This document shows, one piece after another, positions 1-64,000 of a stretch of DNA of 64,000 bases. Below the pieces are notes generated by a model that was not told where the DNA came from, ran no database searches, and worked only from the letters and a program-made list of their open reading frames with translations. How positions within the stretch are numbered: position 1 is the first letter of the stretch; the number at the start of each line of letters is the position of its first letter. Position numbers and translations under genes: made by a program. This stretch comes from a virus. Taxonomy: Duplodnaviria > Caudoviricetes. The stretch is taken from positions 32,001-96,000 of IMG/VR virus record IMGVR_UViG_3300032321_000388, one strand, 5' to 3'.

Positions 1-669
1 GCAGCATACTCTCATCTTATTGAGACATTAGGTATGCCCGAATCAACATATAGCGAATTTGCTGAATACCAAGAAATGAAGGATAAACATGATTATGTCA
101 CCGAACTTAGTTCTAAGAATGGAGATCTTGCTAGTACTGCTACTCACATTGCTGTGTTTTCGGCATTTACCGAGGGGATGCAGCTATTCAGTTCTTTTAT
201 TATGCTGCTTAATTTTCCTCGTCATGGCTTGATGAAGGGTATGGGTCAGATAGTTACATGGTCAATCGTAGATGAAACCATGCATGCTGAGAACATGATC
301 AAGTTATTTAAGACGTTCATCAAAGAGAACAATGAGATCTGGAATGATGACTTAAAAGGTCGCATATATACTATAGCAGAAAAGATGGTGCAACTTGAAG
401 ATAAGTTTATTGACTTATGTTATCAAGGTGCTAATATGAGAGAGTTAGAACCAGCAGATGTTAAACAGTATATTCGTTACATAGCTGATAGACGACTTAT
501 ATCATTAGGATTAAAAGGTATATTTAAAGTTAAAAAGAACCCACTTCCATGGGTAGAAGAGATGATTAATGCTCCTGTACATGGTAACTTTTTTGAAAAC
601 CGAGTAACTGATTACGCCAAAGGTGCTTTAAAAGGTTCTTGGTCAGATGTATGGGGAGGAGCAAGTTAA
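1..669 (+). CDS. nrdB: Ribonucleotide reductase class Ia beta subunit (5' truncated by window edge)
   Basis: Frame open from base 1 (AAYSHLIETLGM...); motifs EGMQLFSSF, DETMH, NFFENRVTDY. Confidence 0.95.
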   Translation, partial: AAYSHLIETLGMPESTYSEFAEYQEMKDKHDYVTELSSKNGDLASTATHIAVFSAFTEGMQLFSSFIMLLNFPRHGLMKGMGQIVTWSIVDETMHAENMIKLFKTFIKENNEIWNDDLKGRIYTIAEKMVQLEDKFIDLCYQGANMRELEPADVKQYIRYIADRRLISLGLKGIFKVKKNPLPWVEEMINAPVHGNFFENRVTDYAKGALKGSWSDVWGGAS

Positions 670-815
670 TGGCAACTAAATATTTCCACTGCGAGAATTG
701 CGAATCCACAGGTAAAGTTACAGTAAAAACAAATGACATCACAATTGAAGATATCGTATTTTGCCCTATATGCGGCGCAGATATCTTTGAAGAAGATCAA
801 GATGATCACGAATGA
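669..815 (+). CDS. 48-aa zinc-ribbon protein
   Basis: Read by hand: MATKYFHCENCESTG...FCPICGADIFEEDQDDHE; CxxC...CxxC; overlapping start/stop with both neighbours. Confidence 0.75.
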   Translation: MATKYFHCENCESTGKVTVKTNDITIEDIVFCPICGADIFEEDQDDHE

Positions 816-1237
816 CATGGTTATACAATAATGTGCCCATTGAGGATATTGACATTAAATATGTAGGTTTTGTATATCTCATTACTAATCTTGTTACTGG
901 TAAAAAATATATTGGTAAGAAATTATCTAAATTTTCAAAGACAAGTACTAAGACTGTTAAACTTAAAGATGGTACTAAGAAGAAAAAGAAGATAAGAAGT
1001 AAAGTAGATTCTGACTGGAAGACATATTGGTCTTCGTCTAAAGATGTTCAGGCTGATGTTAAGACATTAGGAGAAGATAAGTTTAAACGAGAAATCCTAA
1101 TATTCTGTCTCACTAAAGGAACAGCAACATATTATGAAGCCAAGTATCAGTTTCAACATGAAGTGCTAGAGAAACCTGATGAATGGTATAATGGTCAAAT
1201 ACAATGTAGAATTCATAGGAGTCATATTAAGAAGTGA
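812..1237 (+). CDS. GIY-YIG endonuclease, T4 endonuclease II (DenA)-like by size and position after nrdB
   Basis: GFVYLITNLVTGKKYIGKK, YWSSS and WYN motifs; single 141-aa domain. Confidence 0.8.
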   Translation: MTWLYNNVPIEDIDIKYVGFVYLITNLVTGKKYIGKKLSKFSKTSTKTVKLKDGTKKKKKIRSKVDSDWKTYWSSSKDVQADVKTLGEDKFKREILIFCLTKGTATYYEAKYQFQHEVLEKPDEWYNGQIQCRIHRSHIKK

Positions 1238-1476
1238 TAATCTATCCACTTATGCTTGTCACTAAAGACGAATATAATAATAGAATGAACATATGCAGAT
1301 CTTGTGACAAATTTAATAAAACATTAAATATGTGCAAAGTATGTAATTGTATAATGACATTCAAATGCGGTTTAAGTCGTACCAAATGTCCAATTGATAA
1401 ATGGGGTCCAAGTTCAAGCAAAGAACAAGTACACCCAAATGACGATATTAAAATACCAAAAGAGAATATTAAATAA
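1234..1476 (+). CDS. Small Cys-rich protein
   Basis: CRSC, CKVCNC, CPIDKW pattern. Confidence 0.6.
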   Translation: MIIYPLMLVTKDEYNNRMNICRSCDKFNKTLNMCKVCNCIMTFKCGLSRTKCPIDKWGPSSSKEQVHPNDDIKIPKENIK

Positions 1477-2033
1477 TGAGTGAACTTATTAATATAACAC
1501 GAGCTGACATTGTAGTTGATTCTATTCCATTAGATCTAGCTGCCAGAATACTTGAAAAAGTTAAAGATATAGAAGGATCTAGGTCTTTTAATATATGGAC
1601 GCATTTTGCTGAAGATAATGATTTTAAATTATTAGGTGATGCGTTTATAAAAGCAACTACTGAATTAATAAATTTTGGTTGTAATCATCATGTAAACTTT
1701 AATTTAGGTAGAGCTTGGCCTCATATCTACAAAGATTGGGAATATACAGCTCCTCATCATCATGGTCCTGCATATCATGGTCCTTCATTTGTAGTTGGTG
1801 TTGTATATTTAGATTTTTCAGAGGGAGCAGGAGACTTATTAATACAAGATCCATTTACTCAGTGGGGTTGGATTAGAAGAGAAGATAACGGAAGAGATGC
1901 TAGAGCCAGTATGAAATTTACTCCATCAGTTGGCAAATTGGTTGTTATGCCTGGATATATACTTCATAGCACTGAACCAAAACCAGCTGGAAAAAATAGA
2001 GCAATGATCTCAACAAATATAGATTTAATATAA
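1476..2033 (+). CDS. Putative 2OG-Fe(II) oxygenase (TIGR02466-like)
   Basis: PHHH...VVYL...GDLLIQDP...GKLVVMPGYILHST...RAMISTN double-stranded beta-helix signature. Confidence 0.8.
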   Translation: MSELINITRADIVVDSIPLDLAARILEKVKDIEGSRSFNIWTHFAEDNDFKLLGDAFIKATTELINFGCNHHVNFNLGRAWPHIYKDWEYTAPHHHGPAYHGPSFVVGVVYLDFSEGAGDLLIQDPFTQWGWIRREDNGRDARASMKFTPSVGKLVVMPGYILHSTEPKPAGKNRAMISTNIDLI

Positions 2034-2061
2034 AGTTGGATTAAAGTTATATTAAGTTCTA

Positions 2062-2526
2062 ATGAAAACAAAAACAAATTCAGCCAAAGGTGTTCATAGT
2101 TATGACGCTGATATTGATGGTAGTTTAATTCCTTTCTTTAATAGGAATGCATCTGAATACCCAACAGAAGCTGGTTCAGTTAACTTTGAATTAGTTCCTG
2201 TTACGCAACAAAAAGATATAATGATTAATCATGCTAGGATGTATGCTCAGCAAGAGTATGATCGTATCATGGAATTAGTAAGTGTATTAAAGAAACAAGC
2301 AGATGATATTAAAAGAAGATTAGAAGTAACTGATGCGGTACATGCTGCAGTATATCAGTTTAGTCCTGTTATGGGCCATAGTTATTGGTTAGCATGGGAT
2401 AAACGTAAAAAGCAGATGATACTAATTCATGAAGGACCTAATGATTGGTCTGCAAGTGCACCGGTAGATTTTGTTTATCAAGTACAAGTGAAATATATGG
2501 GAGATCACACATGGATGGAACTATGA
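2062..2526 (+). CDS. DUF2452-like hypothetical protein
   Basis: YPTEAG, AQQEYDRI...VLKKQA, FSPVMGHSYWL, DHTW. Confidence 0.65.
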   Translation: MKTKTNSAKGVHSYDADIDGSLIPFFNRNASEYPTEAGSVNFELVPVTQQKDIMINHARMYAQQEYDRIMELVSVLKKQADDIKRRLEVTDAVHAAVYQFSPVMGHSYWLAWDKRKKQMILIHEGPNDWSASAPVDFVYQVQVKYMGDHTWMEL

Positions 2527-2804
2527 GTAAATTGTGGAGTTTTATTTTAACTGTTACATCAGCATTATGCGTGTATGTAGCAACCTTATGTTATTTTCAA
2601 GTGACTGAGTATGAAGGTAAATTGAAGTCATTTGAAGTGTTGTTAAAAGAAACTAATGAAAAGAATCAAAGTCTGCATGAAGAAGACCTGATAATTCTCA
2701 GACTAATAGAAGATCAGAATAAACTCATCAAAGCTCAAGATGATAAGATCCGTATCCAAGATTCACTTATAACTGAAGCACGAGCTAAGAGAAAGAATAA
2801 ATAG
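2523..2804 (+). CDS. Membrane-anchored coiled-coil protein
   Basis: ATG at 2523 overlaps previous stop; N-terminal hydrophobic helix then heptad-like region. Confidence 0.55.
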   Translation: MSKLWSFILTVTSALCVYVATLCYFQVTEYEGKLKSFEVLLKETNEKNQSLHEEDLIILRLIEDQNKLIKAQDDKIRIQDSLITEARAKRKNK

Positions 2805-2807
2805 TAT

Positions 2808-3137
2808 ATGACTCAATTAACTATAGATGAATCAGCAGCAGACAAGCTAAAATCACTTCTTGAAGAAGAAGATGATAAGAGTATCAAACTAAGGATATTT
2901 GTTCAGGGTGGAGGCTGCTCTGGATTCAGTTATGGTTTTACATTTGATGATACAACAAATGAAGACGACTTTATTATAGAAGAGCATGGAGTTACTATAC
3001 TCGTCGATGCTATGAGTATGCAGTATCTGCAAGGTTCAAATATAGCATATAAAAAATCACTTATGGGAGAGCAATTTGAGATTAAGAACCCAAATGCCAC
3101 TGCAAAATGTGGATGTGGTTCCTCATTTGCAGCATAA
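2808..3137 (+). CDS. erpA: A-type Fe-S carrier, ErpA/IscA (HesB family)
   Basis: [20 protein letters not shown] and [14 protein letters not shown]. Confidence 0.92.
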
Positions 3138-3545
3138 ATGGCATATTCAGAAAAAGTACTAGATCATTATGAAAATCCTAGAAATGTTGGTAGCTTAGAT
3201 AAGTTAGCTACAAACGTAGGAACAGGTATGGTTGGTGCTCCAGCTTGCGGTGATGTCATGAAACTGCAAATTCAAGTAGGAGAAGATGGTGTTATCGAAG
3301 ATGCAAAGTTTAAAACTTATGGTTGCGGTTCTGCTATTGCCAGTTCTAGTCTTGTTACAGAATGGCTCAAGGGCAAAACACTTGAACAGGCAACTGCAAT
3401 CAAGAACTCAGATATCGCGGAAGAATTAGCTCTACCTCCTGTAAAAATTCACTGTTCAGTTCTAGCTGAAGACGCTATTAAAGCCGCTATTGCTGATCTT
3501 CAAAATAAACAAATAGAAGCAGCCAAGTGCGCGTGTAAAGTATGA
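3138..3545 (+). CDS. iscU: Fe-S cluster scaffold IscU
   Basis: MAYSEKVLDHYENPRNVG, GAPACGDVM, FKTYGCGSAIASSS, LPPVKIHC. Confidence 0.97.
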   Translation: MAYSEKVLDHYENPRNVGSLDKLATNVGTGMVGAPACGDVMKLQIQVGEDGVIEDAKFKTYGCGSAIASSSLVTEWLKGKTLEQATAIKNSDIAEELALPPVKIHCSVLAEDAIKAAIADLQNKQIEAAKCACKV

Positions 3546-4711
3546 ATCAAATAATGTTAATTTCTGCGCTTTCATTAAGCGCAATTGCAGCATTTTACTC
3601 TATTGCGGGTTTAACAGCTATCTTTGCTGCCGCAGTAGTACCTATTATTGTCATGGGATCTATTCTTGAGATCTCAAAACTAGTTGTTGCCTCATGGCTA
3701 TATCGTAATTGGGATGAAGTTCCAACTCTTCTTAAATCATATTTCTCTATTGCCGTAATTATCCTCATGATGATTACATCAATGGGTATATTTGGATTCC
3801 TATCAAAAGCTCATCTAGATCAGGCAGTTCCAGCTGGAGATATCACAGCTCAAGTTACTATATTTGATGATAAGATTAAAACTGAAAAAGACAATATAGT
3901 GGCTGCTCGTAAAGCATTAACTCAGATGGACGCTCAGTTAGATCAGAAACTATCCAGATCTACAGATGAAAAAGGAGCTGATAAGGCTATTCAGATCAGA
4001 CGATCACAAACAAATGAACGTAAGAAACTACAGAACGAGATTGCTGAAGCTCAAAAAACTATAGTTAAACTGCAGACTGAACGTGCTCCTATTGCTTCTC
4101 AGGCGCGTAAGGTAGAAGCTGAAGTTGGTCCAGTCAAGTATATTGCGGCTTTAATCTATGGAGATACTCTAGATCAGAACATGCTTGAGAAGGCTGTTCG
4201 ATGGGTTATTATCATGATCGTTCTGGTATTCGATCCACTCGCTGTTCTTATGCTTGTAGCCTTTAATTGGTCTTTAAAAAAAAGCCAACCAACCTATCCG
4301 CCAAAGCCAATAGTAGAAAAAGAGAACGATCCTGAAGTAGTTAAAGGATATACGGATTCTTTAGCTGGAAGAGAACCTGAAGGATGGCATAAAGAATGGG
4401 TACCTGATAAAGAATCATGGCCAAAATATGAACTAGATGATGGTCCATTAACTGAAGAACAATTAGTTAAGATACAAGAAGAAGCAAACAAAACGTGGTC
4501 TGTAGGTCCTCCACCAGAATGGCCAGAAAATAATAATGAAGTTCCAACCGCGCCTCCTCCGCCACCTCATAAAGAACTATCTTTAGGTACAAACATCAAT
4601 GAGTATGATAGTCCATCAAAAACTATCGAACAAGAAGTTGATGATCTCAATCAAAAGCCGCTCAACTCACTTGATCGTCTAAATAGAAAATACGGCACTC
4701 CAGACTCATAA
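3542..4711 (+). CDS. Multi-pass membrane protein with coiled coil and Pro-rich tail (conserved phage hypothetical)
   Basis: Three N-terminal hydrophobic helices, coiled coil, VFDPLAV helix, low-complexity C-terminus. Confidence 0.6.
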   Translation: MNQIMLISALSLSAIAAFYSIAGLTAIFAAAVVPIIVMGSILEISKLVVASWLYRNWDEVPTLLKSYFSIAVIILMMITSMGIFGFLSKAHLDQAVPAGDITAQVTIFDDKIKTEKDNIVAARKALTQMDAQLDQKLSRSTDEKGADKAIQIRRSQTNERKKLQNEIAEAQKTIVKLQTERAPIASQARKVEAEVGPVKYIAALIYGDTLDQNMLEKAVRWVIIMIVLVFDPLAVLMLVAFNWSLKKSQPTYPPKPIVEKENDPEVVKGYTDSLAGREPEGWHKEWVPDKESWPKYELDDGPLTEEQLVKIQEEANKTWSVGPPPEWPENNNEVPTAPPPPPHKELSLGTNINEYDSPSKTIEQEVDDLNQKPLNSLDRLNRKYGTPDS

Positions 4712-4716
4712 ATTCT

Positions 4717-4724
4717 TATAAATA
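4717..4724 (+). promoter_or_regulatory. T4-type late promoter TATAAATA heading the curli island
   Basis: Exact TATAAATA in the intergenic gap, 5 nt before ATG 4730. Confidence 0.75.
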
Positions 4725-4729
4725 CCTAT

Positions 4730-5008
4730 ATGGGTGATATTTTTAAATTAGTAGCCGATGTAGGATTTCCAATAGCTGGAGCTAGTGCTGCTGGTTACTT
4801 TGTATTCCTTACAGTTAAGTTTATCCTTGAAGGCGTTACTGGATCCGTAAAAGGAATGTCTGGTATTATCAAAGCTTTGGATAAACGGGTAGCAGCTATG
4901 AATCATGACGTTATTCGTATTGACACAAAGGTATCACATGCATTAGGTATACCACCAGATTTAGACAGAATTGCAAGAGCTGAGCAATCAGACGCTAGGA
5001 GAGATTAA
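4730..5008 (+). CDS. Small membrane protein (GFPI motif, YvrJ/holin-like)
   Basis: VGFPIAGASAAGYFVF helix plus coiled C-terminus; paralog of 5109..5378. Confidence 0.6.
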   Translation: MGDIFKLVADVGFPIAGASAAGYFVFLTVKFILEGVTGSVKGMSGIIKALDKRVAAMNHDVIRIDTKVSHALGIPPDLDRIARAEQSDARRD

Positions 5009-5121
5009 TGGATTTAGGTTTGCAAAAGAATAGAGATAAGTTACTTTGTACCTATAGAGAAGTATTCATAGGATTTCTATTAGGAGTATTTGCAGGGTTT
5101 ATACTAGCATGGATGATTTAG
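5008..5121 (+). CDS. 37-aa single-TM peptide
   Basis: Read by hand: MDLGLQKNRDKLLCTYREVFIGFLLGVFAGFILAWMI; fills the gap with an overlapping start. Confidence 0.5.
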   Translation: MDLGLQKNRDKLLCTYREVFIGFLLGVFAGFILAWMI

Positions 5122-5378
5122 CGGACTTAGTAAACAAGTACGGGTTTCCCATTATTGCAGCAGGCGGATTAGGGTATTTTGTCTACTATATTTGGAAATG
5201 GGTAACTGAAGAAATTGATCCTGTTATAAGTGAATCTAATAAAGTTTTAATTGAACTAATCGATCGTATCAGAATGCTTGATAACGACTTGATTAGACTC
5301 AATCAAAAAGTGAACGTTATTTTGTCTTTAAGAGAGAGGGAACAAAATGAGGCTCACAACAAGGATACTAAGTCTTAG
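5109..5378 (+). CDS. Small membrane protein (GFPI motif, YvrJ/holin-like)
   Basis: YGFPIIAAGGLGYFVY; DRIRMLDNDLIR aligns with DKRVAAMNHDVIR of 4730..5008. Confidence 0.6.
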   Translation: MDDLADLVNKYGFPIIAAGGLGYFVYYIWKWVTEEIDPVISESNKVLIELIDRIRMLDNDLIRLNQKVNVILSLREREQNEAHNKDTKS

Positions 5379-5799
5379 TATTTTATTGACAGGTTTTGCT
5401 GTTCAAGCACAACCACTTCCAGATTATACATTCAAGAGTCCATCATTTAATGGTAATGGATACTCTTCGCATATCCTTACAATCGAGAACCAAGAGCATT
5501 CTCGTAAAGAGCAAGTAAAGAAAGATATTCAAGCTGCTCTTGATAAAGTAAAGAATGATAAAAATAATACTAACATATCTAAGTTCCTTAATAACTTAGA
5601 ATCTCGTATATATGCACAGATTTCTCAGAACGTGGCGACAGCTATGTTTGCAGATGGTGGCAGTACTTCAGGCACATTAAACTTTGAAGGCAACATCATC
5701 AATTGGAGTAGAAGCTCTACTGAGATTACACTTAATGTGACTGACTACGTAGGTAGTAATACATCAATATCAATACCATTAGGATCATTTCAATTCTAA
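5347..5799 (+). CDS. csgF: Curli assembly protein CsgF
   Basis: Signal peptide, mature N-terminus YTFKSPSFNG, FLNNLESRIYAQIS, terminal ISIP; adjacent to csgG. Confidence 0.85.
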   Translation: MRLTTRILSLSILLTGFAVQAQPLPDYTFKSPSFNGNGYSSHILTIENQEHSRKEQVKKDIQAALDKVKNDKNNTNISKFLNNLESRIYAQISQNVATAMFADGGSTSGTLNFEGNIINWSRSSTEITLNVTDYVGSNTSISIPLGSFQF

Positions 5800-6620
5800 T
5801 GAAACATTTATTAATAATTATATCGCTTCTAGTCTTGACTGGTTGCGCTGGATCTACTGTAATTAGAGATGTAGATAAACCTCTTATCTCTAAAAATTTG
5901 ATGCAAAAAGAATTCGACATGCTTCCTGGCCCTCATGGCAAGAAGGTATCGGTTGCTGTATATAGTTTTGCTGATAAGACTGGACAGAGAAAGCCCAGTG
6001 CTAACATAGCACAACTATCGACAGCAGTTACTCAAGGGGCTGACGCGTTCCTCATCAAGGCATTACAAGATGTGGGTAAAGGTCAGTGGTTTGATGTTGT
6101 CGAACGAGTTGGCTTGGATAGTCTAACTAAAGAGCGTCAGCTGATTCGCCAAATGCGCGAAGCTTACGAGGGTGACAAAGCCAAGCCTTTATCTCCTATG
6201 ATGTTTGCTGGTATCATATTAGAAGGCGGTATCGTAGGTTATGATTCATCAACAAGATCTGGTGGATCTGCGATGAGGATGTTGGGTATTGGCCCACAGA
6301 CACAATATTCTGAGGATATAGTAACTATCAGCTTACGAGCTGTTAGCGTGAATACAGGAAAAGTTTTAGTATCAGTTACTGTGCAGAAGACAGTTTATTC
6401 TGCAGCTGATAGCTTAGCGATATTGAAGTTCGTTAAGAATGGAACACAGGCATTTGAATTCGAGACGGGTTTAACTATCAACGAGCCAGGTACATTAGCT
6501 GTTAAAGCTGCTGTTGAGGCTGCAGTTGTTGAATTGATTAAAGAAGGAGAGAAGAAAGGTGTATGGGATTTCTCATATCCTTATGTTGCTCCAGAAAATA
6601 AACAAGAGGAGACAAAATAG
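5799..6620 (+). CDS. csgG: Curli secretion outer-membrane lipoprotein CsgG
   Basis: Lipobox LTGC; VAVYSFADKTGQRKP, STAVTQG, WFDVVERVGLDSLTKERQLIR, EGGIVGYD. Confidence 0.93.
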   Translation: MKHLLIIISLLVLTGCAGSTVIRDVDKPLISKNLMQKEFDMLPGPHGKKVSVAVYSFADKTGQRKPSANIAQLSTAVTQGADAFLIKALQDVGKGQWFDVVERVGLDSLTKERQLIRQMREAYEGDKAKPLSPMMFAGIILEGGIVGYDSSTRSGGSAMRMLGIGPQTQYSEDIVTISLRAVSVNTGKVLVSVTVQKTVYSAADSLAILKFVKNGTQAFEFETGLTINEPGTLAVKAAVEAAVVELIKEGEKKGVWDFSYPYVAPENKQEETK

Positions 6621-7403
6621 ATGAACAACTATTTAAAACTAATGGTTGCGATGATATTTTCGGCGTCTGCATTCGCAGCAGACAATAGTATTTACATTGA
6701 CCAATCAGGTGATAATTCTACAATTGACATTACACAGACTGGTGCAGGCAACGTAGTGCGTGGTATACAAGGTGTTGGTTCAAGTAATACAACGCCAGCT
6801 AAGATCTATGGTAATAATAATGCTATAGACATTAGGCAAATTGGTTCTACTAATACATTAAGTCTTGGTGTTAATGCATCTACCGCAACTGGTAGAGCTT
6901 ATGGTATTGACTTAACATACTACGTGACTGGTAATTCTGGTACTGCTGTTATTAACAGTAATAATGCTGGAACAGGTACTTCTGGATCTAACTTTATTGA
7001 CGTAAGACAAACAGGTAACTCTGCTAATCTTAACTTAAACATCTTAGGTTCTAAGAATGACTTTACTGCTGTAACATCTGGTGGTTCTGGTAACAGTATC
7101 ATATCAACTATCAATGCTGACAGTACAGTTAATAACATATCAATGACGGGTGGCGGTAGCAATACACTTACTCAAACTATTACAAGTAATAAAGCAACAA
7201 ATAATATTACTGTTCTTGGTGCAAGTAATGGTATTGTATTAACACAGTCTGGTACAGCTGGAACTAATGGTCACGCATTTACACTTGACTTAACCGGTTC
7301 AAGCAATACATTAAACGTAACACAATCAGGTACTATCGATACCACAGTGAACTTACTTAGTATTGGTAGTGGTAATGCATGGAATATAACAACCGGAAAC
7401 TAA
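6621..7403 (+). CDS. Curlin-repeat secreted protein (CsgA/CsgB-like)
   Basis: Signal peptide; repeated N-x-I-x-I-x-Q-x-G units (NSIYIDQSG, NSTIDITQTG, NAIDIRQIG, NFIDVRQTG, NTLNVTQSG). Confidence 0.8.
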   Translation: MNNYLKLMVAMIFSASAFAADNSIYIDQSGDNSTIDITQTGAGNVVRGIQGVGSSNTTPAKIYGNNNAIDIRQIGSTNTLSLGVNASTATGRAYGIDLTYYVTGNSGTAVINSNNAGTGTSGSNFIDVRQTGNSANLNLNILGSKNDFTAVTSGGSGNSIISTINADSTVNNISMTGGGSNTLTQTITSNKATNNITVLGASNGIVLTQSGTAGTNGHAFTLDLTGSSNTLNVTQSGTIDTTVNLLSIGSGNAWNITTGN

Positions 7404-7404
7404 A

Positions 7405-7725
7405 ATGAAAACTATATTATTTTTGTTAGTTATAGTAATTAGTTTTTTAGCAGTATCAAAAGAAGTTAAAAAGTTACATTATAATTATAATGATAAAGTT
7501 ACAATTTGGATAAGCAACGAAGAGTGTCCATTACCGCAATTTATTAAACAATTTCCATGGAAAGTAGAAGCAATTCGTTCTGATGGAGATATCATGATAG
7601 GTTGTTTTAATGGAGAAAATAATACAGTAACTATTCAATGGAATGGCGGAGATAAAAGCATGTTTCCAGCAGATTATTTTTTATATAATACATCCAGTGA
7701 AGCACTTCCTAAAAATAATCTATAA
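7405..7725 (+). CDS. Small secreted hypothetical protein
   Basis: Signal peptide/anchor; two Cys; lies inside the curli cluster. Confidence 0.55.
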   Translation: MKTILFLLVIVISFLAVSKEVKKLHYNYNDKVTIWISNEECPLPQFIKQFPWKVEAIRSDGDIMIGCFNGENNTVTIQWNGGDKSMFPADYFLYNTSSEALPKNNL

Positions 7726-8818
7726 GGTATTATTACTATTAGTAGCTACAAATTCATATGCTGCAATAGGAACTATTACTGAACAAAGTAATACCGCTCC
7801 TAGCATAACGCGAAAGAGCGGTACACTTTCAGGCACAAAAGGTATAGGCGTTGAAATGTCTGATACCATCAAAACAACTCAAGGTAAAGTAGGTATTACC
7901 TTTGAAGATAAAACAAAAGTAGATATCACAGAGAACTCTAAGCTAGTCATAGATGAGTTTGTCTATGATCCAAATTCTAAGAAAGGCGGCAAGTTAGCAG
8001 TTAACATTGCGCTTGGTACTGTACGATATGCATCCGGTCAAATTGCTAAGAACAACCCACAAGCGGTTGCAATTAATACTCCTACGGCTACTGTCGCTGT
8101 CCGTGGTACAGATTTTACTGCAACTGTTGATGAGCTAGGTAGATCCACGTTCATCTTACTGCCGTCATGTCCTAAAGGATGGGTTGATGTAGAACGAGAC
8201 TGTAAGACTGGTAAGATTGAAGTCATCACAGACGAAGGTAAAGTTATACTAGATAAACCATTCCAAGCTACGAGAGTAGAATCAAAAGAAACTCGCCCAT
8301 TTAGACCAGTCATTGTTAACTTAACAGAAGACATGATTAATAATCTATTAGTATTATCTCCTCCTAAAGAACTAAGAGAGTCTGATGCTGATAAACATAA
8401 GAATAAAACTGAAGCAAAAGGTGCATTAGATGTAGACTTCCTTGCAGAGAATAAACTTGTGGATGTACTAGCTAAGCAAGACAAAGAGATGTACCAAGAT
8501 AAGTTATCTCGCAACCTATTAGATAACGACTTCCTTGCAAACGTATTAGACATCATCAATGCTCAGTTAGCAGCACAGCTAGACTTATTAGGTAAGACAA
8601 AGAGCGGTTTATTACCAGACTATGTTCCAACTTCAGGAGTTACAGTTGAGGTTGATGATCTACAAGTAACTTTATGTCGTGAAGGCAACGGTGATACACA
8701 ATGTATTACAACTCCAAAGAATCAAAACACTACTGTGACACAAACACAGGGACCAGTAGAGATTAAGAATAGGATTAATAATGGTGGGAGTACAATAATA
8801 AATGCTACGCAGAATTAG
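7697..8818 (+). CDS. Secreted FecR-domain protein
   Basis: Likely GTG start 7697 giving signal peptide ...ATNSYA; DTIKT, ITFEDKTKVDITENS, INTPTATVAVRGTDF. Confidence 0.85.
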   Translation: MKHFLKIIYKVLLLLVATNSYAAIGTITEQSNTAPSITRKSGTLSGTKGIGVEMSDTIKTTQGKVGITFEDKTKVDITENSKLVIDEFVYDPNSKKGGKLAVNIALGTVRYASGQIAKNNPQAVAINTPTATVAVRGTDFTATVDELGRSTFILLPSCPKGWVDVERDCKTGKIEVITDEGKVILDKPFQATRVESKETRPFRPVIVNLTEDMINNLLVLSPPKELRESDADKHKNKTEAKGALDVDFLAENKLVDVLAKQDKEMYQDKLSRNLLDNDFLANVLDIINAQLAAQLDLLGKTKSGLLPDYVPTSGVTVEVDDLQVTLCREGNGDTQCITTPKNQNTTVTQTQGPVEIKNRINNGGSTIINATQN

Positions 8819-10082
8819 TTATTTTATTTTAGGCTTACTCCTAGGCGCAGTAATAGCAATCTTTTGGGCGTCTAACGCCAATGCAATTGAATACTCTCCA
8901 AATGGAACCTCAGGATTAAATCTTGTTTATAATGGTAATGATGATGATAATGCTTATACTGTCAATCTGCCTTGGAGCATTAATTTTTTAGGTACTAACT
9001 ACAATCGTGTTTATGTTGGTACTAATGGCTATATTACTTTTTCCTCACCAAACTCCACCTATTATGGATTCTCTGCGTCTAATCCGGCCGGCCCACACAT
9101 AAGCATATATCCAGGAGACCGTAGGTTATATAAATTGTATTATGCTCAAATAGGAGCTGGTACTGCTCAAGCACGATTTGTTATTAGAGCAGAGGGTGTT
9201 GATTATTCCAATGGTGCAATTACTCATATATGGGAAGTTCATTTTTACCCAGGTACAAGTTATTTTGATATTTACTTTGTGGATGCACCATCATCAGGTA
9301 ATGCAGGAACTGCAGGCATTAGTAATGGATCTGCTTATGTCTTAACTTATACCACAACTGAATCAACAGGTATTCGTATTAATGCTAATGGAACTCTTAG
9401 TGTTGCCGCTCCAGAATATAGTTCATCTATTACTAATTCACAAACTACCCGTAAGAATTCTGAAACTGCTCAAAGAAATGCACAGTCAGGAAACGAGATA
9501 CAAATACAACAAATAGGCGATAATAATAACTTCACTATAAGGCAAGGTGCAACTATATCAGGAAAAAATAGGATTGAGTTATATTCTAATGGTAACTATA
9601 ATACACTTAACTTAAATCAAGGTTATACAACATCAGGAACAGTATCAGCAGGAGACAGCAACGACCACTATCTTAACTTAAATTTGATGGGTAATACTAA
9701 TACAGTAACTACTCAACAGACTGGTACAAGCAACTTTAATGAGACTACTATAAGTGGTAACAATAATAATGTTACTAACCTTCAGCAAGGAACTGGACCT
9801 AAGGTATTATTTGAAAGCATATCAGGTAATAGTAATACAGTGACGACTAATCAGAAGGATTCTGGACAACATTACTTGGATCTTAAGTTAACTGGAAATG
9901 GTCATAATGTAGGTGTAACTCAGCAAGGTTCTGGTAATCATGCAGCTACAATTGACTTGACTAATTCAGGTGGAGCAGCAATCCTTAATCTTAATCAGTC
10001 AGGATCCACAAATCAGGTATACAGTATCCAGCAAAGCTGCGCTAATCCTGCTGGATGCTCAACTACAATAACTCAGCCATAA
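8802..10082 (+). CDS. NIDO-like domain fused to curlin repeats
   Basis: Signal peptide; DDD..VNLPWSINFLGTNYNRVYVGTNGYITF; C-terminal Q-x-G-x-x-N repeats. Confidence 0.75.
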   Translation: MLRRISYFILGLLLGAVIAIFWASNANAIEYSPNGTSGLNLVYNGNDDDNAYTVNLPWSINFLGTNYNRVYVGTNGYITFSSPNSTYYGFSASNPAGPHISIYPGDRRLYKLYYAQIGAGTAQARFVIRAEGVDYSNGAITHIWEVHFYPGTSYFDIYFVDAPSSGNAGTAGISNGSAYVLTYTTTESTGIRINANGTLSVAAPEYSSSITNSQTTRKNSETAQRNAQSGNEIQIQQIGDNNNFTIRQGATISGKNRIELYSNGNYNTLNLNQGYTTSGTVSAGDSNDHYLNLNLMGNTNTVTTQQTGTSNFNETTISGNNNNVTNLQQGTGPKVLFESISGNSNTVTTNQKDSGQHYLDLKLTGNGHNVGVTQQGSGNHAATIDLTNSGGAAILNLNQSGSTNQVYSIQQSCANPAGCSTTITQP

Positions 10083-10093
10083 TAAATAATCAT

Positions 10094-10444
10094 ATGATAC
10101 CGTTTAAATTTAAATCTAAGCACCGTAAAACATGGTTTATTGATCTTGACGGTACTATATTAAGATATAACTTACTAAAGTCTGCAGTATGTCAAGATAA
10201 GTTACTACCTGGTGTAAAAGAGTTTTGGGATACAATACCTAAAAAAGATCATATAGTTTTAATTACTGCCCGTCCTAAATATCTTAAGAAGCATACTATG
10301 AGATTCTTAGAAAAGCATGGGATTAGGTATGATGATATCCTCTTTGACTTACCAAATGGCGAACGAATACTTATAAATGATGATAAACCCGATGGTACAA
10401 AGATGTCTTTTGTATGGGCCGTAAAGCGTAATGAGGGATTTTAA
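10094..10444 (+). CDS. HAD-superfamily phosphatase-like protein
   Basis: FIDLDGT, LITAR, INDD motifs; likely start MIPFK at 10094. Confidence 0.8.
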   Translation: MIPFKFKSKHRKTWFIDLDGTILRYNLLKSAVCQDKLLPGVKEFWDTIPKKDHIVLITARPKYLKKHTMRFLEKHGIRYDDILFDLPNGERILINDDKPDGTKMSFVWAVKRNEGF

Positions 10445-10448
10445 TAAT

Positions 10449-10477
10449 TTTACTTTAATTAACAATTAGGATATAAT
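10449..10477 (+). promoter_or_regulatory. Sigma70-type early promoter
   Basis: TTTACT-17 bp-TATAAT with TTAAT right after the -35. Confidence 0.75.
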
Positions 10478-10482
10478 TAAAA

Positions 10483-10614
10483 ATGAAAATAAAACAACTA
10501 ATTAAAAAGATGTACAAGGCGTGTGTTGAACATAAGCCCAAAAAGGAAAAGAAACTTTGGTTTAAAGTAATGAAGAAAAGTTTACAACATAAGAAGACCC
10601 AGATTATTCAATGA
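10483..10614 (+). CDS. 43-aa Lys-rich peptide
   Basis: Read by hand: MKIKQLIKKMYKACVEHKPKKEKKLWFKVMKKSLQHKKTQIIQ; ATGA overlap with cyclase start. Confidence 0.55.
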   Translation: MKIKQLIKKMYKACVEHKPKKEKKLWFKVMKKSLQHKKTQIIQ

Positions 10615-12620
10615 AGAGATTATTATCTCCATGGCTAGCGCTCTTAACACTTGCTTTATTAGTAGGTATTAGAGCAGCAGATCCATCATTTGTGCAGTCA
10701 GTTAGGCTTAGATACTTTGATACATTAATCACAAGTAAGCAACAAACTATTTCAAAACAGGTTCATGTCGTTAATATAGATGATAAATCTATTGAACGTC
10801 TTGGGCAATTTCCATTTCCAAGGACTCAATATGCAAATATTATCGAAGATCTTTATGCCCGTGGTGCTGGTCTTGTCGTGTTTAATCTTTTTATGCCTGA
10901 TAATGACAGGTTTGGAAAAGATGCTGGATTGGTTGATACCTTTACTAGGCATCCTGTAGTATTACCACAAGTAGCAACTTCAGATAAACAAAAACCTGGA
11001 GCATTTAGACCAGGAGTATCAGAGATTGGTGGTAAAGCATCTGACTTTGTAGTAAATTATCCTGGTATCCAAGCCAATATAGAATCTTTTAACAGCCGTG
11101 CTGCTGGAATAGGAGTTGTAAATGTATTACCTGAAATTGATGGTGTTGTTCGTCGTATCCCTATGGTCGTTGCAAGTGAAGGCAAATTGTACCCCAGCAT
11201 ATCTTTGGAAACCCTCAGAGTTGCAGTCGGAGACCCAAGTTTCCAAGTCAAGTCAACTGCCACAGGAATTGAAGCAGTTAGAATCCCAAAGTTTTCTAAA
11301 ATACCAACAGATTCACTCGGTAGGATATGGGTTGACTGGTCGTCCATGCCAATTGAACATTCTCTTATGGAACTACCAAGCAAATTCGATGGAGCTATTG
11401 TTATCGTTGGACTTACTGCAAGAGGACTTAATAATCCAGTCGCCACTCCAATCGGGTCCGTATACCCGCATTATGTTCAATCTGCCGTTCTCGATACTCT
11501 TACTTCAGGAACCGTTATTTCAAGACCAGACTGGGCTGAAGGAGCAGAAGTTCTAGTAGTAATTGTTTTATCAATTCTAATAATCTTTTTATCGAGGTGG
11601 AAATATGCTATTGTCCCTATTATTGGGCTTATTGGCCTTTTATATTATGCTTCTCATTTTGCCTTTACTACTTACGGCTATCTGGTGGATTCTGTGTTTC
11701 CTATTCTCGCTTTGGGTATTGTATATGCTCATTCATATACTGTTAAGTTTATAAGCGAATTAAACCAAAAATTACAGATTAAGAAACAATTTGGTACGTA
11801 CTTAAGTCCTGCATTAGTTGAGAAGTTACAAAAGAATCCTGAGTTACTAAAACTTGGCGGAGAAACAAGAGAACTAAGCATTATGTTTACTGATGTTAGA
11901 GGATTCACTACCATATCAGAACACTATGGTGAGGATGTACAAGGCCTAACTAAGATCATGAATAGATACATGACAGCTATGACAGCTAGGATTATAGAAA
12001 ACGAAGGTACACTTGATAAGTACATCGGTGATGCACAGATGGCATTTTGGAATGCGCCACTAGATGATAAGGATCATGCTCTTAATGCAGTTAAAACAGG
12101 ATTGGAGATGTTAGATGACTTGGATAGATTCAACAAAGAAGTTACTAAAGAGGGAATTCCAGCGTTTGGTATGGGATTGGGTATTAATACTGGCTCTGTT
12201 GTTGTCGGCAATATGGGCTCTGATCAAAGGTTTGATTACACTTGTTTGGGCGACAGTGTTAATCTTGCTTCGCGGCTTGAAGGACAAAGTAAAAACTATG
12301 GCGTTAGGATTATTTTAGGTAATAGAACTGCAGAACTTGTTAGATACAAATATGGTGTTATTGAACTAGATAACATCGCAGTGAAAGGTAAGACTGAAGG
12401 AGTTAAAGTGTTTACTATAGGTGATACTATTAATTTTAAACACGATGAATTCATTAAAGAGTATTATCGTGGTAACTGGCAACGTGCTATAGAATGGGCT
12501 AAAGAATTAGCTGAAGATGATAAAGTTACTGTTAAAGAGTATTATCATAAGATGATAGAAAGAATGGATCAAGGCCTCCCAGCAAATTGGGATGGGGTCT
12601 ATCGCGCTACAAGCAAATAA
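10611..12620 (+). CDS. CHASE2-domain class III adenylate cyclase
   Basis: CHASE2 (VVNIDDKS, QFPFPR, DGVVRRIP), three TMs, FTDVRGFT, DKYIGDA, YTCLGDSVNLASRLEG. Confidence 0.93.
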   Translation: MKRLLSPWLALLTLALLVGIRAADPSFVQSVRLRYFDTLITSKQQTISKQVHVVNIDDKSIERLGQFPFPRTQYANIIEDLYARGAGLVVFNLFMPDNDRFGKDAGLVDTFTRHPVVLPQVATSDKQKPGAFRPGVSEIGGKASDFVVNYPGIQANIESFNSRAAGIGVVNVLPEIDGVVRRIPMVVASEGKLYPSISLETLRVAVGDPSFQVKSTATGIEAVRIPKFSKIPTDSLGRIWVDWSSMPIEHSLMELPSKFDGAIVIVGLTARGLNNPVATPIGSVYPHYVQSAVLDTLTSGTVISRPDWAEGAEVLVVIVLSILIIFLSRWKYAIVPIIGLIGLLYYASHFAFTTYGYLVDSVFPILALGIVYAHSYTVKFISELNQKLQIKKQFGTYLSPALVEKLQKNPELLKLGGETRELSIMFTDVRGFTTISEHYGEDVQGLTKIMNRYMTAMTARIIENEGTLDKYIGDAQMAFWNAPLDDKDHALNAVKTGLEMLDDLDRFNKEVTKEGIPAFGMGLGINTGSVVVGNMGSDQRFDYTCLGDSVNLASRLEGQSKNYGVRIILGNRTAELVRYKYGVIELDNIAVKGKTEGVKVFTIGDTINFKHDEFIKEYYRGNWQRAIEWAKELAEDDKVTVKEYYHKMIERMDQGLPANWDGVYRATSK

Positions 12621-13339
12621 TGCGATTCTTAGTTTTACTTCTATTAGCATTCAATTGCTATGGCGATGATTTAACCGCAAAATCATGGCTAATAGCTGAT
12701 CAAAATGGTAAAATCATTGATGGTCAACACACAAGCGATGTTCGTCCTATTGCATCAATCACAAAACTACTCACCGCAATAGTTATACTAGAATCTGGTG
12801 TCAACATGCAAGAAGACATAAACACAGAAGCTTTTGGTTCTGTATCAAGACACGAGCTACTTAATATGGCTATAGTCAGAAGTAATAATCCAGCGGCCAT
12901 ATTACTATGTGATTCATATCCAAGTGGATATAAGTCTTGTGTTAATAGAATGAACGAAAAGCTTCAAGAACTTGGAATGATTAATAGTAAAGTATATGAT
13001 TCATCTGGTTTAGATCCAAGAAATAAAAGCACAGCGGAAGAACTTATTAAACTAGTAAAAGAATCATCAAAATATCCTGAGATCATATCGGCGTCTTCTC
13101 AATCAGGAGTAGAAGTAAAGATTAGAAAGAAATGGATATTCTTTAGAAACACTAATCCTCTAATAGGTACTAGACAGGATATCTTAGTTAGTAAAACCGG
13201 GTGGACCCGGCGAGCTGGCGGGTGTTTAGTGATGTATCTATCAACAGACCGAGGTTATCGAACCGTGGTCGTCCTAGGAAGTCTCAATACTCATACCAGA
13301 GTGCCTGAAGCTGAATTTATTGCTCAAAATTATCAATAA
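12620..13339 (+). CDS. Serine D-Ala-D-Ala peptidase (S11; PBP7/PbpG-like)
   Basis: Signal peptide; SxxK (ASITK), SxN (SNN), KTG (SKTGWT..AGGCLVM). Confidence 0.88.
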   Translation: MRFLVLLLLAFNCYGDDLTAKSWLIADQNGKIIDGQHTSDVRPIASITKLLTAIVILESGVNMQEDINTEAFGSVSRHELLNMAIVRSNNPAAILLCDSYPSGYKSCVNRMNEKLQELGMINSKVYDSSGLDPRNKSTAEELIKLVKESSKYPEIISASSQSGVEVKIRKKWIFFRNTNPLIGTRQDILVSKTGWTRRAGGCLVMYLSTDRGYRTVVVLGSLNTHTRVPEAEFIAQNYQ

Positions 13340-13365
13340 AAACGTTTACAATAAAAACGTTTACA
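13334..13365. repeat. Perfect 15-bp tandem duplication CAATAAAAACGTTTA x2
   Basis: Seen directly; overlaps the S11 stop and the next promoter -35. Confidence 0.9.
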
Positions 13366-13388
13366 TTAATTCTTTTATTTGATATAAT
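13360..13388 (+). promoter_or_regulatory. Early promoter
   Basis: TTTACA-TTAAT..., 17-bp spacer, TATAAT. Confidence 0.8.
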
Positions 13389-13422
13389 GTTCTTACAGTA
13401 ATTAATTAAATGGAGAGATTAA

Positions 13423-13836
13423 ATGACTTACTTAACTAAAAACGCAACAGTAGAAATTCTTAAAGACAAATATAATCCAAATACCAATCAAGGTCAGTTT
13501 AACCGTAGAGGCGTAGCAGTTCTAGCTGATCAGCCTCATGAATTTTACTTTGATGAAACTAACAGCGACCTTGGTCCTGTAGTTCGTTGGGTATCATCAG
13601 ACAATATCGTTCCAGGCGATATCTTAGAAATGGCTGTTGCTGATGGAGTAATTCAATTATCTGATCTACAAAACTCTTTAGAAGCTCGTGAAATTGAGGA
13701 TGCTAAATTCTTAGCTCAATATGTTGCAAATCGTCAAAAGTATGGCTACTCAGACGAAGAAAAGTTTGAGATGATGGCTACTTTCGGTGGCGAAGAGGTT
13801 GTGGATGTTTTAACTGGCCAAACTATTCAATACTAG
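13423..13836 (+). CDS. Hypothetical phage protein
   Basis: GGAGAG RBS; 137-aa ORF. Confidence 0.6.
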   Translation: MTYLTKNATVEILKDKYNPNTNQGQFNRRGVAVLADQPHEFYFDETNSDLGPVVRWVSSDNIVPGDILEMAVADGVIQLSDLQNSLEAREIEDAKFLAQYVANRQKYGYSDEEKFEMMATFGGEEVVDVLTGQTIQY

Positions 13837-13845
13837 GAGAAAATC

Positions 13846-14187
13846 ATGGGAAAATTTAAAAATTCTTTAATTGATGAAACTCCAGGAGAAAATCGAATGA
13901 CAATTACCAAAGCATCAAATGCTACAGGTACTTCTCTCCAAGGTCATATAGAAACTACCTATGAAGAACTAGTAAAAGTATTTGGTAAACCTAATATTGG
14001 TCCAGATGCTCAAGAAGATAAGACAACTTGTGAATGGTGTTTATGGATCGAAGGTACATTAGTTACCATCTATGATTGGAAGACTGACCATACGCCAATA
14101 AATACGTATTCTTGGCATATTGGTGGTAAGAACAAAGAAGCTCCAGAATTAGTTTATGATGCTTTCTTTCAATCTAAGGCTATATAA
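13846..14187 (+). CDS. Conserved hypothetical phage protein
   Basis: SLQGHIETTYEELVKVFGKP...EW...TIYDWK...WHIGG. Confidence 0.65.
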   Translation: MGKFKNSLIDETPGENRMTITKASNATGTSLQGHIETTYEELVKVFGKPNIGPDAQEDKTTCEWCLWIEGTLVTIYDWKTDHTPINTYSWHIGGKNKEAPELVYDAFFQSKAI

Positions 14188-14194
14188 CAGGTTT

Positions 14195-14293
14195 AGACTC
14201 TCAGCCAATCAATAAAATACATGCGGACACTTCCATGGAACTGCTTCCGACGGGTCAGCTACTGTTGTAACGGTAGTTCCGAGAGTCTTTTTT
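14195..14293 (+). ncRNA. Putative structured intergenic RNA, unassigned
   Basis: Closing stem AGACTCTC/GAGAGTCT, nested stem GGAACTGC/GTAGTTCC, then T6; GC-rich relative to the genome. Confidence 0.45.
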
Positions 14294-14352
14294 AAAGTGC
14301 ATTAGAGGGGTTAAACTAAGGTACCTCTATTTTACCTAGTGCACTTTAAAAA
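14289..14352. repeat. 17-bp inverted repeat (one G-U) enclosing 30 nt
   Basis: TTTTTAAAGTGCATTAG / CTAGTGCACTTTAAAAA. Confidence 0.8.
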
Positions 14353-14356
14353 TTAT

Positions 14357-14385
14357 TGTACATTAATTAGTTTTTATGATATAAT
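14357..14385 (+). promoter_or_regulatory. Early promoter
   Basis: TGTACA-TTAAT..., 17-bp spacer, TATAAT. Confidence 0.75.
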
Positions 14386-14415
14386 GTACCTGTAAATTGA
14401 TAAAGGAGTAAAATT

Positions 14416-14700
14416 ATGTTAGACTTTAAGTTAACCGATGTACAAGAAACTTTCAAAAAGAAACTACATGAGACTGATCTTACTGTAGTATTTACCAAAA
14501 AAGATGGCACACAACGCGAAATGCTTTGTACCTTATCTGAAGCAAAAATCCCAGAAGACAAAAGACCAAAACATGTTGAACCTGAAGAAGGTAAAAAACC
14601 ACGTGTTTTAAGTAATGATGTTGCTCGAGTATTTGATCTTGAAAAACTTGAGTGGAGATCATTCCGTTGGGATTCAATCATTAAAGTAGAAGGACTATAA
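14416..14700 (+). CDS. WYL_2/Sm-like SH3 beta-barrel protein
   Basis: VVFTKKDGTQREMLCTL...VFDLEKLEWRSFRWDS. Confidence 0.75.
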   Translation: MLDFKLTDVQETFKKKLHETDLTVVFTKKDGTQREMLCTLSEAKIPEDKRPKHVEPEEGKKPRVLSNDVARVFDLEKLEWRSFRWDSIIKVEGL

Positions 14701-14701
14701 A

Positions 14702-14965
14702 ATGCAATTATTAGAAGAAGACAAAAAACAAATTCGAGGTGCTGTTCAAGAAGCAAGCGATTCAATGCTTCGAATTGATGCTGAAAAAGATCTTATTAAA
14801 GAGATCGTTGATAATCTTTATGAGACATATCAAATCCCTAAGAGAACTATCAGCAAGATCATTAAGGTCTATCATAAACAGAACTTTGATCAAGAGGTTG
14901 CTTTAAATGAAGAGTTTGAAGATCTATACCAAACTGTAACAACTAATGAGAACTCTGCTTCTTAA
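14702..14965 (+). CDS. dsbA: T4 DsbA-like double-stranded DNA-binding protein
   Basis: EASDSMLRIDAEKDLIKEI...KIIKVYHKQNF. Confidence 0.75.
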   Translation: MQLLEEDKKQIRGAVQEASDSMLRIDAEKDLIKEIVDNLYETYQIPKRTISKIIKVYHKQNFDQEVALNEEFEDLYQTVTTNENSAS

Positions 14966-14971
14966 AGTTAG

Positions 14972-15000
14972 TTTACTTTAATTTGAATATATGTTATAAT
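14972..15000 (+). promoter_or_regulatory. Early promoter
   Basis: GTTTACT-TTAAT..., 17-bp spacer, TATAAT. Confidence 0.8.
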
Positions 15001-15029
15001 GACTATGTCAAATTAAATTTGAGGAAATC

Positions 15030-16172
15030 ATGGCAACTAAAAAACCTAAAGTTACAGAATCATGGAAAGCTCAAGCTATTGCTAAAGGCAAAGGCGATGG
15101 AGCTCCAGTAGTTACAGAAGAAAATTATAAATCAACCTTAATGGCAGCTCTTGGCTACTATAATACAAATGCTGAAAATACTACTAGAGCAAATGCAGTT
15201 AGAAACTACATTAAAAAGATGTCTAAGGATCCTTTAGCACATACCTTTGAAGATGTATCTTTTGAAGATTTACTTCCAGTATTTGTTAATAATGTACCTG
15301 ATTATGAATTACTTTCAATGGGTTCATTAGTAATGATTCTTAATAATGGTGGATTCTTATCTGCTATTCATCAGTCAGAAATGATGCAAAAGATGATTAA
15401 GATCTATCATACATATAATACAGGTACTATTGAAGAAGATAAACCAAAGGCTCCAGTGATTTCAATCGAACAGCGTATTATTGAAACTGCAAGAACAAAT
15501 TCAGAAGAAATTGATTATGCTATCGACAAGTTTGTCAAGACAAAATCATCTGACTTTAATATCAAGGCTCATCTATTAAGTAATAACATTGCTGGTGCGG
15601 TTGCTAAACGAATTGGTGAATACTATAAGAATACTCTAGATGAGGTTGAAGAAGCTATCAAAGGCGAAGACGAGCAACTTGTTGAGGGTTACAGTTACTT
15701 CACAAAGACAGAGCTTAAAAAGTTCAGAGACTTTATTCAAGGTATTATTGATGGATGTGCTCAACATCAGGTTACTGCAAAAAAACCTAGAATTGTTAAG
15801 GCAAAACCACCTGCAATTATTGTTAAGAAACTTAAGTACATGAGAGAACTTATAGAAATTAATCTTAAATCTATTGATCCAGCAAATATTGTTGGAGCAG
15901 ATCAGTTATGGGTTTATAATACAAAGAATCGTAAACTGATTAACTATACATCAGCAGATGGAGAAACATTATCAGTCAAAGGTACTACAATTATTAATTA
16001 TGATATTGGTAGATCTGATTCTAAGACTCTTCGTAAACCAGAAGAATTCTTTAAGACAACTGAGATTGGCAAACGAGCATTAAACTCTGCTATTAAAGAA
16101 ATCAAGGCAAAATCTGCCCAACCTAATGGCAGAATTAATGGTGATATGATTTTAATAGGAGCATTTAAATGA
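15030..16172 (+). CDS. Conserved T4-like hypothetical protein upstream of rnh
   Basis: QLVEGYS, LWVYNTKNRKL, SVKGTT, KTLRKPEE, NGRIN. Confidence 0.7.
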   Translation: MATKKPKVTESWKAQAIAKGKGDGAPVVTEENYKSTLMAALGYYNTNAENTTRANAVRNYIKKMSKDPLAHTFEDVSFEDLLPVFVNNVPDYELLSMGSLVMILNNGGFLSAIHQSEMMQKMIKIYHTYNTGTIEEDKPKAPVISIEQRIIETARTNSEEIDYAIDKFVKTKSSDFNIKAHLLSNNIAGAVAKRIGEYYKNTLDEVEEAIKGEDEQLVEGYSYFTKTELKKFRDFIQGIIDGCAQHQVTAKKPRIVKAKPPAIIVKKLKYMRELIEINLKSIDPANIVGADQLWVYNTKNRKLINYTSADGETLSVKGTTIINYDIGRSDSKTLRKPEEFFKTTEIGKRALNSAIKEIKAKSAQPNGRINGDMILIGAFK

Positions 16173-16384
16173 AAATAGTATTATTTACACTTGCAAATAC
16201 TACAACGGCATCTGATAAGATAGCTATTAATTCAGATAAGATTATATCAATATTTGAATCACTTGATCCAGATGATAAAAAGAAAAAGAAATTACAAACT
16301 GCAATTTATGCAGGACAAGATTTAACATGGATAGTTAAAGAACCTATTGAAGAGGTAATTAAAAAATTAAATGATAATTCTTGA
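16169..16384 (+). CDS. Small hypothetical protein
   Basis: Overlapping start; IAINSDKIISI...WIVKEPIEEV. Confidence 0.55.
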   Translation: MKIVLFTLANTTTASDKIAINSDKIISIFESLDPDDKKKKKLQTAIYAGQDLTWIVKEPIEEVIKKLNDNS

Positions 16385-17267
16385 TTATAGTCAGATTGCT
16401 TTAAGTAACATTATGCCATTTCAAGATGATCTGAAGAAATCATCTGAATCTGAGGTAAAGAACTTAATTAGACATACAACATTAGCTACTATTAAATCAT
16501 ATGCTAAAAAATATGGTAAAGAATATGGTCAAGTAGTTATTGCATGTGACGGTCAAAACTACTGGCGAAGAACAGTATTCCCACATTATAAAGCCATGCG
16601 TAAAGTTAATCGTGAGAAGTCTGATCTTAATTGGACTTTAATATTTGATACTCTATCAGAATTAAGACAAGATCTGATTGAAAATTTTCCTTATAAAGTT
16701 CTTAATATTGATACCGCAGAAGCTGATGATATTATAGCATGTTTGACTAATTGGTCTCAGACTAATATGTTAGTCCAAGAAGGATTATTTCAATCACCAC
16801 AGAAGATCCTGATTGTCTCATCTGATAAAGACTTTATTCAACTACAACGAAACGATAATGTTCGTCAGTGGTCACCAATACAAAAGAAATTTGTTGAAGC
16901 TAATAAAAAAGAAGTTCATGAGTATACCATTACTCATATCGTCAAAGGAGATTCTGGAGACGGTATTCCAAATATTCTATCAAGTGATGATGTATTTGTC
17001 AGTGGAGAGCGTCAAAAACCGTTCTCATCTAAACGTCTACCTGAATTCTTTGAAAAAGGAATCGAAGCTTGTAAGAACGATAGCGAAAAAAGAAACTATC
17101 AGAGAAATCAGGAACTAGTTAATTTTGATTCTATTCCTGAAAGTTTATATAAAATGATTATATATACTTATGAGAATACTAAACCTAAGGGTGATAAAAA
17201 TTCTATTATGAACTATTTGATTAAAAACCAATGTCGATTATTACTCGACGAAATTGAGGACTTTTAA
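16371..17267 (+). CDS. rnh: T4-type RNase H (5'-3' exonuclease, FEN family)
   Basis: IILDYSQ, ACD..NYWR..FPHYKA, EADDII, SSDKDFIQL, GDSGDGIPN. Confidence 0.93.
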   Translation: MIILDYSQIALSNIMPFQDDLKKSSESEVKNLIRHTTLATIKSYAKKYGKEYGQVVIACDGQNYWRRTVFPHYKAMRKVNREKSDLNWTLIFDTLSELRQDLIENFPYKVLNIDTAEADDIIACLTNWSQTNMLVQEGLFQSPQKILIVSSDKDFIQLQRNDNVRQWSPIQKKFVEANKKEVHEYTITHIVKGDSGDGIPNILSSDDVFVSGERQKPFSSKRLPEFFEKGIEACKNDSEKRNYQRNQELVNFDSIPESLYKMIIYTYENTKPKGDKNSIMNYLIKNQCRLLLDEIEDF

Positions 17268-17268
17268 A

Positions 17269-17688
17269 ATGGCAGTCAGATTTTTACCAGAAATGCTTGA
17301 CGAGATCAATGCAGAACCAAAACTATTAGAAACTAAGTATAGAGGAAACTCTGCTCTTAAGATTGTATTTGAATATGCATTCTTACCTGAGAAGAAATTT
17401 CTTCTTCCTGAAGACGAGCCTCCATATAGACCAGATGCTGCTCCTATTGGTATGAATCCAGCTATCCTTACACAGGAACTTAGACGATTCTATGTATTTC
17501 TGCGCAAGGACTTAAAACCTATTAAGCGTGAGGCTTTATTCATATCATTATTAGAGTCAGTCCATCCTTCAGAGGCTAAACTTATTATAGCAATCAAGGA
17601 TCAAAAGCTTAATAAGATGTATAAAAAGATCACTCGTAAATTAGTAGAATCAGCCGGTTTCATTGTACCGGAAGCACAAGGTAACTAG
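17269..17688 (+). CDS. Conserved T4-like hypothetical protein (DUF6433-like)
   Basis: LPEDEPPY, KREALFISLLESVHPSEA. Confidence 0.7.
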   Translation: MAVRFLPEMLDEINAEPKLLETKYRGNSALKIVFEYAFLPEKKFLLPEDEPPYRPDAAPIGMNPAILTQELRRFYVFLRKDLKPIKREALFISLLESVHPSEAKLIIAIKDQKLNKMYKKITRKLVESAGFIVPEAQGN

Positions 17689-17790
17689 TTTAGATAAATA
17701 TAATAGGAAACTATATGTTTCTTTGATTGTGAATCCTGGTGCACTAGGTTAAATATCATTTGCTATACGAATCAACAACTTATAAAGTCG

Positions 17791-17819
17791 TTTACTTTAA
17801 TTGGAGATTGTTGTACAAT
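17791..17819 (+). promoter_or_regulatory. Early promoter
   Basis: GTTTACT-TTAAT..., 17-bp spacer, TACAAT. Confidence 0.7.
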
Positions 17820-17825
17820 ACTAGT

Positions 17826-18353
17826 ATGATTAGGCAAATTCTACTTTACGAATCTGATACTATATCGGTATACTGCTCACCAGCAGTATCTGAATCTTCC
17901 AATAGAGCATTGAGAACCTACGTAAAAGCGGCCATAGCAGCAGAAAAGACTCTAATCAAGGATATAAAAAAGAAATATCCAAAAACAACAAAGAACATCA
18001 AATTCAACTTTCACTATAAGAACTATAAAGCTGAAGATATGTTAGGTAGCTGTGATGTTGAAACTGATGATGATATTCGTATTGACTTAAATGCCAAGAT
18101 GATAGGAAGCAGTATATGTAAGACTATAGCTCACGAGCTAGTCCATGCCAGGCAATTTATATCTGGTCAATTAAAATATAATGTTCGTACTAAGTATTTT
18201 AGTTGGGAAGGCGATAAGCATAGATACATATATAGAAAACAACCATGGGAATTAGAAGCCTATAAGCTTCAAGAACGTGGTAATTTGAAAATGAAAAGGT
18301 GGTTATTAGATCATGTACATTATCAACCGACACTCAAAACACGGGACCTATAA
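17826..18353 (+). CDS. HExxH zinc metallopeptidase-like protein
   Basis: TIAHELVHARQ and QPWELEAY; start moved to the ATG downstream of the promoter. Confidence 0.8.
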   Translation: MIRQILLYESDTISVYCSPAVSESSNRALRTYVKAAIAAEKTLIKDIKKKYPKTTKNIKFNFHYKNYKAEDMLGSCDVETDDDIRIDLNAKMIGSSICKTIAHELVHARQFISGQLKYNVRTKYFSWEGDKHRYIYRKQPWELEAYKLQERGNLKMKRWLLDHVHYQPTLKTRDL

Positions 18354-18400
18354 AGCAAGAGTCCTGCAAGTAACACTACTCCAAGACTGGAAGTTCTAAA

Positions 18401-18970
18401 ATGAACATATTCTATCTAGACAATAATCCAGATACGTGTGCACAAATGCATGTTGATAAACATTGCGTCAAGATGATTCTTGAAACTTGCCAATTACTTT
18501 CAACAGCTCATAGGATATTGGATGGTATTCAAATAGAAGGTAAAACAAAAACTGGTCGCAGTATTAAACGATGGCAGTTGGCGGATGATCGAGATACTGT
18601 AATATATACAGCAACTCATACTAATCATCCATCAGCTATATGGGCTAGACAGAATAAAATGAATTATTATTGGTTATCTCTATTACTAAAATCTCTTTGT
18701 AAAGAATATACATATCGATATGGCAAGGTTCACAAATGTGAACAGATTGGTTTAGTTGAGAAGTTATCATATTTTCCAAATAATATACCAAATGGAGAAT
18801 TTACTGAGCCAACTCCAGCCATGCCTGATCAATATAAAATACCAGGAAACTCAATTCAGTCATATCATAATTACTATAATGGTGAAAAGCAAAGAATGTT
18901 TAATTGGAAGCAAAGACCAGTTCCAAACTTTATAAATAAAACTATAAAGGAAAATTATGCCAACATATGA
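18401..18970 (+). CDS. Pyrimidine-dimer DNA glycosylase-like protein
   Basis: MNIFYLD...DKHCVKMILE..QLLSTAH, HTNHPSAIW, EYTYRYGKVH, AMPDQY. Confidence 0.75.
   Translation: MNIFYLDNNPDTCAQMHVDKHCVKMILETCQLLSTAHRILDGIQIEGKTKTGRSIKRWQLADDRDTVIYTATHTNHPSAIWARQNKMNYYWLSLLLKSLCKEYTYRYGKVHKCEQIGLVEKLSYFPNNIPNGEFTEPTPAMPDQYKIPGNSIQSYHNYYNGEKQRMFNWKQRPVPNFINKTIKENYANI
18931..18938 (+). promoter_or_regulatory. Late promoter TATAAATA
   Basis: Exact consensus upstream of the FmdB-like/phoH genes. Confidence 0.6.
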
Positions 18971-19205
18971 TTTTAGAAACAAAGATACTGGTGAGGTATT
19001 TGAGAGAGTTATGAGTATCGCTGCAAAAGCAGAGTTTCTTGAAGCTAACCCAAATCTTGAACCATTAATCACAGGTCTTAACCCATTAATCGATCCAGTC
19101 AGATTAGGTATCCATAAAGCTGATGGTGGATTTAAAGAAGTATTACAGCGAATCCATGAAAAAACTCCTGGAAGCACGTTAAATAAAACTAGTAAATATA
19201 TCTAA
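18957..19205 (+). CDS. FmdB-like regulator (Cys-less variant)
   Basis: MPTYDF..TGEVFE; GFKEVLQRI...PGS. Confidence 0.65.
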   Translation: MPTYDFRNKDTGEVFERVMSIAAKAEFLEANPNLEPLITGLNPLIDPVRLGIHKADGGFKEVLQRIHEKTPGSTLNKTSKYI

Positions 19206-19213
19206 GGATCTAT

Positions 19214-19975
19214 ATGGCCCGAAATAAACGGGATAATAGCATTGTGGAGGCTGCGCAAGTTGAACACCCACAGCAACATATTAGTAATGGTTTAAGAATT
19301 AAACAAGAACAGTTAAAAAGGTTTGATCCATTAACTGAAAATCAAAAGAAGTTCTTTGATGCCTATAAGATAGGAGACTATTTTATAGCACTACATGGAG
19401 TAGCTGGAACTGGTAAAACATTCTGTGCTCTCTATAAAGCTATTGAAGAGGTATTAGACAAATCTAATCCATTCAATAAGATCATTGTCGTCAGATCAGC
19501 AGTACAATCTCGCGACATGGGCCATCTTCCCGGTGACGTATCAGAGAAGATGGAAATATATGAACAGCCATACCGTCAGATCTGTGATACCTTATTTGGT
19601 AGAAGAGATGCATGGGATCGGCTTGAGGAACAAGGATACGTTAAGTTTATATCGACTTCGTTTATTCGAGGTATGTCTTTCGACGACGCTATTATTATTG
19701 TTGACGAAATGCAGAACATGACTTATGAGGAAATCGACACAGTTATGACTCGTGTTGGTTATCGTTCTAAGATCATTTGGTGCGGCGATTATCGCCAAAC
19801 CGACTTAAATAAAAAGAAAAATGACGTTACTGGTATATTGAAATTTTTCGATATTGCTCAGCATATGAGTTCTTTTACTCGTATTGAGTTTACAGTTGAC
19901 GACATCGTTCGATCTAGTCTTGTTAAGGATTATATTCTTGCCAAGATCAGGTATGAAGACGCTATAGAAAAATAA
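19214..19975 (+). CDS. phoH: PhoH-family ATPase
   Basis: GVAGTGKT, GHLPG, FIRGMSF, VDEMQN, GDYRQTD, DIVRSSLV. Confidence 0.95.
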   Translation: MARNKRDNSIVEAAQVEHPQQHISNGLRIKQEQLKRFDPLTENQKKFFDAYKIGDYFIALHGVAGTGKTFCALYKAIEEVLDKSNPFNKIIVVRSAVQSRDMGHLPGDVSEKMEIYEQPYRQICDTLFGRRDAWDRLEEQGYVKFISTSFIRGMSFDDAIIIVDEMQNMTYEEIDTVMTRVGYRSKIIWCGDYRQTDLNKKKNDVTGILKFFDIAQHMSSFTRIEFTVDDIVRSSLVKDYILAKIRYEDAIEK

Positions 19976-19991
19976 AACTAAGGAGAACTAT

Positions 19992-20135
19992 ATGTTAACA
20001 AATGTTATTGTATTTTTAGTAGGCGCACATTTAGGCGCTAAATATCCACAAAAAGCAACATTGATTGTTGATACTGCTGCAGCTTTTGCTAAGTCAGTAT
20101 GGGCTAAAGTTGCTGGATTGGTAGCTAAAAAATAA
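19992..20135 (+). CDS. 47-aa hydrophobic peptide, possible holin
   Basis: Read by hand after AGGAG: MLTNVIVFLVGAHLGAKYPQKATLIVDTAAAFAKSVWAKVAGLVAKK; TAATG overlap with endolysin. Confidence 0.55.
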   Translation: MLTNVIVFLVGAHLGAKYPQKATLIVDTAAAFAKSVWAKVAGLVAKK

Positions 20136-20776
20136 TGGCTTTCGATTTCGATTTCACTGAGCAAAAACTAGGCCAAATACTTACTCGTAATAAGAATGTC
20201 CATGAGTGGTATGAAGCAATGGTTGTACAGTTACCTCAATTTGAAGTAACTTCTGCAAAACGCGTTGCTGCTTTTGTGGCCCAGTGCGCTCATGAATCAG
20301 CGGACTTTACAGTCTTATCTGAAAACTTAAACTACTCAGCAGATGCATTGAACAAACTATTTAGTAAGTACTTTGCTTCAGCTGGCAGAGATGCTGCTCC
20401 ATATCATCGTAAACCTGAAATGATTGCTAATGTAATATATGCCAATCGTATGGGTAACGGAGATACTGCAAGTGGTGAAGGTTATAAATTCAGAGGACGT
20501 GGTCCAATTCAATTGACAGGTAAGAGTAATTATCAAAAATTTGCTTCTGACTTCTTTGAAGATCCAGAAACAGTTATTGATGATCCTGACCTCGTTACAG
20601 ATGACGTGCCAACATCGCTTTATTCAGCACTATGGTTTTGGAATAAAAACAACCTAAACAAATTTGCTGATGTAAGTGATATTAAAGGGATGACAAAGGT
20701 TATTAATGGAGGATATATTGGTTTAGAAGACCGTATCAAACATTATGATCATGCAATTGAAATCCTTACTGCCTAA
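20135..20776 (+). CDS. Glycoside hydrolase family 19 endolysin
   Basis: AAFVAQCAHES, ENLNYS, YANRMGNG, FRGRGPIQLTGKSNY, INGGYIGLEDR. Confidence 0.92.
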   Translation: MAFDFDFTEQKLGQILTRNKNVHEWYEAMVVQLPQFEVTSAKRVAAFVAQCAHESADFTVLSENLNYSADALNKLFSKYFASAGRDAAPYHRKPEMIANVIYANRMGNGDTASGEGYKFRGRGPIQLTGKSNYQKFASDFFEDPETVIDDPDLVTDDVPTSLYSALWFWNKNNLNKFADVSDIKGMTKVINGGYIGLEDRIKHYDHAIEILTA

Positions 20777-20780
20777 TAAT

Positions 20781-20809
20781 TATACTTTAATTAAGTTTTA
20801 GAGTATAAT
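20781..20809 (+). promoter_or_regulatory. Early promoter-like motif
   Basis: TATACT-TTAAT..., 17-bp spacer, TATAAT; only 2 nt before the next ATG, so its use is uncertain. Confidence 0.55.
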
Positions 20810-20811
20810 AT

Positions 20812-21315
20812 ATGAAATGCGCAGTGTTATGTAATGGTCCCAGTCGGTCAACCTATAATCCAAAAACAGAATATGCATACCGCATAGGATGTAATATTCC
20901 GTGGACTAAGGTTGACTGCACTGTGATACTAGATCCGCAGTTAGTTAAAGTATTAGTAAATAACAAAAGTCTTATAGATTGTGCCGTATACTTTAGTCAA
21001 GCCGCTTGGGATTATGTTGAAGAAGTTGAAGCAGTATTATTGTTTAATAGTTTAGGCATCATAGAAAAGACTCGAAAAGGTTTATCAAGTGGTAACCTAG
21101 CATGTATTAAAGCAGTAGAGCTTGGTTATACCGACATAGATATATATGGAGCTGATGCAATGACTACAAATGATATACGCAGTAATAATGTTAGTAAGAG
21201 TTATACAAGAAACTTTTTAGATTCAGATAGTATGAATATGTCGCCAGACTGGAGACATAATTTTAATAGGATGATTGAAAGTCATCCAGAAGTTAATTTT
21301 AATTTTATAAAATAA
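20812..21315 (+). CDS. Rossmann-like protein, possible Maf/GT29-like glycosyltransferase
   Basis: CAVLCNGPS, IGCN, SSGNLA..AVELGYTDIDIYGAD. Confidence 0.5.
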   Translation: MKCAVLCNGPSRSTYNPKTEYAYRIGCNIPWTKVDCTVILDPQLVKVLVNNKSLIDCAVYFSQAAWDYVEEVEAVLLFNSLGIIEKTRKGLSSGNLACIKAVELGYTDIDIYGADAMTTNDIRSNNVSKSYTRNFLDSDSMNMSPDWRHNFNRMIESHPEVNFNFIK

Positions 21316-21319
21316 AAAT

Positions 21320-21559
21320 ATGGATAAAAGGAGTCAAATAGTTATGAAACAAATGAAAACTGTAATGTATATTACTGTTGCTGCTATTGCTATTGCGATG
21401 TTTGCTGGTGTACTACATGCAGATCCTAAACCAGTAAAGAAAGAACCAGTTAAAGTAACAAAGCAAGTTAAACCTGCATCTAAACCTGCAGCAGAACCAG
21501 TAAAAAAAGAACATAAAAAGAAACCAACCTTAAAGAAAAAGTACGCAGATAAAAAATAA
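21320..21559 (+). CDS. Small secreted Lys/Pro-rich protein
   Basis: Signal peptide ending VLHA, then basic low-complexity tail. Confidence 0.55.
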   Translation: MDKRSQIVMKQMKTVMYITVAAIAIAMFAGVLHADPKPVKKEPVKVTKQVKPASKPAAEPVKKEHKKKPTLKKKYADKK

Positions 21560-22210
21560 TTGAAGAACTTTATTTGTCATGATTTTCCAGTTATTGAACG
21601 ATTAGATCTACCAGAAGGAAGACGTTATAAAGTCCCTTCAGGTAAACTATATCCTTCAGTAACTACAGTAACTGGGCATCTAGATAAAGATTGGTATACT
21701 TCTTGGGTAGCCAGAGTTGGCGAAGAAGAAGCAGCCAGAATATCTAAGAAGGCTACAGATAGAGGTACCCGTATCCATGCTCTATGTGAGGATCAGTTAT
21801 TAGGTAAGAATCCTATGCCTGAATTAGTTGATATGGATATGTGGTCTGATCTCAAACCAGTTATTGATAAGATAGACAATATACATGCTCTAGAGAGCAA
21901 GTTATATTCCGATAAACTAGAAGTTGCGGGTACAGTAGACTGTATTGCTGAATTTGATGGAAGACTGTCGGTCATCGATTTTAAGACCTCCAAGAATCCA
22001 AAAGATATAAATAATATAGAACATTATTTTATACAAGCGACTGCATATTCGGTTATGTTTCAGGAGTTATACGATATAGCAATTCCTGATATAACTATAA
22101 TAATAGGAGTAGACCATGACAAACCACAAATTTTCCACCAGAAGCGTAAGGGCTTCATTCAGCAATTAATTGACCTTCGTCAATCTTTTAAAAAAATATA
22201 TTTACTTTAA
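21560..22210 (+). CDS. PD-(D/E)XK exonuclease
   Basis: YPSVTTV, RGTRIH, AGTVDCIAEFDGRLSVIDFKTS, QATAY. Confidence 0.88.
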   Translation: MKNFICHDFPVIERLDLPEGRRYKVPSGKLYPSVTTVTGHLDKDWYTSWVARVGEEEAARISKKATDRGTRIHALCEDQLLGKNPMPELVDMDMWSDLKPVIDKIDNIHALESKLYSDKLEVAGTVDCIAEFDGRLSVIDFKTSKNPKDINNIEHYFIQATAYSVMFQELYDIAIPDITIIIGVDHDKPQIFHQKRKGFIQQLIDLRQSFKKIYLL

Positions 22211-22229
22211 TTAAAAACTAGAGTATAAT
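22201..22229 (+). promoter_or_regulatory. Early promoter
   Basis: TTTACT-TTAAT..., 17-bp spacer, TATAAT. Confidence 0.75.
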
Positions 22230-22279
22230 AATACTAAGCGCATAAAAAGCTAAGTACCAATCGCAAGGAGTATATCCCC

Positions 22280-22798
22280 ATGAGAAAGACTTTCGCCGCA
22301 ATATTGGCTATATGTTACCTGTGCAGTTTTAACATTGCACACACAGAAACGTTATATAACAAAATTAAAGTTCTGACTAAGTCAGAAAAAAAACAAGTAG
22401 AATGTCTAGCACAGAACGTGTACTATGAGGCAGGATATGAACCTACAAAGGGTCAGATTGCTGTAGCACTAGTAACTCTTAATAGAGTCTATTCGGGATT
22501 ATATCCTAAGTCTATATGCGGTACCATGGCTCAAAAAGTAGAAGAGACATGCCAATTTAGTTGGTATTGTGATGACTACAAAAGAACAAAAGCTGTTGCT
22601 TATAGATATACTAAGCATGAGAAAGAAGTATTTGAACATGCCCGATCTGTAGCTACGTATACATACATGAACTATAAGAACATGCAAGACGTTACAAAAG
22701 GGGCTTTATTCTTTCATACAAAAGATGTAAATCCTAGATGGCAAAATGTTCGCGTAACAACAAGAATTGGAAATCATATTTTTTACAGAAAGGCTTAA
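22280..22798 (+). CDS. SleB-like cell wall hydrolase (Hydrolase_2)
   Basis: CLAQNVYYEAG.E, AVALVTLNRV, CQFSWYC, IGNHIFY. Confidence 0.9.
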   Translation: MRKTFAAILAICYLCSFNIAHTETLYNKIKVLTKSEKKQVECLAQNVYYEAGYEPTKGQIAVALVTLNRVYSGLYPKSICGTMAQKVEETCQFSWYCDDYKRTKAVAYRYTKHEKEVFEHARSVATYTYMNYKNMQDVTKGALFFHTKDVNPRWQNVRVTTRIGNHIFYRKA

Positions 22799-22800
22799 AC

Positions 22801-23475
22801 GTGGCAAAACCTGAAAATGAAACGTCAAGTATTCTTGGCAGTTTACTAAACAATGTTTATATCAATACAATAGAATCAACAATAAGAACACACGAAGTCT
22901 TTTTAGATAGCGAAATAGAAGAACCTGGTAGATATAGAGATTTAATATCATTATTAAATAATGCCAGTGAATCTGACAAGATCCATTTATTCATTAATTG
23001 TAATGGAGGCAACTTAGATTCTTCTGGTGCAATTATATCAGGTATCCTATCATCTCGCGCTGAGGTTACAGCATTCCTTATGGGAGCTTGTCATTCAGCT
23101 GCGTCTCTAATTACTATGTATTGTCATGCTGTTCATGTGTATGACACCGCATACATGATGATCCATACAGCATCATTTGGTTCTTCAGGAAATACTCCAA
23201 CAGTTAAGGCTCATACAGACTTTACAGTAAAACAATGTGAGAAACTAATGATTGATGCGTATGAAGGTTTCCTGACAAAATCTGAGATGGATAAGGTTCT
23301 TAATGGTATTGAATTATGGTTTAATTCTGATGAGATCAAACCTAGACTTAAGAAAAGATTTGAGGCTGTAGAACTTCAAACTAGGAAAGAAGCTGAAAAG
23401 AATAATGAGATCACTGAACCAAAGCCAAAGAAAGTCAAAACAAAGCTTAAAATAGATGATGGGGCTATTGAATAA
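22801..23475 (+). CDS. ClpP-like serine protease
   Basis: IHLFINCNGG, CHSAASL (catalytic Ser), MMIHTAS (His); GTG start 22801. Confidence 0.82.
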   Translation: MAKPENETSSILGSLLNNVYINTIESTIRTHEVFLDSEIEEPGRYRDLISLLNNASESDKIHLFINCNGGNLDSSGAIISGILSSRAEVTAFLMGACHSAASLITMYCHAVHVYDTAYMMIHTASFGSSGNTPTVKAHTDFTVKQCEKLMIDAYEGFLTKSEMDKVLNGIELWFNSDEIKPRLKKRFEAVELQTRKEAEKNNEITEPKPKKVKTKLKIDDGAIE

Positions 23476-23480
23476 AATTG

Positions 23481-23509
23481 TTTACACTTAATGATATTTG
23501 TGATATAAT
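23481..23509 (+). promoter_or_regulatory. Early promoter
   Basis: GTTTACA, 17-bp spacer, TATAAT. Confidence 0.75.
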
Positions 23510-23531
23510 GTACTTTTAAAATGAGGAAACT

Positions 23532-23795
23532 GTGATGAATATAACTCAGCATATTAATTTTACCTACCAAACTAATAATAGACCTGAGCTTGAAAAGCTA
23601 AAGGAATCTTTATTAAACACTAAAAAAGAGTATGATGTATTCTTTGAAGAATATCTAGAAGTGTTTGATGACAAGATGTCTGCATCAAGTACTCAAAATA
23701 CCCCAGAATGGAAAGCATATAAGGATAAGTATCAAGCTTATACCAAAATTACTGAGAATATCAAGCTGATAGACTACTATCTAGGTAGTATTTAA
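23532..23795 (+). CDS. Hypothetical protein
   Basis: GAGG RBS; 87-aa helical ORF. Confidence 0.55.
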   Translation: MMNITQHINFTYQTNNRPELEKLKESLLNTKKEYDVFFEEYLEVFDDKMSASSTQNTPEWKAYKDKYQAYTKITENIKLIDYYLGSI

Positions 23796-24022
23796 TGGAA
23801 GGCAAGATCTTTAAGAATAACAATGAGTTTGCCCTTTACATTGAGAACTTAGTTATAGAAAGAAAGATGACTCATATGGATGCAGTATTACTATATTGCC
23901 AACAGAACTTTATTGATCCAGAAGATATATCAAAACTCATTAATAAGAACCTCAAACAAAAGATCGAGATGAATATGATCGAGCAGAACTATCTTCCTAA
24001 GAAGGGTTCTCTTGATCTATGA
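23795..24022 (+). CDS. 33: Late transcription coactivator gp33
   Basis: FALYIE...MDAVLLYC...LINKNLKQKIEM; synteny 33-59-32. Confidence 0.85.
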   Translation: MEGKIFKNNNEFALYIENLVIERKMTHMDAVLLYCQQNFIDPEDISKLINKNLKQKIEMNMIEQNYLPKKGSLDL

Positions 24023-24642
24023 ATGGTTTTAAGGCGTATAGATATTACGTTGCCTTAAAGCTTCATTTTACTACCGATAAGTTTAATGTATTTGAAAATA
24101 AAGGCCATGTAAAGGGATCTTACGAGACTTTTAATGCTCGTAATGATAGGCATCTATTTGATAGATTAGCTCGTAGATTTGATACCGATCAGGAATTAAT
24201 TCAGTTCATGGTGTGCAATTTTGTTTATGGCAATCCTAATATGATATACAATCAAGAGGAAGCCGAACAGCATTATACTGAATGGAAAAGAGTTAAGGAA
24301 AGTATTACCAAGGTATTTCAAGACGACCTGAATACAATTGAACTTGAAACTCAGAAGAATAAGTATACCTTGGAGCAAATTTATAATTGTACAAATAATG
24401 ACTTTCCAGTTATAATTAAACTATATCTGGGAAAACGAATTAATCCTCAGACTATTAGTATCATATCAGATATTCATGAACCAATAGCTGAATGGAAAAA
24501 AGATCCTACCATGGGATTAATACTTGAGAACGAATTAAGGATCTTATATAAGATCAAGGGATTCTTTAAATATGATAGAAAGAAACTATCTAAAATATTT
24601 AGTGAATTTTGTACAAACTTTGATGTAGGTTTGTATAAATAA
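24019..24642 (+). CDS. 59: Helicase loader gp59
   Basis: AYRYYVALKLHFT, FNARNDRHLF; synteny. Confidence 0.88.
   Translation: MNGFKAYRYYVALKLHFTTDKFNVFENKGHVKGSYETFNARNDRHLFDRLARRFDTDQELIQFMVCNFVYGNPNMIYNQEEAEQHYTEWKRVKESITKVFQDDLNTIELETQKNKYTLEQIYNCTNNDFPVIIKLYLGKRINPQTISIISDIHEPIAEWKKDPTMGLILENELRILYKIKGFFKYDRKKLSKIFSEFCTNFDVGLYK
24634..24641 (+). promoter_or_regulatory. Late promoter upstream of gene 32
   Basis: TATAAATA. Confidence 0.6.
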
Positions 24643-24708
24643 AAATGGATAGAATTTATATCCTATACATTAATACAACGCAATATATTTTATATAAAGG
24701 AAAATACG

Positions 24709-25626
24709 ATGGACTTAAATACACTTCGCGCATCGCGCACAAACGATTTTGGCAAGATTGCTTCAGCTTTTGACAAAATTGCAAACCCACAATCAGAATC
24801 AAGATCATTTGAAGATGACCGATTCTGGAAACCAGAACCAGATAAAGCAGGTAATGCTACTGCAGTTATTCGTTTTCTACCACGTGTAGAAGGTGATGAT
24901 TTACCATGGGTAAAGATCTTCTCACATGGCTTCCAAGGACCTACAGGTAAATGGTACATTGAGAATTCACTAACAACGTTTGGTGAAAATGATCCAGTCG
25001 GAGAACTTAATACAAAACTTTGGAACTCAGGTTCTGATGCAAACAAAGAGATTGCTCGTAAACAAAAACGTCGTTTACATTTTATCTCTAATGTATTAAT
25101 TGTTTCTGATCCAAAACATCCAGAAAATGAAGGTCAAGTTAAACTATTCAAGTTTGGTAAAAAGATCTTTGATAAGATCATGAATAAGGCTAAACCTACA
25201 TTTGAAGATGAAAAACCAGTTAATGTATTTGACTTATGGGAAGGTGCTAACTTTAAATTACGTATGCGTAAGGTTGAAGGTTATCCTAACTATGATGAGT
25301 CAACATTCTCTGAGCCAATTCCAGTAAAACCAAGCGATGAAGAAATTCTAGCTGTTGTTAATAATCAACATAAGTTGACAGAATTCCTTGAACGTAAAAA
25401 CTTCAAGACATATGAAGAACTTAAAGCTAAGCTTGATTCAGTTTTATCTGGTGAATCTAATTACAGTACAGCAGAGTCAATGATGAATGATCCATTGCCA
25501 GTTGCCGAGGCTAGAAGTATTCCTTCTGCTCAAGCTCCTGCTCCAGTAGCTTCTAAAGCTCCTGAGATCAATGAAGATGACGATGATGTAATGTCATTCT
25601 TCCAAAAGATTGCTGATGAAGCGTAG
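24709..25626 (+). CDS. 32: Single-stranded DNA-binding protein gp32
   Basis: DDRFWKP, AVIRFLP, HGFQGPTGKWYIENSLTT, FDLWEGANFKL, acidic tail. Confidence 0.96.
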   Translation: MDLNTLRASRTNDFGKIASAFDKIANPQSESRSFEDDRFWKPEPDKAGNATAVIRFLPRVEGDDLPWVKIFSHGFQGPTGKWYIENSLTTFGENDPVGELNTKLWNSGSDANKEIARKQKRRLHFISNVLIVSDPKHPENEGQVKLFKFGKKIFDKIMNKAKPTFEDEKPVNVFDLWEGANFKLRMRKVEGYPNYDESTFSEPIPVKPSDEEILAVVNNQHKLTEFLERKNFKTYEELKAKLDSVLSGESNYSTAESMMNDPLPVAEARSIPSAQAPAPVASKAPEINEDDDDVMSFFQKIADEA

Positions 25627-25641
25627 TAGTTATAAATGAAG

Positions 25642-25665
25642 AAGGGACCGAAAGGTCCCTTTTTT
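25642..25665. terminator. Rho-independent terminator between convergent genes
   Basis: AAGGGACC-GAAA-GGTCCCTT followed by a T run. Confidence 0.9.
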
Positions 25666-27418
25666 ATGTGGCGAATCTGGATCTATAATACGACCTAATA
25701 GAAGTCTCTTGAGATCTAATAGGAGTTTTCATTATAGTATTTTGAGTTTGCTTAGTTATTGTTGTTGGAGCATTCACGATATTATTTTGTGCTGTATCTT
25801 TACTGTTAAGTTTTGCCGCATCATTCTCAGCTGATTGGTTATAAACTGATTCTGATGTTTGTTTAACTTTTGTTTCAGCTTTTGCAAATTCATCTGCTTT
25901 AGTTAACTGTTCTTTAGTTGCATATGTTTGTCCAATACCTAAGAATCCAGTTCCTTTCTTAGCATATTGAGCTCGTCTTGGATCCCATACATAGCCTTGT
26001 TTTTCCATGAATTCAGATCGTTTACCAGCTAATGGATCGCCTTGAGCTTCTTTAATACCCATCTTGTCAAGTTTAGCTTGAGCTTCTGCTGAACCATTCT
26101 TAGCGGCTGCTTGCAGATCTCTTATTGCTTCATCTTTAGCATTTTCAGCAGCAACAGTTGGATCTTGGAATTCTGAGAAAGCTCCTTGTTGATACTGTTG
26201 GGATTGAGCTTCAGCCCTAGTAGTTCCTTCCATATCTCCCTTTTTAGCGGCTGCTGATGCTTTTTTCTGAGCAGAACCGACTGCAGCTATAGATGCTACA
26301 CCAGCTAGTAAGCTTAAACCAGCAAACAAACCAGCTCCTCCACCTAATAAACTACCACCCTTAGGAACACCTTTTGCTCCTTTAACTTTATTCATTAGTC
26401 TACCAAGAGTACCACCACCAGAACCTTTGTCTTCTGATTCTATACCCTTAATAGCAGCAAGCATATCTTTATCTGATTTTGCTTTTCGTTTATTCTCATC
26501 TTCGGTAAGGACTACTAATTTATCTAATGATTCATTATTAGCAACAAATAGATCTGATTGCTCTTGATCTTGTTCAGACACATCGTTCTTTTTACCTAGT
26601 TTTTCTTTTTCCAATAGACCAAGGCTCTCACCTTTATATCTTGGATCTGTATTAATAAGTTTAGTTGCGGCAACATCTCTTTTTTCGATCTGTCTACCAC
26701 CACCAGTAGTTCTTTGAATCTCTTCTTCTGACATGCCAGAAGCTCGTAATGCTTCTAGTCTTTCTTGTTCTGTTTGAAGTTCGCGTTTTGATTGAGATGC
26801 TTCTTTAGCTTTTTGTAGATAGAATGCATCAACTTTAGATTGACTTCCGCCAAATTGAGATAGGTTCTTCATTTGTGGATTGAGTTTACCCATTACATCG
26901 GCTGATCGTTTTTCTTCTTCACGAACTGCAAGATACTTATCAACAAATCCACCTGAACCTTTTGTAACTAAACCTGTAGTTTCAGCCAAACCTCTAAGAC
27001 TACCAAACTTATATCGATATGAATTAGCATCAAACTTATTACCGCCGCGACCCATAAATTTGTCTTTAATTCTTTGGCCAATAGATCTATAGTCTAATGG
27101 TTGTTCTCCAGCTAGCTGTTCACCACGTTGGCTTGATACGTTTGATGGACCTGATTTACCAGTTCCTAATGAAGATCTAGTTATAACATTATTGAGACGT
27201 TCTAGGTTCTTATTGAGTTTCTTTTGACTGTCTAATATGGCCTTATCAGATTTAATAAGCTTTTCAATGTTCTTAGCTCCACCACCAGCAGAAGGCGCAC
27301 CTTCTTTTGTTAGCATCTTGCTAAGTTGCTCAGCAGTTACTTTCTCAGGAGCTGATAGTTTTTGTTTCTCAGCTAATTTCTTCTGAGCTTCTACTAGTTC
27401 GTTAAATGATATTGCCAT
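25664..27418 (-). CDS. Putative tape measure / baseplate hub protein (gp29-like)
   Basis: 584 aa, helical and Gly/Ala-rich, ends NNIVNAPT; lies downstream of the gp26/gp51-like pair. Confidence 0.6.
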   Translation of the reverse strand: MAISFNELVEAQKKLAEKQKLSAPEKVTAEQLSKMLTKEGAPSAGGGAKNIEKLIKSDKAILDSQKKLNKNLERLNNVITRSSLGTGKSGPSNVSSQRGEQLAGEQPLDYRSIGQRIKDKFMGRGGNKFDANSYRYKFGSLRGLAETTGLVTKGSGGFVDKYLAVREEEKRSADVMGKLNPQMKNLSQFGGSQSKVDAFYLQKAKEASQSKRELQTEQERLEALRASGMSEEEIQRTTGGGRQIEKRDVAATKLINTDPRYKGESLGLLEKEKLGKKNDVSEQDQEQSDLFVANNESLDKLVVLTEDENKRKAKSDKDMLAAIKGIESEDKGSGGGTLGRLMNKVKGAKGVPKGGSLLGGGAGLFAGLSLLAGVASIAAVGSAQKKASAAAKKGDMEGTTRAEAQSQQYQQGAFSEFQDPTVAAENAKDEAIRDLQAAAKNGSAEAQAKLDKMGIKEAQGDPLAGKRSEFMEKQGYVWDPRRAQYAKKGTGFLGIGQTYATKEQLTKADEFAKAETKVKQTSESVYNQSAENDAAKLNSKDTAQNNIVNAPTTITKQTQNTIMKTPIRSQETSIRSYYRSRFAT

Positions 27419-27555
27419 TAGTTACTCTCTAATCTGTTCTTTTCTTCTTCTAGATGTTTAATTAACATTGCAGTATAAATTTCTCTCTCAAATGGTATCA
27501 TATCTTCAATCTCAGTCAACGAATACTTATGGTATTGCATGAGAGCGAAGTTCAT
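27418..27555 (-). CDS. 51: gp51-like baseplate hub assembly protein (probably the -1 frameshift extension of the upstream gene)
   Basis: Read by hand: (SHESLANYYK)MNFALMQYHKYSLTEIEDMIPFEREIYTAMLIKHLEEEKNRLESN. Confidence 0.8.
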   Translation of the reverse strand: MNFALMQYHKYSLTEIEDMIPFEREIYTAMLIKHLEEEKNRLESN

Positions 27556-27593
27556 TTTATAATAATTTGCCAAGCTCTCGTGACTGAGATTAA

Positions 27594-28307
27594 TTAAAAA
27601 AAACTTTGGAGTCCCTCCATTGTTTTTTCATGGTGCTTGCCACAAACTGGACAATCATATTCTATCTTTTGACTCATCTTAGGCATATTAGCAAAGAACT
27701 CTTCGATCTTACCAAATTGCTGTTGAGTCAGATTCTCAAGGAATTCTGTAACTTCTTGTTTAGTCTGATCCTTAATATAGAATAGTTCTTCATTAGTATA
27801 GATATAATCTACACAACTAGAAACTACTTCAAATATACTGTCAACATCGCCTTTACCCGCTTCTTCAAATTTCTCTAATACATCAATTGATGGGTATTTC
27901 ATAACCACACCAACATCATCAAATAATTCTATTTTATTACTATGTGTTTCTGGAATATCTACTCTAAATTGAGATATATCTAGACTGACGTTTGCTTTTG
28001 CTTTTTCGTCTTCACATGTATCACAGAGGAATAATAATTCTACTATTTCTCCAACAGACTTAGATCTAATTTGAGTAAATAGATACTCAAAGTCAAATAT
28101 AGCGAGATCATCGACTTCGATCTTTTCTACTAGGCAATCATTAATAATGGATTTTAGTGTATTCACCATTACTTTTGAATCTTCAGATTGCTGAGCTAGT
28201 AATAAAGCCTTTTCTTCTTTAACTAAGAACGGTCTAAATTTAACCTCTTTCTTAGTAGACGGTATTGTAGTTGTATACAACGGCGTCTTCATTATTGGTA
28301 AAGCCAT
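27594..28307 (-). CDS. 26: gp26-like baseplate hub / tail assembly protein
   Basis: MALP...FRPFLVKEEKALL, FDFEYLFTQIRSKSVGE, CPVCG...EGLQSFF. Confidence 0.82.
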   Translation of the reverse strand: MALPIMKTPLYTTTIPSTKKEVKFRPFLVKEEKALLLAQQSEDSKVMVNTLKSIINDCLVEKIEVDDLAIFDFEYLFTQIRSKSVGEIVELLFLCDTCEDEKAKANVSLDISQFRVDIPETHSNKIELFDDVGVVMKYPSIDVLEKFEEAGKGDVDSIFEVVSSCVDYIYTNEELFYIKDQTKQEVTEFLENLTQQQFGKIEEFFANMPKMSQKIEYDCPVCGKHHEKTMEGLQSFF

Positions 28308-28308
28308 A

Positions 28309-28740
28309 CTATTCTCCTTTATTCATCTTATTAATTAATTGACTCAATTCACTTGTACTTCCCACGAAAATCGCGTTATTATTTGTTACCTGTTTACCTG
28401 GACCCTGATCAACTTGTTTTGGGGTATCCATCTTTTGTTTCTTCTCAGATAACTTAAGTAGCTGTTCGTTAGTATCAGCTAATTGTTTCATCAGATTACC
28501 TACAACCTCAAAAGCTCTAGGATGCTCAGACTGCTTGGCTATTTCCAAAGCATGATATAAAGCATCCTGACCTTGATTCAATAGTTTATGTAGATTATTT
28601 CTACTAATGTCATAGTCATAATCTATATTTTCTTCAATCTTTTTATTTTCAGGTATAATTTCTGTACCTGAACTAACAACTTCACCTTGTTTAAGGGGCT
28701 CGACTCCGAACACCTTAGACAAGCTATTATCTGGATTCAT
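28309..28740 (-). CDS. 16: Terminase small subunit gp16
   Basis: DYDISRNNL, SEHPRAFEVVGNLMK, NNAIFVGSTSEL. Confidence 0.85.
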   Translation of the reverse strand: MNPDNSLSKVFGVEPLKQGEVVSSGTEIIPENKKIEENIDYDYDISRNNLHKLLNQGQDALYHALEIAKQSEHPRAFEVVGNLMKQLADTNEQLLKLSEKKQKMDTPKQVDQGPGKQVTNNNAIFVGSTSELSQLINKMNKGE

Positions 28741-28741
28741 T

Positions 28742-29260
28742 TTATGTTATTTTCCTCGTTGGAGTTGTTCTAACTGTTTGAGCAGTTTGAACTTCTGGTT
28801 CACTATATTCTTCTGCACTTGGTGGAGCTGGAGGTGTGGAAGGAGTAGAATTATTTACAACCATAGGTGCTTGTGTTGGGAACACTGGTCTAGGCGGCGG
28901 AACGGCCGCTTCAGACTTTTTTGATGATGAGTATGCATTAGCACCAAAGAAAGCTGCAACCAAAGCTGAGATAGCTACAAAGTATGTTGGAGCAATATTG
29001 CCAATAATAGTTGCTGCATCGTCTACATCTAACCATGAAGCAATAACAATAGTTACTGGATAGAGTAACATACCCCATAAAGCAAACCATGTCATCTTAC
29101 GCATAGCATCGCGTTGAGCATCTTGATCTTCGAGCTCTCTACGTTTAAACTCTAGATACATTGCTAGTTCTTGGCTACTAACGTAACCGTCTCCATTTGT
29201 ATCTGCTTCTGCTAATTGATGATAAGCATTATCACTTACACCTTGTTTTAAATCTGCCAT
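28742..29260 (-). CDS. EF-hand two-TM membrane protein with Pro-rich tail
   Basis: DTNGDGYVSSQE loop; two hydrophobic helices; AAGGA RBS before ATG 29260. Confidence 0.7.
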   Translation of the reverse strand: MADLKQGVSDNAYHQLAEADTNGDGYVSSQELAMYLEFKRRELEDQDAQRDAMRKMTWFALWGMLLYPVTIVIASWLDVDDAATIIGNIAPTYFVAISALVAAFFGANAYSSSKKSEAAVPPPRPVFPTQAPMVVNNSTPSTPPAPPSAEEYSEPEVQTAQTVRTTPTRKIT

Positions 29261-29270
29261 TTTATATCCT

Positions 29271-30011
29271 TTAAATAAATGTGCTTCCACGGCCTACTGA
29301 AGCGGTTTCTGATGAGAATAATGAAGATCTTCCTTGTTCAAATGAGTTAAATCCGGTTTGGAATACGTTAAAATTTGTAAAATAAGTACTTGGTATCTTC
29401 ATAGCATCACCAAGGAATCCGCCGTTTAAGAATGAAGAACCCTGCGTAGCATTTGACAATGAACTTCCTGATGATGAAGAGCTTAAAGCTGAAGATTGCC
29501 AATACTTGTAGTTCATAGATACTGATAATTTCATAACTTCTTTATTGCCATAATCCATCTGAACAGCATTGAGCGTTTTAGGATATGCTTGGAATAAAGT
29601 CACAGCGTATTTACTTTTATTTGCTATATCATAAACAGCAATAGTAATATCTGTGGTATAATCTTTGTAGTAATTGAATGTTCTTGAAACTGGATCTTGA
29701 ATTGCATTCATCCAAGCATCAAATAAAAGCTTAACACTCATATTGTTATCAACATAGAATCCCATATTGATATTATCGTACTGCTTCTGATAAGGCATCT
29801 CACGAACCTCACCAAATGTCTTTGCCTGTGTAGTTTCAACTGTCAAACCTGGAAGATTGACATTATCACAGTATAGTAATATCTTTCTTAGATCTTGAGA
29901 ATATTTTCCAGGACCAATCACACTAGGTAATGAAAAGGATACAGCGAACCTTGAAGATCGCATTAATCCTTCGGACTTAACTGATGATATAAATTCGTTT
30001 AATGTTGACAT
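29271..30011 (-). CDS. 54: Baseplate tail-tube initiator gp54-like
   Basis: GLMRSSRF, CDNVNLPG, FDAWM, YYKDY, LFQAYPK (tube-protein fold). Confidence 0.7.
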   Translation of the reverse strand: MSTLNEFISSVKSEGLMRSSRFAVSFSLPSVIGPGKYSQDLRKILLYCDNVNLPGLTVETTQAKTFGEVREMPYQKQYDNINMGFYVDNNMSVKLLFDAWMNAIQDPVSRTFNYYKDYTTDITIAVYDIANKSKYAVTLFQAYPKTLNAVQMDYGNKEVMKLSVSMNYKYWQSSALSSSSSGSSLSNATQGSSFLNGGFLGDAMKIPSTYFTNFNVFQTGFNSFEQGRSSLFSSETASVGRGSTFI

Positions 30012-30298
30012 TAGCAATTCCACTTACGTAATGCTTTATTGATCCTTGAATCAGGATCATGTGCAGTTTTGGCTGATGTTAGTCTCTTTTTCATTCCACC
30101 CATACGAGCACAGAATGATTTACGACGGTTTGCCGCTTTGCTACCAGCTTTTAACTTTGAAGGTTTAGTAGTAACTGCAGTTTGTAAATGCCCACCAGTT
30201 TTTCTGTTATAAGCATCAACACCCTTTTGTGTCATGCCTCCAGCATCGCTAAAATGACCCTTTTTGTCTTCTTCTAAATATTCTTTGAATGTTAGCAT
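30011..30298 (-). CDS. Conserved small basic phage protein (DUF6321-like)
   Basis: GGMTQKG, RRKSFCARMGG, SRINKALRKWNC. Confidence 0.7.
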   Translation of the reverse strand: MLTFKEYLEEDKKGHFSDAGGMTQKGVDAYNRKTGGHLQTAVTTKPSKLKAGSKAANRRKSFCARMGGMKKRLTSAKTAHDPDSRINKALRKWNC

Positions 30299-30301
30299 AT
30301 C

Positions 30302-30889
30302 TTACCTCATTGAATCCTTCCAAACTGTTGCTTTGCTTGCTCCTACAAACTGTTCTACAGGTAAAAGCATTGCTGTTGCCCAATCTTCTGGACTTATTTT
30401 TCTTAATGTTGATTTCAAATGAGACTTGAGATACCTCTTAATACAAGGTTCTGCCCATTTAAACTTACCAACTCCGTTAATCAAAGCCCAAGAATACTTA
30501 ATCTTGGTAGTTTCATCCATTTTCTTATTATTTGCAAATTCCATTAATCTTTGTAGCAATATAACTCGCTGTTGATATGGTAGATAATGCATATTTAAAC
30601 CAATGAATCCATCCTGAGTCTTTTTGAATGGAAAAACTAAAGGAAATACGTCGTAGTACGGTAGATCTTCTTTAGTCTTTGGATCATATAGAAACATATA
30701 CAAACTTCCAGGTTGAACAGTACTAACATTTCTACTTGGATCGCCATTTAATACCTTATTTGGCGTTGGATTCTGCAGTTGAAGCATTCTAGCCTGTTGT
30801 TGAAACCAGGATTTAGAACGATTTGCCGCTATCTTCAAGTCATATTGGTTCTTTTTAAATATGTCTTTTAAATTTTGTTGATTAGCCAT
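30302..30889 (-). CDS. 2: DNA end protector gp2
   Basis: YMFLYDPKTK..LPYYDVFPLV, GLNMHYLP, CIKRYL. Confidence 0.9.
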   Translation of the reverse strand: MANQQNLKDIFKKNQYDLKIAANRSKSWFQQQARMLQLQNPTPNKVLNGDPSRNVSTVQPGSLYMFLYDPKTKEDLPYYDVFPLVFPFKKTQDGFIGLNMHYLPYQQRVILLQRLMEFANNKKMDETTKIKYSWALINGVGKFKWAEPCIKRYLKSHLKSTLRKISPEDWATAMLLPVEQFVGASKATVWKDSMR

Positions 30890-30894
30890 GTTAT

Positions 30895-30902
30895 TATTTA
30901 TA
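30895..30902 (-). promoter_or_regulatory. Late promoter for gene 2
   Basis: TATAAATA on the - strand, 5 nt before the ATG. Confidence 0.7.
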
Positions 30903-30906
30903 TGAT

Positions 30907-31341
30907 CTACAGACCTAATTCATTCTCGGTTATAAGGACAAACTCATATCCGCGGTCTTTACAGTATTCATTTGCAGCTTTCCATTTAGCTTGGTTTTTA
31001 ATAAATGTTAATGATTCTGACAGGTAATGTTTAGTCTGTCTACCAGGGAATACTGGAGGTTGTGTTTGTTTAGATGGTTTAACTTCTACCAGATAGGTCT
31101 TAATCTGATTATCTCTGTTTTTAACCTTTATCTTAAAGTCAATAAAGTACCTATGAAGTCTATTGTCTGTTGGGCATCTGTAAGGCACGACAGTCTCTTC
31201 AGAACACCACTTAACTACTGATGGGTTCTTATCACACCAGGAAGCAAATCGAGTCTCCCAACTAGATCTCATTATAATATTAGTTGGGTCACCCTCATAC
31301 TTCTCAGGGAACATTGGTTTGTACATTCGTTTATGAAACAT
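30907..31341 (-). CDS. 4: Head completion nuclease gp4
   Basis: PEKYEGDPTNIIMRSSWE, HRYFIDF, VEVKP, NQAKWKAA, ITENEL. Confidence 0.92.
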   Translation of the reverse strand: MFHKRMYKPMFPEKYEGDPTNIIMRSSWETRFASWCDKNPSVVKWCSEETVVPYRCPTDNRLHRYFIDFKIKVKNRDNQIKTYLVEVKPSKQTQPPVFPGRQTKHYLSESLTFIKNQAKWKAANEYCKDRGYEFVLITENELGL

Positions 31342-31347
31342 ATCTCA

Positions 31348-31364
31348 TATTTATCATATAAATA
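31348..31364. promoter_or_regulatory. Back-to-back divergent late promoters
   Basis: GATAAATA (- strand, 31348-31355) and TATAAATA (+ strand, 31357-31364). Confidence 0.65.
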
Positions 31365-31388
31365 ATAAATAAATGTTTAGGAATAGAT

Positions 31389-32555
31389 ATGGCTTTTAAT
31401 TTAAATAGCAAATACGCTCAGCCAGGCAATCCATTAAATGCAGGTACAAATAAACCAGCAGGTAATAATGGTCCGTCAGTTAATTTAGGTGACTACTCTG
31501 GTAGTAAGACGTACAAATCTAGAGGTGGAGCAGGAACTTTTGATGCTAACAAATATCAAATAGAAAATTTATCATATCCAACTGATCTAATGGGATCTTT
31601 AGGAGAATATGGTAATAACTATGTGATATTCTATATTAATGTGGCTGAAGATTCTAAACTAATCAAAGATAAACAGGTAGAAGTTGTTGAAGATTCTACT
31701 CCAAGAGATTATGGTGATTTGGCAGCTATCTCACAACAAGCTAATTTAGGTACTGTTGGAGCAGTTGGAGCAGCCGCTCTTCCAGCAATTACAACATTAG
31801 CAGTTTCTGGCAATCTCAAATCAAAAGCTACAGCGGCAACATTAGGTACAGCAGTTGCTGGCGGTCTAGCTTTACAAAATCTAGGAGCAACTTTCTCAGG
31901 TCAGAAGAAAAGATTAAAAACTGCGATTGCTCTTCATACTCCTAATACGTTAAGTACAAAATACACAATGAATTATGAGGAAGAAAATCTTGATGTATTT
32001 GGTGGTCTTATAGCAGGTACTAGCGCTCTTAAGAAAGCTGCTGAGAAAAAGGGTATGAGTAATATTATGAAGGATCTGGCTAATCAAGGAGCGGCTGCGG
32101 TTGCTGCCGCCGGATTAAATGTTCCAGGAACTGCTGGCCTTTCAAGACTTACTGGTTTAGCCGCTAACCCAAGAAAAGAACAGATATTTAAAGCAGTTGA
32201 GTTTAGAGTATTTCAGTTTGACTATCAATTCTATCCAAGGGATGCTCAAGAAGCTCAAAATGTTTTAGACATTATCTATCAATTTAAGTTACATATGCAT
32301 CCAGAATTTAAAGATGCAAATAACTTCTTATACATCTATCCATCTGAGTTTGATATATTCTATTATAATGGAACTCAAGAGAATATGAATATCAATCGTC
32401 ATACATCATGTGTACTAACAGATCTAAGTGTTGATTATTCTCCAAATGGCCAATTTACTTCTTTCTCTGATGGGATGCCAACACAAATCAATATCTCATT
32501 AGTGTTTAAAGAACTTGCAACTCTTACAAAAGAGAAGATTCAGGACGGACTATAA
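31389..32555 (+). CDS. 48: Baseplate tail-tube cap gp48
   Basis: LSYPTDL, NPRKEQIFKAVEFRVFQF, CVLTDLSVDYSPNG, FKEL. Confidence 0.85.
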   Translation: MAFNLNSKYAQPGNPLNAGTNKPAGNNGPSVNLGDYSGSKTYKSRGGAGTFDANKYQIENLSYPTDLMGSLGEYGNNYVIFYINVAEDSKLIKDKQVEVVEDSTPRDYGDLAAISQQANLGTVGAVGAAALPAITTLAVSGNLKSKATAATLGTAVAGGLALQNLGATFSGQKKRLKTAIALHTPNTLSTKYTMNYEEENLDVFGGLIAGTSALKKAAEKKGMSNIMKDLANQGAAAVAAAGLNVPGTAGLSRLTGLAANPRKEQIFKAVEFRVFQFDYQFYPRDAQEAQNVLDIIYQFKLHMHPEFKDANNFLYIYPSEFDIFYYNGTQENMNINRHTSCVLTDLSVDYSPNGQFTSFSDGMPTQINISLVFKELATLTKEKIQDGL

Positions 32556-32558
32556 TTT

Positions 32559-33047
32559 ATGTACTTCGACAACTTTCCTACGTTCTTATATCCTTTTAAG
32601 GTTAATAACAAGACTGAGTATAAACTAGTCAGAGATATATCACAAAATGTTCGTGTTAGAAAAGAAATTCTAGCCAATATTACATTATATGATGAGTATG
32701 ATATTAGAGAAGGAGAAACTCCAGAAATTATTGCTGAAAAAGTATATGGTTCTCCATCATATCATTGGGTAATTATGCTATGTAATGAACGTTATAACTA
32801 TGTTGATGATTATCCATTAACTCAATATGAATTAGAAAAACATATTACAGACAAATATGGATCTGGAAATGAATATAATACACATCATTATATTGATGCT
32901 AATAGTCATATTGTAGATTCTACTCAAGGTGTATCAATTTCTAATTATGATTATGAAACTAGTTTGAATGAAAGTAAACGAAGAATTAAACTTATTTCTC
33001 CAACCCTTCTCAACACTATTCTTAAAAACTTTAAAGATATTATATAA
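32559..33047 (+). CDS. 53: Baseplate wedge gp53
   Basis: MYFDNFP, GETPEIIAEKVYG...HWVIML, NESKRRIKLI. Confidence 0.9.
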   Translation: MYFDNFPTFLYPFKVNNKTEYKLVRDISQNVRVRKEILANITLYDEYDIREGETPEIIAEKVYGSPSYHWVIMLCNERYNYVDDYPLTQYELEKHITDKYGSGNEYNTHHYIDANSHIVDSTQGVSISNYDYETSLNESKRRIKLISPTLLNTILKNFKDII

Positions 33048-34339
33048 TGGCTGATTCTGAAGTAATACGGTTTGCTGGCGACGTCAGCATCGATAAGATT
33101 GAGATCATCTCGGCTACCGGATACGGTATGGAGGTGTCTAACCAAGTTGCTGCTTTGGAGATATACGAAGATTTATTTTCTCCCTTTATTTCAGGTGTTT
33201 TAGCTTTAAAAGATTCTTTAGATCTTGCCAACTTATTTCCGTTTGTTGGAGAAGAGTATGTCAATATCAAGATCCATACTCCATCATTTACAGGTAAGGA
33301 TAAGATTATAGATGACCAATTTGTTATCTATAAGATGTCTAATCGCGAGATGGCCGGTGATCGTAATCTTATCTATGAACTACATTTTATATCAAGAGAA
33401 GCTTTAGTTGATTTAAACAAAAAGGTTAGTATTTGTTATCAAGGTAAATGTTCAGACATTGCCAAGTCAATTATCACTGATAAACTTAATGGACTAGAAT
33501 CAAATAAGAATGCTATTATTGAAGACACTCCAAATGGTGTTAAGTTTATTGCAAATTACTGGCCACCAGTTCAATCATTAAACTACGCAGCTGAGACTTC
33601 AGCAAATGCTACTGGAGCAGCTTCATATATATTCTTTGAGAATAGACATGGACTAAACTTCGTCTCATTAGATCTTTTATATAAATCATCAGTAACACAA
33701 AACTTTATCTATGACGCCTACATGAGAGACTTTACTACAGATGGTAGATCTTTTAGAAATGTTGAGGAAGAATATAAACGTGTAGTTGAAATTAGTATTC
33801 CTACAGTTTATGATTATATGGATAGAGCAAGATCTGGTATGTTTGCTTCTAAAATGAGCAATTATGACTTAACTACAAAAAAACATGTAGTTAAAAATTA
33901 TGACATGTTAGATGACTTTGCAAATAATAAACATCTAAATGATTATCCAGTAGCTTCAAAGAAAGCTATTCGTAGAGCAAATGCCATGACATTTACATAC
34001 CCAAAGTATCATGGTAACTTTAATAACTTTGGTGATGTGACAAATGCAAAGACTATTCAAAAGCGCATATCATTGATTGCCCAAGCTGAAGCAACAAAGG
34101 TAGAGATTGTAGTTCCAGGTAGAACTGATTATACTGTTGGCCAAAAGGTTAACTTAAAACTAAACAAATTTAATCCTATTGAAGGTACAGATACTACTAA
34201 AGAAACTACTGATAATATGTTATCAGGTAATTATCTAATATCTGCAATTAATCATTTTATTGATAGAGAAAAACATCAATGCCATATAGAATTAATAAAA
34301 GACTCATACATAGTTGATTTGGATAAAGGCGCTAAATAA
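33047..34339 (+). CDS. Baseplate hub protein (gp27-like)
   Basis: IYEDLFSPFISG, FFENRHGLNFVSL, VPG, SGNYLISAINH; located between genes 53 and 5. Confidence 0.7.
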   Translation: MADSEVIRFAGDVSIDKIEIISATGYGMEVSNQVAALEIYEDLFSPFISGVLALKDSLDLANLFPFVGEEYVNIKIHTPSFTGKDKIIDDQFVIYKMSNREMAGDRNLIYELHFISREALVDLNKKVSICYQGKCSDIAKSIITDKLNGLESNKNAIIEDTPNGVKFIANYWPPVQSLNYAAETSANATGAASYIFFENRHGLNFVSLDLLYKSSVTQNFIYDAYMRDFTTDGRSFRNVEEEYKRVVEISIPTVYDYMDRARSGMFASKMSNYDLTTKKHVVKNYDMLDDFANNKHLNDYPVASKKAIRRANAMTFTYPKYHGNFNNFGDVTNAKTIQKRISLIAQAEATKVEIVVPGRTDYTVGQKVNLKLNKFNPIEGTDTTKETTDNMLSGNYLISAINHFIDREKHQCHIELIKDSYIVDLDKGAK

Positions 34340-36759
34340 TGAAATTATATACTGGATGTGTAGAGAATAGACAAGATCCACTTAAACTTGGTAGATGCCA
34401 AGTTCGGGTTGTTGGTCTACACAATAGTGATAAGACTAAATTAAAAACTGAGGATCTTCCATGGGCGTATCCTATGCAGCCGATTACTTCAGCTGCCATG
34501 TCAGGTATTGGCCATTCTCCACTAGGTCCAGTTGAAGGTACTTGGGTTGTTGTCATGTTCAGGGACGACGATCAGCAACAACCGATTATTCTAGGTTCAT
34601 TAGGTGGTATTCCACAATCTCAAGGTTCAATTGATGAAGATAATGATCAGCTTATCCTTAAACAAGATGGTTATTTACCTGGTTCAAATGAGCAAACTAT
34701 AACAGATCAAAATGGTAGTACAGTTACAAGTACAGATTCTACTCCAGGATCTGAAGATGTAGGATTAAATCCAGCTGGTACATATACTATATCTGAAGAC
34801 GGTATAGCATTAATTAAACAGTATGAAGGTTTAAAATTAAATGCCTACCAAGATTCTGTTGGAGTATGGACTATTGGATACGGAACAACATCAATTAATG
34901 GAGTTGCAGTATACCCCGGACAGACTATTACTGAAACTCAAGCTGAACAATATCTAAAAGATCATTTTACAACCAGTGTTTATCCAGCAATTAAATCAAA
35001 AACAAAAGCTCCAATTACTCAGTCTATGTTTGATGGTTTATGTTGTTTAACTTACAATATTGGCTCAGGGAATTATAGTAAGTCATCTTTATTAGGCGAA
35101 TTAAATTCTACCAAATATTTAGATGCTGCAACAGCATTCTTAGATTGGAATAAAGCTGGTGGACAAGTACTTGCTGGATTAACTAGAAGAAGATCTGCAG
35201 AAAAGAATCTATTCCTTAAGGATGGTATACCAAGTATTACTGGTGACTTATCTCCAGTTAACGAACCTAAAAAAGATCCTGTCGAATCAACAACTAATCC
35301 ATCTGGTTTAAGTGAGAGCGGAATAGCTAGAGTTCTTGGATTCAAGGATCCAAAAGGTAAGTATCCTCTCTATAAAAATGAACCTGATACTAATAAACTT
35401 GCTCGTCATGAAGACATTAAGAAAACAGTAGTATATAAGAAAGAACTTGCCAGAGAACGCGGTGTTTATACTGCTCAAAATATTTCATGGGATCAATCAC
35501 CAATTCCGTATAATTCCAAGTATCCATTCAACCATGTATTCATGACGGAATCTGGCCACGTGATGGAGTTTGATGATACAGAAAATTCAGAACGTATTCA
35601 CATCTACCATAAAACTGGTACATATACAGAGATCGATGCAAATGGTACTAAAGTTAATAGAATAGTCGGTGATAACTACGAGATCTTAGAGCGAAATGGG
35701 TATGTCTACATCAAGGGAGCTTTAAATGTTACCATTGATGGAGATCATAACGTTTTAGTTAAGAATGCAATGAACGTTGATGTTCAAGGTAATGTGAATA
35801 TGAACGTGTCTGGTGATATGAATGTTGCTGTAACTGGTCAATATAATCTTAGAGCTAAGGGTGTTAACATTGAGTCAACAGCAAATCCAATTAATGTCTT
35901 ATCTCAAAACAGTTTAAATCTGCAGTCTGCCGCAGCAATGAACCAAAAAGCTGGAGCAACATGGAATGTAGATTCAGTTCGTGCTGACATCAATGATGGT
36001 ACAGCTGGAAATGCTTCTGGTACTGGATTAACTACACCAGCAGAAATTACTCCTGAACAACCGGTGTTTACTGACTTGGTAGTGATTACCCGTGGAGCAG
36101 AGGCGGCAGCGCACTATGAAACTCCTGAAGAAGGCGATCCATCAGAATATATCCAAAAACAGATTAATGATGGTACATTAAATCCTGATGATCAGAATTA
36201 TGGTTCATCTCAAGGATCTACATCAGTATCTCCAAATACAGTAACTCCGTTACCAGCAAGTTGTAATGTTATTCAAGGTATGGACAAATTTACCGCTGAT
36301 ATGCAGTTGTCAACTCACTTTACATTAGGTTCATTAACATCTAATGGAACAAGATTACCAGTTAACCAACAAGGATTAACTGCTCAGCAAATTGTATGTA
36401 ATCTTAAAGGATTGGCAGAAAACTGCCTTGAACCAATTATTGATTTATATCCATCAGCAATTATTACCTCTGGATTTAGAAGACCTGGAGATGTGGCTAA
36501 GTCATCAGCAACTTCACAACATTACTTAGGTCAAGCAGCGGATATTGTTATTCCTGGATTTAATAGACAAAAACATTATGAGGCTATTCAAGCTATTCAG
36601 CAACTTATTCCATACGATCAACTCATATTGGAATACTCTGGAGCTAATACTGTTTGGATTCATGTATCCTTCAAGTATACAGCAAATAGACAAATGGCAA
36701 TGACAATGAGAGACCATCTTAAATATGGCGGCGATGGGCAGTTTACACTGATTGCATAA
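34339..36759 (+). CDS. 5: Baseplate spike gp5 with GH24 lysozyme and C-terminal M15 peptidase
   Basis: DPLKLGRCQVRVVGLH OB-fold; EGLKLNAYQDSVGVWTIGYG; ESGHVMEFDDT beta-helix; TSGFR..SQHYLGQAAD..WIHVS. Confidence 0.9.
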   Translation: MKLYTGCVENRQDPLKLGRCQVRVVGLHNSDKTKLKTEDLPWAYPMQPITSAAMSGIGHSPLGPVEGTWVVVMFRDDDQQQPIILGSLGGIPQSQGSIDEDNDQLILKQDGYLPGSNEQTITDQNGSTVTSTDSTPGSEDVGLNPAGTYTISEDGIALIKQYEGLKLNAYQDSVGVWTIGYGTTSINGVAVYPGQTITETQAEQYLKDHFTTSVYPAIKSKTKAPITQSMFDGLCCLTYNIGSGNYSKSSLLGELNSTKYLDAATAFLDWNKAGGQVLAGLTRRRSAEKNLFLKDGIPSITGDLSPVNEPKKDPVESTTNPSGLSESGIARVLGFKDPKGKYPLYKNEPDTNKLARHEDIKKTVVYKKELARERGVYTAQNISWDQSPIPYNSKYPFNHVFMTESGHVMEFDDTENSERIHIYHKTGTYTEIDANGTKVNRIVGDNYEILERNGYVYIKGALNVTIDGDHNVLVKNAMNVDVQGNVNMNVSGDMNVAVTGQYNLRAKGVNIESTANPINVLSQNSLNLQSAAAMNQKAGATWNVDSVRADINDGTAGNASGTGLTTPAEITPEQPVFTDLVVITRGAEAAAHYETPEEGDPSEYIQKQINDGTLNPDDQNYGSSQGSTSVSPNTVTPLPASCNVIQGMDKFTADMQLSTHFTLGSLTSNGTRLPVNQQGLTAQQIVCNLKGLAENCLEPIIDLYPSAIITSGFRRPGDVAKSSATSQHYLGQAADIVIPGFNRQKHYEAIQAIQQLIPYDQLILEYSGANTVWIHVSFKYTANRQMAMTMRDHLKYGGDGQFTLIA

Positions 36760-37322
36760 TGGCATTTAGTCCTTCATCAACGCAATTAAATACATTAAAT
36801 GAACTTAAGAATTTAAGCCATTTAATATCATACACTGATACTACTGGAAGCCTTGGAGCTACTGGATATTATGTAACATATCCAGTCACAATAACAACAT
36901 CACAACCAAATGTTACAGTTATGGTTACTGGTAATACTATATCTGGTTATTATTCTGATTGTTTTGATAATGAAATCCATTATAGAACAGTTGATAATAA
37001 CTTTGTTATGGTAACAAAATGGTCAGATATACTTATGGCTATAGCCGATGGAGTTTTATCTGAAGTTTATTACTATAAAGCTGATACTACAACACGAATA
37101 GTTTACAGTTATCTGGCAACTGCTGGAAATGGCGCAACGCAGACTTATACTATTAATGTTGATAATGATTGGACATCTGGAAGAAATCAAGTTATAAAAT
37201 TCACTAACTTGACTAAATATCAGCAAGAGATCCTGATGCTGTGGATAAATAATAATAGCGATAAAGTTGCATGGGCTAATAACATATTAGACATAATAGA
37301 CTGGGAAAACGACGTACTATGA
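36759..37322 (+). CDS. Hypothetical virion protein
   Basis: Coupled ORF in the structural module. Confidence 0.55.
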   Translation: MAFSPSSTQLNTLNELKNLSHLISYTDTTGSLGATGYYVTYPVTITTSQPNVTVMVTGNTISGYYSDCFDNEIHYRTVDNNFVMVTKWSDILMAIADGVLSEVYYYKADTTTRIVYSYLATAGNGATQTYTINVDNDWTSGRNQVIKFTNLTKYQQEILMLWINNNSDKVAWANNILDIIDWENDVL

Positions 37323-37513
37323 CATTAATTATACCAAATACATTTGCCAATAGAACTGGCTCAGCTCCTCTACTAGATTTAGATGAGAATTTTACCTATT
37401 TAGTTAATAATATAAATGGAAATGCTGGTGCTTCTTCAATATTAGATGGAGGAAGTCCTACTACAACATATACCGCAGGCAGTCCAAATATTGACTGTGG
37501 TGGAGTAAGTTAA
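37319..37513 (+). CDS. Small virion protein
   Basis: [18 protein letters not shown] fibre-anchor-like motif; LDGG/IDCGG. Confidence 0.55.
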
Positions 37514-39372
37514 TGGCATTTATACAATTCCAATTCAGACGAGGAACAACTGCAGAATGGGGAGCTACTGGAGCTAATCCAATACTCGCCAATGGAGAAA
37601 TGGGTATTGAAACAGATACTCATAAATTCAAAGTTGGTGATGGTACTACTGCATGGAATAGTTTACCTTATGGTGGTATTCAAGGTTATCAAGGAGCTAC
37701 TGGTTCTACTGGCCCACAAGGTTCTACAGGTGCTCAAGGTCCAACTGGTGGAGCTTCTGGACCTCAAGGTTCTACTGGTTCGCAAGGTGCTTCTGGTTCT
37801 ACTGGTTTAACTGGTGCCACTGGTGCCACTGGTGCTTCAGGTGCTCAAGGTGCTTCAGGTGCTACTGGCACTCAAGGTGCTTCAGGCGTAGGAGCTACTG
37901 GTTCTCAAGGTATAACTGGTGCTTCAGGTTCAACTGGTTTAACAGGTGCTACAGGAATTCAAGGTGCTTCAGGTTCAACTGGTTTAACAGGTGCTACAGG
38001 AATTCAAGGTGCTACAGGAATTCAAGGTGCTTCTGGTATTCAAGGGGCTTCTGGTATAGGTGCTACTGGTATTCAAGGTGCTTCAGGTTCAACTGGTTTA
38101 ACAGGTGCTACAGGTATACAAGGGGCTTCAGGCGTAGGAGCTACTGGTTCTCAAGGTATAACTGGTGCTTCAGGTTCAACTGGATTAACTGGTGCTACAG
38201 GCATACAAGGTGTATTAACTCCTTGGAATATAATTACTGGAAGTACATCTGTTTCTTCTGGTCAACAAATCATTGCTAATACTAGTAGTGGATCATATAC
38301 TTTAACATTACCAGGTTCTCCATCATTAGGCAATTCAGTTGTAATTCAAGATGGAGCAAATTGGCAAACTAATAATTTAATTATTGCTCCAAATGGAAAT
38401 TTAATAGAGAATCAGTCAGGTAATTTAATACTTGATGTTGCTGGAATATTAGTTTATCTAATTTATGATGGATCGCAATGGCAAGTTTCATCAACTGTAG
38501 GAGCAATTGGAGCAACTGGTCCTCAAGGTCCTACAGGTGGAGCGTCTGGACCTACTGGAGCAACAGGTCTTACAGGAGCTTCTGGATATGTAGGTCAAGA
38601 TGGAGCTACTGGTCCTCAAGGTCCTACAGGTGGAGCCTCAGGTCCTCAAGGAGCTAGTGGAGCAACAGGTATCAATGGAGCATCAGGTCCACGTGGATTT
38701 ACTGGTGCAACTGGAGAAACTGGTGCATCAGGAGTAGGAGCTACAGGTATAACTGGAGCAAGTGGAATAACTGGCGCATCAGGTATAACTGGAGCATCAG
38801 GTTCTACAGGTATTAATGGAGCCTCAGGAATTAATGGCGCAACTGGTATTACAGGAGCATCAGGTATTAATGGAGCCTCAGGAATTAATGGAGCGACTGG
38901 CGCAACTGGTATTACAGGAGCATCAGGAGCAACCGGACCTGGAGCAAATCAAACATTAAATACAACATCAAGTGTACAACATGCTTCATTAGGTATTGGA
39001 ACAACTCCAGGAGCTACAGGAGAAATTAGAGCTACTGCTGATATCACTGCGTATTACTCATCAGACGAAAAACTAAAAGAGAACATTCAACAAATAGAAA
39101 ATGCTCTTGGTTTAATTGAACAAATCAATGGGGTTAGATTTGATTGGACTGAAGATTATATTAAATCACATGGTGGAGAAGACGGATATTTTGTCCGTAA
39201 ACAAGATATAGGTGTTATTGCTCAAGAGATAGAAAAAGTTCTACCAGAAATTGTAGCACAAAGACAAGATGGTAACAAAGCGGTTAAGTATGAAAAAATT
39301 GTGGCAGTATTAATTCAAGCAGTTAAAGAATTATCCGTTAAAGTTAAAGAATTGGAAAGCAAATGGCAATAA
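37513..39372 (+). CDS. Collagen-like tail fibre with Mtd-like N-terminus and S74 chaperone domain
   Basis: [28 protein letters not shown]; long Gly-X-Y tracts; [12 protein letters not shown]...GVIAQE. Confidence 0.88.
37675..38213 (+). repeat. Collagen-coding imperfect tandem repeats ([12 protein letters not shown] triplets)
   Basis: e.g. GGTGCTTCAGGTTCAACTGGTTTAACAGGTGCTACAGG recurs several times. Confidence 0.85.
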
Positions 39373-40562
39373 ATTTAAGTACATTATCTAGTGGAGCATT
39401 AGCTGGACCAATAGGAGCCACAGGAGTTCAAGGTCCACAAGGTAATTTTGGTGGAGCTGCATTTGAATACTATTATGATAGTTCAAGTACTGCTGATTCA
39501 GATCCTGGATTAGGTAAGATTAAGTTTAACAACACTTCATTAAATTCAGTAGCTTATCTATACATTAATGAAACTGATACTAATAGTTTAATTGCAACAA
39601 GTTTCTTAGAAACAATCGATGATTCAACATCAAATATTAAAGGTCATTTTTCTGTTGCTGAAAAATCTAATCCATTAGTTTATACATTATTTGCTATCAT
39701 AGGTTCTCATACAAAGTCTGGAAGTTATTATAAAGTTCCAGTAGGATATCTGTCAGGTGATACAACATTAACAGATGAACTAGATGTTATTCTAACATTC
39801 CAAAGATCTGGTGATAAAGGAGATACTGGCGATTCAGGAGCTACTGGTAATGCAGGAGCTACTGGTCCTCAAGGAGCTACTGGTAGTTTAACTCCATGGT
39901 CAATAATTACTGGAGCAACTGGAATAATCAACGGTAAGCAACTTATTGTGGATACAACTTCTGGTCCGTTTTCAATATCATTACCAGCTTCTCCGTCATT
40001 AGGTGATACAATACTTCTACAAGATGGTAATAATTGGTATTTAAATAATTTAACTGTATTACCAAATGGTTCTACAATTGAAGGTCAATCAGACTATTTA
40101 ATATTAGACGTTACTAATACATTAGTCTACTTAATATATGACGGTAGTACTTGGCAAGTTATATCAACAGTTGGTCCAATGGGTGCAAGCGGTATACGAG
40201 GAGCAAGCGGAGCTACAGGAACTCAAGGAGCATCTGGTGTAGGTGAAACTGGAGCATCAGGTATTCAAGGTATACAAGGAGCAACTGGAGTTCAAGGAGC
40301 AACTGGAGTTCAAGGAGCAACTGGAGTTCAAGGAGCAAGTGGAACTACTGGCGTTCAAGGTGTTCAGGGAGCTTCAGGCTCAACAGGATTAACTGGTGCT
40401 ACTGGAGTTGGTATCATAAATGCATATTGGTCTGTAGTTGGAGCATCAGGAGCGACAGGAGCTTTATACTTTGTATTTAATGGAACCAATATAGCTAAGT
40501 TAGATTCTGCAGGAAACTTTAGTGTTGTTGGTGACGTCATAGCTTACGAGACTATTACTTAA
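39363..40562 (+). CDS. Collagen-like fibre protein
   Basis: Gly-X-Y tracts; shares the LTPW..LPxSPSLG..LIYDGS.WQV domain with 37513..39372. Confidence 0.8.
40275..40338 (+). repeat. 18-bp tandem repeat CAAGGAGCAACTGGAGTT x3.5
   Basis: Seen directly; encodes QGATGV. Confidence 0.9.
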
Positions 40563-40564
40563 TC

Positions 40565-41620
40565 ATGGCTTTACCTTCTAGCGGAAGAATTAAACTAAGT
40601 GATGTTAATACCGAATTAGGATTATCATCTACTACACGCGTATCTTTAGGTCAAGCTACTGTTCGAACTTTAACTGGTGTTGTATCTGGTAAAATTGCTT
40701 TAGCTGCAAATGGATATGGCAAGGCAAATAGAGTATCATTAAGCAGTACATTTTCTAGTAATACAGCTAATGCTACAGTATCTGTTTCTACATTAATTGG
40801 CTATATAGCTGGAAAAACTGATTTAACAATTACAGTTAATAGTGGAGTATATGTTTATTCTACAGATACAACAGCTCCTGGATTAATTATATCTAATGCT
40901 GCAGCAGGCGATACTGTAACATTAGTTAATAATGGCTATATCATGGGTAAAGGCGGTAATGGAGCAGGCGTAGGTGGTCAAGCTTATGGTACAACTGGTG
41001 AAGTTGGAAAACCTGGTGGTTCTGCTATATACTTGGGATGCAATATTTCTCTTACTAATAATAGTTATATTGGTGGTGGTGGCGGTGGAGGAGCATCAGT
41101 TGGTAGATCACGCAGCGGTGGAGCTGGAGGAGCGGGTGGAGGAGATGCCGGTGATGCTAGCTTATCATATCCTACTTACTTAGGTGGTCGTGGCGGGGCT
41201 CCTGGTGCCGCTGGAACAAATGGTTCTAATACCGGTGTACCTACCCATGGAGGCGGTGGAAGAATAATGCCAGGTGTCGGTGGTGGACAAAATTCTAGTG
41301 GTGGTCTTGGAGGCGGAGCAGGAGGTGGGGCTGGACCAAGAGCATATAATACTTCAGCATCACCTTCTTTACAATTTGCTGGATACTCTTCAGGAGGAAG
41401 TGGCGGTGATGCTGCAGGATTAGCATACCTTATAAATTATGAACATTCTTGCGGTGGTGGAGGAGGTTGGGGAGCAAAAGGTGGAGACGCCCAATCTGGA
41501 GGAACAGGATCATATCGAAACTTACTAATGTCAGGCGGAGCTGGCGGTAAAGGCATAGAGCTTAATGGTTATTCAGTCACATATGTAACAACAGGTACAA
41601 TTTATGGAGCGGTTAGTTAG
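40565..41620 (+). CDS. Glycine-rich fibre-tip adhesin (gp38-like)
   Basis: MALPSSGRIKLSDVNTELG N-terminus; LVNNGYIMGKGGNG, GGGGGGG, GGGGGWG, GTIYGAVS. Confidence 0.8.
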   Translation: MALPSSGRIKLSDVNTELGLSSTTRVSLGQATVRTLTGVVSGKIALAANGYGKANRVSLSSTFSSNTANATVSVSTLIGYIAGKTDLTITVNSGVYVYSTDTTAPGLIISNAAAGDTVTLVNNGYIMGKGGNGAGVGGQAYGTTGEVGKPGGSAIYLGCNISLTNNSYIGGGGGGGASVGRSRSGGAGGAGGGDAGDASLSYPTYLGGRGGAPGAAGTNGSNTGVPTHGGGGRIMPGVGGGQNSSGGLGGGAGGGAGPRAYNTSASPSLQFAGYSSGGSGGDAAGLAYLINYEHSCGGGGGWGAKGGDAQSGGTGSYRNLLMSGGAGGKGIELNGYSVTYVTTGTIYGAVS

Positions 41621-41629
41621 GAGATAATT

Positions 41630-41836
41630 ATGGCAAGAAAATGGGCAATACACAACCAAATTACAGGATTACAAGAAGAGCTAGATTCATTTGAAGCAAT
41701 CAAAGCTCGTAGGTTAGAAGTTATAGAAGAATCTGGCCTATTTAATATAACAGTTTTAGTACAAAACGAAGATGAGACATGGACACAAACATTGGCTGAT
41801 GCTAATGGAGATCCAGTTCCTTCTCCAATAGAATAG
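41630..41836 (+). CDS. Small hypothetical protein
   Basis: AGGAG RBS; 68 aa. Confidence 0.55.
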   Translation: MARKWAIHNQITGLQEELDSFEAIKARRLEVIEESGLFNITVLVQNEDETWTQTLADANGDPVPSPIE

Positions 41837-41843
41837 GATAAAA

Positions 41844-42320
41844 ATGCCGATTAATCTAAGTACATTATCAGGTAGTTCATTAGCTGGACAAATAGGAGCA
41901 ACTGGTCCTCAAGGTCTGACTGGTGCTACAGGTGCTCAAGGAGCTAGTGGATCCACAGGTTTACAAGGCGCTTCAGGTGCATATACTGCAGTAAGAGTCA
42001 ACTCTCAAACAAGTATTGCAACTTTAACTCCCAATGCTGGAACTTATGACTTCTATGACATCACTGCTCAAGCTGCATCTTTAGCTATAGCTAATGAATC
42101 TGGAACACCAACAAACGGCCAAAGATTGTTTATAAGAATAAAAGATAATGGTACGGCACAAGCTATATCATTCTCAGGTGCTACTGGAGCTACTGGAACT
42201 TTTATGCCTATAAGTTTAACATTACCAACAACAACTACTGTTAACAAATACCAATATATTGGTGCTATATGGAATAATAGTAGGTTTTCATGGGATGTAG
42301 TAGCTGCAAGTTCAGAATAG
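41844..42320 (+). CDS. Short collagen-containing virion protein
   Basis: N-terminus MPINLSTLS matches 39363; GTPTNGQRLFIRIKDNG...WDVVA domain. Confidence 0.7.
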   Translation: MPINLSTLSGSSLAGQIGATGPQGLTGATGAQGASGSTGLQGASGAYTAVRVNSQTSIATLTPNAGTYDFYDITAQAASLAIANESGTPTNGQRLFIRIKDNGTAQAISFSGATGATGTFMPISLTLPTTTTVNKYQYIGAIWNNSRFSWDVVAASSE

Positions 42321-42328
42321 GATAAACT

Positions 42329-42613
42329 ATGCCAGCAGCAACTAGATTAGGAGATGTTTGTACAGGACACGGATGTTTTCCTCCAAGAGTCAATGATGAG
42401 GCATCTGATAATGTATTCATCAATGGTATTGGTGCTCACAGATTAGGTGATCATTGGATTACTCATTGTTGTACTATTATTTGTCATGATGGAGTAGCGT
42501 CAGAAGGTTCATCAACAGTGTTTATTAATGGTAAAGCCGCTGTTAGAATTGGTGATATGATCTCATGCGGATCAGCCTCAGCTCAAGGCTCTCCAAGTGT
42601 ATTTTTCGGATAG
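42329..42613 (+). CDS. PAAR spike-tip protein (gp5.4-like)
   Basis: MPAATRLGD.CTGH, VFINGIGAHRLGD, VFINGKAAVRIGD, GSPSVF. Confidence 0.93.
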   Translation: MPAATRLGDVCTGHGCFPPRVNDEASDNVFINGIGAHRLGDHWITHCCTIICHDGVASEGSSTVFINGKAAVRIGDMISCGSASAQGSPSVFFG

Positions 42614-42617
42614 GACC

Positions 42618-42625
42618 TATAAATA
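42618..42625 (+). promoter_or_regulatory. Late promoter
   Basis: TATAAATA 4 nt before the gene 25 ATG. Confidence 0.7.
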
Positions 42626-42629
42626 ACTT

Positions 42630-43022
42630 ATGGCTCGCAATACCAGAACATTTTCAGACTTAGATCTCAACTTTACTAAACATCCAGTAACGAAGGATGT
42701 TGTTCGTAAGTTTGATGAGGAAGCTATTAAGGCTTCTGTTAAGAATCTAGTTTTAACCCAAAATTACGAGAGACCGTTTCATTCAGAGATTGGTTCTCAA
42801 ATTAGAGGTTTACTATTTGAACCAGCTACTCCTTTATTAAGTGTTATGCTTAAAAGAGCTATAACAGATACTATTATTAATTTTGAACCAAGAGTAAAAC
42901 TTAATGAAGTATTAGTAACAGTTTCACCAGATAATAATGAAGTTTATGTGTCGATACATTTTACTATTATTAATACAATAAGACCTGTATCAGTCGACCT
43001 TATTTTAACGAGAACACGATAA
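42630..43022 (+). CDS. 25: Baseplate wedge gp25
   Basis: FSDLDLNF, SVKNLVLT..YERPF..IGS, FEPRV. Confidence 0.92.
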   Translation: MARNTRTFSDLDLNFTKHPVTKDVVRKFDEEAIKASVKNLVLTQNYERPFHSEIGSQIRGLLFEPATPLLSVMLKRAITDTIINFEPRVKLNEVLVTVSPDNNEVYVSIHFTIINTIRPVSVDLILTRTR

Positions 43023-44869
43023 TGGCTACAAATAAAAATATCACAGTTGCAGAGTTGGATTTTGATGCAATTAAGTCTAATATAAAAACATTCTTGAAAG
43101 CACAGTCAACTTTTGCTGACTACGACTTTGAAGGTGCCGGTCTTTCCGTACTTTTAGACATCCTTGCATACAATACTCATTACAACGCCCTATATACCAA
43201 TCTAGCTGTCAATGAGTCCTTTTTGGATTCTGCCAGCAAACGATCAAGCGTCGTTTCAAGGGCTAAAGAAATTGGGTATGTTCCACATTCAGCAACAGGA
43301 GCTACAGCAACAGTTAATATTGTAGTGTCTGGAACTACATCATCTCCAGCTACTTTAACATTACCTGCTTATAGTTCATTCTCGACAACTATTGATGGAT
43401 CAAATTATACATTTTATAATACAGAAGCTATTGTTACTTCATTGTCAGGATCCACATATACATTTACTGAAGTTCAAATTAAAGAAGGTACTCCATTAAC
43501 ATTCAAGTATACTTCTGCAGATGGAGTTCAATATATACTTCCAAATTCAAATGTAGATTTATCTACTTTAAAAGTTAGAGTGCAGGATAATGCATCATCT
43601 TCAAACTTTGAGACTTTTGTTAATCAAGAAGATATTATTAATCTTGATGGAGCATCACAAGTTTACTTTATTAAAGAAATTGAAGGTCAACTCTATGAAT
43701 TAGAGTTTGGTAATGATACTATTGGTAAAGCTCTTATGAGTGGTAATGTAGTTAATCTAACCTATATGATAACAAATAAGACTGAAGGTAATGGAGCTAG
43801 ACTATTCACATATACTGGTTCTACTTTATTAGGTGGAGTAGTTGCAATAACTACTACAACTCCAGCAGTTGGCGGAGCTGATATTGAATCTATTGATTCA
43901 GTTCGTTATAATGCTCCAAGGTCCTATGCTTCACAGAATAGAGCAGTTACAGTAGAAGACTATAAGTCAATTATATTTAGATTATATCCAGAAGCTAAGA
44001 CTGTTAATGCTTGGGGTGGAGAAGACAACATTCCTCCTTCATATGGTAGAATTTATCTATCAATTCAACCATCATCAACAGCAATTTTAACTGATGGCCA
44101 AAAAGAATATATTATTCGTGAGATATTAAAACAAAAGAATGTGGTATCAATTACTCCTGTTATTGTAGATCCAGAGTATATCAATCTTGAGATTAATACT
44201 TCAGTATATTATAATCCTCGTTTAACAGTCAAAACTGAAACAGAATTAAAAGATTTAGTCATTAATACAATTAAAGCTTATAATGTAGAAAACCTTGAAT
44301 CATTTACTGGTATCTTTAGACATTCAAATCTATCTTCACAGATTGATGCAACAGAAGATTCTATTATCAGTAATATTACAACAGTTAAATTACATCGTGA
44401 AATTGATGTTCAATATAATGCAAATTCAACATATACAATTTATTTAGGCAATCCTATCTATGATTCAGGAGTTCCTGAAGAATCTATAAAGTCTACTGGT
44501 TTCTATATTGCTGGCAATGAAAATATTATGTATCTTGAAGACTTACCTACTTATGGTACATTTGTAGGTGTACTAAGAATGTATTACTATGTGGGCGATA
44601 TTAAAACATATTACAGAACATTTGGTACTATTGATTATGCTACTGGTACTATAACTATGCCAGAATTAGAGATTACTGGTATTGATCAGACAACATCAGA
44701 TATATTTGAATTGATTATTAAACCTCAATCAAATGATGTTGTATCTATTCGTAATCAATTAGTAAATATTCCTGATTCACAGATTAATGTTTCAGTTATC
44801 CTTGATAAAGTATCTGTTGGTGATCCTGCAGGCGGTGCTAATTATCAATTCACATCAAGCAGGAACTAA
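43022..44869 (+). CDS. 6: Baseplate wedge gp6
   Basis: ELDFDAIK, DYDFEGAGLSVLLDILAYNTHYNA, QNRAVTVEDY, WGGED. Confidence 0.95.
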   Translation: MATNKNITVAELDFDAIKSNIKTFLKAQSTFADYDFEGAGLSVLLDILAYNTHYNALYTNLAVNESFLDSASKRSSVVSRAKEIGYVPHSATGATATVNIVVSGTTSSPATLTLPAYSSFSTTIDGSNYTFYNTEAIVTSLSGSTYTFTEVQIKEGTPLTFKYTSADGVQYILPNSNVDLSTLKVRVQDNASSSNFETFVNQEDIINLDGASQVYFIKEIEGQLYELEFGNDTIGKALMSGNVVNLTYMITNKTEGNGARLFTYTGSTLLGGVVAITTTTPAVGGADIESIDSVRYNAPRSYASQNRAVTVEDYKSIIFRLYPEAKTVNAWGGEDNIPPSYGRIYLSIQPSSTAILTDGQKEYIIREILKQKNVVSITPVIVDPEYINLEINTSVYYNPRLTVKTETELKDLVINTIKAYNVENLESFTGIFRHSNLSSQIDATEDSIISNITTVKLHREIDVQYNANSTYTIYLGNPIYDSGVPEESIKSTGFYIAGNENIMYLEDLPTYGTFVGVLRMYYYVGDIKTYYRTFGTIDYATGTITMPELEITGIDQTTSDIFELIIKPQSNDVVSIRNQLVNIPDSQINVSVILDKVSVGDPAGGANYQFTSSRN

Positions 44870-46443
44870 TGACGATTAATTTAAAATCGATAGTTTCAAA
44901 ACAGATTCCTGAATTTGCTAGGGAAGACTATCCATTATTTGTAGCCTTTATTGAGGCATACTATGAATATATGGATAAGAAGACATTTACAGTTGGAGCT
45001 TCAGGCCCAACTTATCTTGGCGGTAATCAGCAGAGAAACTTAGAAACTATAAGAGATATAGATCAGACTCTTGATGAATATATTCAATTTTTTAAAAATG
45101 AACTTGATGTATTTGGCGATAACTATGAATTTATTAATCAAAAGTTATTATTAAGAAAAGTTAAACAGTTATTTGTAGCTAAAGGTGTTGAATCATCATA
45201 TAAGTTCTTATTCAAATTATTATATAATAAAGTAGCTGAGATCTCATATCCATGGGATTCAGTACTTAAAGCTTCAGATGGTAAATGGCAGCAAGAAATG
45301 TCAGTGTTTGTAGATGTTTCTGCTGGATCAACATCAGTCTTACCTGGAAATCGAGTATCAATTAAAGGTACTAATGTTTCAATTAAAGTTTTTATTGAAC
45401 GTATTAAGTATATCAGAGGTAATATCTGGGAAGTTTTTATTAATAAGAACTACTATGGTAATATTGAAGTTGGAAATACAATTGAGTATGAAGGATTAGT
45501 TGGAACAATTATTCCTACCACAGTATCATATACAGTAACTCAACCAAGTACTGGATATAAGATTGGTGACTTAATTACAGGCACAACTGTTTCTAATGGT
45601 GTATCTATTACTCAACTTTTAAAAGTTACAAGAGTAGATGAAAATGGTGGAATTGTTAACATAGTAACAGTCAGATATGGGTGTGGATATGATTCTGGTT
45701 TCTATTTACTTCAATCAAATGAACCTATTATTGCAACATCTACATTAGCAATTACAAAGAATTCAACTCTTCAATATTCATTGCCTAATGATTCTATTGT
45801 AGAAAAATATGATGACTATGGTTATGTGATGGATCCTAATTATGTTGAGATAGCTCATGCTGATCCATCATATGTTGGTACTATTATTCAACAATTCTAT
45901 GAGCAATCTATAAGTGGACAAGGAAATAACCCCGATTATCTATTAATTAGATTTGATATTGGAGCGGTTGCTAAATATCAAGGTCATTATAACTCCAATG
46001 ATGGGTTCCTTGATGATGATATCTTTATCCAAGATAGTTATAGATGGCAAAAATACTCATATCTAATTACAGTTGATGAGAAACTTGATAAGTACAAAGC
46101 TCTTATCAAATCTTATCTCCATCCAGCCGGTACTGCTCTTTTTGGTGAATATCAGATCCAAAATACTTATGAACCAGGAGTTACTGCATCTCTAGAATTA
46201 GATCAATGGAGAGGCAAAGCTACCTTTAGAACTATAAATAAAGCTATTAGTGGCAATGATTATGTATATCCATCTGATTTGGGTGGAAGAATTAGAATAG
46301 AACCATATGATGCAGAAGACTATATGATGCCAGAAGAATACTACAACCCACCAATAACCTATACATTCTTTGGTGACGGTAGGAATAACTTAACAACAAC
46401 GGTGACAGTAACTGACTCTTCACCAAATATTACAGGACCATAG
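44869..46443 (+). CDS. 7: Baseplate wedge initiator gp7-like
   Basis: QIPEFAREDYPLFVAFIEAYYEY, KGVESSYKFLFKLLY, IQDSYRWQKYSY, HPAGTALFG. Confidence 0.8.
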   Translation: MTINLKSIVSKQIPEFAREDYPLFVAFIEAYYEYMDKKTFTVGASGPTYLGGNQQRNLETIRDIDQTLDEYIQFFKNELDVFGDNYEFINQKLLLRKVKQLFVAKGVESSYKFLFKLLYNKVAEISYPWDSVLKASDGKWQQEMSVFVDVSAGSTSVLPGNRVSIKGTNVSIKVFIERIKYIRGNIWEVFINKNYYGNIEVGNTIEYEGLVGTIIPTTVSYTVTQPSTGYKIGDLITGTTVSNGVSITQLLKVTRVDENGGIVNIVTVRYGCGYDSGFYLLQSNEPIIATSTLAITKNSTLQYSLPNDSIVEKYDDYGYVMDPNYVEIAHADPSYVGTIIQQFYEQSISGQGNNPDYLLIRFDIGAVAKYQGHYNSNDGFLDDDIFIQDSYRWQKYSYLITVDEKLDKYKALIKSYLHPAGTALFGEYQIQNTYEPGVTASLELDQWRGKATFRTINKAISGNDYVYPSDLGGRIRIEPYDAEDYMMPEEYYNPPITYTFFGDGRNNLTTTVTVTDSSPNITGP

Positions 46444-46452
46444 GAGTAAATA

Positions 46453-47169
46453 ATGCTTAAAGACAGTATCAAATTAACGGGTAAATTGTTAATACAAAAA
46501 TTTAATAATAAGAAAGAACTAGTATATTCTACTGAAGTTCCAAATCTTGTTGTAACGGCAGGTAAAGAATTCATTGCATCTAGAATTGTGAATTCTTTAA
46601 CATTTGATCCAATGAACTATATGGCTATTGGCGATGATGCACAAGTTGGTGCCTTATCACAAACAACTCTAGTTAATGAATTAGCTCGCGTAACAACAAC
46701 TTCATCAACAGCTTCAGGTGTCAATGTAACTTTTACTGGAACTTTTGGTGCTGGTACAGGTACAGGTTCAATAGTTGAAGCTGGGGTATTTAATAAGTCT
46801 TCATCTTCAGTTTTAGTATTTGACGGTGATACTGCGGTGGATGATGGAGCACATAAAATTACATATACAGCACATGGCTTAGTATCTGGCGATAAGATTA
46901 CATATACAGACGGCGGAGGTACCGCGGTTGTAGGTTTGACTGATGGTGGTACATACTATGTTGTTCGTGTAGATGCTGATAATATTAAATTAGCAACAAC
47001 TTATGCATTTGCTACAGCAGGTAGTCCAACTACTATTGGTATTACATCAGGTGTTGGTTCAAATCATAAGATTACTTATGGTACTATGCTTTGCCGTACT
47101 ACATTCCCTGTTATTACAAAATCAGGTTCAGAAACTATTGCTATCTCTTGGGTTGTTACTGTAGGATAA
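46453..47169 (+). CDS. Baseplate/tail-collar protein with an inserted beta domain
   Basis: NLVVTAGK, MAIG, EAGVFN ... MLCRTTFPVITK; insert shared with gp8. Confidence 0.6.
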   Translation: MLKDSIKLTGKLLIQKFNNKKELVYSTEVPNLVVTAGKEFIASRIVNSLTFDPMNYMAIGDDAQVGALSQTTLVNELARVTTTSSTASGVNVTFTGTFGAGTGTGSIVEAGVFNKSSSSVLVFDGDTAVDDGAHKITYTAHGLVSGDKITYTDGGGTAVVGLTDGGTYYVVRVDADNIKLATTYAFATAGSPTTIGITSGVGSNHKITYGTMLCRTTFPVITKSGSETIAISWVVTVG

Positions 47170-47173
47170 TAAA

Positions 47174-49942
47174 ATGCCATCATCATATTCAATGTTTAAA
47201 CAGAAGTTCAAAAAGACCATCGCGGATGCGGTGTATCAGGAAGTAACTTCTAAGACAGCTCGATACTATCATTGGTTTGGTAAAGAAAATACATGGCAAG
47301 ATTTCTTAAGTCCATTTATTCCATCTGGCACTACTGATACTCCTGGAGCTCCTTCAGAAAATTTCCGTTATGAACTTCATGTTCGTCGAGACATTCTTAC
47401 TGCCAAATTAATTAAACCTTCTGATGTATCATACGTTACTAGAAGAGTTGATTGGACTAATGGAACTGTTTTTGACATATATGATGATGCTTATGAAGCT
47501 ACAAATGGATATGGCTATGGTCCAGCCTATTCTGGAGCAATTCGTTTAGAAGATGCAAACTTCTATGTACTTACAAATGAATATAATGTTTATAAATGTA
47601 TAGATAATAATGATAATTCTCCATCTACGTATCAACCTACTGGTACTACACCTGATGTATTTGAAACAACCGATGGTTATAAATGGAAATTTATGTATGG
47701 TATTCCTGTTTCATTAAGAAATAGATTCTTATCATCAACATATATGCCAGTTTCAACATCTTTAAAAGCACAGTTCTATTCTTCAGGTTCTATTAATAAT
47801 ATTGCTATTGAGAATGGTGGAGGAGGATATAATCCAGGAACTACCATAGCAGTTATTAGTGGTGATGGTTATAAAGAATTTAATCCATATTTAATTAGTT
47901 CTATCACAACTACAAATGGTGGTCAAGGATTTACTACAATTCCAGCAATTACAATTGAACCTCCTTTTTCAAGTGCGATTGCATGGTCATCTGCAGCAAA
48001 TGTTCCTCTTGGAAGTTATGTTAGCTATTTAAATCCAGCCACATTAAAAACAAATTTCTATTACGTTTTATCTGGTACTAAATTAGGTACTTCAGGTCCT
48101 ATTCATACAACTGGAACTATTACAAATGGTGGCACTCAATTAAGATATTCTGGAACTACAGCAACAGCAGAATGTGTATTATCAAGCGGTGCAGTTGGTA
48201 CTGTATCTTTAATTGACGGCGGTTATGGTTATCAAGATGCACCAACTGTTACAGCAGATTATCCTATTACAAAAGATGCTGATTGGGTTACATTAACAAC
48301 AGCAGTATTAGGTGATATTCTTAAATATGATGGAAGATATTACGAAGTTACTTTAGCTGGAACTACAGGAGCTTCTGGTCCAACTCATACAACAGGCGAA
48401 GTTTTAAATGGTTCATCAAAATTAACATACTTAGGTAAAGATGCAGTATTAACTCCAGTTATTGTAAAAACTGAAGCAGAAATATCATTAGTTATTTCTC
48501 CTGGAATTGATAGCTTATATTCAGTATCTATAGGTTTGACCGGTTCTAAATACGTAGAAATTCCAACGGTAACAATTGATGCTCCAGGTTCTGGAATACA
48601 AGCTGAAGCAGAAGCTTCTATAGCGGGTGGTAAAGTAACTCTTATTAGTGTTATTAATCCTGGAAATGGTTATATATCTGTCCCGTTAATAACAATAACA
48701 AATCCTAAAATTACTTTTAATGCTGCCACAGGTCTTAACGATGTAACAGAAGTTATTAGTTATACTGGGCATAGACTAGTTACCGGCGATGCCGTTGTAT
48801 ATAACAATGGAGGTGGAACATCTATTGGTGGTTTAACATCAACAAATACTTATTATGTTATTAAAGTAAATGATGATTCATTTAGACTTGCCACATCAGC
48901 AATAAATGCAACAAATGGAACATATATTAATCTAACAGATGGCATTGGTTCAGCCCATACTTTAACACTTACATCTGGAAATGCTACTGCAACAGCAATT
49001 CTTGGTACTGGTGGTGAAATTGTAGGATATAGCATTGATGATGCTGGTATTGGATATACTAATGCAAATATTGAGATTGTTGATTCATCTGGATCTGGTT
49101 CAGGAGCAGTTTTAGTTCCTGACTTCTCAGTTGGTAATGTTGATACATTACAGGCAAACGTTGAGCTGCTTGCAGTTCCAGGTTCTATTGAACTTATTAA
49201 AGTAGTAGACGGTGGTACTGGATACGGAGGAGCAACTGCTACTATTTTAGGAGATGGCATTGGAGCTACCGCTGATATTATTTGTTCGGGTGGTAAGGTA
49301 ACTAAAGTAGTCATAACAAATCCAGGTTCTGGTTACACATGGACAGATGTTCAGATTACAGGTAATACAGGTTCATCTGGAGCAGTTGTAAGAGCTATTA
49401 TGTCTCCATTAGGAGGTCATGGTTCAAATGCTATTGATGAGCTAAATGCCAATTCAATTGTATTCTATACATCTATATCACGAGATAAGAATCAAGGCAT
49501 TGAAATTAACAATGACTATCGTAAGGTAGGTCTTGTTCGTAACTTTAAACAGTTTGGTTCTAATAGAAGATTTACAGATGACATTGGATCTGGTTGTGTA
49601 CTTATTACTGGTACTTTTGATCCAACAAAAATTCAATATGATATGTTATTATTAAAAGATGGATATAAGAAGTATCGTGTTGTTGACTTTACAGATACTC
49701 AGATCTTATTATCAGTATTCAATAACTTTTCTGTTTCTATTGGTGATACATTAGTTACAGATCCTACAGATGCTGGATTAATTACAGCCCCATCCGTAAT
49801 TGCACAGAATATTATTGTAACAAGTGTATCAGAACGAACTATCGATCAATTCTCAGGCGACTTCTTGTTCTTCTCAGTAAGAGAACCATATTCTCCTACA
49901 GCAGAGCAAATTATTACCGTAAGAACTGTCCTAACAATATAA
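47174..49942 (+). CDS. 8: Baseplate wedge gp8-like, extended
   Basis: RRVDWTNG..YDD, FYVLTNEYNVYKCIDN, DGYKWKFMY, SPLGGHGSNAIDEL, NDYRKVGL. Confidence 0.82.
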   Translation: MPSSYSMFKQKFKKTIADAVYQEVTSKTARYYHWFGKENTWQDFLSPFIPSGTTDTPGAPSENFRYELHVRRDILTAKLIKPSDVSYVTRRVDWTNGTVFDIYDDAYEATNGYGYGPAYSGAIRLEDANFYVLTNEYNVYKCIDNNDNSPSTYQPTGTTPDVFETTDGYKWKFMYGIPVSLRNRFLSSTYMPVSTSLKAQFYSSGSINNIAIENGGGGYNPGTTIAVISGDGYKEFNPYLISSITTTNGGQGFTTIPAITIEPPFSSAIAWSSAANVPLGSYVSYLNPATLKTNFYYVLSGTKLGTSGPIHTTGTITNGGTQLRYSGTTATAECVLSSGAVGTVSLIDGGYGYQDAPTVTADYPITKDADWVTLTTAVLGDILKYDGRYYEVTLAGTTGASGPTHTTGEVLNGSSKLTYLGKDAVLTPVIVKTEAEISLVISPGIDSLYSVSIGLTGSKYVEIPTVTIDAPGSGIQAEAEASIAGGKVTLISVINPGNGYISVPLITITNPKITFNAATGLNDVTEVISYTGHRLVTGDAVVYNNGGGTSIGGLTSTNTYYVIKVNDDSFRLATSAINATNGTYINLTDGIGSAHTLTLTSGNATATAILGTGGEIVGYSIDDAGIGYTNANIEIVDSSGSGSGAVLVPDFSVGNVDTLQANVELLAVPGSIELIKVVDGGTGYGGATATILGDGIGATADIICSGGKVTKVVITNPGSGYTWTDVQITGNTGSSGAVVRAIMSPLGGHGSNAIDELNANSIVFYTSISRDKNQGIEINNDYRKVGLVRNFKQFGSNRRFTDDIGSGCVLITGTFDPTKIQYDMLLLKDGYKKYRVVDFTDTQILLSVFNNFSVSIGDTLVTDPTDAGLITAPSVIAQNIIVTSVSERTIDQFSGDFLFFSVREPYSPTAEQIITVRTVLTI

Positions 49943-49945
49943 ATA
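49938..49945 (+). promoter_or_regulatory. Late promoter
   Basis: TATAAATA. Confidence 0.6.
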
Positions 49946-49971
49946 TATAAAATCAACTGGAAGAGTAATTT

Positions 49972-52900
49972 ATGGCACTTAATTTTAATACCAATCCCTA
50001 CTATGACGACTTTGACGATACCAAGAATTATCATCGAATTCTATTCCGTCCCGGTTTTGCTGTTCAAGCAAGGGAGTTAACTCAACTTCAAACACAAATC
50101 CAAGATCAGATTAATAGATTTGGCAGACATATATTTACTAGCGGATCTATTGTTACCGGTGGAGCAAGATTATTTGATAATAATCTTCTTTCAATTAAGT
50201 TAGCTTCTACTTATTCTGGTACTACAGTTAATCTTCAAAACTTTGTTGGTAAAACTATTACTGGTGCATCATCAGGTACTATAGCTGTAGTTAAATCTAT
50301 TGCAGATATTACTTCAACTGATCCTAAAACTCTTTTAGTTAAGATTACTTCTGGTACTGCATTTACTGCTGGTGAGAATATTACAACATCACCTGGAACA
50401 GTCTATAATGCAACAATTCAGAATACATTACCGTTTAATAGTGCAATGGTATTCTCAATTGATTCTGGTATCTTCTTTGTTGATGGTAAGTTTATCTATT
50501 TAGAAGCTCAGACAATCAATGTTGACAAGTATACAAATACATCATCAAAGAATATTGGTTTAGTTTTAAATGAATCAATTATTACTTCAGATAACGATTT
50601 ATCTATTTTAGATCGGGCACAAGGTTCTCCAAACTATGCAGCTCCTGGCGCAGATCGTTATGCTGCAACATTAACACTAACTGTTAAAGCTTTAGCTGAT
50701 GATGTTGAAAACTTTATTGAGATTGCCCGTGTAGTTGATGGAGCTCTTGTTGTTAATCAAGACAAGACAGTTTATTCAGAGATTGGTAAAGAACTTGCTC
50801 GTAGAACATATGATGAGTCAGGTGACTACACAGTTAAGAAATGGCCTATTCAAATATCAGATGATGTTACAGATCCTTCTGATCCAACTAAATTTACAGT
50901 AGCTCTTGATCCAGGTAAAGCATACGTTAAAGGATATGAATTTGGTACTATCAATCAAACATTCCTTACGTTAGATCGTGCAAGAGATACTGAACAAGCA
51001 GATAACATTGATGTTTCTACTACTTATGGTAACTATGTTTATGTGACAAGTATGTTTGGAGCATTCTCAACTAATGCTACTTCATCAGCATATTCATCAG
51101 TGGAAATTCATAACGTAGCAAGAGCTTCAGTATCAAGTTCATCAACTAAACTTGGTACTGCAAAAGTTAGATTTGTAAATTGGGTATCAGGTACTCCAGG
51201 TACTGCAGCGATCTATAAGATGTACCTATTTGATATTGTAATGGATTCAGGTAAATTCTTTAAAGATGCTGAATCTATTATCATCAACTCAGCTTCACCC
51301 ACATCTGGCGCTAATGTTGATGTATTATCAAAGGTTGGTGGTTCAGCTGGAGGAGATGCGTTCCTTTCAGGTGCTGATAGTCCAGGTTTAGTATTCCAAG
51401 TACCCAATGACTATATCAAAACAATTAGAGATAGTTTAAATGCTACTCAGTCTGATTATGCAATACAAAGAACATTTACTTCAGTATCATTTACATCTGG
51501 TACTGCTTCTATCTCAACAGCAAATGGATTAGAAAGATTTATTGGTGGATCTGGAGCTTTATCTGATACACAAAAAGATATGTATTATCATGCAGTAATT
51601 ACTGCTGTTACAAATGCTGGTTCAACTGGTTTATCTATTGGTTCAGTTATTCCATTCCGTTCAGCATCAACTAGATCTATCACACTCGCAACTCCAGTTT
51701 CAGGAGCAGCGCATCAAGCAACATTTAATATTAATGATGCATCATTTGCTGCAACAGTAACTATCATTGCTGGTATTAATGCAAATACACAAACAGAAAA
51801 GACTAAGACATTATCTGGATACTCAATCAAGATTTTAGGTACAGGTTCTGCTGGTGGTTTAAATACAACAATTGGCGGTAAAGATACATTAGCATTATCA
51901 GACATATATGATATTGCTGGTATCTATAATACCAGTACAACTAATCCAACTGCAGTAACTATTAATAGTACTACTGGTGCTCTTACATGGGGTGCAGTAT
52001 CTCATACTGACGTAACTGCAAATTATATAATTGATAATGGACAACGTGCTGAATACTATAATCATGGTAGCTTAATTCTTAACGGAACAGCTCCTACAGC
52101 ATCACATTATCTATTAGTAGTATATAGAAACTTTGCTCATTCAGGTAATGGTTTCTTATCAGTCAATTCATATGGTATTGACTATGCAGATATTCCGCAA
52201 TTTACAGATCCTGCATCTGGTCAAATATATGAATTAAGAGATTGTATTGACTTTAGACCAAGACGCGCAGATGGCTCAACAGCTCTTAACAATGGTCAAG
52301 TACCTTCACCAGATGGAACATTTAACGCAGATTATCAATACTATTTAGGTCGTATTGATAAGATTATTGCAACTTCTGATCAACAATTCATGGTTAAGAA
52401 GGGTATTGCAGCAATTTATCCAACTATTCCAACTGATGAATCAAATGGCATGGCAATCTATAATGTTGTTATTCCTCCATATACAGCTGATGTTAAAGAT
52501 ATTCAAATTAAATATATTGAAAACAAACGATATACTATGCGTGATATTGGACGTTTAGAAAAACGCATTGGTAATCTTGAATATTATACACAATTATCTC
52601 TATTAGAGAAACAAGCTAAAGATACATCAATTCCGGATGCATCTAATTTTGAAAAATTTAAAAATGGTTTTGTTGTTGATACATTTACTTCAGCTGACAT
52701 CTTTGCTACTTCAGCAGTGACATGGTCACAAAGACGATGGGGTTGGTGGTCAGCATGGTTTAATGGTTCAAATACTTGGGGTGGAACTGCAACAAACTAC
52801 AATGAGAATTCAATAGCTCAGGCTGCAGATCCTGATTTCTTAGCAGCAATTGATCCTATTAATCAAGAATTGCGTGCTCCATTTACAGTTGAATTTAGTC

Positions 52901-55170
52901 AATTTGATACATCAACATTAACAGATACTGCAAAGACTGGTGATCTAGTAACTCTTGATTATACTGAAGTTACGGCCATAGATCAACCATTATCAACCAC
53001 ATACGCTAATATTAATCCATTCAATGTGCTTCGTTTTGTTGGTTCTATTGTACTTGAACCATCATTTGACCAATGGGTTGATACAGCTTACCTACCTGCA
53101 GTTAATAAAGTAGTTGATATACAATTACAAGATGCTGAAGATAAGTACGAAACAAGATCTACTGGAGGTGGCGGAAGAATATTTGCTGTTACTGGTTCAA
53201 CTACCACAACAGTTACAAACGTTGTTGGTTCTGCAACTTCTACATTAGGAACAAACGTAGTTGATATCCAATACGTTCCATTCATCAGAGCAAATACAGT
53301 TTTAGGTGTATCAAGATTATTTAAACCTAAAGCTAGACTATATCCATTTATTGAAAATACAAGTATTACTCCGTATGTTAAACCATTAACATTGATTGAA
53401 GTGCAAAATCATACTGGCACTTTATTTGATGACAAACAAGGTGTTCATGAATCATTATCATTCAGAACTGGTTCAGCATCAGGAGCAGAGGCTGGTACCG
53501 CAAGAGCGGCTTTATATTCCCAACCATTAACAACAGATTCTACCAAACGATTATTATCTGTTTATAATGATGCTGGTACTATCACAGTTGGTAAATATGT
53601 TGTTGGTTTAACTGGTGGAGGTTCTGGAGTAGTTACTGCAGTTACAACATACACATTAGATAATCCTTTAGTTCCTGATGAATACGGTAATATTGCTTTT
53701 GAGTTCCAGATCCCAGCTAATACATTTAAAACTGGTGAAAGAACTATTCGATTAATTGATAATACAACTAATGATACTGAAGCTCAAGAATCTATCGGTG
53801 AAACCAAGTATACCGCTATTGGTACATTACAAACTAAACAAGAAACTATTCTCACTACACGATCATTACAAAATCAAAAGACAGTAACACAAATTGGTTA
53901 TTGGTATGATCCACTAGGTCAAACATTCTTAGTTGATGCTAGAGCAAATCCACAAGGATTCCATCTATCATCAGTTGATGTTTACTTTAAATCTAAATCT
54001 GCCACGGTTCCTGTTACTATGGAAATTCGTAGAACAGTTAATGGTTATCCAGAATCTGTTAGAACTATTCCGTTCTCTGAATCTATCCTTAATCCAGAAC
54101 AAGTAAATATTCAAGGTGGTGGTACAAGTTCTACAAATGACGCTGTTCAACCAGCAACAACATTTAACTTTGCAAACCCAATTCACTTGACTCCAGGTGA
54201 GTATGCAATTGTACTTGTTTCACAATCAAATGATTACCAAGTATACATATCACAAATGGGTGGTACAATTTTAGGTGGTACTACTAAAGTTGATAAACAA
54301 CCGTACATTGGATCTCTATTCTTCTCTCAAAATGCTTCTACATGGGAACCAGATCAGAATAAGGATCTTAAGTTCAAGATCAAGCGGGCAGACTTTACTA
54401 CTTCAGGTACAGCAGAATTTACTATTCAGGATCCTGCCACTATATATGATTATCACACGTTATTTACAAATGTGTCGACAGTATTACCTACAGGCACAAA
54501 TGTAGTTTGGTCAGCAAAAGCATACAATACTGATACAACATTTGATACTGATTGGACTCCATTTAATGTAATGCAAGATATTAATTACTCATACCTCAAG
54601 CGTCTAGCGGCTGCTTCAGGTATTGGTGGTACACCATCATTGAGATTACGCGCGTCATTAACAACTGAAAGTTCATTTGTATCTCCAGTTATTGATGCAG
54701 CAAGTCTATCAGTAGTTACTGCTCTTAATAGTATCAATAACGATGCATCAGGAGAAGCTTCAGTTAAAGCCGGTGGTACAGCTCTTGCTAGATATATTAC
54801 TAAACCAATTAATCTTGCTTCTGGTTTTGAAGCATCTAACTTGGCCGTAACTATTGATATCAATAAACCAGCTGGTACAGACGTCAAAGTTTATTACAAG
54901 ACACTACCAACTGAAAAGACAACTCCAATCTCTGACGAAAATTGGGTACTAATGACTCTTGAATCTACTGTTCCTTCATCATTATCCAACTATGACTTTA
55001 GAGAACATAGATACTTCCCAAGCGGAGCATTTAATTCTTATGGAGTTCCACAAGATAATCCTATTAGTCCAAGATTCAATACATTCCAAGTTAAGATTGT
55101 AATGTTATCTTCAAATCAATCTAATAGTCCAAGATTAAGAGATCTAAGAATTATTGCATTGGATAGTTAA
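49972..55170 (+). CDS. Large virion structural protein (DUF4815/VrlC-like)
   Basis: NPYYDDFD..KNYHRILFRPG.AVQARELTQLQ, APGADR, LARRTYDESGDY, YTMRDIG, DPLGQTF, DLRIIAL. Confidence 0.85.
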   Translation: MALNFNTNPYYDDFDDTKNYHRILFRPGFAVQARELTQLQTQIQDQINRFGRHIFTSGSIVTGGARLFDNNLLSIKLASTYSGTTVNLQNFVGKTITGASSGTIAVVKSIADITSTDPKTLLVKITSGTAFTAGENITTSPGTVYNATIQNTLPFNSAMVFSIDSGIFFVDGKFIYLEAQTINVDKYTNTSSKNIGLVLNESIITSDNDLSILDRAQGSPNYAAPGADRYAATLTLTVKALADDVENFIEIARVVDGALVVNQDKTVYSEIGKELARRTYDESGDYTVKKWPIQISDDVTDPSDPTKFTVALDPGKAYVKGYEFGTINQTFLTLDRARDTEQADNIDVSTTYGNYVYVTSMFGAFSTNATSSAYSSVEIHNVARASVSSSSTKLGTAKVRFVNWVSGTPGTAAIYKMYLFDIVMDSGKFFKDAESIIINSASPTSGANVDVLSKVGGSAGGDAFLSGADSPGLVFQVPNDYIKTIRDSLNATQSDYAIQRTFTSVSFTSGTASISTANGLERFIGGSGALSDTQKDMYYHAVITAVTNAGSTGLSIGSVIPFRSASTRSITLATPVSGAAHQATFNINDASFAATVTIIAGINANTQTEKTKTLSGYSIKILGTGSAGGLNTTIGGKDTLALSDIYDIAGIYNTSTTNPTAVTINSTTGALTWGAVSHTDVTANYIIDNGQRAEYYNHGSLILNGTAPTASHYLLVVYRNFAHSGNGFLSVNSYGIDYADIPQFTDPASGQIYELRDCIDFRPRRADGSTALNNGQVPSPDGTFNADYQYYLGRIDKIIATSDQQFMVKKGIAAIYPTIPTDESNGMAIYNVVIPPYTADVKDIQIKYIENKRYTMRDIGRLEKRIGNLEYYTQLSLLEKQAKDTSIPDASNFEKFKNGFVVDTFTSADIFATSAVTWSQRRWGWWSAWFNGSNTWGGTATNYNENSIAQAADPDFLAAIDPINQELRAPFTVEFSQFDTSTLTDTAKTGDLVTLDYTEVTAIDQPLSTTYANINPFNVLRFVGSIVLEPSFDQWVDTAYLPAVNKVVDIQLQDAEDKYETRSTGGGGRIFAVTGSTTTTVTNVVGSATSTLGTNVVDIQYVPFIRANTVLGVSRLFKPKARLYPFIENTSITPYVKPLTLIEVQNHTGTLFDDKQGVHESLSFRTGSASGAEAGTARAALYSQPLTTDSTKRLLSVYNDAGTITVGKYVVGLTGGGSGVVTAVTTYTLDNPLVPDEYGNIAFEFQIPANTFKTGERTIRLIDNTTNDTEAQESIGETKYTAIGTLQTKQETILTTRSLQNQKTVTQIGYWYDPLGQTFLVDARANPQGFHLSSVDVYFKSKSATVPVTMEIRRTVNGYPESVRTIPFSESILNPEQVNIQGGGTSSTNDAVQPATTFNFANPIHLTPGEYAIVLVSQSNDYQVYISQMGGTILGGTTKVDKQPYIGSLFFSQNASTWEPDQNKDLKFKIKRADFTTSGTAEFTIQDPATIYDYHTLFTNVSTVLPTGTNVVWSAKAYNTDTTFDTDWTPFNVMQDINYSYLKRLAAASGIGGTPSLRLRASLTTESSFVSPVIDAASLSVVTALNSINNDASGEASVKAGGTALARYITKPINLASGFEASNLAVTIDINKPAGTDVKVYYKTLPTEKTTPISDENWVLMTLESTVPSSLSNYDFREHRYFPSGAFNSYGVPQDNPISPRFNTFQVKIVMLSSNQSNSPRLRDLRIIALDS

Positions 55171-55171
55171 T

Positions 55172-55378
55172 ATGAAGATTAAAGTAGAAAATGAATCATT
55201 GGTAAGAGATACAGGAACTAATGCTATCTTAGAGACTGATGTAAATAAATTGCAGAAATCTAGAGCTATTAGACAAGCATTAAAAGAAAAAGAAAACAAA
55301 TTAGATTATTTGATTGATAAAATAAATAAACTAGAAACAATTATCGACGGGATGACAAATGGCAAGCTTAACACTTAG
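55172..55378 (+). CDS. Small conserved coiled-coil protein
   Basis: KVENESLVRDTGTNAIL; typical neighbour of the DUF4815-like gene. Confidence 0.65.
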   Translation: MKIKVENESLVRDTGTNAILETDVNKLQKSRAIRQALKEKENKLDYLIDKINKLETIIDGMTNGKLNT

Positions 55379-56552
55379 ACTAGGCGCAACAGGTGCAACA
55401 GGAGTTAAAAACGCTCCACTCACTAATGCTGAGATTGATACTAACTTTAGTAATCTTAATACTGAAGTTGGAACTAAATTAGCTTCAGCATCTTATACAG
55501 CTGCTGATGTTTTAACAAAGATTAAAACTGTTGATGGTACTGGTTCTGGTCTAGATGCAGATCTTTTAGATGGTCTTAATGCAGTTTCAGGTGCTACTGG
55601 AGCAAGTATTGTATCACGTGATTCCTCAGGTAATTTTGCTTCAAATCAAATTACAGCTGCACAATTTATTGGTCCATTATATTTAGGTACGGCTGATACG
55701 ATTGTATTTGAAGGTTCAACTGCTGATGCTTATGAGACATCATTAACTGTAACAGATCCAACTGCTGATAGAACAATTACATTTCCAGATTTAACAGGAA
55801 CAGTTGTTGTTTCTGGCGCTGGTGGAGCTATTACAAATGATATGCTTGCTGGTTCTATAGCAAATTCTAAATTAGTTAATAGTTCTATTACTCTTGATGG
55901 TAACACTGTTGCATTGGGTGGATCATTAACTATTGGAGCAGGATTAAAGAGCGCAGATAACGTATGGACAGGCACACAAACATTTAGAGATAATAAGTTT
56001 ACTATCACAGATGATGTTGATAATACAAAGGTATTAGCTTTACAACTATCAAACATTACTACTGGTACAACAAGAACACTTACTATTCCAGATGCAACTG
56101 GAACTATTGCAATTGGCCAACAAGTACTTACTAGCTCAAATGTGCAATTTGCTAATACACAACTCAGTTCATTAGGAGTTGGAACTGCTTCATCAGGTAA
56201 TGCCGGTGAGATTCGTGCAACCGGTAATATATTTGCATTCTATACGTCAGATAAAAATTTAAAAGAAAATATTGTTGCTATACCAAATGCTTTACAAAAA
56301 GTAGATCAAATTAGAGGTGTAACATTTGATTGGACAGATGCTGAGATTACTAAACGCGGTGGAGAAGATGGCTATTTTATCCGTAAAAATGATGTCGGTG
56401 TTATTGCTCAAGAAGTTGAAGCAGTATTACCAGAAGTAGTTGGCACAAATGGTGATGGATATAAAGCTGTCAAATATGAATTAATTATTCCACTACTCAT
56501 AGAAGCAATTAAGGAATTAAAAGCTGAAGTTGAAACATTGAAATCTAAATAA
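55359..56552 (+). CDS. Tail fibre with C-terminal S74 chaperone domain
   Basis: APLTNAEIDTNF anchor; GSGLDADLLDG; YTSDKNLKENI...GVIAQEVE. Confidence 0.85.
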   Translation: MASLTLRLGATGATGVKNAPLTNAEIDTNFSNLNTEVGTKLASASYTAADVLTKIKTVDGTGSGLDADLLDGLNAVSGATGASIVSRDSSGNFASNQITAAQFIGPLYLGTADTIVFEGSTADAYETSLTVTDPTADRTITFPDLTGTVVVSGAGGAITNDMLAGSIANSKLVNSSITLDGNTVALGGSLTIGAGLKSADNVWTGTQTFRDNKFTITDDVDNTKVLALQLSNITTGTTRTLTIPDATGTIAIGQQVLTSSNVQFANTQLSSLGVGTASSGNAGEIRATGNIFAFYTSDKNLKENIVAIPNALQKVDQIRGVTFDWTDAEITKRGGEDGYFIRKNDVGVIAQEVEAVLPEVVGTNGDGYKAVKYELIIPLLIEAIKELKAEVETLKSK

Positions 56553-56567
56553 TTAAAGGGTTATATA

Positions 56568-58022
56568 ATGATATTTGAAATACTCGGTGAGCGTAGTGCT
56601 GGAGATACTAAAGTTTTCTATTATGATAATATGGAAAACATACTAAAAGATGCTGATGGAAATGTGTTTGAATTTTCTGAAAAGCCTACAATACCAGATC
56701 AGTATTTAAAAGAATATAAATCTTTTGATAAAGATCACCCATTAAAGAAGTCTAATAAGATACAATTATTAAAGATTCAAATGGGTTTAAGTTGCAATTA
56801 TTCATGTGACTATTGTTCGCAAAAGTTTGTAGAGCGCGCACCAGAAACTAATAAAGATGATATTAGTGAGTTCATGCAAAAACTAGAAGTACTAGAATTT
56901 GATGAAAAGAACGGATTAAAGATTGAATTTTGGGGTGGTGAACCATTAGTTTATTGGAAAACATTAAAACCACTTGCAGAAGCATTATACGAAAAATTTG
57001 CATCATGGGAAAGAAAACCCCAGTTTAGTATTATTACTAATGGATCTATCTTAAGCGATGAGATCATTGATTGGTTAATGAAGATGGAATTTTCTGTTGC
57101 TATATCACATGATGGTCCTGGTCAAAGTGTTAGAGGTCCAGATCCATTTGATGATCCAAAACAGAAAGAAACTATTCTCGGATTCTATAGAATGATGACA
57201 AGATTAGGTAAAGGATTTAGCTTTAATGCTATGCTAAATTCTAAGAATAAGAGTCGCAAAGCAATATATGACTGGTTTGTAAAATTAACTGGTGATGAGA
57301 ATATTAAACTTGGAGAAGGTTCTATAGTTGATGCTTATGATGAAGATGGCATAACTAATTCATTACAATCTCTTCAAGAACATTTTGAATTTAGACGTAC
57401 TGCAGTATCTGATATACTACAGACAGAAGGTAAAATTGGATTCTTTGGTCAATTACAAAAGATTGACAATTTTACTAGCGGTGTACTAGCTCATAGAAAT
57501 GCTAAATATGTCGGTCAAAAATGCGGCATGGATGACGAACATACTATTGCTGTAGATTTACGAGGTAATGTATTAACATGTCAAAATGTTAGTGCATTGG
57601 AAACATCTAAAAATGATGAATCACATCTTGGTGGCAATTTAGACGATTATGATAATGTTGAACTTAAATCAGTTACTCATTGGAGTAACCGTAAAGAATG
57701 TTCAAGTTGTCCTGTATTACATATTTGTCAAGGAGCTTGTATGTTCCTTGATAAGAAGTTTTGGGATATATCGTGTGCTAATGCTTATTCAGATAACGTG
57801 GCATTATTTGCTTTGGCTATCCATAAAATGACTGGGTACATTCCAAAGCTAATTAAGAATGATACATTACCATTAGAAAGACAAGATATATTTGGTACAA
57901 TGTATAAGCATGAAGAAAAAGAAACTAAAAAGATTATACCTATAAAAGTATTCAACGAGAAAATAATGAAAATTGATGATATTGAAGTTTATGGTAAATC
58001 TGTTATTAAAGAAATTAATTAA
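56568..58022 (+). CDS. Radical SAM enzyme with SPASM domain (peptide/protein maturase type)
   Basis: CNYSCDYC, FWGGEPL, ITNGS, ISHDG; SPASM Cys set KCG...LTC...CSSC-x5-C-x3-C...SC. Confidence 0.93.
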   Translation: MIFEILGERSAGDTKVFYYDNMENILKDADGNVFEFSEKPTIPDQYLKEYKSFDKDHPLKKSNKIQLLKIQMGLSCNYSCDYCSQKFVERAPETNKDDISEFMQKLEVLEFDEKNGLKIEFWGGEPLVYWKTLKPLAEALYEKFASWERKPQFSIITNGSILSDEIIDWLMKMEFSVAISHDGPGQSVRGPDPFDDPKQKETILGFYRMMTRLGKGFSFNAMLNSKNKSRKAIYDWFVKLTGDENIKLGEGSIVDAYDEDGITNSLQSLQEHFEFRRTAVSDILQTEGKIGFFGQLQKIDNFTSGVLAHRNAKYVGQKCGMDDEHTIAVDLRGNVLTCQNVSALETSKNDESHLGGNLDDYDNVELKSVTHWSNRKECSSCPVLHICQGACMFLDKKFWDISCANAYSDNVALFALAIHKMTGYIPKLIKNDTLPLERQDIFGTMYKHEEKETKKIIPIKVFNEKIMKIDDIEVYGKSVIKEIN

Positions 58023-58032
58023 GTAGGGAATT

Positions 58033-58917
58033 ATGACATTACAAACAACTGGAACACTAGCAGTATCTGATATTAATACCGAAATAGGTCTTAGTTCTAC
58101 ATACTCTGACGATCTAGCATTTTTAAATAATAAAATTGTGGCTGCTCAAAGACCAACTACTCCTAATTTTGGTGCATTTTACGGATTAACTCATTTTCAA
58201 AATAGCACACAAGGTAATTGTGATAATGCAAATGCTGCTGGTGTAAATTGTAATTGTGGAAATGTTAATTGTTCTGCCACAGCTAACTGCGCAGGTATTA
58301 ACTGTACTAACTGTGATACTCAACCCTGGTTACAAACTAATTGTAACTGTGCTTGTACTTATAACTGCACCAATAATCAAAATTGCTTCTCATATAACTG
58401 CAATTGCAGTAAGATTATCTGTACAAAACTATATGAGATTGGAATGTTGCCTAAAGATGTGTTTGAAGCAGATCAAGCATTTGGCGATCTATTAAAAGTA
58501 AAACATCCAGACGTTTATAATGGTTATATTGCATGGGCTCAAATTGTTGTAGATTGGATGAGTGGCAAGGGTCCTAAGATGATGCCTTGGATGTCTGATG
58601 AAGAGTTTAGTAAAGCTGCACAAAATTGGTCTACTTCATGGGCAGAAACTATTGCTACTCCATGGGCTGATTATATGGCATATAAGATGGGTCTAAAAGA
58701 AACTATCAATAAGACTGGATTTGTATTAATGATGGTTGGTATACCAATTAGTAAAGTTGTTGGTGTATGGCAACGGATATTTGGTAAGAGTACTAAACCT
58801 ACAGGATTTGGTAAAGGCTTAATGCTTATTGGTATATTTGTCTTACTAAAAGCAATAGTTGAAATTGGTAAATTATTTGGTCAAAGGACTGAATCATTAG
58901 CTGGGAGAAATGCATAA
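58033..58917 (+). CDS. Asn-Cys repeat protein with fibre-tip N-terminus; putative maturase substrate
   Basis: N-terminus SDINTEIGLSST resembles the adhesin at 40565; 14 Cys in residues 62-125; KIIC-initiated helical domain; hydrophobic C-terminus. Confidence 0.8.
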   Translation: MTLQTTGTLAVSDINTEIGLSSTYSDDLAFLNNKIVAAQRPTTPNFGAFYGLTHFQNSTQGNCDNANAAGVNCNCGNVNCSATANCAGINCTNCDTQPWLQTNCNCACTYNCTNNQNCFSYNCNCSKIICTKLYEIGMLPKDVFEADQAFGDLLKVKHPDVYNGYIAWAQIVVDWMSGKGPKMMPWMSDEEFSKAAQNWSTSWAETIATPWADYMAYKMGLKETINKTGFVLMMVGIPISKVVGVWQRIFGKSTKPTGFGKGLMLIGIFVLLKAIVEIGKLFGQRTESLAGRNA

Positions 58918-59267
58918 TGGCTGAAGAATTAGAAAACGTAGCAGTAAAAACAATAACTGCAAAATGTGGGCATGATGTTATATATAGACATGACCATATC
59001 ATGGAATATTGGAATGAGCAAGTATATGCTCGAACATTAGCTCTATCTCCAGAGGAAAAAGATAGATACTTCCAAATGGTAACAGACTATGGTGATATTA
59101 TCAAGAAACTATTAGATGATGATAATCATGTTATCTATGATCATGTGGCTGGTAATCCATGGGTAAATTTAGAGTCTGCCGCAGAAGAGGGTGTTATTGT
59201 AGATCGAGATAAACCAAAACAGTTGTTAGATGAATATGATGCATGGAAGGCTCGACAACCTCAATAA
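58917..59267 (+). CDS. Hypothetical protein in the rSAM cassette
   Basis: Translationally coupled (TAATG) to the Cys-rich gene. Confidence 0.6.
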   Translation: MAEELENVAVKTITAKCGHDVIYRHDHIMEYWNEQVYARTLALSPEEKDRYFQMVTDYGDIIKKLLDDDNHVIYDHVAGNPWVNLESAAEEGVIVDRDKPKQLLDEYDAWKARQPQ

Positions 59268-59978
59268 TTGAAAGACTATATTATGAATGACATGACAGAT
59301 AAAGAACGTTATCATTGGTATCAAAATGCGCAAAACTTATTTTGGAAAAGCCCAATATGGGAAATACAGACAAAATTTGATGAAGCATTTAATGAACAGT
59401 TGCTTGAAGAGATATATGATATAGGTAAAAATATAACTTTAGGTATAGATAAAGATCCACATAATAGTATATGGGATTATAGTAGACCTAACTTAGATAT
59501 CTTAAAGCAAGAGATTATTGATATAGTTGAGACAACCATTATTAAGAACATACCTGAAGTCAGGATGTTAAATTTAAAAGGTTGTGAACATTTCATGGGT
59601 TGGATTAATGTTAGAGAACCTGGTGAAAGATTAGAAATACACGGACATACAGAATCAGCCATAGCAGCAACATATTATATCAAAGCAAAAGAAGGATGTG
59701 GAGATTTAGTAGCATATGATACTGCTGGAGCTATTGATTGGGATAATAATACCTTAAGTGGTAGTCCTTATGTAAGAGCAAGAAGATTTAAACCTGTAGA
59801 GGGTAGATTGATATTCTTTCCATCATATGTATTACATGGAGTAGATGATAATAAATCAGATGACTTACGAATATCATTAAGTACGGATTTACGTAAAGTA
59901 GTTGATAAGAATTCTTCAAATACTGTTATATTAAAATCTTGGGCTGGTAGAATGGCTAAGATTAAAGAGTGGAAATAA
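59268..59978 (+). CDS. 2OG-Fe(II) oxygenase (TIGR02466-like)
   Basis: WINV, IHGH, ATYYI, GRLIFFPSYVLHGV, RISLS. Confidence 0.85.
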   Translation: MKDYIMNDMTDKERYHWYQNAQNLFWKSPIWEIQTKFDEAFNEQLLEEIYDIGKNITLGIDKDPHNSIWDYSRPNLDILKQEIIDIVETTIIKNIPEVRMLNLKGCEHFMGWINVREPGERLEIHGHTESAIAATYYIKAKEGCGDLVAYDTAGAIDWDNNTLSGSPYVRARRFKPVEGRLIFFPSYVLHGVDDNKSDDLRISLSTDLRKVVDKNSSNTVILKSWAGRMAKIKEWK

Positions 59979-60505
59979 TGTTTTGTAAATTAAACAATTC
60001 ATTTGAGAAACCTCTCTATATAGTAACAGAAGGATTAAAGACATTTACTGGTGTAGATGATAAAGGCATAGACTACAAAAAGATCTGGAGTCCAGATGCT
60101 GAAAAATTATTATCAGTATTACCAAAGAGATATTGGGATGACTTTCATTTGACAGTCATGACTATTAATAGACCAATACCTCCTCATACTGATACTGAGA
60201 TCATCACTACTATTAATTTTTATATTGAGACTGGTGGAGCAAGAACTGTATTTTATGAACCTATAGTTGATGAACCACGCACGTTTCAAATAGAGAATCA
60301 AACTGATGGTTACATATATTATCTAGAAGATTTAAAAGAAGTTGGCAGTTTTGTAGCAAAAGATTTTGAAATCTGGTGTTTAGATGTTAAAAAGATACAT
60401 GCTGTTGAAGGTAATGTATCCATAAGAAAAGCTGTAACATTAGGCACATTCAAACACAAGTATGAAGATGTTGTAGAGATGTTTAAGGAAACTGGATGTT
60501 TGTAA
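59978..60505 (+). CDS. 2OG-Fe(II) oxygenase-like protein (HxD...H)
   Basis: PPHTD, TINFYI, LDVKKIHAV, RKAVTL. Confidence 0.75.
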   Translation: MFCKLNNSFEKPLYIVTEGLKTFTGVDDKGIDYKKIWSPDAEKLLSVLPKRYWDDFHLTVMTINRPIPPHTDTEIITTINFYIETGGARTVFYEPIVDEPRTFQIENQTDGYIYYLEDLKEVGSFVAKDFEIWCLDVKKIHAVEGNVSIRKAVTLGTFKHKYEDVVEMFKETGCL

Positions 60506-61065
60506 AACTAAAGAATAGTTTTAAAACTCCGTTATTCATAGCAATAAATGAATTAGAATCTTGGGCAGGTATAGACGGTAAAGGAGTTCATCATAAAAAG
60601 ATATGGAGTCCTGACCATGAACAGTTATATAGTGTATTGCCTAAAAGGTATTGGGATGATTTTGAATTAACAGTAATGACTATTAATTCTATTTTATTAC
60701 CGCATCAAGATAATGATTTAATAACTACTATTAATTTTTATATAGATCCTGGTAATTATAGAACAGTATTCTATGAATCAAAAGATGGTGTAAAGATTTC
60801 AAGACCTGAGATGCAAGTAACTGGAACTAATGTTCCATTAGAACAGCAAATAGGTTATGTTAAAGCTGTATATCAGCTTGAAGATGTTAAAGAATTAGAT
60901 AGTTTCATTGCTAGACCTAATGAAGCATACTTATTAGATGTTACAAAGATTCATAATGTTGAACCAATTGGCGAAACAACTGTAAGAAAAGCTATAGCTT
61001 TAAGAACTAAAAAGTACACATATAATGAAGTATATCATATGTTAAATGAAACTGGAAACCTATAA
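60496..61065 (+). CDS. 2OG-Fe(II) oxygenase-like protein, tandem paralog
   Basis: LPHQD, TINFYI, LDVTKIHNV, RKAIAL; shares KKIWSPD and VLPKRYWDDF with the upstream gene. Confidence 0.75.
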   Translation: MFVKLKNSFKTPLFIAINELESWAGIDGKGVHHKKIWSPDHEQLYSVLPKRYWDDFELTVMTINSILLPHQDNDLITTINFYIDPGNYRTVFYESKDGVKISRPEMQVTGTNVPLEQQIGYVKAVYQLEDVKELDSFIARPNEAYLLDVTKIHNVEPIGETTVRKAIALRTKKYTYNEVYHMLNETGNL

Positions 61066-61074
61066 GGATTAATT

Positions 61075-61863
61075 ATGTTTTATGAAAAACTAAATTTAAA
61101 CATTGATATTGAAAAGCTTAGAAAAGAAGTAGTTGACAATGTATTTCCACTAGGAGATCAAGTCATTCAAGGTGAAGAGTATGAAACTCCTCAGTATCAT
61201 GGTTTTGGTGGATGGAGTATTACTACTCGTACAGGCGATTGGAAAGATGGATGGGAAACTTTTCAAACAGAACAAGGTGAAGTGTTAGAAAAGTTCTTGC
61301 CTACTCCTGAATTAGTCACTAAGTCTCTTAAGTACTTTAATATGGCACATAGCTTAGAGCATGATAAACCAACTCAAGCTTATGTTGGAGAGATTCGTAA
61401 GGTAGTAGAACAAATAACAGAATTAGGTTTGACTCCACGAAGAGTAAGAGTTGCATGTCTTAAAGCTGGTTGTAAAAGTTTAGTACATAAAGATGCAGAC
61501 ACATCTGAGTATATGGCTAGATTGCATATACCATTATGGACAGATCCAAAAGCAGTGTTTATTGCAGAAAATAAACATCTACATATGGAAACTGGTTCTG
61601 CTTACATGGTTTGGGTAAATATTTGGCATCAAATTAGAAATGATTCTGACACAGACAGATATCATCTAATAATGGATGTATATGATACTAAACATATTAC
61701 TGAGCACTTTAAATATATGGGCGATTTTGCTCAATTAGAAAACTTTACTCGTGGTTATAGAGAGCAAATAGAAGCAGCAGAATTAACAGAAGATGATAAA
61801 GAATTTTTTAAAGCTATAAAAGCTAGGTATACTACAAAGAGTACAATAGAACACGCACTATAA
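61075..61863 (+). CDS. Aspartyl/asparaginyl beta-hydroxylase-family oxygenase
   Basis: RVRVACL, LVHKD, RLHIPL.T, WHQIRN, DRYHLIMD. Confidence 0.82.
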   Translation: MFYEKLNLNIDIEKLRKEVVDNVFPLGDQVIQGEEYETPQYHGFGGWSITTRTGDWKDGWETFQTEQGEVLEKFLPTPELVTKSLKYFNMAHSLEHDKPTQAYVGEIRKVVEQITELGLTPRRVRVACLKAGCKSLVHKDADTSEYMARLHIPLWTDPKAVFIAENKHLHMETGSAYMVWVNIWHQIRNDSDTDRYHLIMDVYDTKHITEHFKYMGDFAQLENFTRGYREQIEAAELTEDDKEFFKAIKARYTTKSTIEHAL

Positions 61864-61866
61864 ATA
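61859..61866 (+). promoter_or_regulatory. Late promoter
   Basis: TATAAATA at the end of the oxygenase cassette. Confidence 0.65.
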
Positions 61867-61894
61867 ATAAAAGCAGTTTATAAGGGTACAATTC

Positions 61895-62728
61895 ATGGCA
61901 ACGATAACACTAAGAAGTATTAAAGGATCACCTCTAACTATTACAGAGATGGACGATAATTTCAGTAATCTTAATACTGATGTAGGTAATAAAGTATCAA
62001 CTTCAACCTATACTGGTTCGGATATACTAACAAAATTACTTACAGTTGATGGATCTGGTTCTGGATTAGATGCTGACTTATTAGATGGAAAAAATACAGC
62101 TTCAACAGATACTATTAATACTATAGTTGCTAGAGATGGTTCTGGTAATTTTGCTGCCAATCAAATTACAGCAACTACTTTTACTGGATCATTAGTAGTT
62201 CCTACAACTGGTTCTGTTTCTTTATCTGGATCAAGTTCAGGTTCTATTACTCTTGCTGTTCCTTCTTCTGCTGGAACAAACACAATTACATTCCCAGCTA
62301 CTACAGGTAATGTGGTAACTACAGGAGATTCTGGTACAGTTACAAACACAATGCTTGCTGGTTCAATAGCAAACTCTAAACTTGCTAATAGTACAATTAC
62401 TATTGATGGTAATGCAGTATCTCTTGGTGGATCTGTAAGTATTTCATCAGGTAATATTACTTGGACTGGTGCTCAAGTATTTAGAGATAATAAATGGACA
62501 ATGACTGATAATACAGATACTACTAAAGCATTTGTATTTGAAGCATCAGGTATTGGAGCTAATACAACAAGAACTCTAACAGTTCCTAATTCAGATGGAA
62601 CTATTGCTACACAAACATATGTTCAAAATTATATTCAAACTGCAGGTTTTAATTCACAGGGAACAAAAACAATTTCTTCTAGTACTCCATCAGGCGGTGT
62701 TGATGGCGACATTTGGTATCAGGTATAA
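61895..62728 (+). CDS. Tail fibre protein, paralog of 55359..56552
   Basis: GSPLTITEMDDNF, DGSGSGLDADLLDG, MLAGSIANSKL, FRDNK, TTRTLT; ends GVDGDIWYQV. Confidence 0.8.
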   Translation: MATITLRSIKGSPLTITEMDDNFSNLNTDVGNKVSTSTYTGSDILTKLLTVDGSGSGLDADLLDGKNTASTDTINTIVARDGSGNFAANQITATTFTGSLVVPTTGSVSLSGSSSGSITLAVPSSAGTNTITFPATTGNVVTTGDSGTVTNTMLAGSIANSKLANSTITIDGNAVSLGGSVSISSGNITWTGAQVFRDNKWTMTDNTDTTKAFVFEASGIGANTTRTLTVPNSDGTIATQTYVQNYIQTAGFNSQGTKTISSSTPSGGVDGDIWYQV

Positions 62729-63678
62729 TGCCAACATTATACGTTAAAAATAACGGGGCTTGGAAACAAGTCAAAGAGATGTGGGTCAAGAAGGATGGTG
62801 TATGGACGAACCCAACAACTTCTTATGTTAAAGATGGTGGTACATTAAAAAAGTTTTATCCATCACAAAAGTTAGTTGCAGTAACATCACCATCATATTA
62901 TAATTATACATTCATTAGTGGACAAGGTGGAACTGGTAATGGGGGTGAAGTAATATCCGGTCCAGCTCCAGCTAAAGAAGATGGTGGATTCAGAACGGGT
63001 GATAGATATTTCCCAGTTGATGGAACATATGCTACAGCATTTACTAATTATTGTTATCCATTTACAGCAAATGATACTTCAGGATTAACTACATTTAGAT
63101 CACTTATAACTGGAACATACAATGCAATGTTCTCCAGTGTTTCATCTATCACTACTGTTGGTGGAGTCACATCTTTTACTGCAGTATTAAATACTGGTTA
63201 TCATTTTAATATGGTAGATGCTGCTGGCAACGTTAGAGTCTTAGCTAATCCAGGAACTACTTACACTTTTGCAATCACTTCAACCCAAACTGGAGTTTGG
63301 GGAGGCAGTACTCCAGTGTATTATACAGGTACTCAGTACTTTTATGGTTATCAAAGCCAAGGTACAGTATGGAAGAATACAACAAATCTAGCTGGGGATG
63401 CTTATGTTACTATTAATGTTTCAGGAGTCAGTAAAGTTTGTAATGTAAGGATTCGAATAGATAATGGACTCGGAGGAGCAAGTGACATAGTATATACTTC
63501 TACACAAGGTGAAAGAACATCTACTTTTAGTGGTACATTAGGGCCATATTCTGTGCCGGTTGGAGGATCTATTCAAGTTTCACATTATTGGTGGGGCACT
63601 GGCAATTTTAGCAATTCTTCATATATTAGTAGCGGGACATGGCAAGTTGGCACTAAAGTCGCTAGATGGTACGAATAA
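62728..63678 (+). CDS. Putative receptor-binding / fibre-tip protein
   Basis: N-terminal YVKNNGAWK, WVKKDGVW, YVKDGG repeats; beta-rich body. Confidence 0.65.
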   Translation: MPTLYVKNNGAWKQVKEMWVKKDGVWTNPTTSYVKDGGTLKKFYPSQKLVAVTSPSYYNYTFISGQGGTGNGGEVISGPAPAKEDGGFRTGDRYFPVDGTYATAFTNYCYPFTANDTSGLTTFRSLITGTYNAMFSSVSSITTVGGVTSFTAVLNTGYHFNMVDAAGNVRVLANPGTTYTFAITSTQTGVWGGSTPVYYTGTQYFYGYQSQGTVWKNTTNLAGDAYVTINVSGVSKVCNVRIRIDNGLGGASDIVYTSTQGERTSTFSGTLGPYSVPVGGSIQVSHYWWGTGNFSNSSYISSGTWQVGTKVARWYE

Positions 63679-63681
63679 TAA

Positions 63682-63689
63682 TATAAATA
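63682..63689 (+). promoter_or_regulatory. Late promoter
   Basis: TATAAATA 6 nt before ATG 63696. Confidence 0.7.
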
Positions 63690-63695
63690 ATAACT

Positions 63696-64000
63696 ATGGC
63701 AGCTATAACAAATTTTTACATCGACACTGGATCCACATTTGGAGCAGTAATTACAGTCAAAGGATCTGATGGATTGCCATTAAACTTGACTGGGTTTTCT
63801 GTGTCTTCTTACATTAGAAAATCGTATGCATCAAGAACCCATATTGACTTTAATGCTACAATATATTCTATTGTAGGTGGTCAAATACGGGTTTCTCTTA
63901 CTGATGAGAGTACAACCGGTATTAAACCTGGTCGTTATATGTATGACATTGAGATTGAATCTCCTATTGGAGAAAGATTAAGAGTTTCAGAAGGTATTAT
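63696..64000 (+). CDS. Conserved T4-like virion protein (3' truncated by window edge)
   Basis: Read by hand: MAAITNFYIDTGSTF...LNLTG...IRKSYAS...GRYMYDIEI...RVSEGI. Confidence 0.75.
   Translation, partial: MAAITNFYIDTGSTFGAVITVKGSDGLPLNLTGFSVSSYIRKSYASRTHIDFNATIYSIVGGQIRVSLTDESTTGIKPGRYMYDIEIESPIGERLRVSEGI

What the first reader, a model, noticed from the sequence alone, without database searches (positions are those of the whole stretch)
56568..61863. Candidate new system: RiPP-like post-translational modification cassette for a virion fibre-tip protein (rSAM/SPASM + Asn-Cys substrate + four 2OG oxygenases)
Seen: a tightly coupled seven-ORF run inside the tail-fibre module. It comprises a radical SAM enzyme with CxxxCxxC and a full SPASM Cys set, then a protein with a dense Asn-Cys tract, an unknown ORF, and four Fe(II)/2OG oxygenases, one of the Asp/Asn beta-hydroxylase family. 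Known: SPASM rSAM maturases (CteB/SCIFF, PapB, NxxcB, QhpD) sit next to Cys-rich substrates and form thioether crosslinks. NxxcB links Cys to an Asn beta-carbon, and QhpD staples a protein subunit. AspH-type enzymes hydroxylate Asn/Asp in Cys-rich domains. Inference: the phage chemically matures a structural or receptor-binding protein (thioether staples plus hydroxy-Asn), in effect a RiPP displayed on the virion. Possible purposes are a rigid tip, a metal-binding surface, or mimicry of a ligand taken up by a host receptor. I know of no described phage system like this.
Basis: partly seen in the sequence, partly recalled or inferred. Interest (0 to 1): 0.93.

Follow-up and report, generated by a model that had tools for sequence, protein, structure and literature searches.

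The report
Radical-SAM cassette for Asn-Cys phage protein
An uncultured T4-like phage carries a radical-SAM enzyme and four oxygenases beside a protein built around Asn-Cys pairs, and the same enzyme sits next to tail-fibre proteins ending in Asn-Cys runs in many unrelated phages and prophages, so these viruses probably modify a fibre or adhesin part chemically, which I found described in no paper.

Summary
Seven tightly coupled + strand ORFs lie at 56568-61863:
- a radical SAM/SPASM enzyme;
- a 294-aa protein with 15 Cys, 13 of them preceded by Asn;
- a small unknown ORF;
- four Fe(II)/2OG-type oxygenases, two called by Pfam and two by invariant HxD..H..R plus a confident DSBH model.

- In 49 of 54 divergent loci (rSAM 35-61% identical, mostly prophages of freshwater Burkholderiales), a same-strand ORF within 4 kb upstream carries an (Asn/Asp)-Cys run, usually ending the protein.
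- All 57 such ORFs among 9,983 six-frame ORFs lie in that position.
- 52 of 53 ORF2-family loci carry the rSAM.
- The enzyme's nearest relatives are peptide- and protein-modifying SPASM enzymes (PapB profile, TigE, CteB, anSME).
- An ORF4-type oxygenase also travels with the rSAM in 33 divergent loci.

Three things are not shown: the chemistry (thioether crosslinks are my best guess), any hydroxylation, and virion incorporation of ORF2. In several close relatives the cassette sits among auxiliary genes, not fibres.

I found no paper describing this. This scan has already noted the same pairing on other genomes.

The parts
55359..56552 (+). Tail-fibre gene with a C-terminal intramolecular chaperone domain. 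This is context, immediately upstream of the cassette.
   Evidence: Pfam Peptidase_S74 E = 7.5e-16. Many PHROG tail-fibre families match. The gene is conserved upstream of the rSAM only in L005 and L006.
56568..58022 (+). Radical SAM enzyme with a SPASM domain (484 aa). C76, C80 and C83 bind the SAM cluster. C319, C338, C378, C381, C387, C391 and C403 form the seven-Cys SPASM set.
   Evidence: PF04055 and TIGR04085 score above their cutoffs. phrog_1802 E = 9.5e-70. Cys conservation in 44 relatives. The profile matches TigE at 2.8e-23, CteB at 4.1e-19 and anSME at 1.4e-18.
58033..58215 (+). ORF2 N-terminal module (residues 1-61). It is conserved in the family, and its first 23 residues resemble the N-terminus of the gp38-like adhesin at 40565.
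   Evidence: tblastn within the window gives 57% identity over 23 aa, E = 4.5e-5. The own-genome search gives E = 5.9e-4. Alignment A1.
58216..58410 (+). ORF2 Asn-Cys tract (residues 62-126), the presumed substrate core.
   Evidence: 14 Cys lie in the tract, 13 after Asn. Length varies among relatives around conserved positions G61, N62, C63, L100, Q101, N111, C112, C123 and C125. AlphaFold gives no confident fold (pLDDT about 30).
58411..58917 (+). ORF2 C-terminal helical domain starting KIIC, with a hydrophobic end. It is a portable add-on and is not tied to the rSAM.
   Evidence: pLDDT 80-87, all helices. No PDB fold match. Absent from the ORF2 homologues in L048, L049 and L069. Present without an Asn-Cys tract or rSAM on a 1497-aa virion protein in L262 and on a Gly-rich protein of Synechococcus phage SynMITS9220M01.
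58917..59267 (+). ORF3 (116 aa), unknown function, fast-evolving, kept in most relatives.
   Evidence: No match in Pfam, PHROG, NCBIfam or the Atlas. tblastn finds it in 53 of 69 loci. It is part of the minimal cassette in L005 and L006.
59268..59978 (+). ORF4, a PF13759-type 2OG-Fe(II) oxygenase. This is the oxygenase type that accompanies the rSAM in divergent lineages as well.
   Evidence: PF13759 E = 1.2e-16. phrog_81 E = 1.8e-25. hhalign to the family next to the rSAM in 33 divergent loci gives 99.1%, E = 1.3e-18.
59969..60505 (+). ORF5, a small DSBH oxygenase with an HxD..H..R signature.
   Evidence: Invariant H73, D75, H144 and R153. Model pLDDT 94. Foldseek top hits are NO66, MINA53 and YcfD.
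60496..61065 (+). ORF6, a tandem paralogue of ORF5.
   Evidence: 97 identical of 192 aligned columns against ORF5, with the same invariant residues.
61075..61863 (+). ORF7, an oxygenase of the Asp/Asn beta-hydroxylase family (PF05118).
   Evidence: PF05118 scores 40.6 bits against a cutoff of 22.6. H138, D140 and H185 are conserved in 29 relatives. Present in 68 of 69 ORF2-family loci with enough downstream sequence.
61895..62728 (+). Fibre-like gene, a paralogue of 55359-56552 over its N-terminal part. This is context, immediately downstream.
   Evidence: 127 identical of 254 aligned columns. PHROG tail-fibre hits. A TATAAATA motif lies at 61859-61866.
40565..41620 (+). Gly-rich gp38-like adhesin whose N-terminus resembles that of ORF2 (context).
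   Evidence: phrog_2056 'tail fiber protein; host specificity' E = 8.2e-6. N-terminal match.

Best explanation
The radical SAM/SPASM enzyme (ORF1) modifies the Asn-Cys tract of ORF2 after translation. The most likely reaction is a set of thioether (ranthionine-type) bridges from Cys sulfur to a side-chain carbon of nearby Asn or Asp, as PapB, QhpD and CrpC make in their substrates.

One or more of the co-encoded oxygenases probably hydroxylate residues of the same tract. The ORF4 type is the best candidate, and the AspH-like ORF7 is the next.

The product is a redox-proof, cross-linked knob that belongs to a fibre or adhesin of the virion. In other phages the same enzyme acts on a short (Asn/Asp)-Cys tail at the C-terminus of true tail-fibre proteins.

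Shown here: the genetic pairing, the enzyme families and the fibre context in other lineages. Inferred: that ORF2 is the substrate, the bond type, the hydroxylation and virion incorporation.
For: Forward co-occurrence:
- 49 of 54 divergent loci with at least 3.5 kb upstream have a same-strand ORF with three or more consecutive (N/D)C dipeptides within 4 kb of the rSAM.
- All 57 motif-bearing ORFs, out of 9,983 six-frame ORFs (1.14 million residues), are in that position.
- The run ends within 18 residues of the stop in 56 of the 57.

Reverse co-occurrence: 52 of 53 ORF2-family loci carry the rSAM. The one exception has only the C-terminal domain and no Asn-Cys tract.

The pairing recurs in unrelated cultured phages:
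- Achromobacter phage JWF gp028 is a fibre protein with an Asn-Cys run followed by a Hint domain, two genes before its rSAM.
- Ralstonia phage RSP15 gp048 is a side fibre with an Asn-Cys end.
- Ralstonia phage RP12 has a 65-aa ORF with an Asn-Cys end ahead of three rSAM genes.

Sampled carriers are fibre proteins or follow one. L056 lies just after a J-type central fibre, L059 and L084 follow PHROG fibre genes, and L056 and L116 hit fibre families themselves.

Enzyme class:
- The best NCBIfam profile is the PapB ranthipeptide maturase, followed by other Cys-peptide maturases.
- The nearest solved structures are TigE, CteB and anSME.
- The clade has seven SPASM Cys, and it lacks a Cys where anSME has a second Cys between the first two SPASM cysteines. 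CteB and TigE lack it too.
- Direct binding of the substrate Cys to an auxiliary cluster is reported for PapB and Tte1186 (PMC10177961).

Substrate:
- The residue before Cys in 38 distinct tails is Asn 160 times and Asp 29 times out of 248.
- Cys-Asp links are the QhpD chemistry (PMC13692751). Cys-Asn links by NxxcB are from my own knowledge.
- The tract has no predicted fold, as expected for a substrate shaped by modification.
- CrpC/CrpA shows that a SPASM enzyme can cross-link a 28.8-kDa Cys-rich protein (PMC13692751).

Oxygenase link: the ORF4 family matches the family beside the rSAM in 33 divergent loci.
Against: - No biochemical or mass-spectrometric data exist.
- The enzyme scores far below the cutoff of every named NCBIfam maturase family (for example PapB, 83 bits against 340).
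- No RiPP recognition element was detected, and only about 60 residues precede the radical SAM core.
- Cys mostly follows Asn directly. That spacing differs from the known motifs (NxxC, CxxxD), although six NxxC motifs are present.
- ORF2's virion role rests on a 23-residue similarity and on gene position. In many close relatives the cassette lies beside PhoH, purD-like and small genes, not fibres.
- ORF5, ORF6 and ORF7 types are linked to the tract only within this phage clade. Tandem oxygenase arrays occur in cyanophages without any such tract (PMC2938197).
Confidence: 0.5

Rival explanations
1. The rSAM does act on the Asn-Cys tract, but it does not make thioethers. It might instead oxidise Cys to formylglycine as anSME does, make carbon-carbon links, epimerise residues, or prepare the tract to hold a metal or iron-sulfur centre.
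For: By profile the enzyme is about as close to anSME (1.4e-18) and to the cyclopropyl synthase TigE (2.8e-23) as to the thioether former CteB (4.1e-19). It fails every equivalog cutoff. The adjacent Asn-Cys spacing matches no characterised thioether motif. CrpA has been suggested to bind metals (PMC13692751).
Against: The GYW motif that defines cyclopropyl synthases is absent in 0 of 44 relatives (motif from PMC10878394). The tract has no Arg, so the sulfatase motif used by anSME is absent (sequence). Asn and Asp alternating with Cys are the side chains used as acceptors by QhpD (PMC13692751) and, from my own knowledge, by PapB and NxxcB.
Confidence: 0.25
2. ORF2 is not a virion part. The cassette makes a processed, RiPP-like product or a membrane-anchored factor inside the infected cell (for example a metal binder or an exclusion or lysis-timing factor), with the N-terminal module acting as leader and the helical domain as follower or anchor.
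For: ORF2 has a leader-core-follower layout with a hydrophobic C-terminal domain. Close relatives carry the cassette among auxiliary metabolic genes (PhoH, purD-like), and membrane fatty-acid desaturases are inserted between the rSAM and ORF2. RP12 has a 65-aa peptide-like precursor.
Against: The cassette contains no protease or exporter. The N-terminus resembles that of a gp38-type adhesin. In 49 divergent loci the run sits on proteins of about 110-620 aa lying upstream of the rSAM, and every sampled case was a tail-fibre gene or directly followed one. The helical domain is optional and also occurs on large virion proteins.
Confidence: 0.15
3. The adjacency is incidental. The Asn-Cys tract is a metal-binding or disulfide module that needs no enzyme, and the rSAM and oxygenases are unrelated auxiliary genes collected in a variable genome region.
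For: Cyanophage-type genomes gather tandem dioxygenases in variable regions (PMC2938197). The cassette's position varies among relatives.
Against: Co-occurrence holds in both directions across rSAM identities from 35% to 89%, and across siphovirus-like prophages, an ackermannvirus and T4-like phages. The motif is found nowhere else in 1.14 million residues of six-frame translation.
Confidence: 0.05

Closest known systems
CrpC/CrpA of Methanococcus voltae (TIGR04463 family; PMC13692751)
   Same: An rSAM/SPASM enzyme encoded beside a Cys-rich protein rather than a short peptide. It installs ranthionine crosslinks in the Cys-rich C-terminal part of that protein, and the modified region has a low-confidence predicted fold.
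   Different: It is archaeal and cellular, not viral. CrpC has a recognition element and uses the substrate's N-terminal domains. Its motifs differ (Cys precedes varied acceptors). The window's enzyme scores 45.7 bits against the family cutoff of 525.
QhpD/QhpC of quinohemoprotein amine dehydrogenase (TIGR03906)
   Same: An rSAM/SPASM enzyme that makes Cys-Asp and Cys-Glu thioethers inside a protein subunit (as summarised in PMC13692751).
   Different: The substrate is an enzyme subunit with a leader bound by a recognition element. The window's enzyme scores 69.9 bits against a cutoff of 453. There is no repeat tract and no phage context.
Ranthipeptide maturases PapB/PapA, CteB/SCIFF and NxxcB/NxxcA
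   Same: These are SPASM enzymes acting on Cys-rich cores with repeated motifs. PapB is the best NCBIfam profile (E = 1.6e-23). The clade resembles CteB in lacking a Cys where anSME has a second one between the first two SPASM cysteines. Asn and Asp acceptors are from my own knowledge and were not read here.
   Different: Their substrates are short secreted peptides with leaders. The motifs are NxxC or CxxxD rather than adjacent Asn-Cys. All equivalog cutoffs are missed by a wide margin. No recognition element was detected.
TigE/TvgB cyclopropyl synthases (PDB 8VPO; PMC10878394)
   Same: This is the nearest solved structure by profile (E = 2.8e-23). It is an RS-SPASM enzyme with seven SPASM Cys that acts on a repeated motif.
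   Different: The defining GYW motif is absent (0 of 44). TigE's substrate has Ile or Val, not Cys.
Cyanophage tandem dioxygenase arrays (Syn9; Iyer et al. 2010, PMC2938197)
   Same: Several unrelated 2OG-type oxygenases in tandem in a T4-like phage, including beta-hydroxylase-type members. That paper proposes hydroxylation of collagen-like and tail-collar proteins in bacteria.
   Different: The paper describes no rSAM and no Asn-Cys protein, and it proposes a secondary-metabolite role for the phage arrays.

Membership tests
Radical SAM superfamily | A CxxxCxxC motif binding the SAM-cleaving 4Fe-4S cluster, and a Pfam PF04055 match above the gathering score. | tested here: met
   C76, C80 and C83 are invariant in 44 relatives. 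PF04055 scores 37.3 bits against 29.5.
SPASM subfamily | A C-terminal seven-Cys set including CxxCx5Cx3C for two auxiliary clusters, and a TIGR04085 match. | tested here: met
   C319, C338, C378, C381, C387, C391 and C403 are conserved in at least 43 of 44 relatives. TIGR04085 scores 34.2 bits against 27.
Named thioether maturase equivalogs (PapB NF047865, SCIFF TIGR03974, QhpD TIGR03906, CrpC-type TIGR04463) | A score above the curated equivalog cutoff. | tested here: not met
   83.4 against 340, 57.1 against 425, 69.9 against 453 and 45.7 against 525 bits. The clade is a separate, unnamed branch.
RiPP-type SPASM maturases | An N-terminal RiPP recognition element (PqqD-like) that binds a leader peptide. 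| tested here: inconclusive
   No PqqD-like Pfam hit. Only about 60 residues precede the core. The TigE alignment starts at TigE residue 67, near the end of its recognition element at residues 3-85 (PMC10878394). No structure of the enzyme was predicted.
Thioether-forming activity | Loss of 2 Da per crosslink and loss of alkylatable Cys in the product. | not testable with these tools
   This requires expression and mass spectrometry.
Anaerobic sulfatase-maturating enzyme (TIGR03942) | The equivalog score, a substrate motif of Cys/Ser-x-Pro/Ala-x-Arg, and fully Cys-ligated auxiliary clusters. | tested here: not met
   50.4 against 349 bits. The Asn-Cys tract contains no Arg. The clade lacks a Cys where anSME has a second one between the first two SPASM cysteines.
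Cyclopropyl synthases (TigE/TvgB) | A GYW motif whose Tyr ligates auxiliary cluster I (PMC10878394). | tested here: not met
   GYW is present in 0 of 44 relatives.
NxxC-type RaS-RiPP precursors | Repeated NxxC motifs in a short leader-bearing peptide next to its rSAM. | tested here: inconclusive
   ORF2 has six NxxC motifs, but most Cys follow Asn directly. The protein is 294 aa, and no family model was available for comparison.
Fe(II)/2OG oxygenases | A double-stranded beta-helix fold, a metal triad (HxD/E..H) and a basic residue for 2OG. | tested here: met
   ORF4 matches PF13759 and ORF7 matches PF05118, both above cutoff. ORF5 and ORF6 have invariant H73, D75, H144 and R153 with a DSBH model at pLDDT 94. 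ORF4 shows H125-x-H127..H190 with R201-x-S203 rather than HxD.
gp38-type tail-fibre adhesin | PF05268, or an adhesin fold with Gly-rich motifs, plus an N-terminal fibre-docking domain. | tested here: not met
   ORF2 has no Pfam or PHROG hit. Only the first 23 residues resemble the gp38-like protein at 40565.

The most novel reading that the evidence does not exclude
Many tailed phages and prophages use a dedicated radical SAM/SPASM enzyme, often with a 2OG oxygenase, to install a ladder of covalent crosslinks in an (Asn/Asp)-Cys tail at the host-contacting end of a fibre or adhesin. This would be RiPP-type chemistry displayed on a virus particle and a new class of virion post-translational modification. 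The window shows its most elaborate form: a long tract, four oxygenases and a detachable helical domain.
Probability: 0.5. Interest if true: 0.9.

Novelty: new variant of a known kind. Interest (0 to 1): 0.8.

Why it matters
Covalent enzymatic modification of phage receptor-binding fibres by radical chemistry has, as far as I could find, not been described.

If it is real, it adds a layer to how phages build stable or specific host-recognition tips in a reducing cytoplasm, where disulfides cannot form. It would also matter for engineering fibres, because a swapped fibre may need its enzyme. It widens the reach of SPASM 'maturases' from peptides to virion proteins. And it gives an unnamed enzyme clade a testable substrate. 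That clade is abundant in metagenomes and prophages: 285 clusters at 50% identity with E <= 1e-30.

Two cultured phages, JWF and RSP15, make the idea directly testable.

Tried and rejected
- DNA-level search of the cassette against annotated phages: no match.
- Fold search of the ORF2 model against the PDB: nothing significant for the helical domain. The Atlas search on the helical domain gave only unnamed viral clusters below 0.9, and the search on ORF3 gave no usable hit.
- Profile comparisons of ORF3, ORF5/6, ORF7 and the ORF2 C-domain with each other and with the partner families of divergent loci: only ORF4 against the partner oxygenase family matched. RSP15 gp046 matched none above 50%.
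Nothing was run.
- Literature searches found no description of an rSAM acting on phage fibres or of Asn-Cys repeat tails. A cyanophage paper (PMC12801897) lists a 'radical SAM maturase' only as a presumed antibiotic gene.
- TATAAATA late-promoter motifs are not enriched overall (11 found, 12.8 expected). The operon reading therefore rests on gene spacing and on the lack of + strand terminator-like sites inside the cassette, and it is only an inference.
- Considered and dropped: membership in the cyclopropyl synthases (no GYW motif) and in the anSME family (no sulfatase motif).

Full report
**What is in the window**

The window is part of a 118.6-kb viral contig estimated at 74% complete. It carries a T4-like structural module: a baseplate hub and lysozyme, wedge subunits, collagen-like fibres and a gp38-like Gly-rich adhesin.

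Gene junctions run from a 10-nt overlap to a 15-nt gap. No + strand terminator-like site falls inside the cassette. The nearest T4-type late-promoter motifs are at 49938 and 61859. The block is therefore probably read together with the upstream structural genes, but this is an inference.

Two paralogous fibre genes flank the block (127 identical of 254 aligned columns). The upstream one ends in a Peptidase_S74 chaperone domain.

**The enzymes**

ORF1 is a radical SAM enzyme with a SPASM domain.
- PF04055 and TIGR04085 both score above their cutoffs.
- Across 44 relatives at 28-62% identity, exactly ten Cys are conserved: C76, C80 and C83, plus seven in the SPASM region.
- Its best NCBIfam profile is the ranthipeptide maturase PapB (E = 1.6e-23), followed by other Cys-peptide maturases, QhpD and anSME. 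All of these are far below their equivalog cutoffs, so this is an unnamed clade.
- Against solved structures, the family profile matches TigE (8VPO, 2.8e-23), CteB (5WGG, 4.1e-19) and anSME (1.4e-18).
- The GYW motif that defines TigE-type cyclopropyl synthases (PMC10878394) is absent in all 44 relatives.
- The clade has no Cys where anSME has a second one between the first two SPASM cysteines. CteB and TigE lack it too.
- No recognition element was detected, and only about 60 residues precede the core.

The four oxygenase calls hold up.
- ORF4 is a PF13759 oxygenase and ORF7 a PF05118 (Asp/Asn beta-hydroxylase family) oxygenase, both above cutoff.
- ORF5 and ORF6 are tandem paralogues without a Pfam hit.
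- Their family has invariant H73, D75, H144 and R153.
- The ORF5 model (pLDDT 94) has a double-stranded beta-helix fold, and its best PDB matches are 2OG protein hydroxylases.

**The Asn-Cys protein**

ORF2 has 15 Cys, 13 of them directly after Asn. No other ORF in any frame of the window comes close. An alignment of 25-34 relatives shows three parts.
- An N-terminal module of about 60 residues.
- An Asn-Cys tract of variable length around fixed positions.
- A conserved helical domain that starts KIIC and ends in hydrophobic helices.

AlphaFold gives the tract no fold (pLDDT about 30) and the helical domain a confident one (80-87) that has no PDB counterpart.

The first 23 residues resemble the N-terminus of the gp38-like adhesin at 40565 (E = 4.5e-5 within the window).

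The helical domain is an optional add-on.
- ORF2 homologues in Polynucleobacter, Paraburkholderia and Hyphomicrobiaceae contigs stop right after the tract.
- The same domain ends a 1497-aa virion protein in L262, and a Gly-rich protein of a Synechococcus phage, with no tract and no rSAM nearby.

**Is the pairing real?**

Within the phage's own clade, the order rSAM, ORF2, ORF3, oxygenases is kept in nearly all 40 first-round loci. The minimal form, seen in L005 and L006, is rSAM, ORF2, ORF3 and the AspH-like gene.

Starting instead from ORF2, 52 of 53 loci with enough upstream sequence carry the rSAM. The one exception has only the helical domain.

The stronger test uses distant relatives. The family has 285 clusters at 50% identity with E <= 1e-30. 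A profile scan of one genome per prokaryotic species found 251 relatives. These were mostly in freshwater Burkholderiales such as Limnohabitans and Polynucleobacter, some on contigs of up to 1.8 Mb, so they are true prophages.

The kept set comprised 80 loci, with rSAM identity mostly 35-61%.
- 49 of the 54 with at least 3.5 kb upstream have a same-strand ORF with three or more consecutive (Asn/Asp)-Cys dipeptides within 4 kb upstream.
- All 57 ORFs with that motif, out of 9,983 six-frame ORFs, lie there and none lie elsewhere.
- In 56 of the 57 the run ends within 18 residues of the stop.

The carriers belong to several unrelated protein families. Sampled ones are tail-fibre proteins or follow one, in one case just after a J-type central fibre.

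Cultured phages show the same arrangement.
- JWF gp028 is a fibre with an Asn-Cys run followed directly by a Hint domain.
- RSP15 gp048 is a side fibre with an Asn-Cys end.
- RP12 has an unannotated 65-aa ORF with such an end ahead of three rSAM genes.

Two more families travel with the pair in divergent loci.
- An unknown protein of about 280 aa, related to RSP15 gp047, in 37 loci.
- In 33 loci, an oxygenase of the same family as window ORF4 (hhalign 99.1%, E = 1.3e-18).

**How it most likely works**

Because the tail sits on unrelated protein bodies, the enzyme probably recognises the tail itself rather than a leader.

Asn or Asp precedes 189 of 248 tail Cys. Cys-Asp links are what QhpD makes (PMC13692751). 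Cys-Asn links by NxxcB are from my own knowledge. PapB and Tte1186 bind the substrate Cys at an auxiliary cluster (PMC10177961). CrpC was recently shown to cross-link a 28.8-kDa Cys-rich protein (PMC13692751).

I therefore favour a ladder of thioethers that locks an otherwise unfolded tract. This would be useful for a protein made in a reducing cytoplasm and then exposed outside the cell. The oxygenases would add hydroxyl groups.

None of this chemistry has been tested. The adjacent Asn-Cys spacing has no characterised precedent.

**Caveats**

In many close relatives the cassette lies beside PhoH, a purD-like gene or small ORFs rather than fibres. Some relatives have membrane fatty-acid desaturase genes between the rSAM and ORF2. 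ORF2's place on the virion is therefore an inference. Tandem oxygenase arrays are also known in cyanophages without any such tract (PMC2938197).

**Novelty**

Seven literature searches found no description of this pairing.

Notes from this scan report the same rSAM and Asn-Cys-tail pairing on several other genomes. I used them only as leads and tested what I reuse.

Noticed in passing
window 58411-58917; L262:3014-7507; L001:6669-8519: The helical domain starting KIIC is a portable C-terminal module. It ends a 1497-aa virion protein (a homologue of the window's 1732-aa protein, which is split there into three genes). It also ends a Gly-rich protein of Synechococcus phage SynMITS9220M01, where it follows long poly-Pro and poly-Arg runs. 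Its function is unknown; it might be a membrane anchor or a removable assembly domain.
   Followed up: partly
L010:3886-4605; L016:4378-5819; L030:3602-5048; L032:8452-9892; L014:4889-5626; L041:855-2296: One or two membrane fatty-acid desaturase genes (PF00487, three His boxes) are inserted between the rSAM and the ORF2 homologue in some relatives.
   Followed up: partly
L004:960-1154 (Ralstonia phage RP12, NC_041911): An unannotated 65-aa ORF with a ribosome-binding site ends in an Asn-Cys run. It sits just upstream of gp075 and three radical SAM genes (gp076, gp077, gp079).
   Followed up: partly
L003:4793-6244 (JWF gp028); L055:5223-6353: Fibre proteins in which the Asn-Cys run is followed directly by a Hint (self-cleaving) domain. 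This suggests that the run becomes the mature C-terminus after autoprocessing.
   Followed up: partly
L056:6483-7340 and 36 other loci; L002:5314-6129 (RSP15 gp047): An unknown protein family of about 280 aa lies immediately downstream of the tail-bearing fibre gene in 37 divergent loci. It has no Pfam or PHROG match.
   Followed up: partly
L118:6702-7790: A second, shorter radical SAM gene sits between the tail-bearing gene and the main rSAM in one Rhodospirillaceae locus.
   Followed up: no
L049:7530-7985: An ORF2 homologue in a Paraburkholderia contig carries an acidic Gly/Asp-rich tail after the Asn-Cys tract, in place of the helical domain.
   Followed up: no
window 55359-56552 and 61895-62728: The two fibre genes flanking the cassette are paralogues over their N-terminal parts, so the cassette looks like an insertion between duplicated fibre genes. 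A TATAAATA motif at 61859 overlaps the ORF7 stop.
   Followed up: partly
L033:6178-6966; L039:4012-5325; L032:6387-6986: In close relatives the genes just upstream of the rSAM are PhoH, a purD-like ATP-grasp enzyme, or a further 2OG oxygenase (PF13640), not fibre genes.
   Followed up: partly

Follow-up and report, generated by a model that had tools for sequence, protein, structure and literature searches.

What could a radical SAM (rSAM) enzyme and four oxygenases be modifying among the structural genes of a phage? The DNA that raises this question is a contig of 118.6 kb with 35.8% GC from an uncultured T4-like myovirus, whose baseplate wedge protein has its closest counterpart in Pelagibacter phage HTVC008M (42% identity), and the window that we analysed is the whole stretch of 64,000 nucleotides taken from it. 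An earlier note on this DNA had placed the candidate substrate at 58033-58407. This end is wrong: the open reading frame (ORF) stops at 58917, and more than half of the encoded protein, which we call NC294, had been left out, including a conserved C-terminal module. We consider it fairly likely that NC294 is an accessory protein which is made late and associates with a fibre, and that its scaffold is that of a modular adhesin, with a core that would be cross-linked by the rSAM enzyme and given hydroxyl groups by the oxygenases, and with a C-terminal appendage, the KIICT module. The features discussed below are located in Table 1.

Table 1. Features of the NC294 cassette and related features of the window
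Feature	Position	Strand	Evidence and remarks
NC294, whole three-module Asn-Cys protein	58033..58917	+	294 aa; ORF list, homologues, alignments A1/A2
N-terminal domain common to gp38-like Gly-rich adhesins	58033..58197	+	residues 1-55; BLASTP, hhalign, AF2 pLDDT 75-83
Asn-Cys core	58213..58410	+	residues 61-126 (G61-N62-C63 ... N122-C123-N124-C125-S126); candidate rSAM (+ oxygenase) modification site
C-terminal helical module	58411..58917	+	from invariant K127-I-I-C130-T-K-L; membrane-like helix at residues 258-283
gp38-like Gly-rich adhesin paralogue with the same N-terminal domain	40565..41620	+	PF05268, 25.7 bits
T4 late-promoter-like motif TATAAATA	49938..49945	+	next one downstream at 61859, none between
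Tail fibre with C-terminal S74 intramolecular chaperone	55359..56552	+	PF13884, tail-fibre PHROGs; predicted mature tip ...GEIRATGNIFAFYT before SDKNLKENI
Radical SAM/SPASM enzyme	56568..58022	+	484 aa; PF04055, phrog_1802; 10 nt upstream of NC294
116-aa protein, weakly conserved cassette member	58917..59267	+	start overlaps the NC294 stop; same position in 51/80 loci
2OG-Fe(II) oxygenase	59268..59978	+	PF13759; in cassette at 62/80 loci
Two paralogous cupin/oxygenase-like ORFs	59969..61065	+	178 and 189 aa, 51% identical; 64/80 loci; no Pfam match
Asp/Asn beta-hydroxylase family oxygenase	61075..61863	+	PF05118, 40.6 bits (cut-off 22.6); 65/80 loci

The cassette and the modules of NC294

NC294 lies in a same-strand run in which a gene for a DUF4815-like giant protein is followed by a 74-aa ORF, the S74 fibre, the rSAM enzyme, NC294 itself, the 116-aa ORF and the four oxygenases, every junction being of at most 15 nt or overlapping. 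The segment 49972-61863 may be one late transcription unit; as the late-promoter-like motif is not enriched across the window (11 found, 12.8 expected by chance), late co-expression is something that we can only infer. The 116-aa ORF has no family match in Pfam, PHROGs or NCBIfam, and no similarity to the small ORF which follows the module-bearing protein of Synechococcus phage SynMITS9220M01 (see below). The four Fe(II)/2OG oxygenases would probably place hydroxyl groups on the same core that the rSAM enzyme modifies. A comparison of the Asp/Asn hydroxylase with ORF046 of Ralstonia phage RSP15 gave no significant similarity. The presence of an Asp/Asn beta-hydroxylase (PF05118) in the cassette also points to Asn/Asp residues.

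The protein falls into an N-terminal module of about 55 aa, the Asn-Cys core, and a C-terminal helical module of about 165-168 aa starting from KIICT. Its family comprises more than 582 metagenome homologues, each of about 300 aa and none of them named, of which we aligned 30 members (alignment A1) and 105 members (alignment A2). The mean column entropy is 1.69 for the N-terminal 59 or so residues, which are moderately variable, 1.16 for the core and 1.15 for the C-terminal region. AF2, run with 105 sequences, gave a pLDDT of 75-83 for residues 1-59, of about 80 for the C-terminal helices and below 50 for the core; this last value would fit a fold which depends on modification, metal or partners. 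Neither the whole protein nor its N-terminal or C-terminal part matches any family in Pfam, PHROGs or NCBIfam, and in Pfam there is no family for NC294 even at E <= 1. Foldseek found no match in the PDB at E <= 0.001, the best result of a wide fold search with VIA was a helical bundle within noise (Z 6.3), the clusters found in the ESM Atlas were all viral, unnamed and scored below 0.9, and none of the cultured phages in the phage collection carries an NC-core protein. A profile search of the PDB proposed a "covalently connected cytochrome c555 trimer", which we rejected, its E-value being inflated by three identical repeats (i-E 9.3 each). The divergent homologue P0342 is encoded directly after a 486-aa rSAM, and P0290, on a short contig, is a minimal protein made of (NC)4 and KIICT.

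The Asn-Cys core and the radical SAM enzyme

The earlier note had counted 14 Cys in residues 62-125, 13 of them directly after Asn, and our translation bears this out; the same residues contain 18 Asn, and a number of 13 NC dipeptides was reached in none of 100,000 shuffles. The overlapping NxxC motifs that it had mentioned are there as well, six by our count, together with six Cx3[D/E/N], and these are the core motifs of ranthipeptide and NxxC-type substrates. Across the family the framework of the core is almost fixed, with G61-N62-C63, N72-C73, C80, N85-C86, N90-C91 and N93-C94-D95 in its first half and Q101, N103-C104, Y110-N111-C112, N117-C118 and N122-C123-N124-C125-S126 in its second; the Cys and Asn positions are invariant or at least 90% conserved, and indels concentrate after residues 75-77. 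It had been suggested to compare the variability of the tract across related phages: the core turns out not to be hypervariable, its entropy being about equal to that of the C-terminal module, and it is therefore a poor fit to a typical variable receptor-binding domain. Judged from these alignments, it is a conserved domain, and to call it a tract of low complexity or a region of hypervariable loops would be wrong. Nor does NC294 have the layout of a ranthipeptide-type precursor, with a short leader and a core, as its 294 aa are divided between three conserved modules. It is the sole NC-repeat ORF of the whole contig, and 56568-58022 is the sole rSAM.

Is the core then the substrate of this enzyme? 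An rSAM lies upstream in all of the 68 IMG/VR loci with an Asn-Cys core that retain upstream DNA, and is directly adjacent in nearly all of them; the enzymes of such loci show 65-89% identity, which makes them more conserved than the substrate, and oxygenases are found downstream in most. By contrast, at about ten loci where the C-terminal module is joined to a Gly-rich or other core, rSAM and oxygenases are absent within 8 kb; at three of these loci (L071, L074 and L077) the N-terminal motif of NC294 is present as well, and the core is Gly-rich. This means that the enzyme tracks the Asn-Cys core and not the scaffold. These sister proteins, having both end modules of NC294, also agree with the earlier suggestion that a Cys core stands in the place of a Gly-rich one.

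The 68 loci are T4-like and related by descent, and hence represent few independent events; independent support has to come from prophages, from Achromobacter phage JWF and from phage RSP15. The first of these classes consists of 80 loci in bacterial genomes, probably prophages, mostly from Burkholderiales and Alphaproteobacteria, which encode rSAM homologues with 33-73% identity. In a strict scan, a same-strand ORF with four or more [N/D]C pairs, in most cases at its extreme C-terminus, was found up to about 4 kb upstream in 56 of the 80 loci, and no such tract was found elsewhere in the six frames of these loci. In a relaxed scan, 67 loci offered 3 kb or more of sequence upstream, and 63 of these had a same-strand ORF there that ends in (N/D-C)n. 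In JWF and RSP15 the rSAM homologues, 45-48% identical, lie inside tail-fibre modules: gp028 of JWF is a fibre with NCNCDCNCNCSC and then a Hint domain, and ORF048 of RSP15 has NTNCQCGN as its C-terminal end. At a distant Limnohabitans locus the rSAM comes last, after an NC-tail protein, one ORF of unknown function and three 2OG oxygenases in this order, which shows that oxygenases recur alongside the enzyme-NC pair. For the reverse direction, IMG/VR was scanned for DNA encoding NCNCNCNC. Where this tract falls within 30 residues of the C-terminal end, in an ORF of 90 aa or more, an rSAM accompanies it in 52 of 53 loci, always on the same strand and at a median of 1.27 kb downstream (the lone locus without rSAM has a flank of 5 kb, and 12 further loci are truncated); where it falls in short ORFs, this is so in 2 of 41. 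Whichever partner one starts from, and in phage lineages that are unrelated, the pairing is thus near-obligate, which agrees with the earlier proposal of NC294 as a candidate substrate, and the Asn-Cys core very probably is the dedicated substrate of the neighbouring rSAM.

The enzyme matches PF04055 with 37.3 bits (cut-off 29.5) and the SPASM domain TIGR04085 with 34.2 bits (cut-off 27). Its CxxxCxxC cluster motif, CNYSCDYC at residues 76-83, does not vary among 10 homologues, the most distant of them 45% identical, and neither does any of the seven SPASM cysteines (C319, C338, C378, C381, C387, C391 and C403); G333-x4-C338 is present. Its best matches in NCBIfam are PapB, the geopeptide, QhpD, CcpM, Nif11, HxsB and SCIFF maturases and CefB, all far below their cut-offs; PapB (NF047865) is the best of them with 83.4 bits, and at a cut-off of 340 the enzyme falls outside this family. 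The closest solved structures by sequence are TvgB (8VPO), a C-C bond-forming cyclopropylglycine synthase (PMC10878394), then CteB, which makes thioethers, and anSME, which makes formylglycine. With matches below cut-offs and such a mixture of structures, the reaction cannot be fixed from homology.

The chemistry that we find slightly easier to defend than to dismiss is the formation of thioethers between Cys and Asn/Asp side chains. The enzyme would most likely join the sulfur of a Cys to a side-chain carbon of a nearby Asn or Asp, in links of the ranthionine type (compare PapB, NxxcB, QhpD and CrpC), and the product would be a compact, covalently stapled knob. This is favoured by the fact that every Cys is paired with an Asn (or Asp), in motifs of the NxxC and Cx3D types, which are those that PapB- and NxxcB-type enzymes use (PMC9413430), and by the recent precedent of CrpC/CrpA, where a SPASM enzyme makes ranthionine cross-links at the scale of a protein (PMC13692751). 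It is unlikely that the core is an rSAM substrate for another chemistry, be it formylglycine, C-C cross-links, epimerisation or a modification of Asn. In that case the Cys left over could coordinate metal ions along an oligomer axis, in the way that iron is bound by HxH motifs in the needle of T4 gp37. Two of the closest solved enzymes, TvgB (C-C) and anSME (formylglycine), would allow such an alternative besides CteB; the alternating N-C-N-C would put all the Cys on one face of a strand; and the failure of AF2 on the monomeric core fits a need for metal, oligomer or modification. However, the top NCBIfam matches are mostly maturases that make thioethers in Cys-rich peptides (PapB, QhpD, CcpM, SCIFF and CefB), and the near-invariant pairing of Asn/Asp with Cys is what NxxC and Cx3D thioether systems use.

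Fibre partner and virion location

The similarity that had been noticed between the N-terminus of NC294 and the gp38-like adhesin at 40565 is real. The first 23 residues of NC294 share 13 identities with ORF 40565 (BLASTP, pairwise E 2e-5), and when A2 is compared by hhalign with an alignment of the 40565 family (A4), 51 columns are aligned within columns 1-55 of both, with a probability of 96.1% and an E-value of 2.9e-9, which is significant for a profile search. The similarity can also be seen in the DNA, as had been claimed: 18 of 20 positions match between 40601-40620 and 58069-58088, where the chance expectation is 0.01. The family of ORF 40565 is large and carries PF05268, which in this ORF matches residues 77-192, just above the cut-off of 25 bits; the shared N-terminal stretch lies upstream of these residues. 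NC294 itself has neither a PF05268 match nor a Gly-rich sandwich. Its N-terminal domain would probably attach it to a tail fibre, at the distal end.

Which fibre would this be? The earlier note had each of the two genes lying downstream of a fibre gene. This holds in the window, where 39363 precedes 40565, and 55359 precedes 58033 with the rSAM in between, but not in most of the Asn-Cys relatives: at 47 related loci an S74 fibre is found upstream of the cassette, the S74 domain ending just before the rSAM, in 3 cases, and a DUF4815-type gene in 2, and at the locus L015 the cassette sits beside PhoH-like and other non-structural genes. These counts speak against a fixed pairing with the fibre 55359, on the tip of which the protein had been proposed to dock; what speaks for docking is found in the fibre tips and at a few other loci. 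The five fibres that we found encoded just upstream of proteins with an NC294-type N-terminus (55359 being counted, with the rSAM gene in between, and tips being taken after S74 cleavage where there is an S74) all end in a related motif, G-x-[IFM]-x-x-[TVS]-G-[ND]-[IV]-x-[AG]-[FY]. The tips are GEIRATGNIFAFYT for 55359, GNFTTTGNVTGFGT for L077, ...MTATGNITAYYS for L087 and ...MVASGNVSAYS for L088, to which 39363 is to be added. In L087 and L088, two distant loci, the gene directly before that of the short NC protein encodes an S74 fibre, and at L077 a fibre-repeat protein comes directly before a Gly-rich sister adhesin. This agreement of tip motifs among five sequences is suggestive and favours docking. 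On such grounds the association of NC294 with fibre tips in general seems to us just probable, and docking on 55359 in particular a more tentative proposal.

The C-terminal module is found well outside the NC294 family. We scanned residues 125-294 against 1.84 billion representatives and obtained 570 clusters at E <= 0.001; fragments aside, the module stands at the extreme C-terminus in every full-length match listed, in proteins of about 150-1859 aa. In the 112 sequences that keep KIIC, it is preceded by polyGly (69 sequences), by an NC core (10) or, in several, by a Hint-like VHN junction. In IMG/VR loci it terminates DUF4815-type giant proteins, fibre-repeat proteins and gp38-like Gly-rich adhesins, and in SynMITS9220M01 it comes after a Gly-rich domain and then polyPro and polyArg runs. 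No match to it was found in Pfam, PHROGs or the PDB sequences, and no convincing fold match; as for the S74 chaperone as a model, PF13884 is found neither in residues 125-294 nor in the whole of NC294. Short NC294-like proteins at Polynucleobacter and Paraburkholderia loci, presumably prophages, stop right after the NC core, which shows that the module is dispensable for whatever the core does. The KIICT module would then be a general-purpose C-terminal appendage, common to fibre and adhesin proteins, which probably acts in assembly or anchoring and may be removed. Its membrane-like helix (Kyte-Doolittle 2.09 over 19 aa) is unexpected for a protein of a virion tip.

This helix can be read in another way, namely that NC294 is not part of the virion: it would be anchored in the host membrane by this helix and act in or on the infected cell, for instance in superinfection exclusion or in the timing of lysis, or it would be the precursor from which a RiPP-like product is released. 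The cassette lies away from fibre genes in most relatives, L015 being an example, and a core which is conserved and not diversifying would suit such a role. Against this, the same C-terminal module is carried by DUF4815-type structural proteins, by gp38-like Gly-rich proteins and by fibre-repeat proteins, the N-terminus is common to adhesins encoded directly after fibre genes, the NC tails of other lineages belong to genuine fibre proteins, and the gene belongs to a packed run with structural genes between two late-promoter-like motifs. We regard a location outside the virion as quite improbable. That the Cys tract forms disulfides or Zn sites by itself, as Cys-rich domains often do, while the neighbouring rSAM acts elsewhere, is a case that the earlier note had named as refuting its reading; it is very hard to believe given a linkage that is near-obligate from either side and holds in phage groups with no relation to one another, the loss of the rSAM exactly where a Gly-rich core replaces the Cys core, and the lack of a second NC-rich ORF in the contig.

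Relation to known systems

If NC294 is a fibre-associated protein with a core cross-linked by its rSAM, how does it compare with what has been described? Like PapB/PapA (freyrasin) and NxxcB/NxxcA, the locus has an rSAM/SPASM enzyme beside a Cys-rich candidate substrate with repeated Cx3[D/N] and NxxC motifs. Unlike the substrates of those enzymes, NC294 is a three-domain protein on an adhesin scaffold and not a short leader-core peptide, and its system is phage-encoded, in a late structural run, with four oxygenases; the enzyme is set apart from PapB by its score (83 bits for a cut-off of 340). CrpC/CrpA of Methanococcus voltae and QhpD/QhpC are nearer in that a SPASM rSAM acts on whole proteins, where it makes Cys thioethers (PMC13692751), and QhpD is among the best NCBIfam matches of the NC294 enzyme, if far below cut-off. 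However, CrpA is an archaeal Cys-rich protein and QhpC a subunit of quinohaemoprotein amine dehydrogenase, both cellular and not viral fibre proteins, and the two systems have neither the Asn-Cys dipeptide framework nor the oxygenase battery. With T-even gp38 (PF05268), NC294 shares its place after a fibre gene in the window, as also at L087 and L088, and its N-terminal 55 or so residues are homologous to those of the gp38-like family of the window; it differs in having no PF05268 match and no Gly-rich sandwich, the shared stretch being outside the matched region. Finally, the tails of JWF gp028 and RSP15 ORF048 go with the same rSAM family and have the same NC dipeptide repeats, with a common NCNCG-x-x-x-C motif. 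In JWF, RSP15 and the prophages, however, the tract either closes a long fibre at its extreme C-terminus, as a short tail of low complexity, or has a Hint domain after it; in NC294 it is a conserved framework of 65 residues within a protein that is small and encoded separately, and the KIICT module comes after it.

A full-text search of the literature returned no description of rSAM modification of phage fibre or adhesin proteins, in either of the two NC forms. The present locus also contributes a significant N-terminal homology with adhesins of the gp38 type, one scaffold on which Gly-rich and Asn-Cys cores replace each other, and a KIICT module that is widespread and carries no annotation. 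The sequences point to rSAM maturation of the RiPP type acting on a viral protein of structural type. For the more general proposition that phages run a RiPP-style pathway on their virion proteins, in which dedicated rSAM/SPASM enzymes, with the help of oxygenases of the Asp/Asn hydroxylase type, would covalently staple Asn-Cys segments where fibres touch the host, NC294 being a plug-in version with an N-terminal fibre anchor, interchangeable Gly-rich and Cys cores and KIICT as a C-terminal pro-domain, we would put the case for and the case against at the same weight. Thioethers made by radical SAM enzymes have so far been known from small antimicrobial peptides and, very recently, from a few cellular proteins; their presence in the host-binding parts of phages, if true, would be a new class of post-translational modification of virions and would bear on the stability and specificity of fibre tips in aquatic phages, some of which are related to the abundant pelagimyophages. 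For the annotation of receptor-binding proteins of phages, both the modular scaffold and the KIICT module are useful. The one phage paper that our search brought up terms a cyanophage rSAM an "antibiotic synthesis gene", a name given there without evidence.

The C-terminal module of NC294 and its junctions

The C-terminal portion of NC294 (the protein with the Asn-Cys core encoded just downstream of the radical SAM gene) is a module, named KIICT, which we found in 570 clusters at 50% identity. Leaving out fragments, the module occupies the extreme C-terminus in every case, in proteins of about 150 to 1859 aa; it usually follows a polyGly stretch and has a membrane-like helix at its terminus. 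Neither a Pfam or PHROG family nor a fold match was obtained for it. In several proteins (P0271, P0311, P0315, P0322, P0350) a Hint/intein-like C-terminal junction stands directly before the module, as in ...IVEGFIVHNK|KIICT and ...FIVHNCGGGG|SIICT, which suggests that in such proteins it can be removed by autocatalytic cutting. Gene 028 of the Synechococcus phage SynMITS9220M01 encodes a Gly-rich adhesin-like protein ending in a KIICT-type module, and the linker between the Gly-rich domain and this module consists of about 33 Pro followed by 8 Arg.

Features of the window and of compared loci
Feature	Location	Remark
KIICT C-terminal module	window 58411-58917; loci L065, L070-L081; proteins P0247-P0396	widespread, unannotated domain
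KIICT-type protein, SynMITS9220M01	L003:4669-6519	gene 028
ORF 39363	window 39363-40562	fibre gene
N-terminal region, fibre 55359	window 55359-56111	
N-terminal region, ORF 61895	window 61895-62608	
Paralogue of ORF 40565	contig 111138-111533	about 15 kb past window end
Second, shorter radical SAM gene	L149:6830-7852	340 aa, PF04055
Main rSAM of L149	L149:7791-9227	
271-294-aa protein after NC-tailed fibre	L096:6483-7340; L104:5128-5955; L149:5942-6826; L001:3314-4129	L001: RSP15 ORF047

Genes accompanying NC-tailed fibres

Several loci of phages or prophages that are not related to one another have, directly after the gene of a fibre with a C-terminal (Asn-Cys)n tail, the gene of a 271-294-aa protein. 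These proteins have no family match and are alike in a C-terminal motif, ...GFK[YWF]FS...V.V; the rSAM/NC-tail system may have in them a further conserved partner. L149, an alphaproteobacterial prophage-like locus, also carries, in order, the NC-tailed fibre, the shorter radical SAM gene and, immediately downstream, the main one.

Fibre tips and paralogous fibre starts

ORF 39363 lacks an S74 domain and ends in the motif G-x-[IF]-x-x-[TV]-G-[ND]-[IV]-x-A-[FY]-x-T, present at residues 283-296 of the S74 fibre 55359; this is the tip that cleavage is predicted to expose on S74-processed fibres. This tip is possibly a platform on which all the adhesins that share the N-terminus dock. The gp38-like adhesin ORF 40565 has a further paralogue (37% identity over residues 1-127).

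The N-terminal 250 residues or so of fibre 55359 are 53% identical to those of ORF 61895, a fibre-like ORF of 277 aa. Hence, the rSAM-oxygenase cassette is flanked by two paralogous fibre starts, an arrangement which looks like the outcome of a cassette insertion at a duplicated fibre gene.
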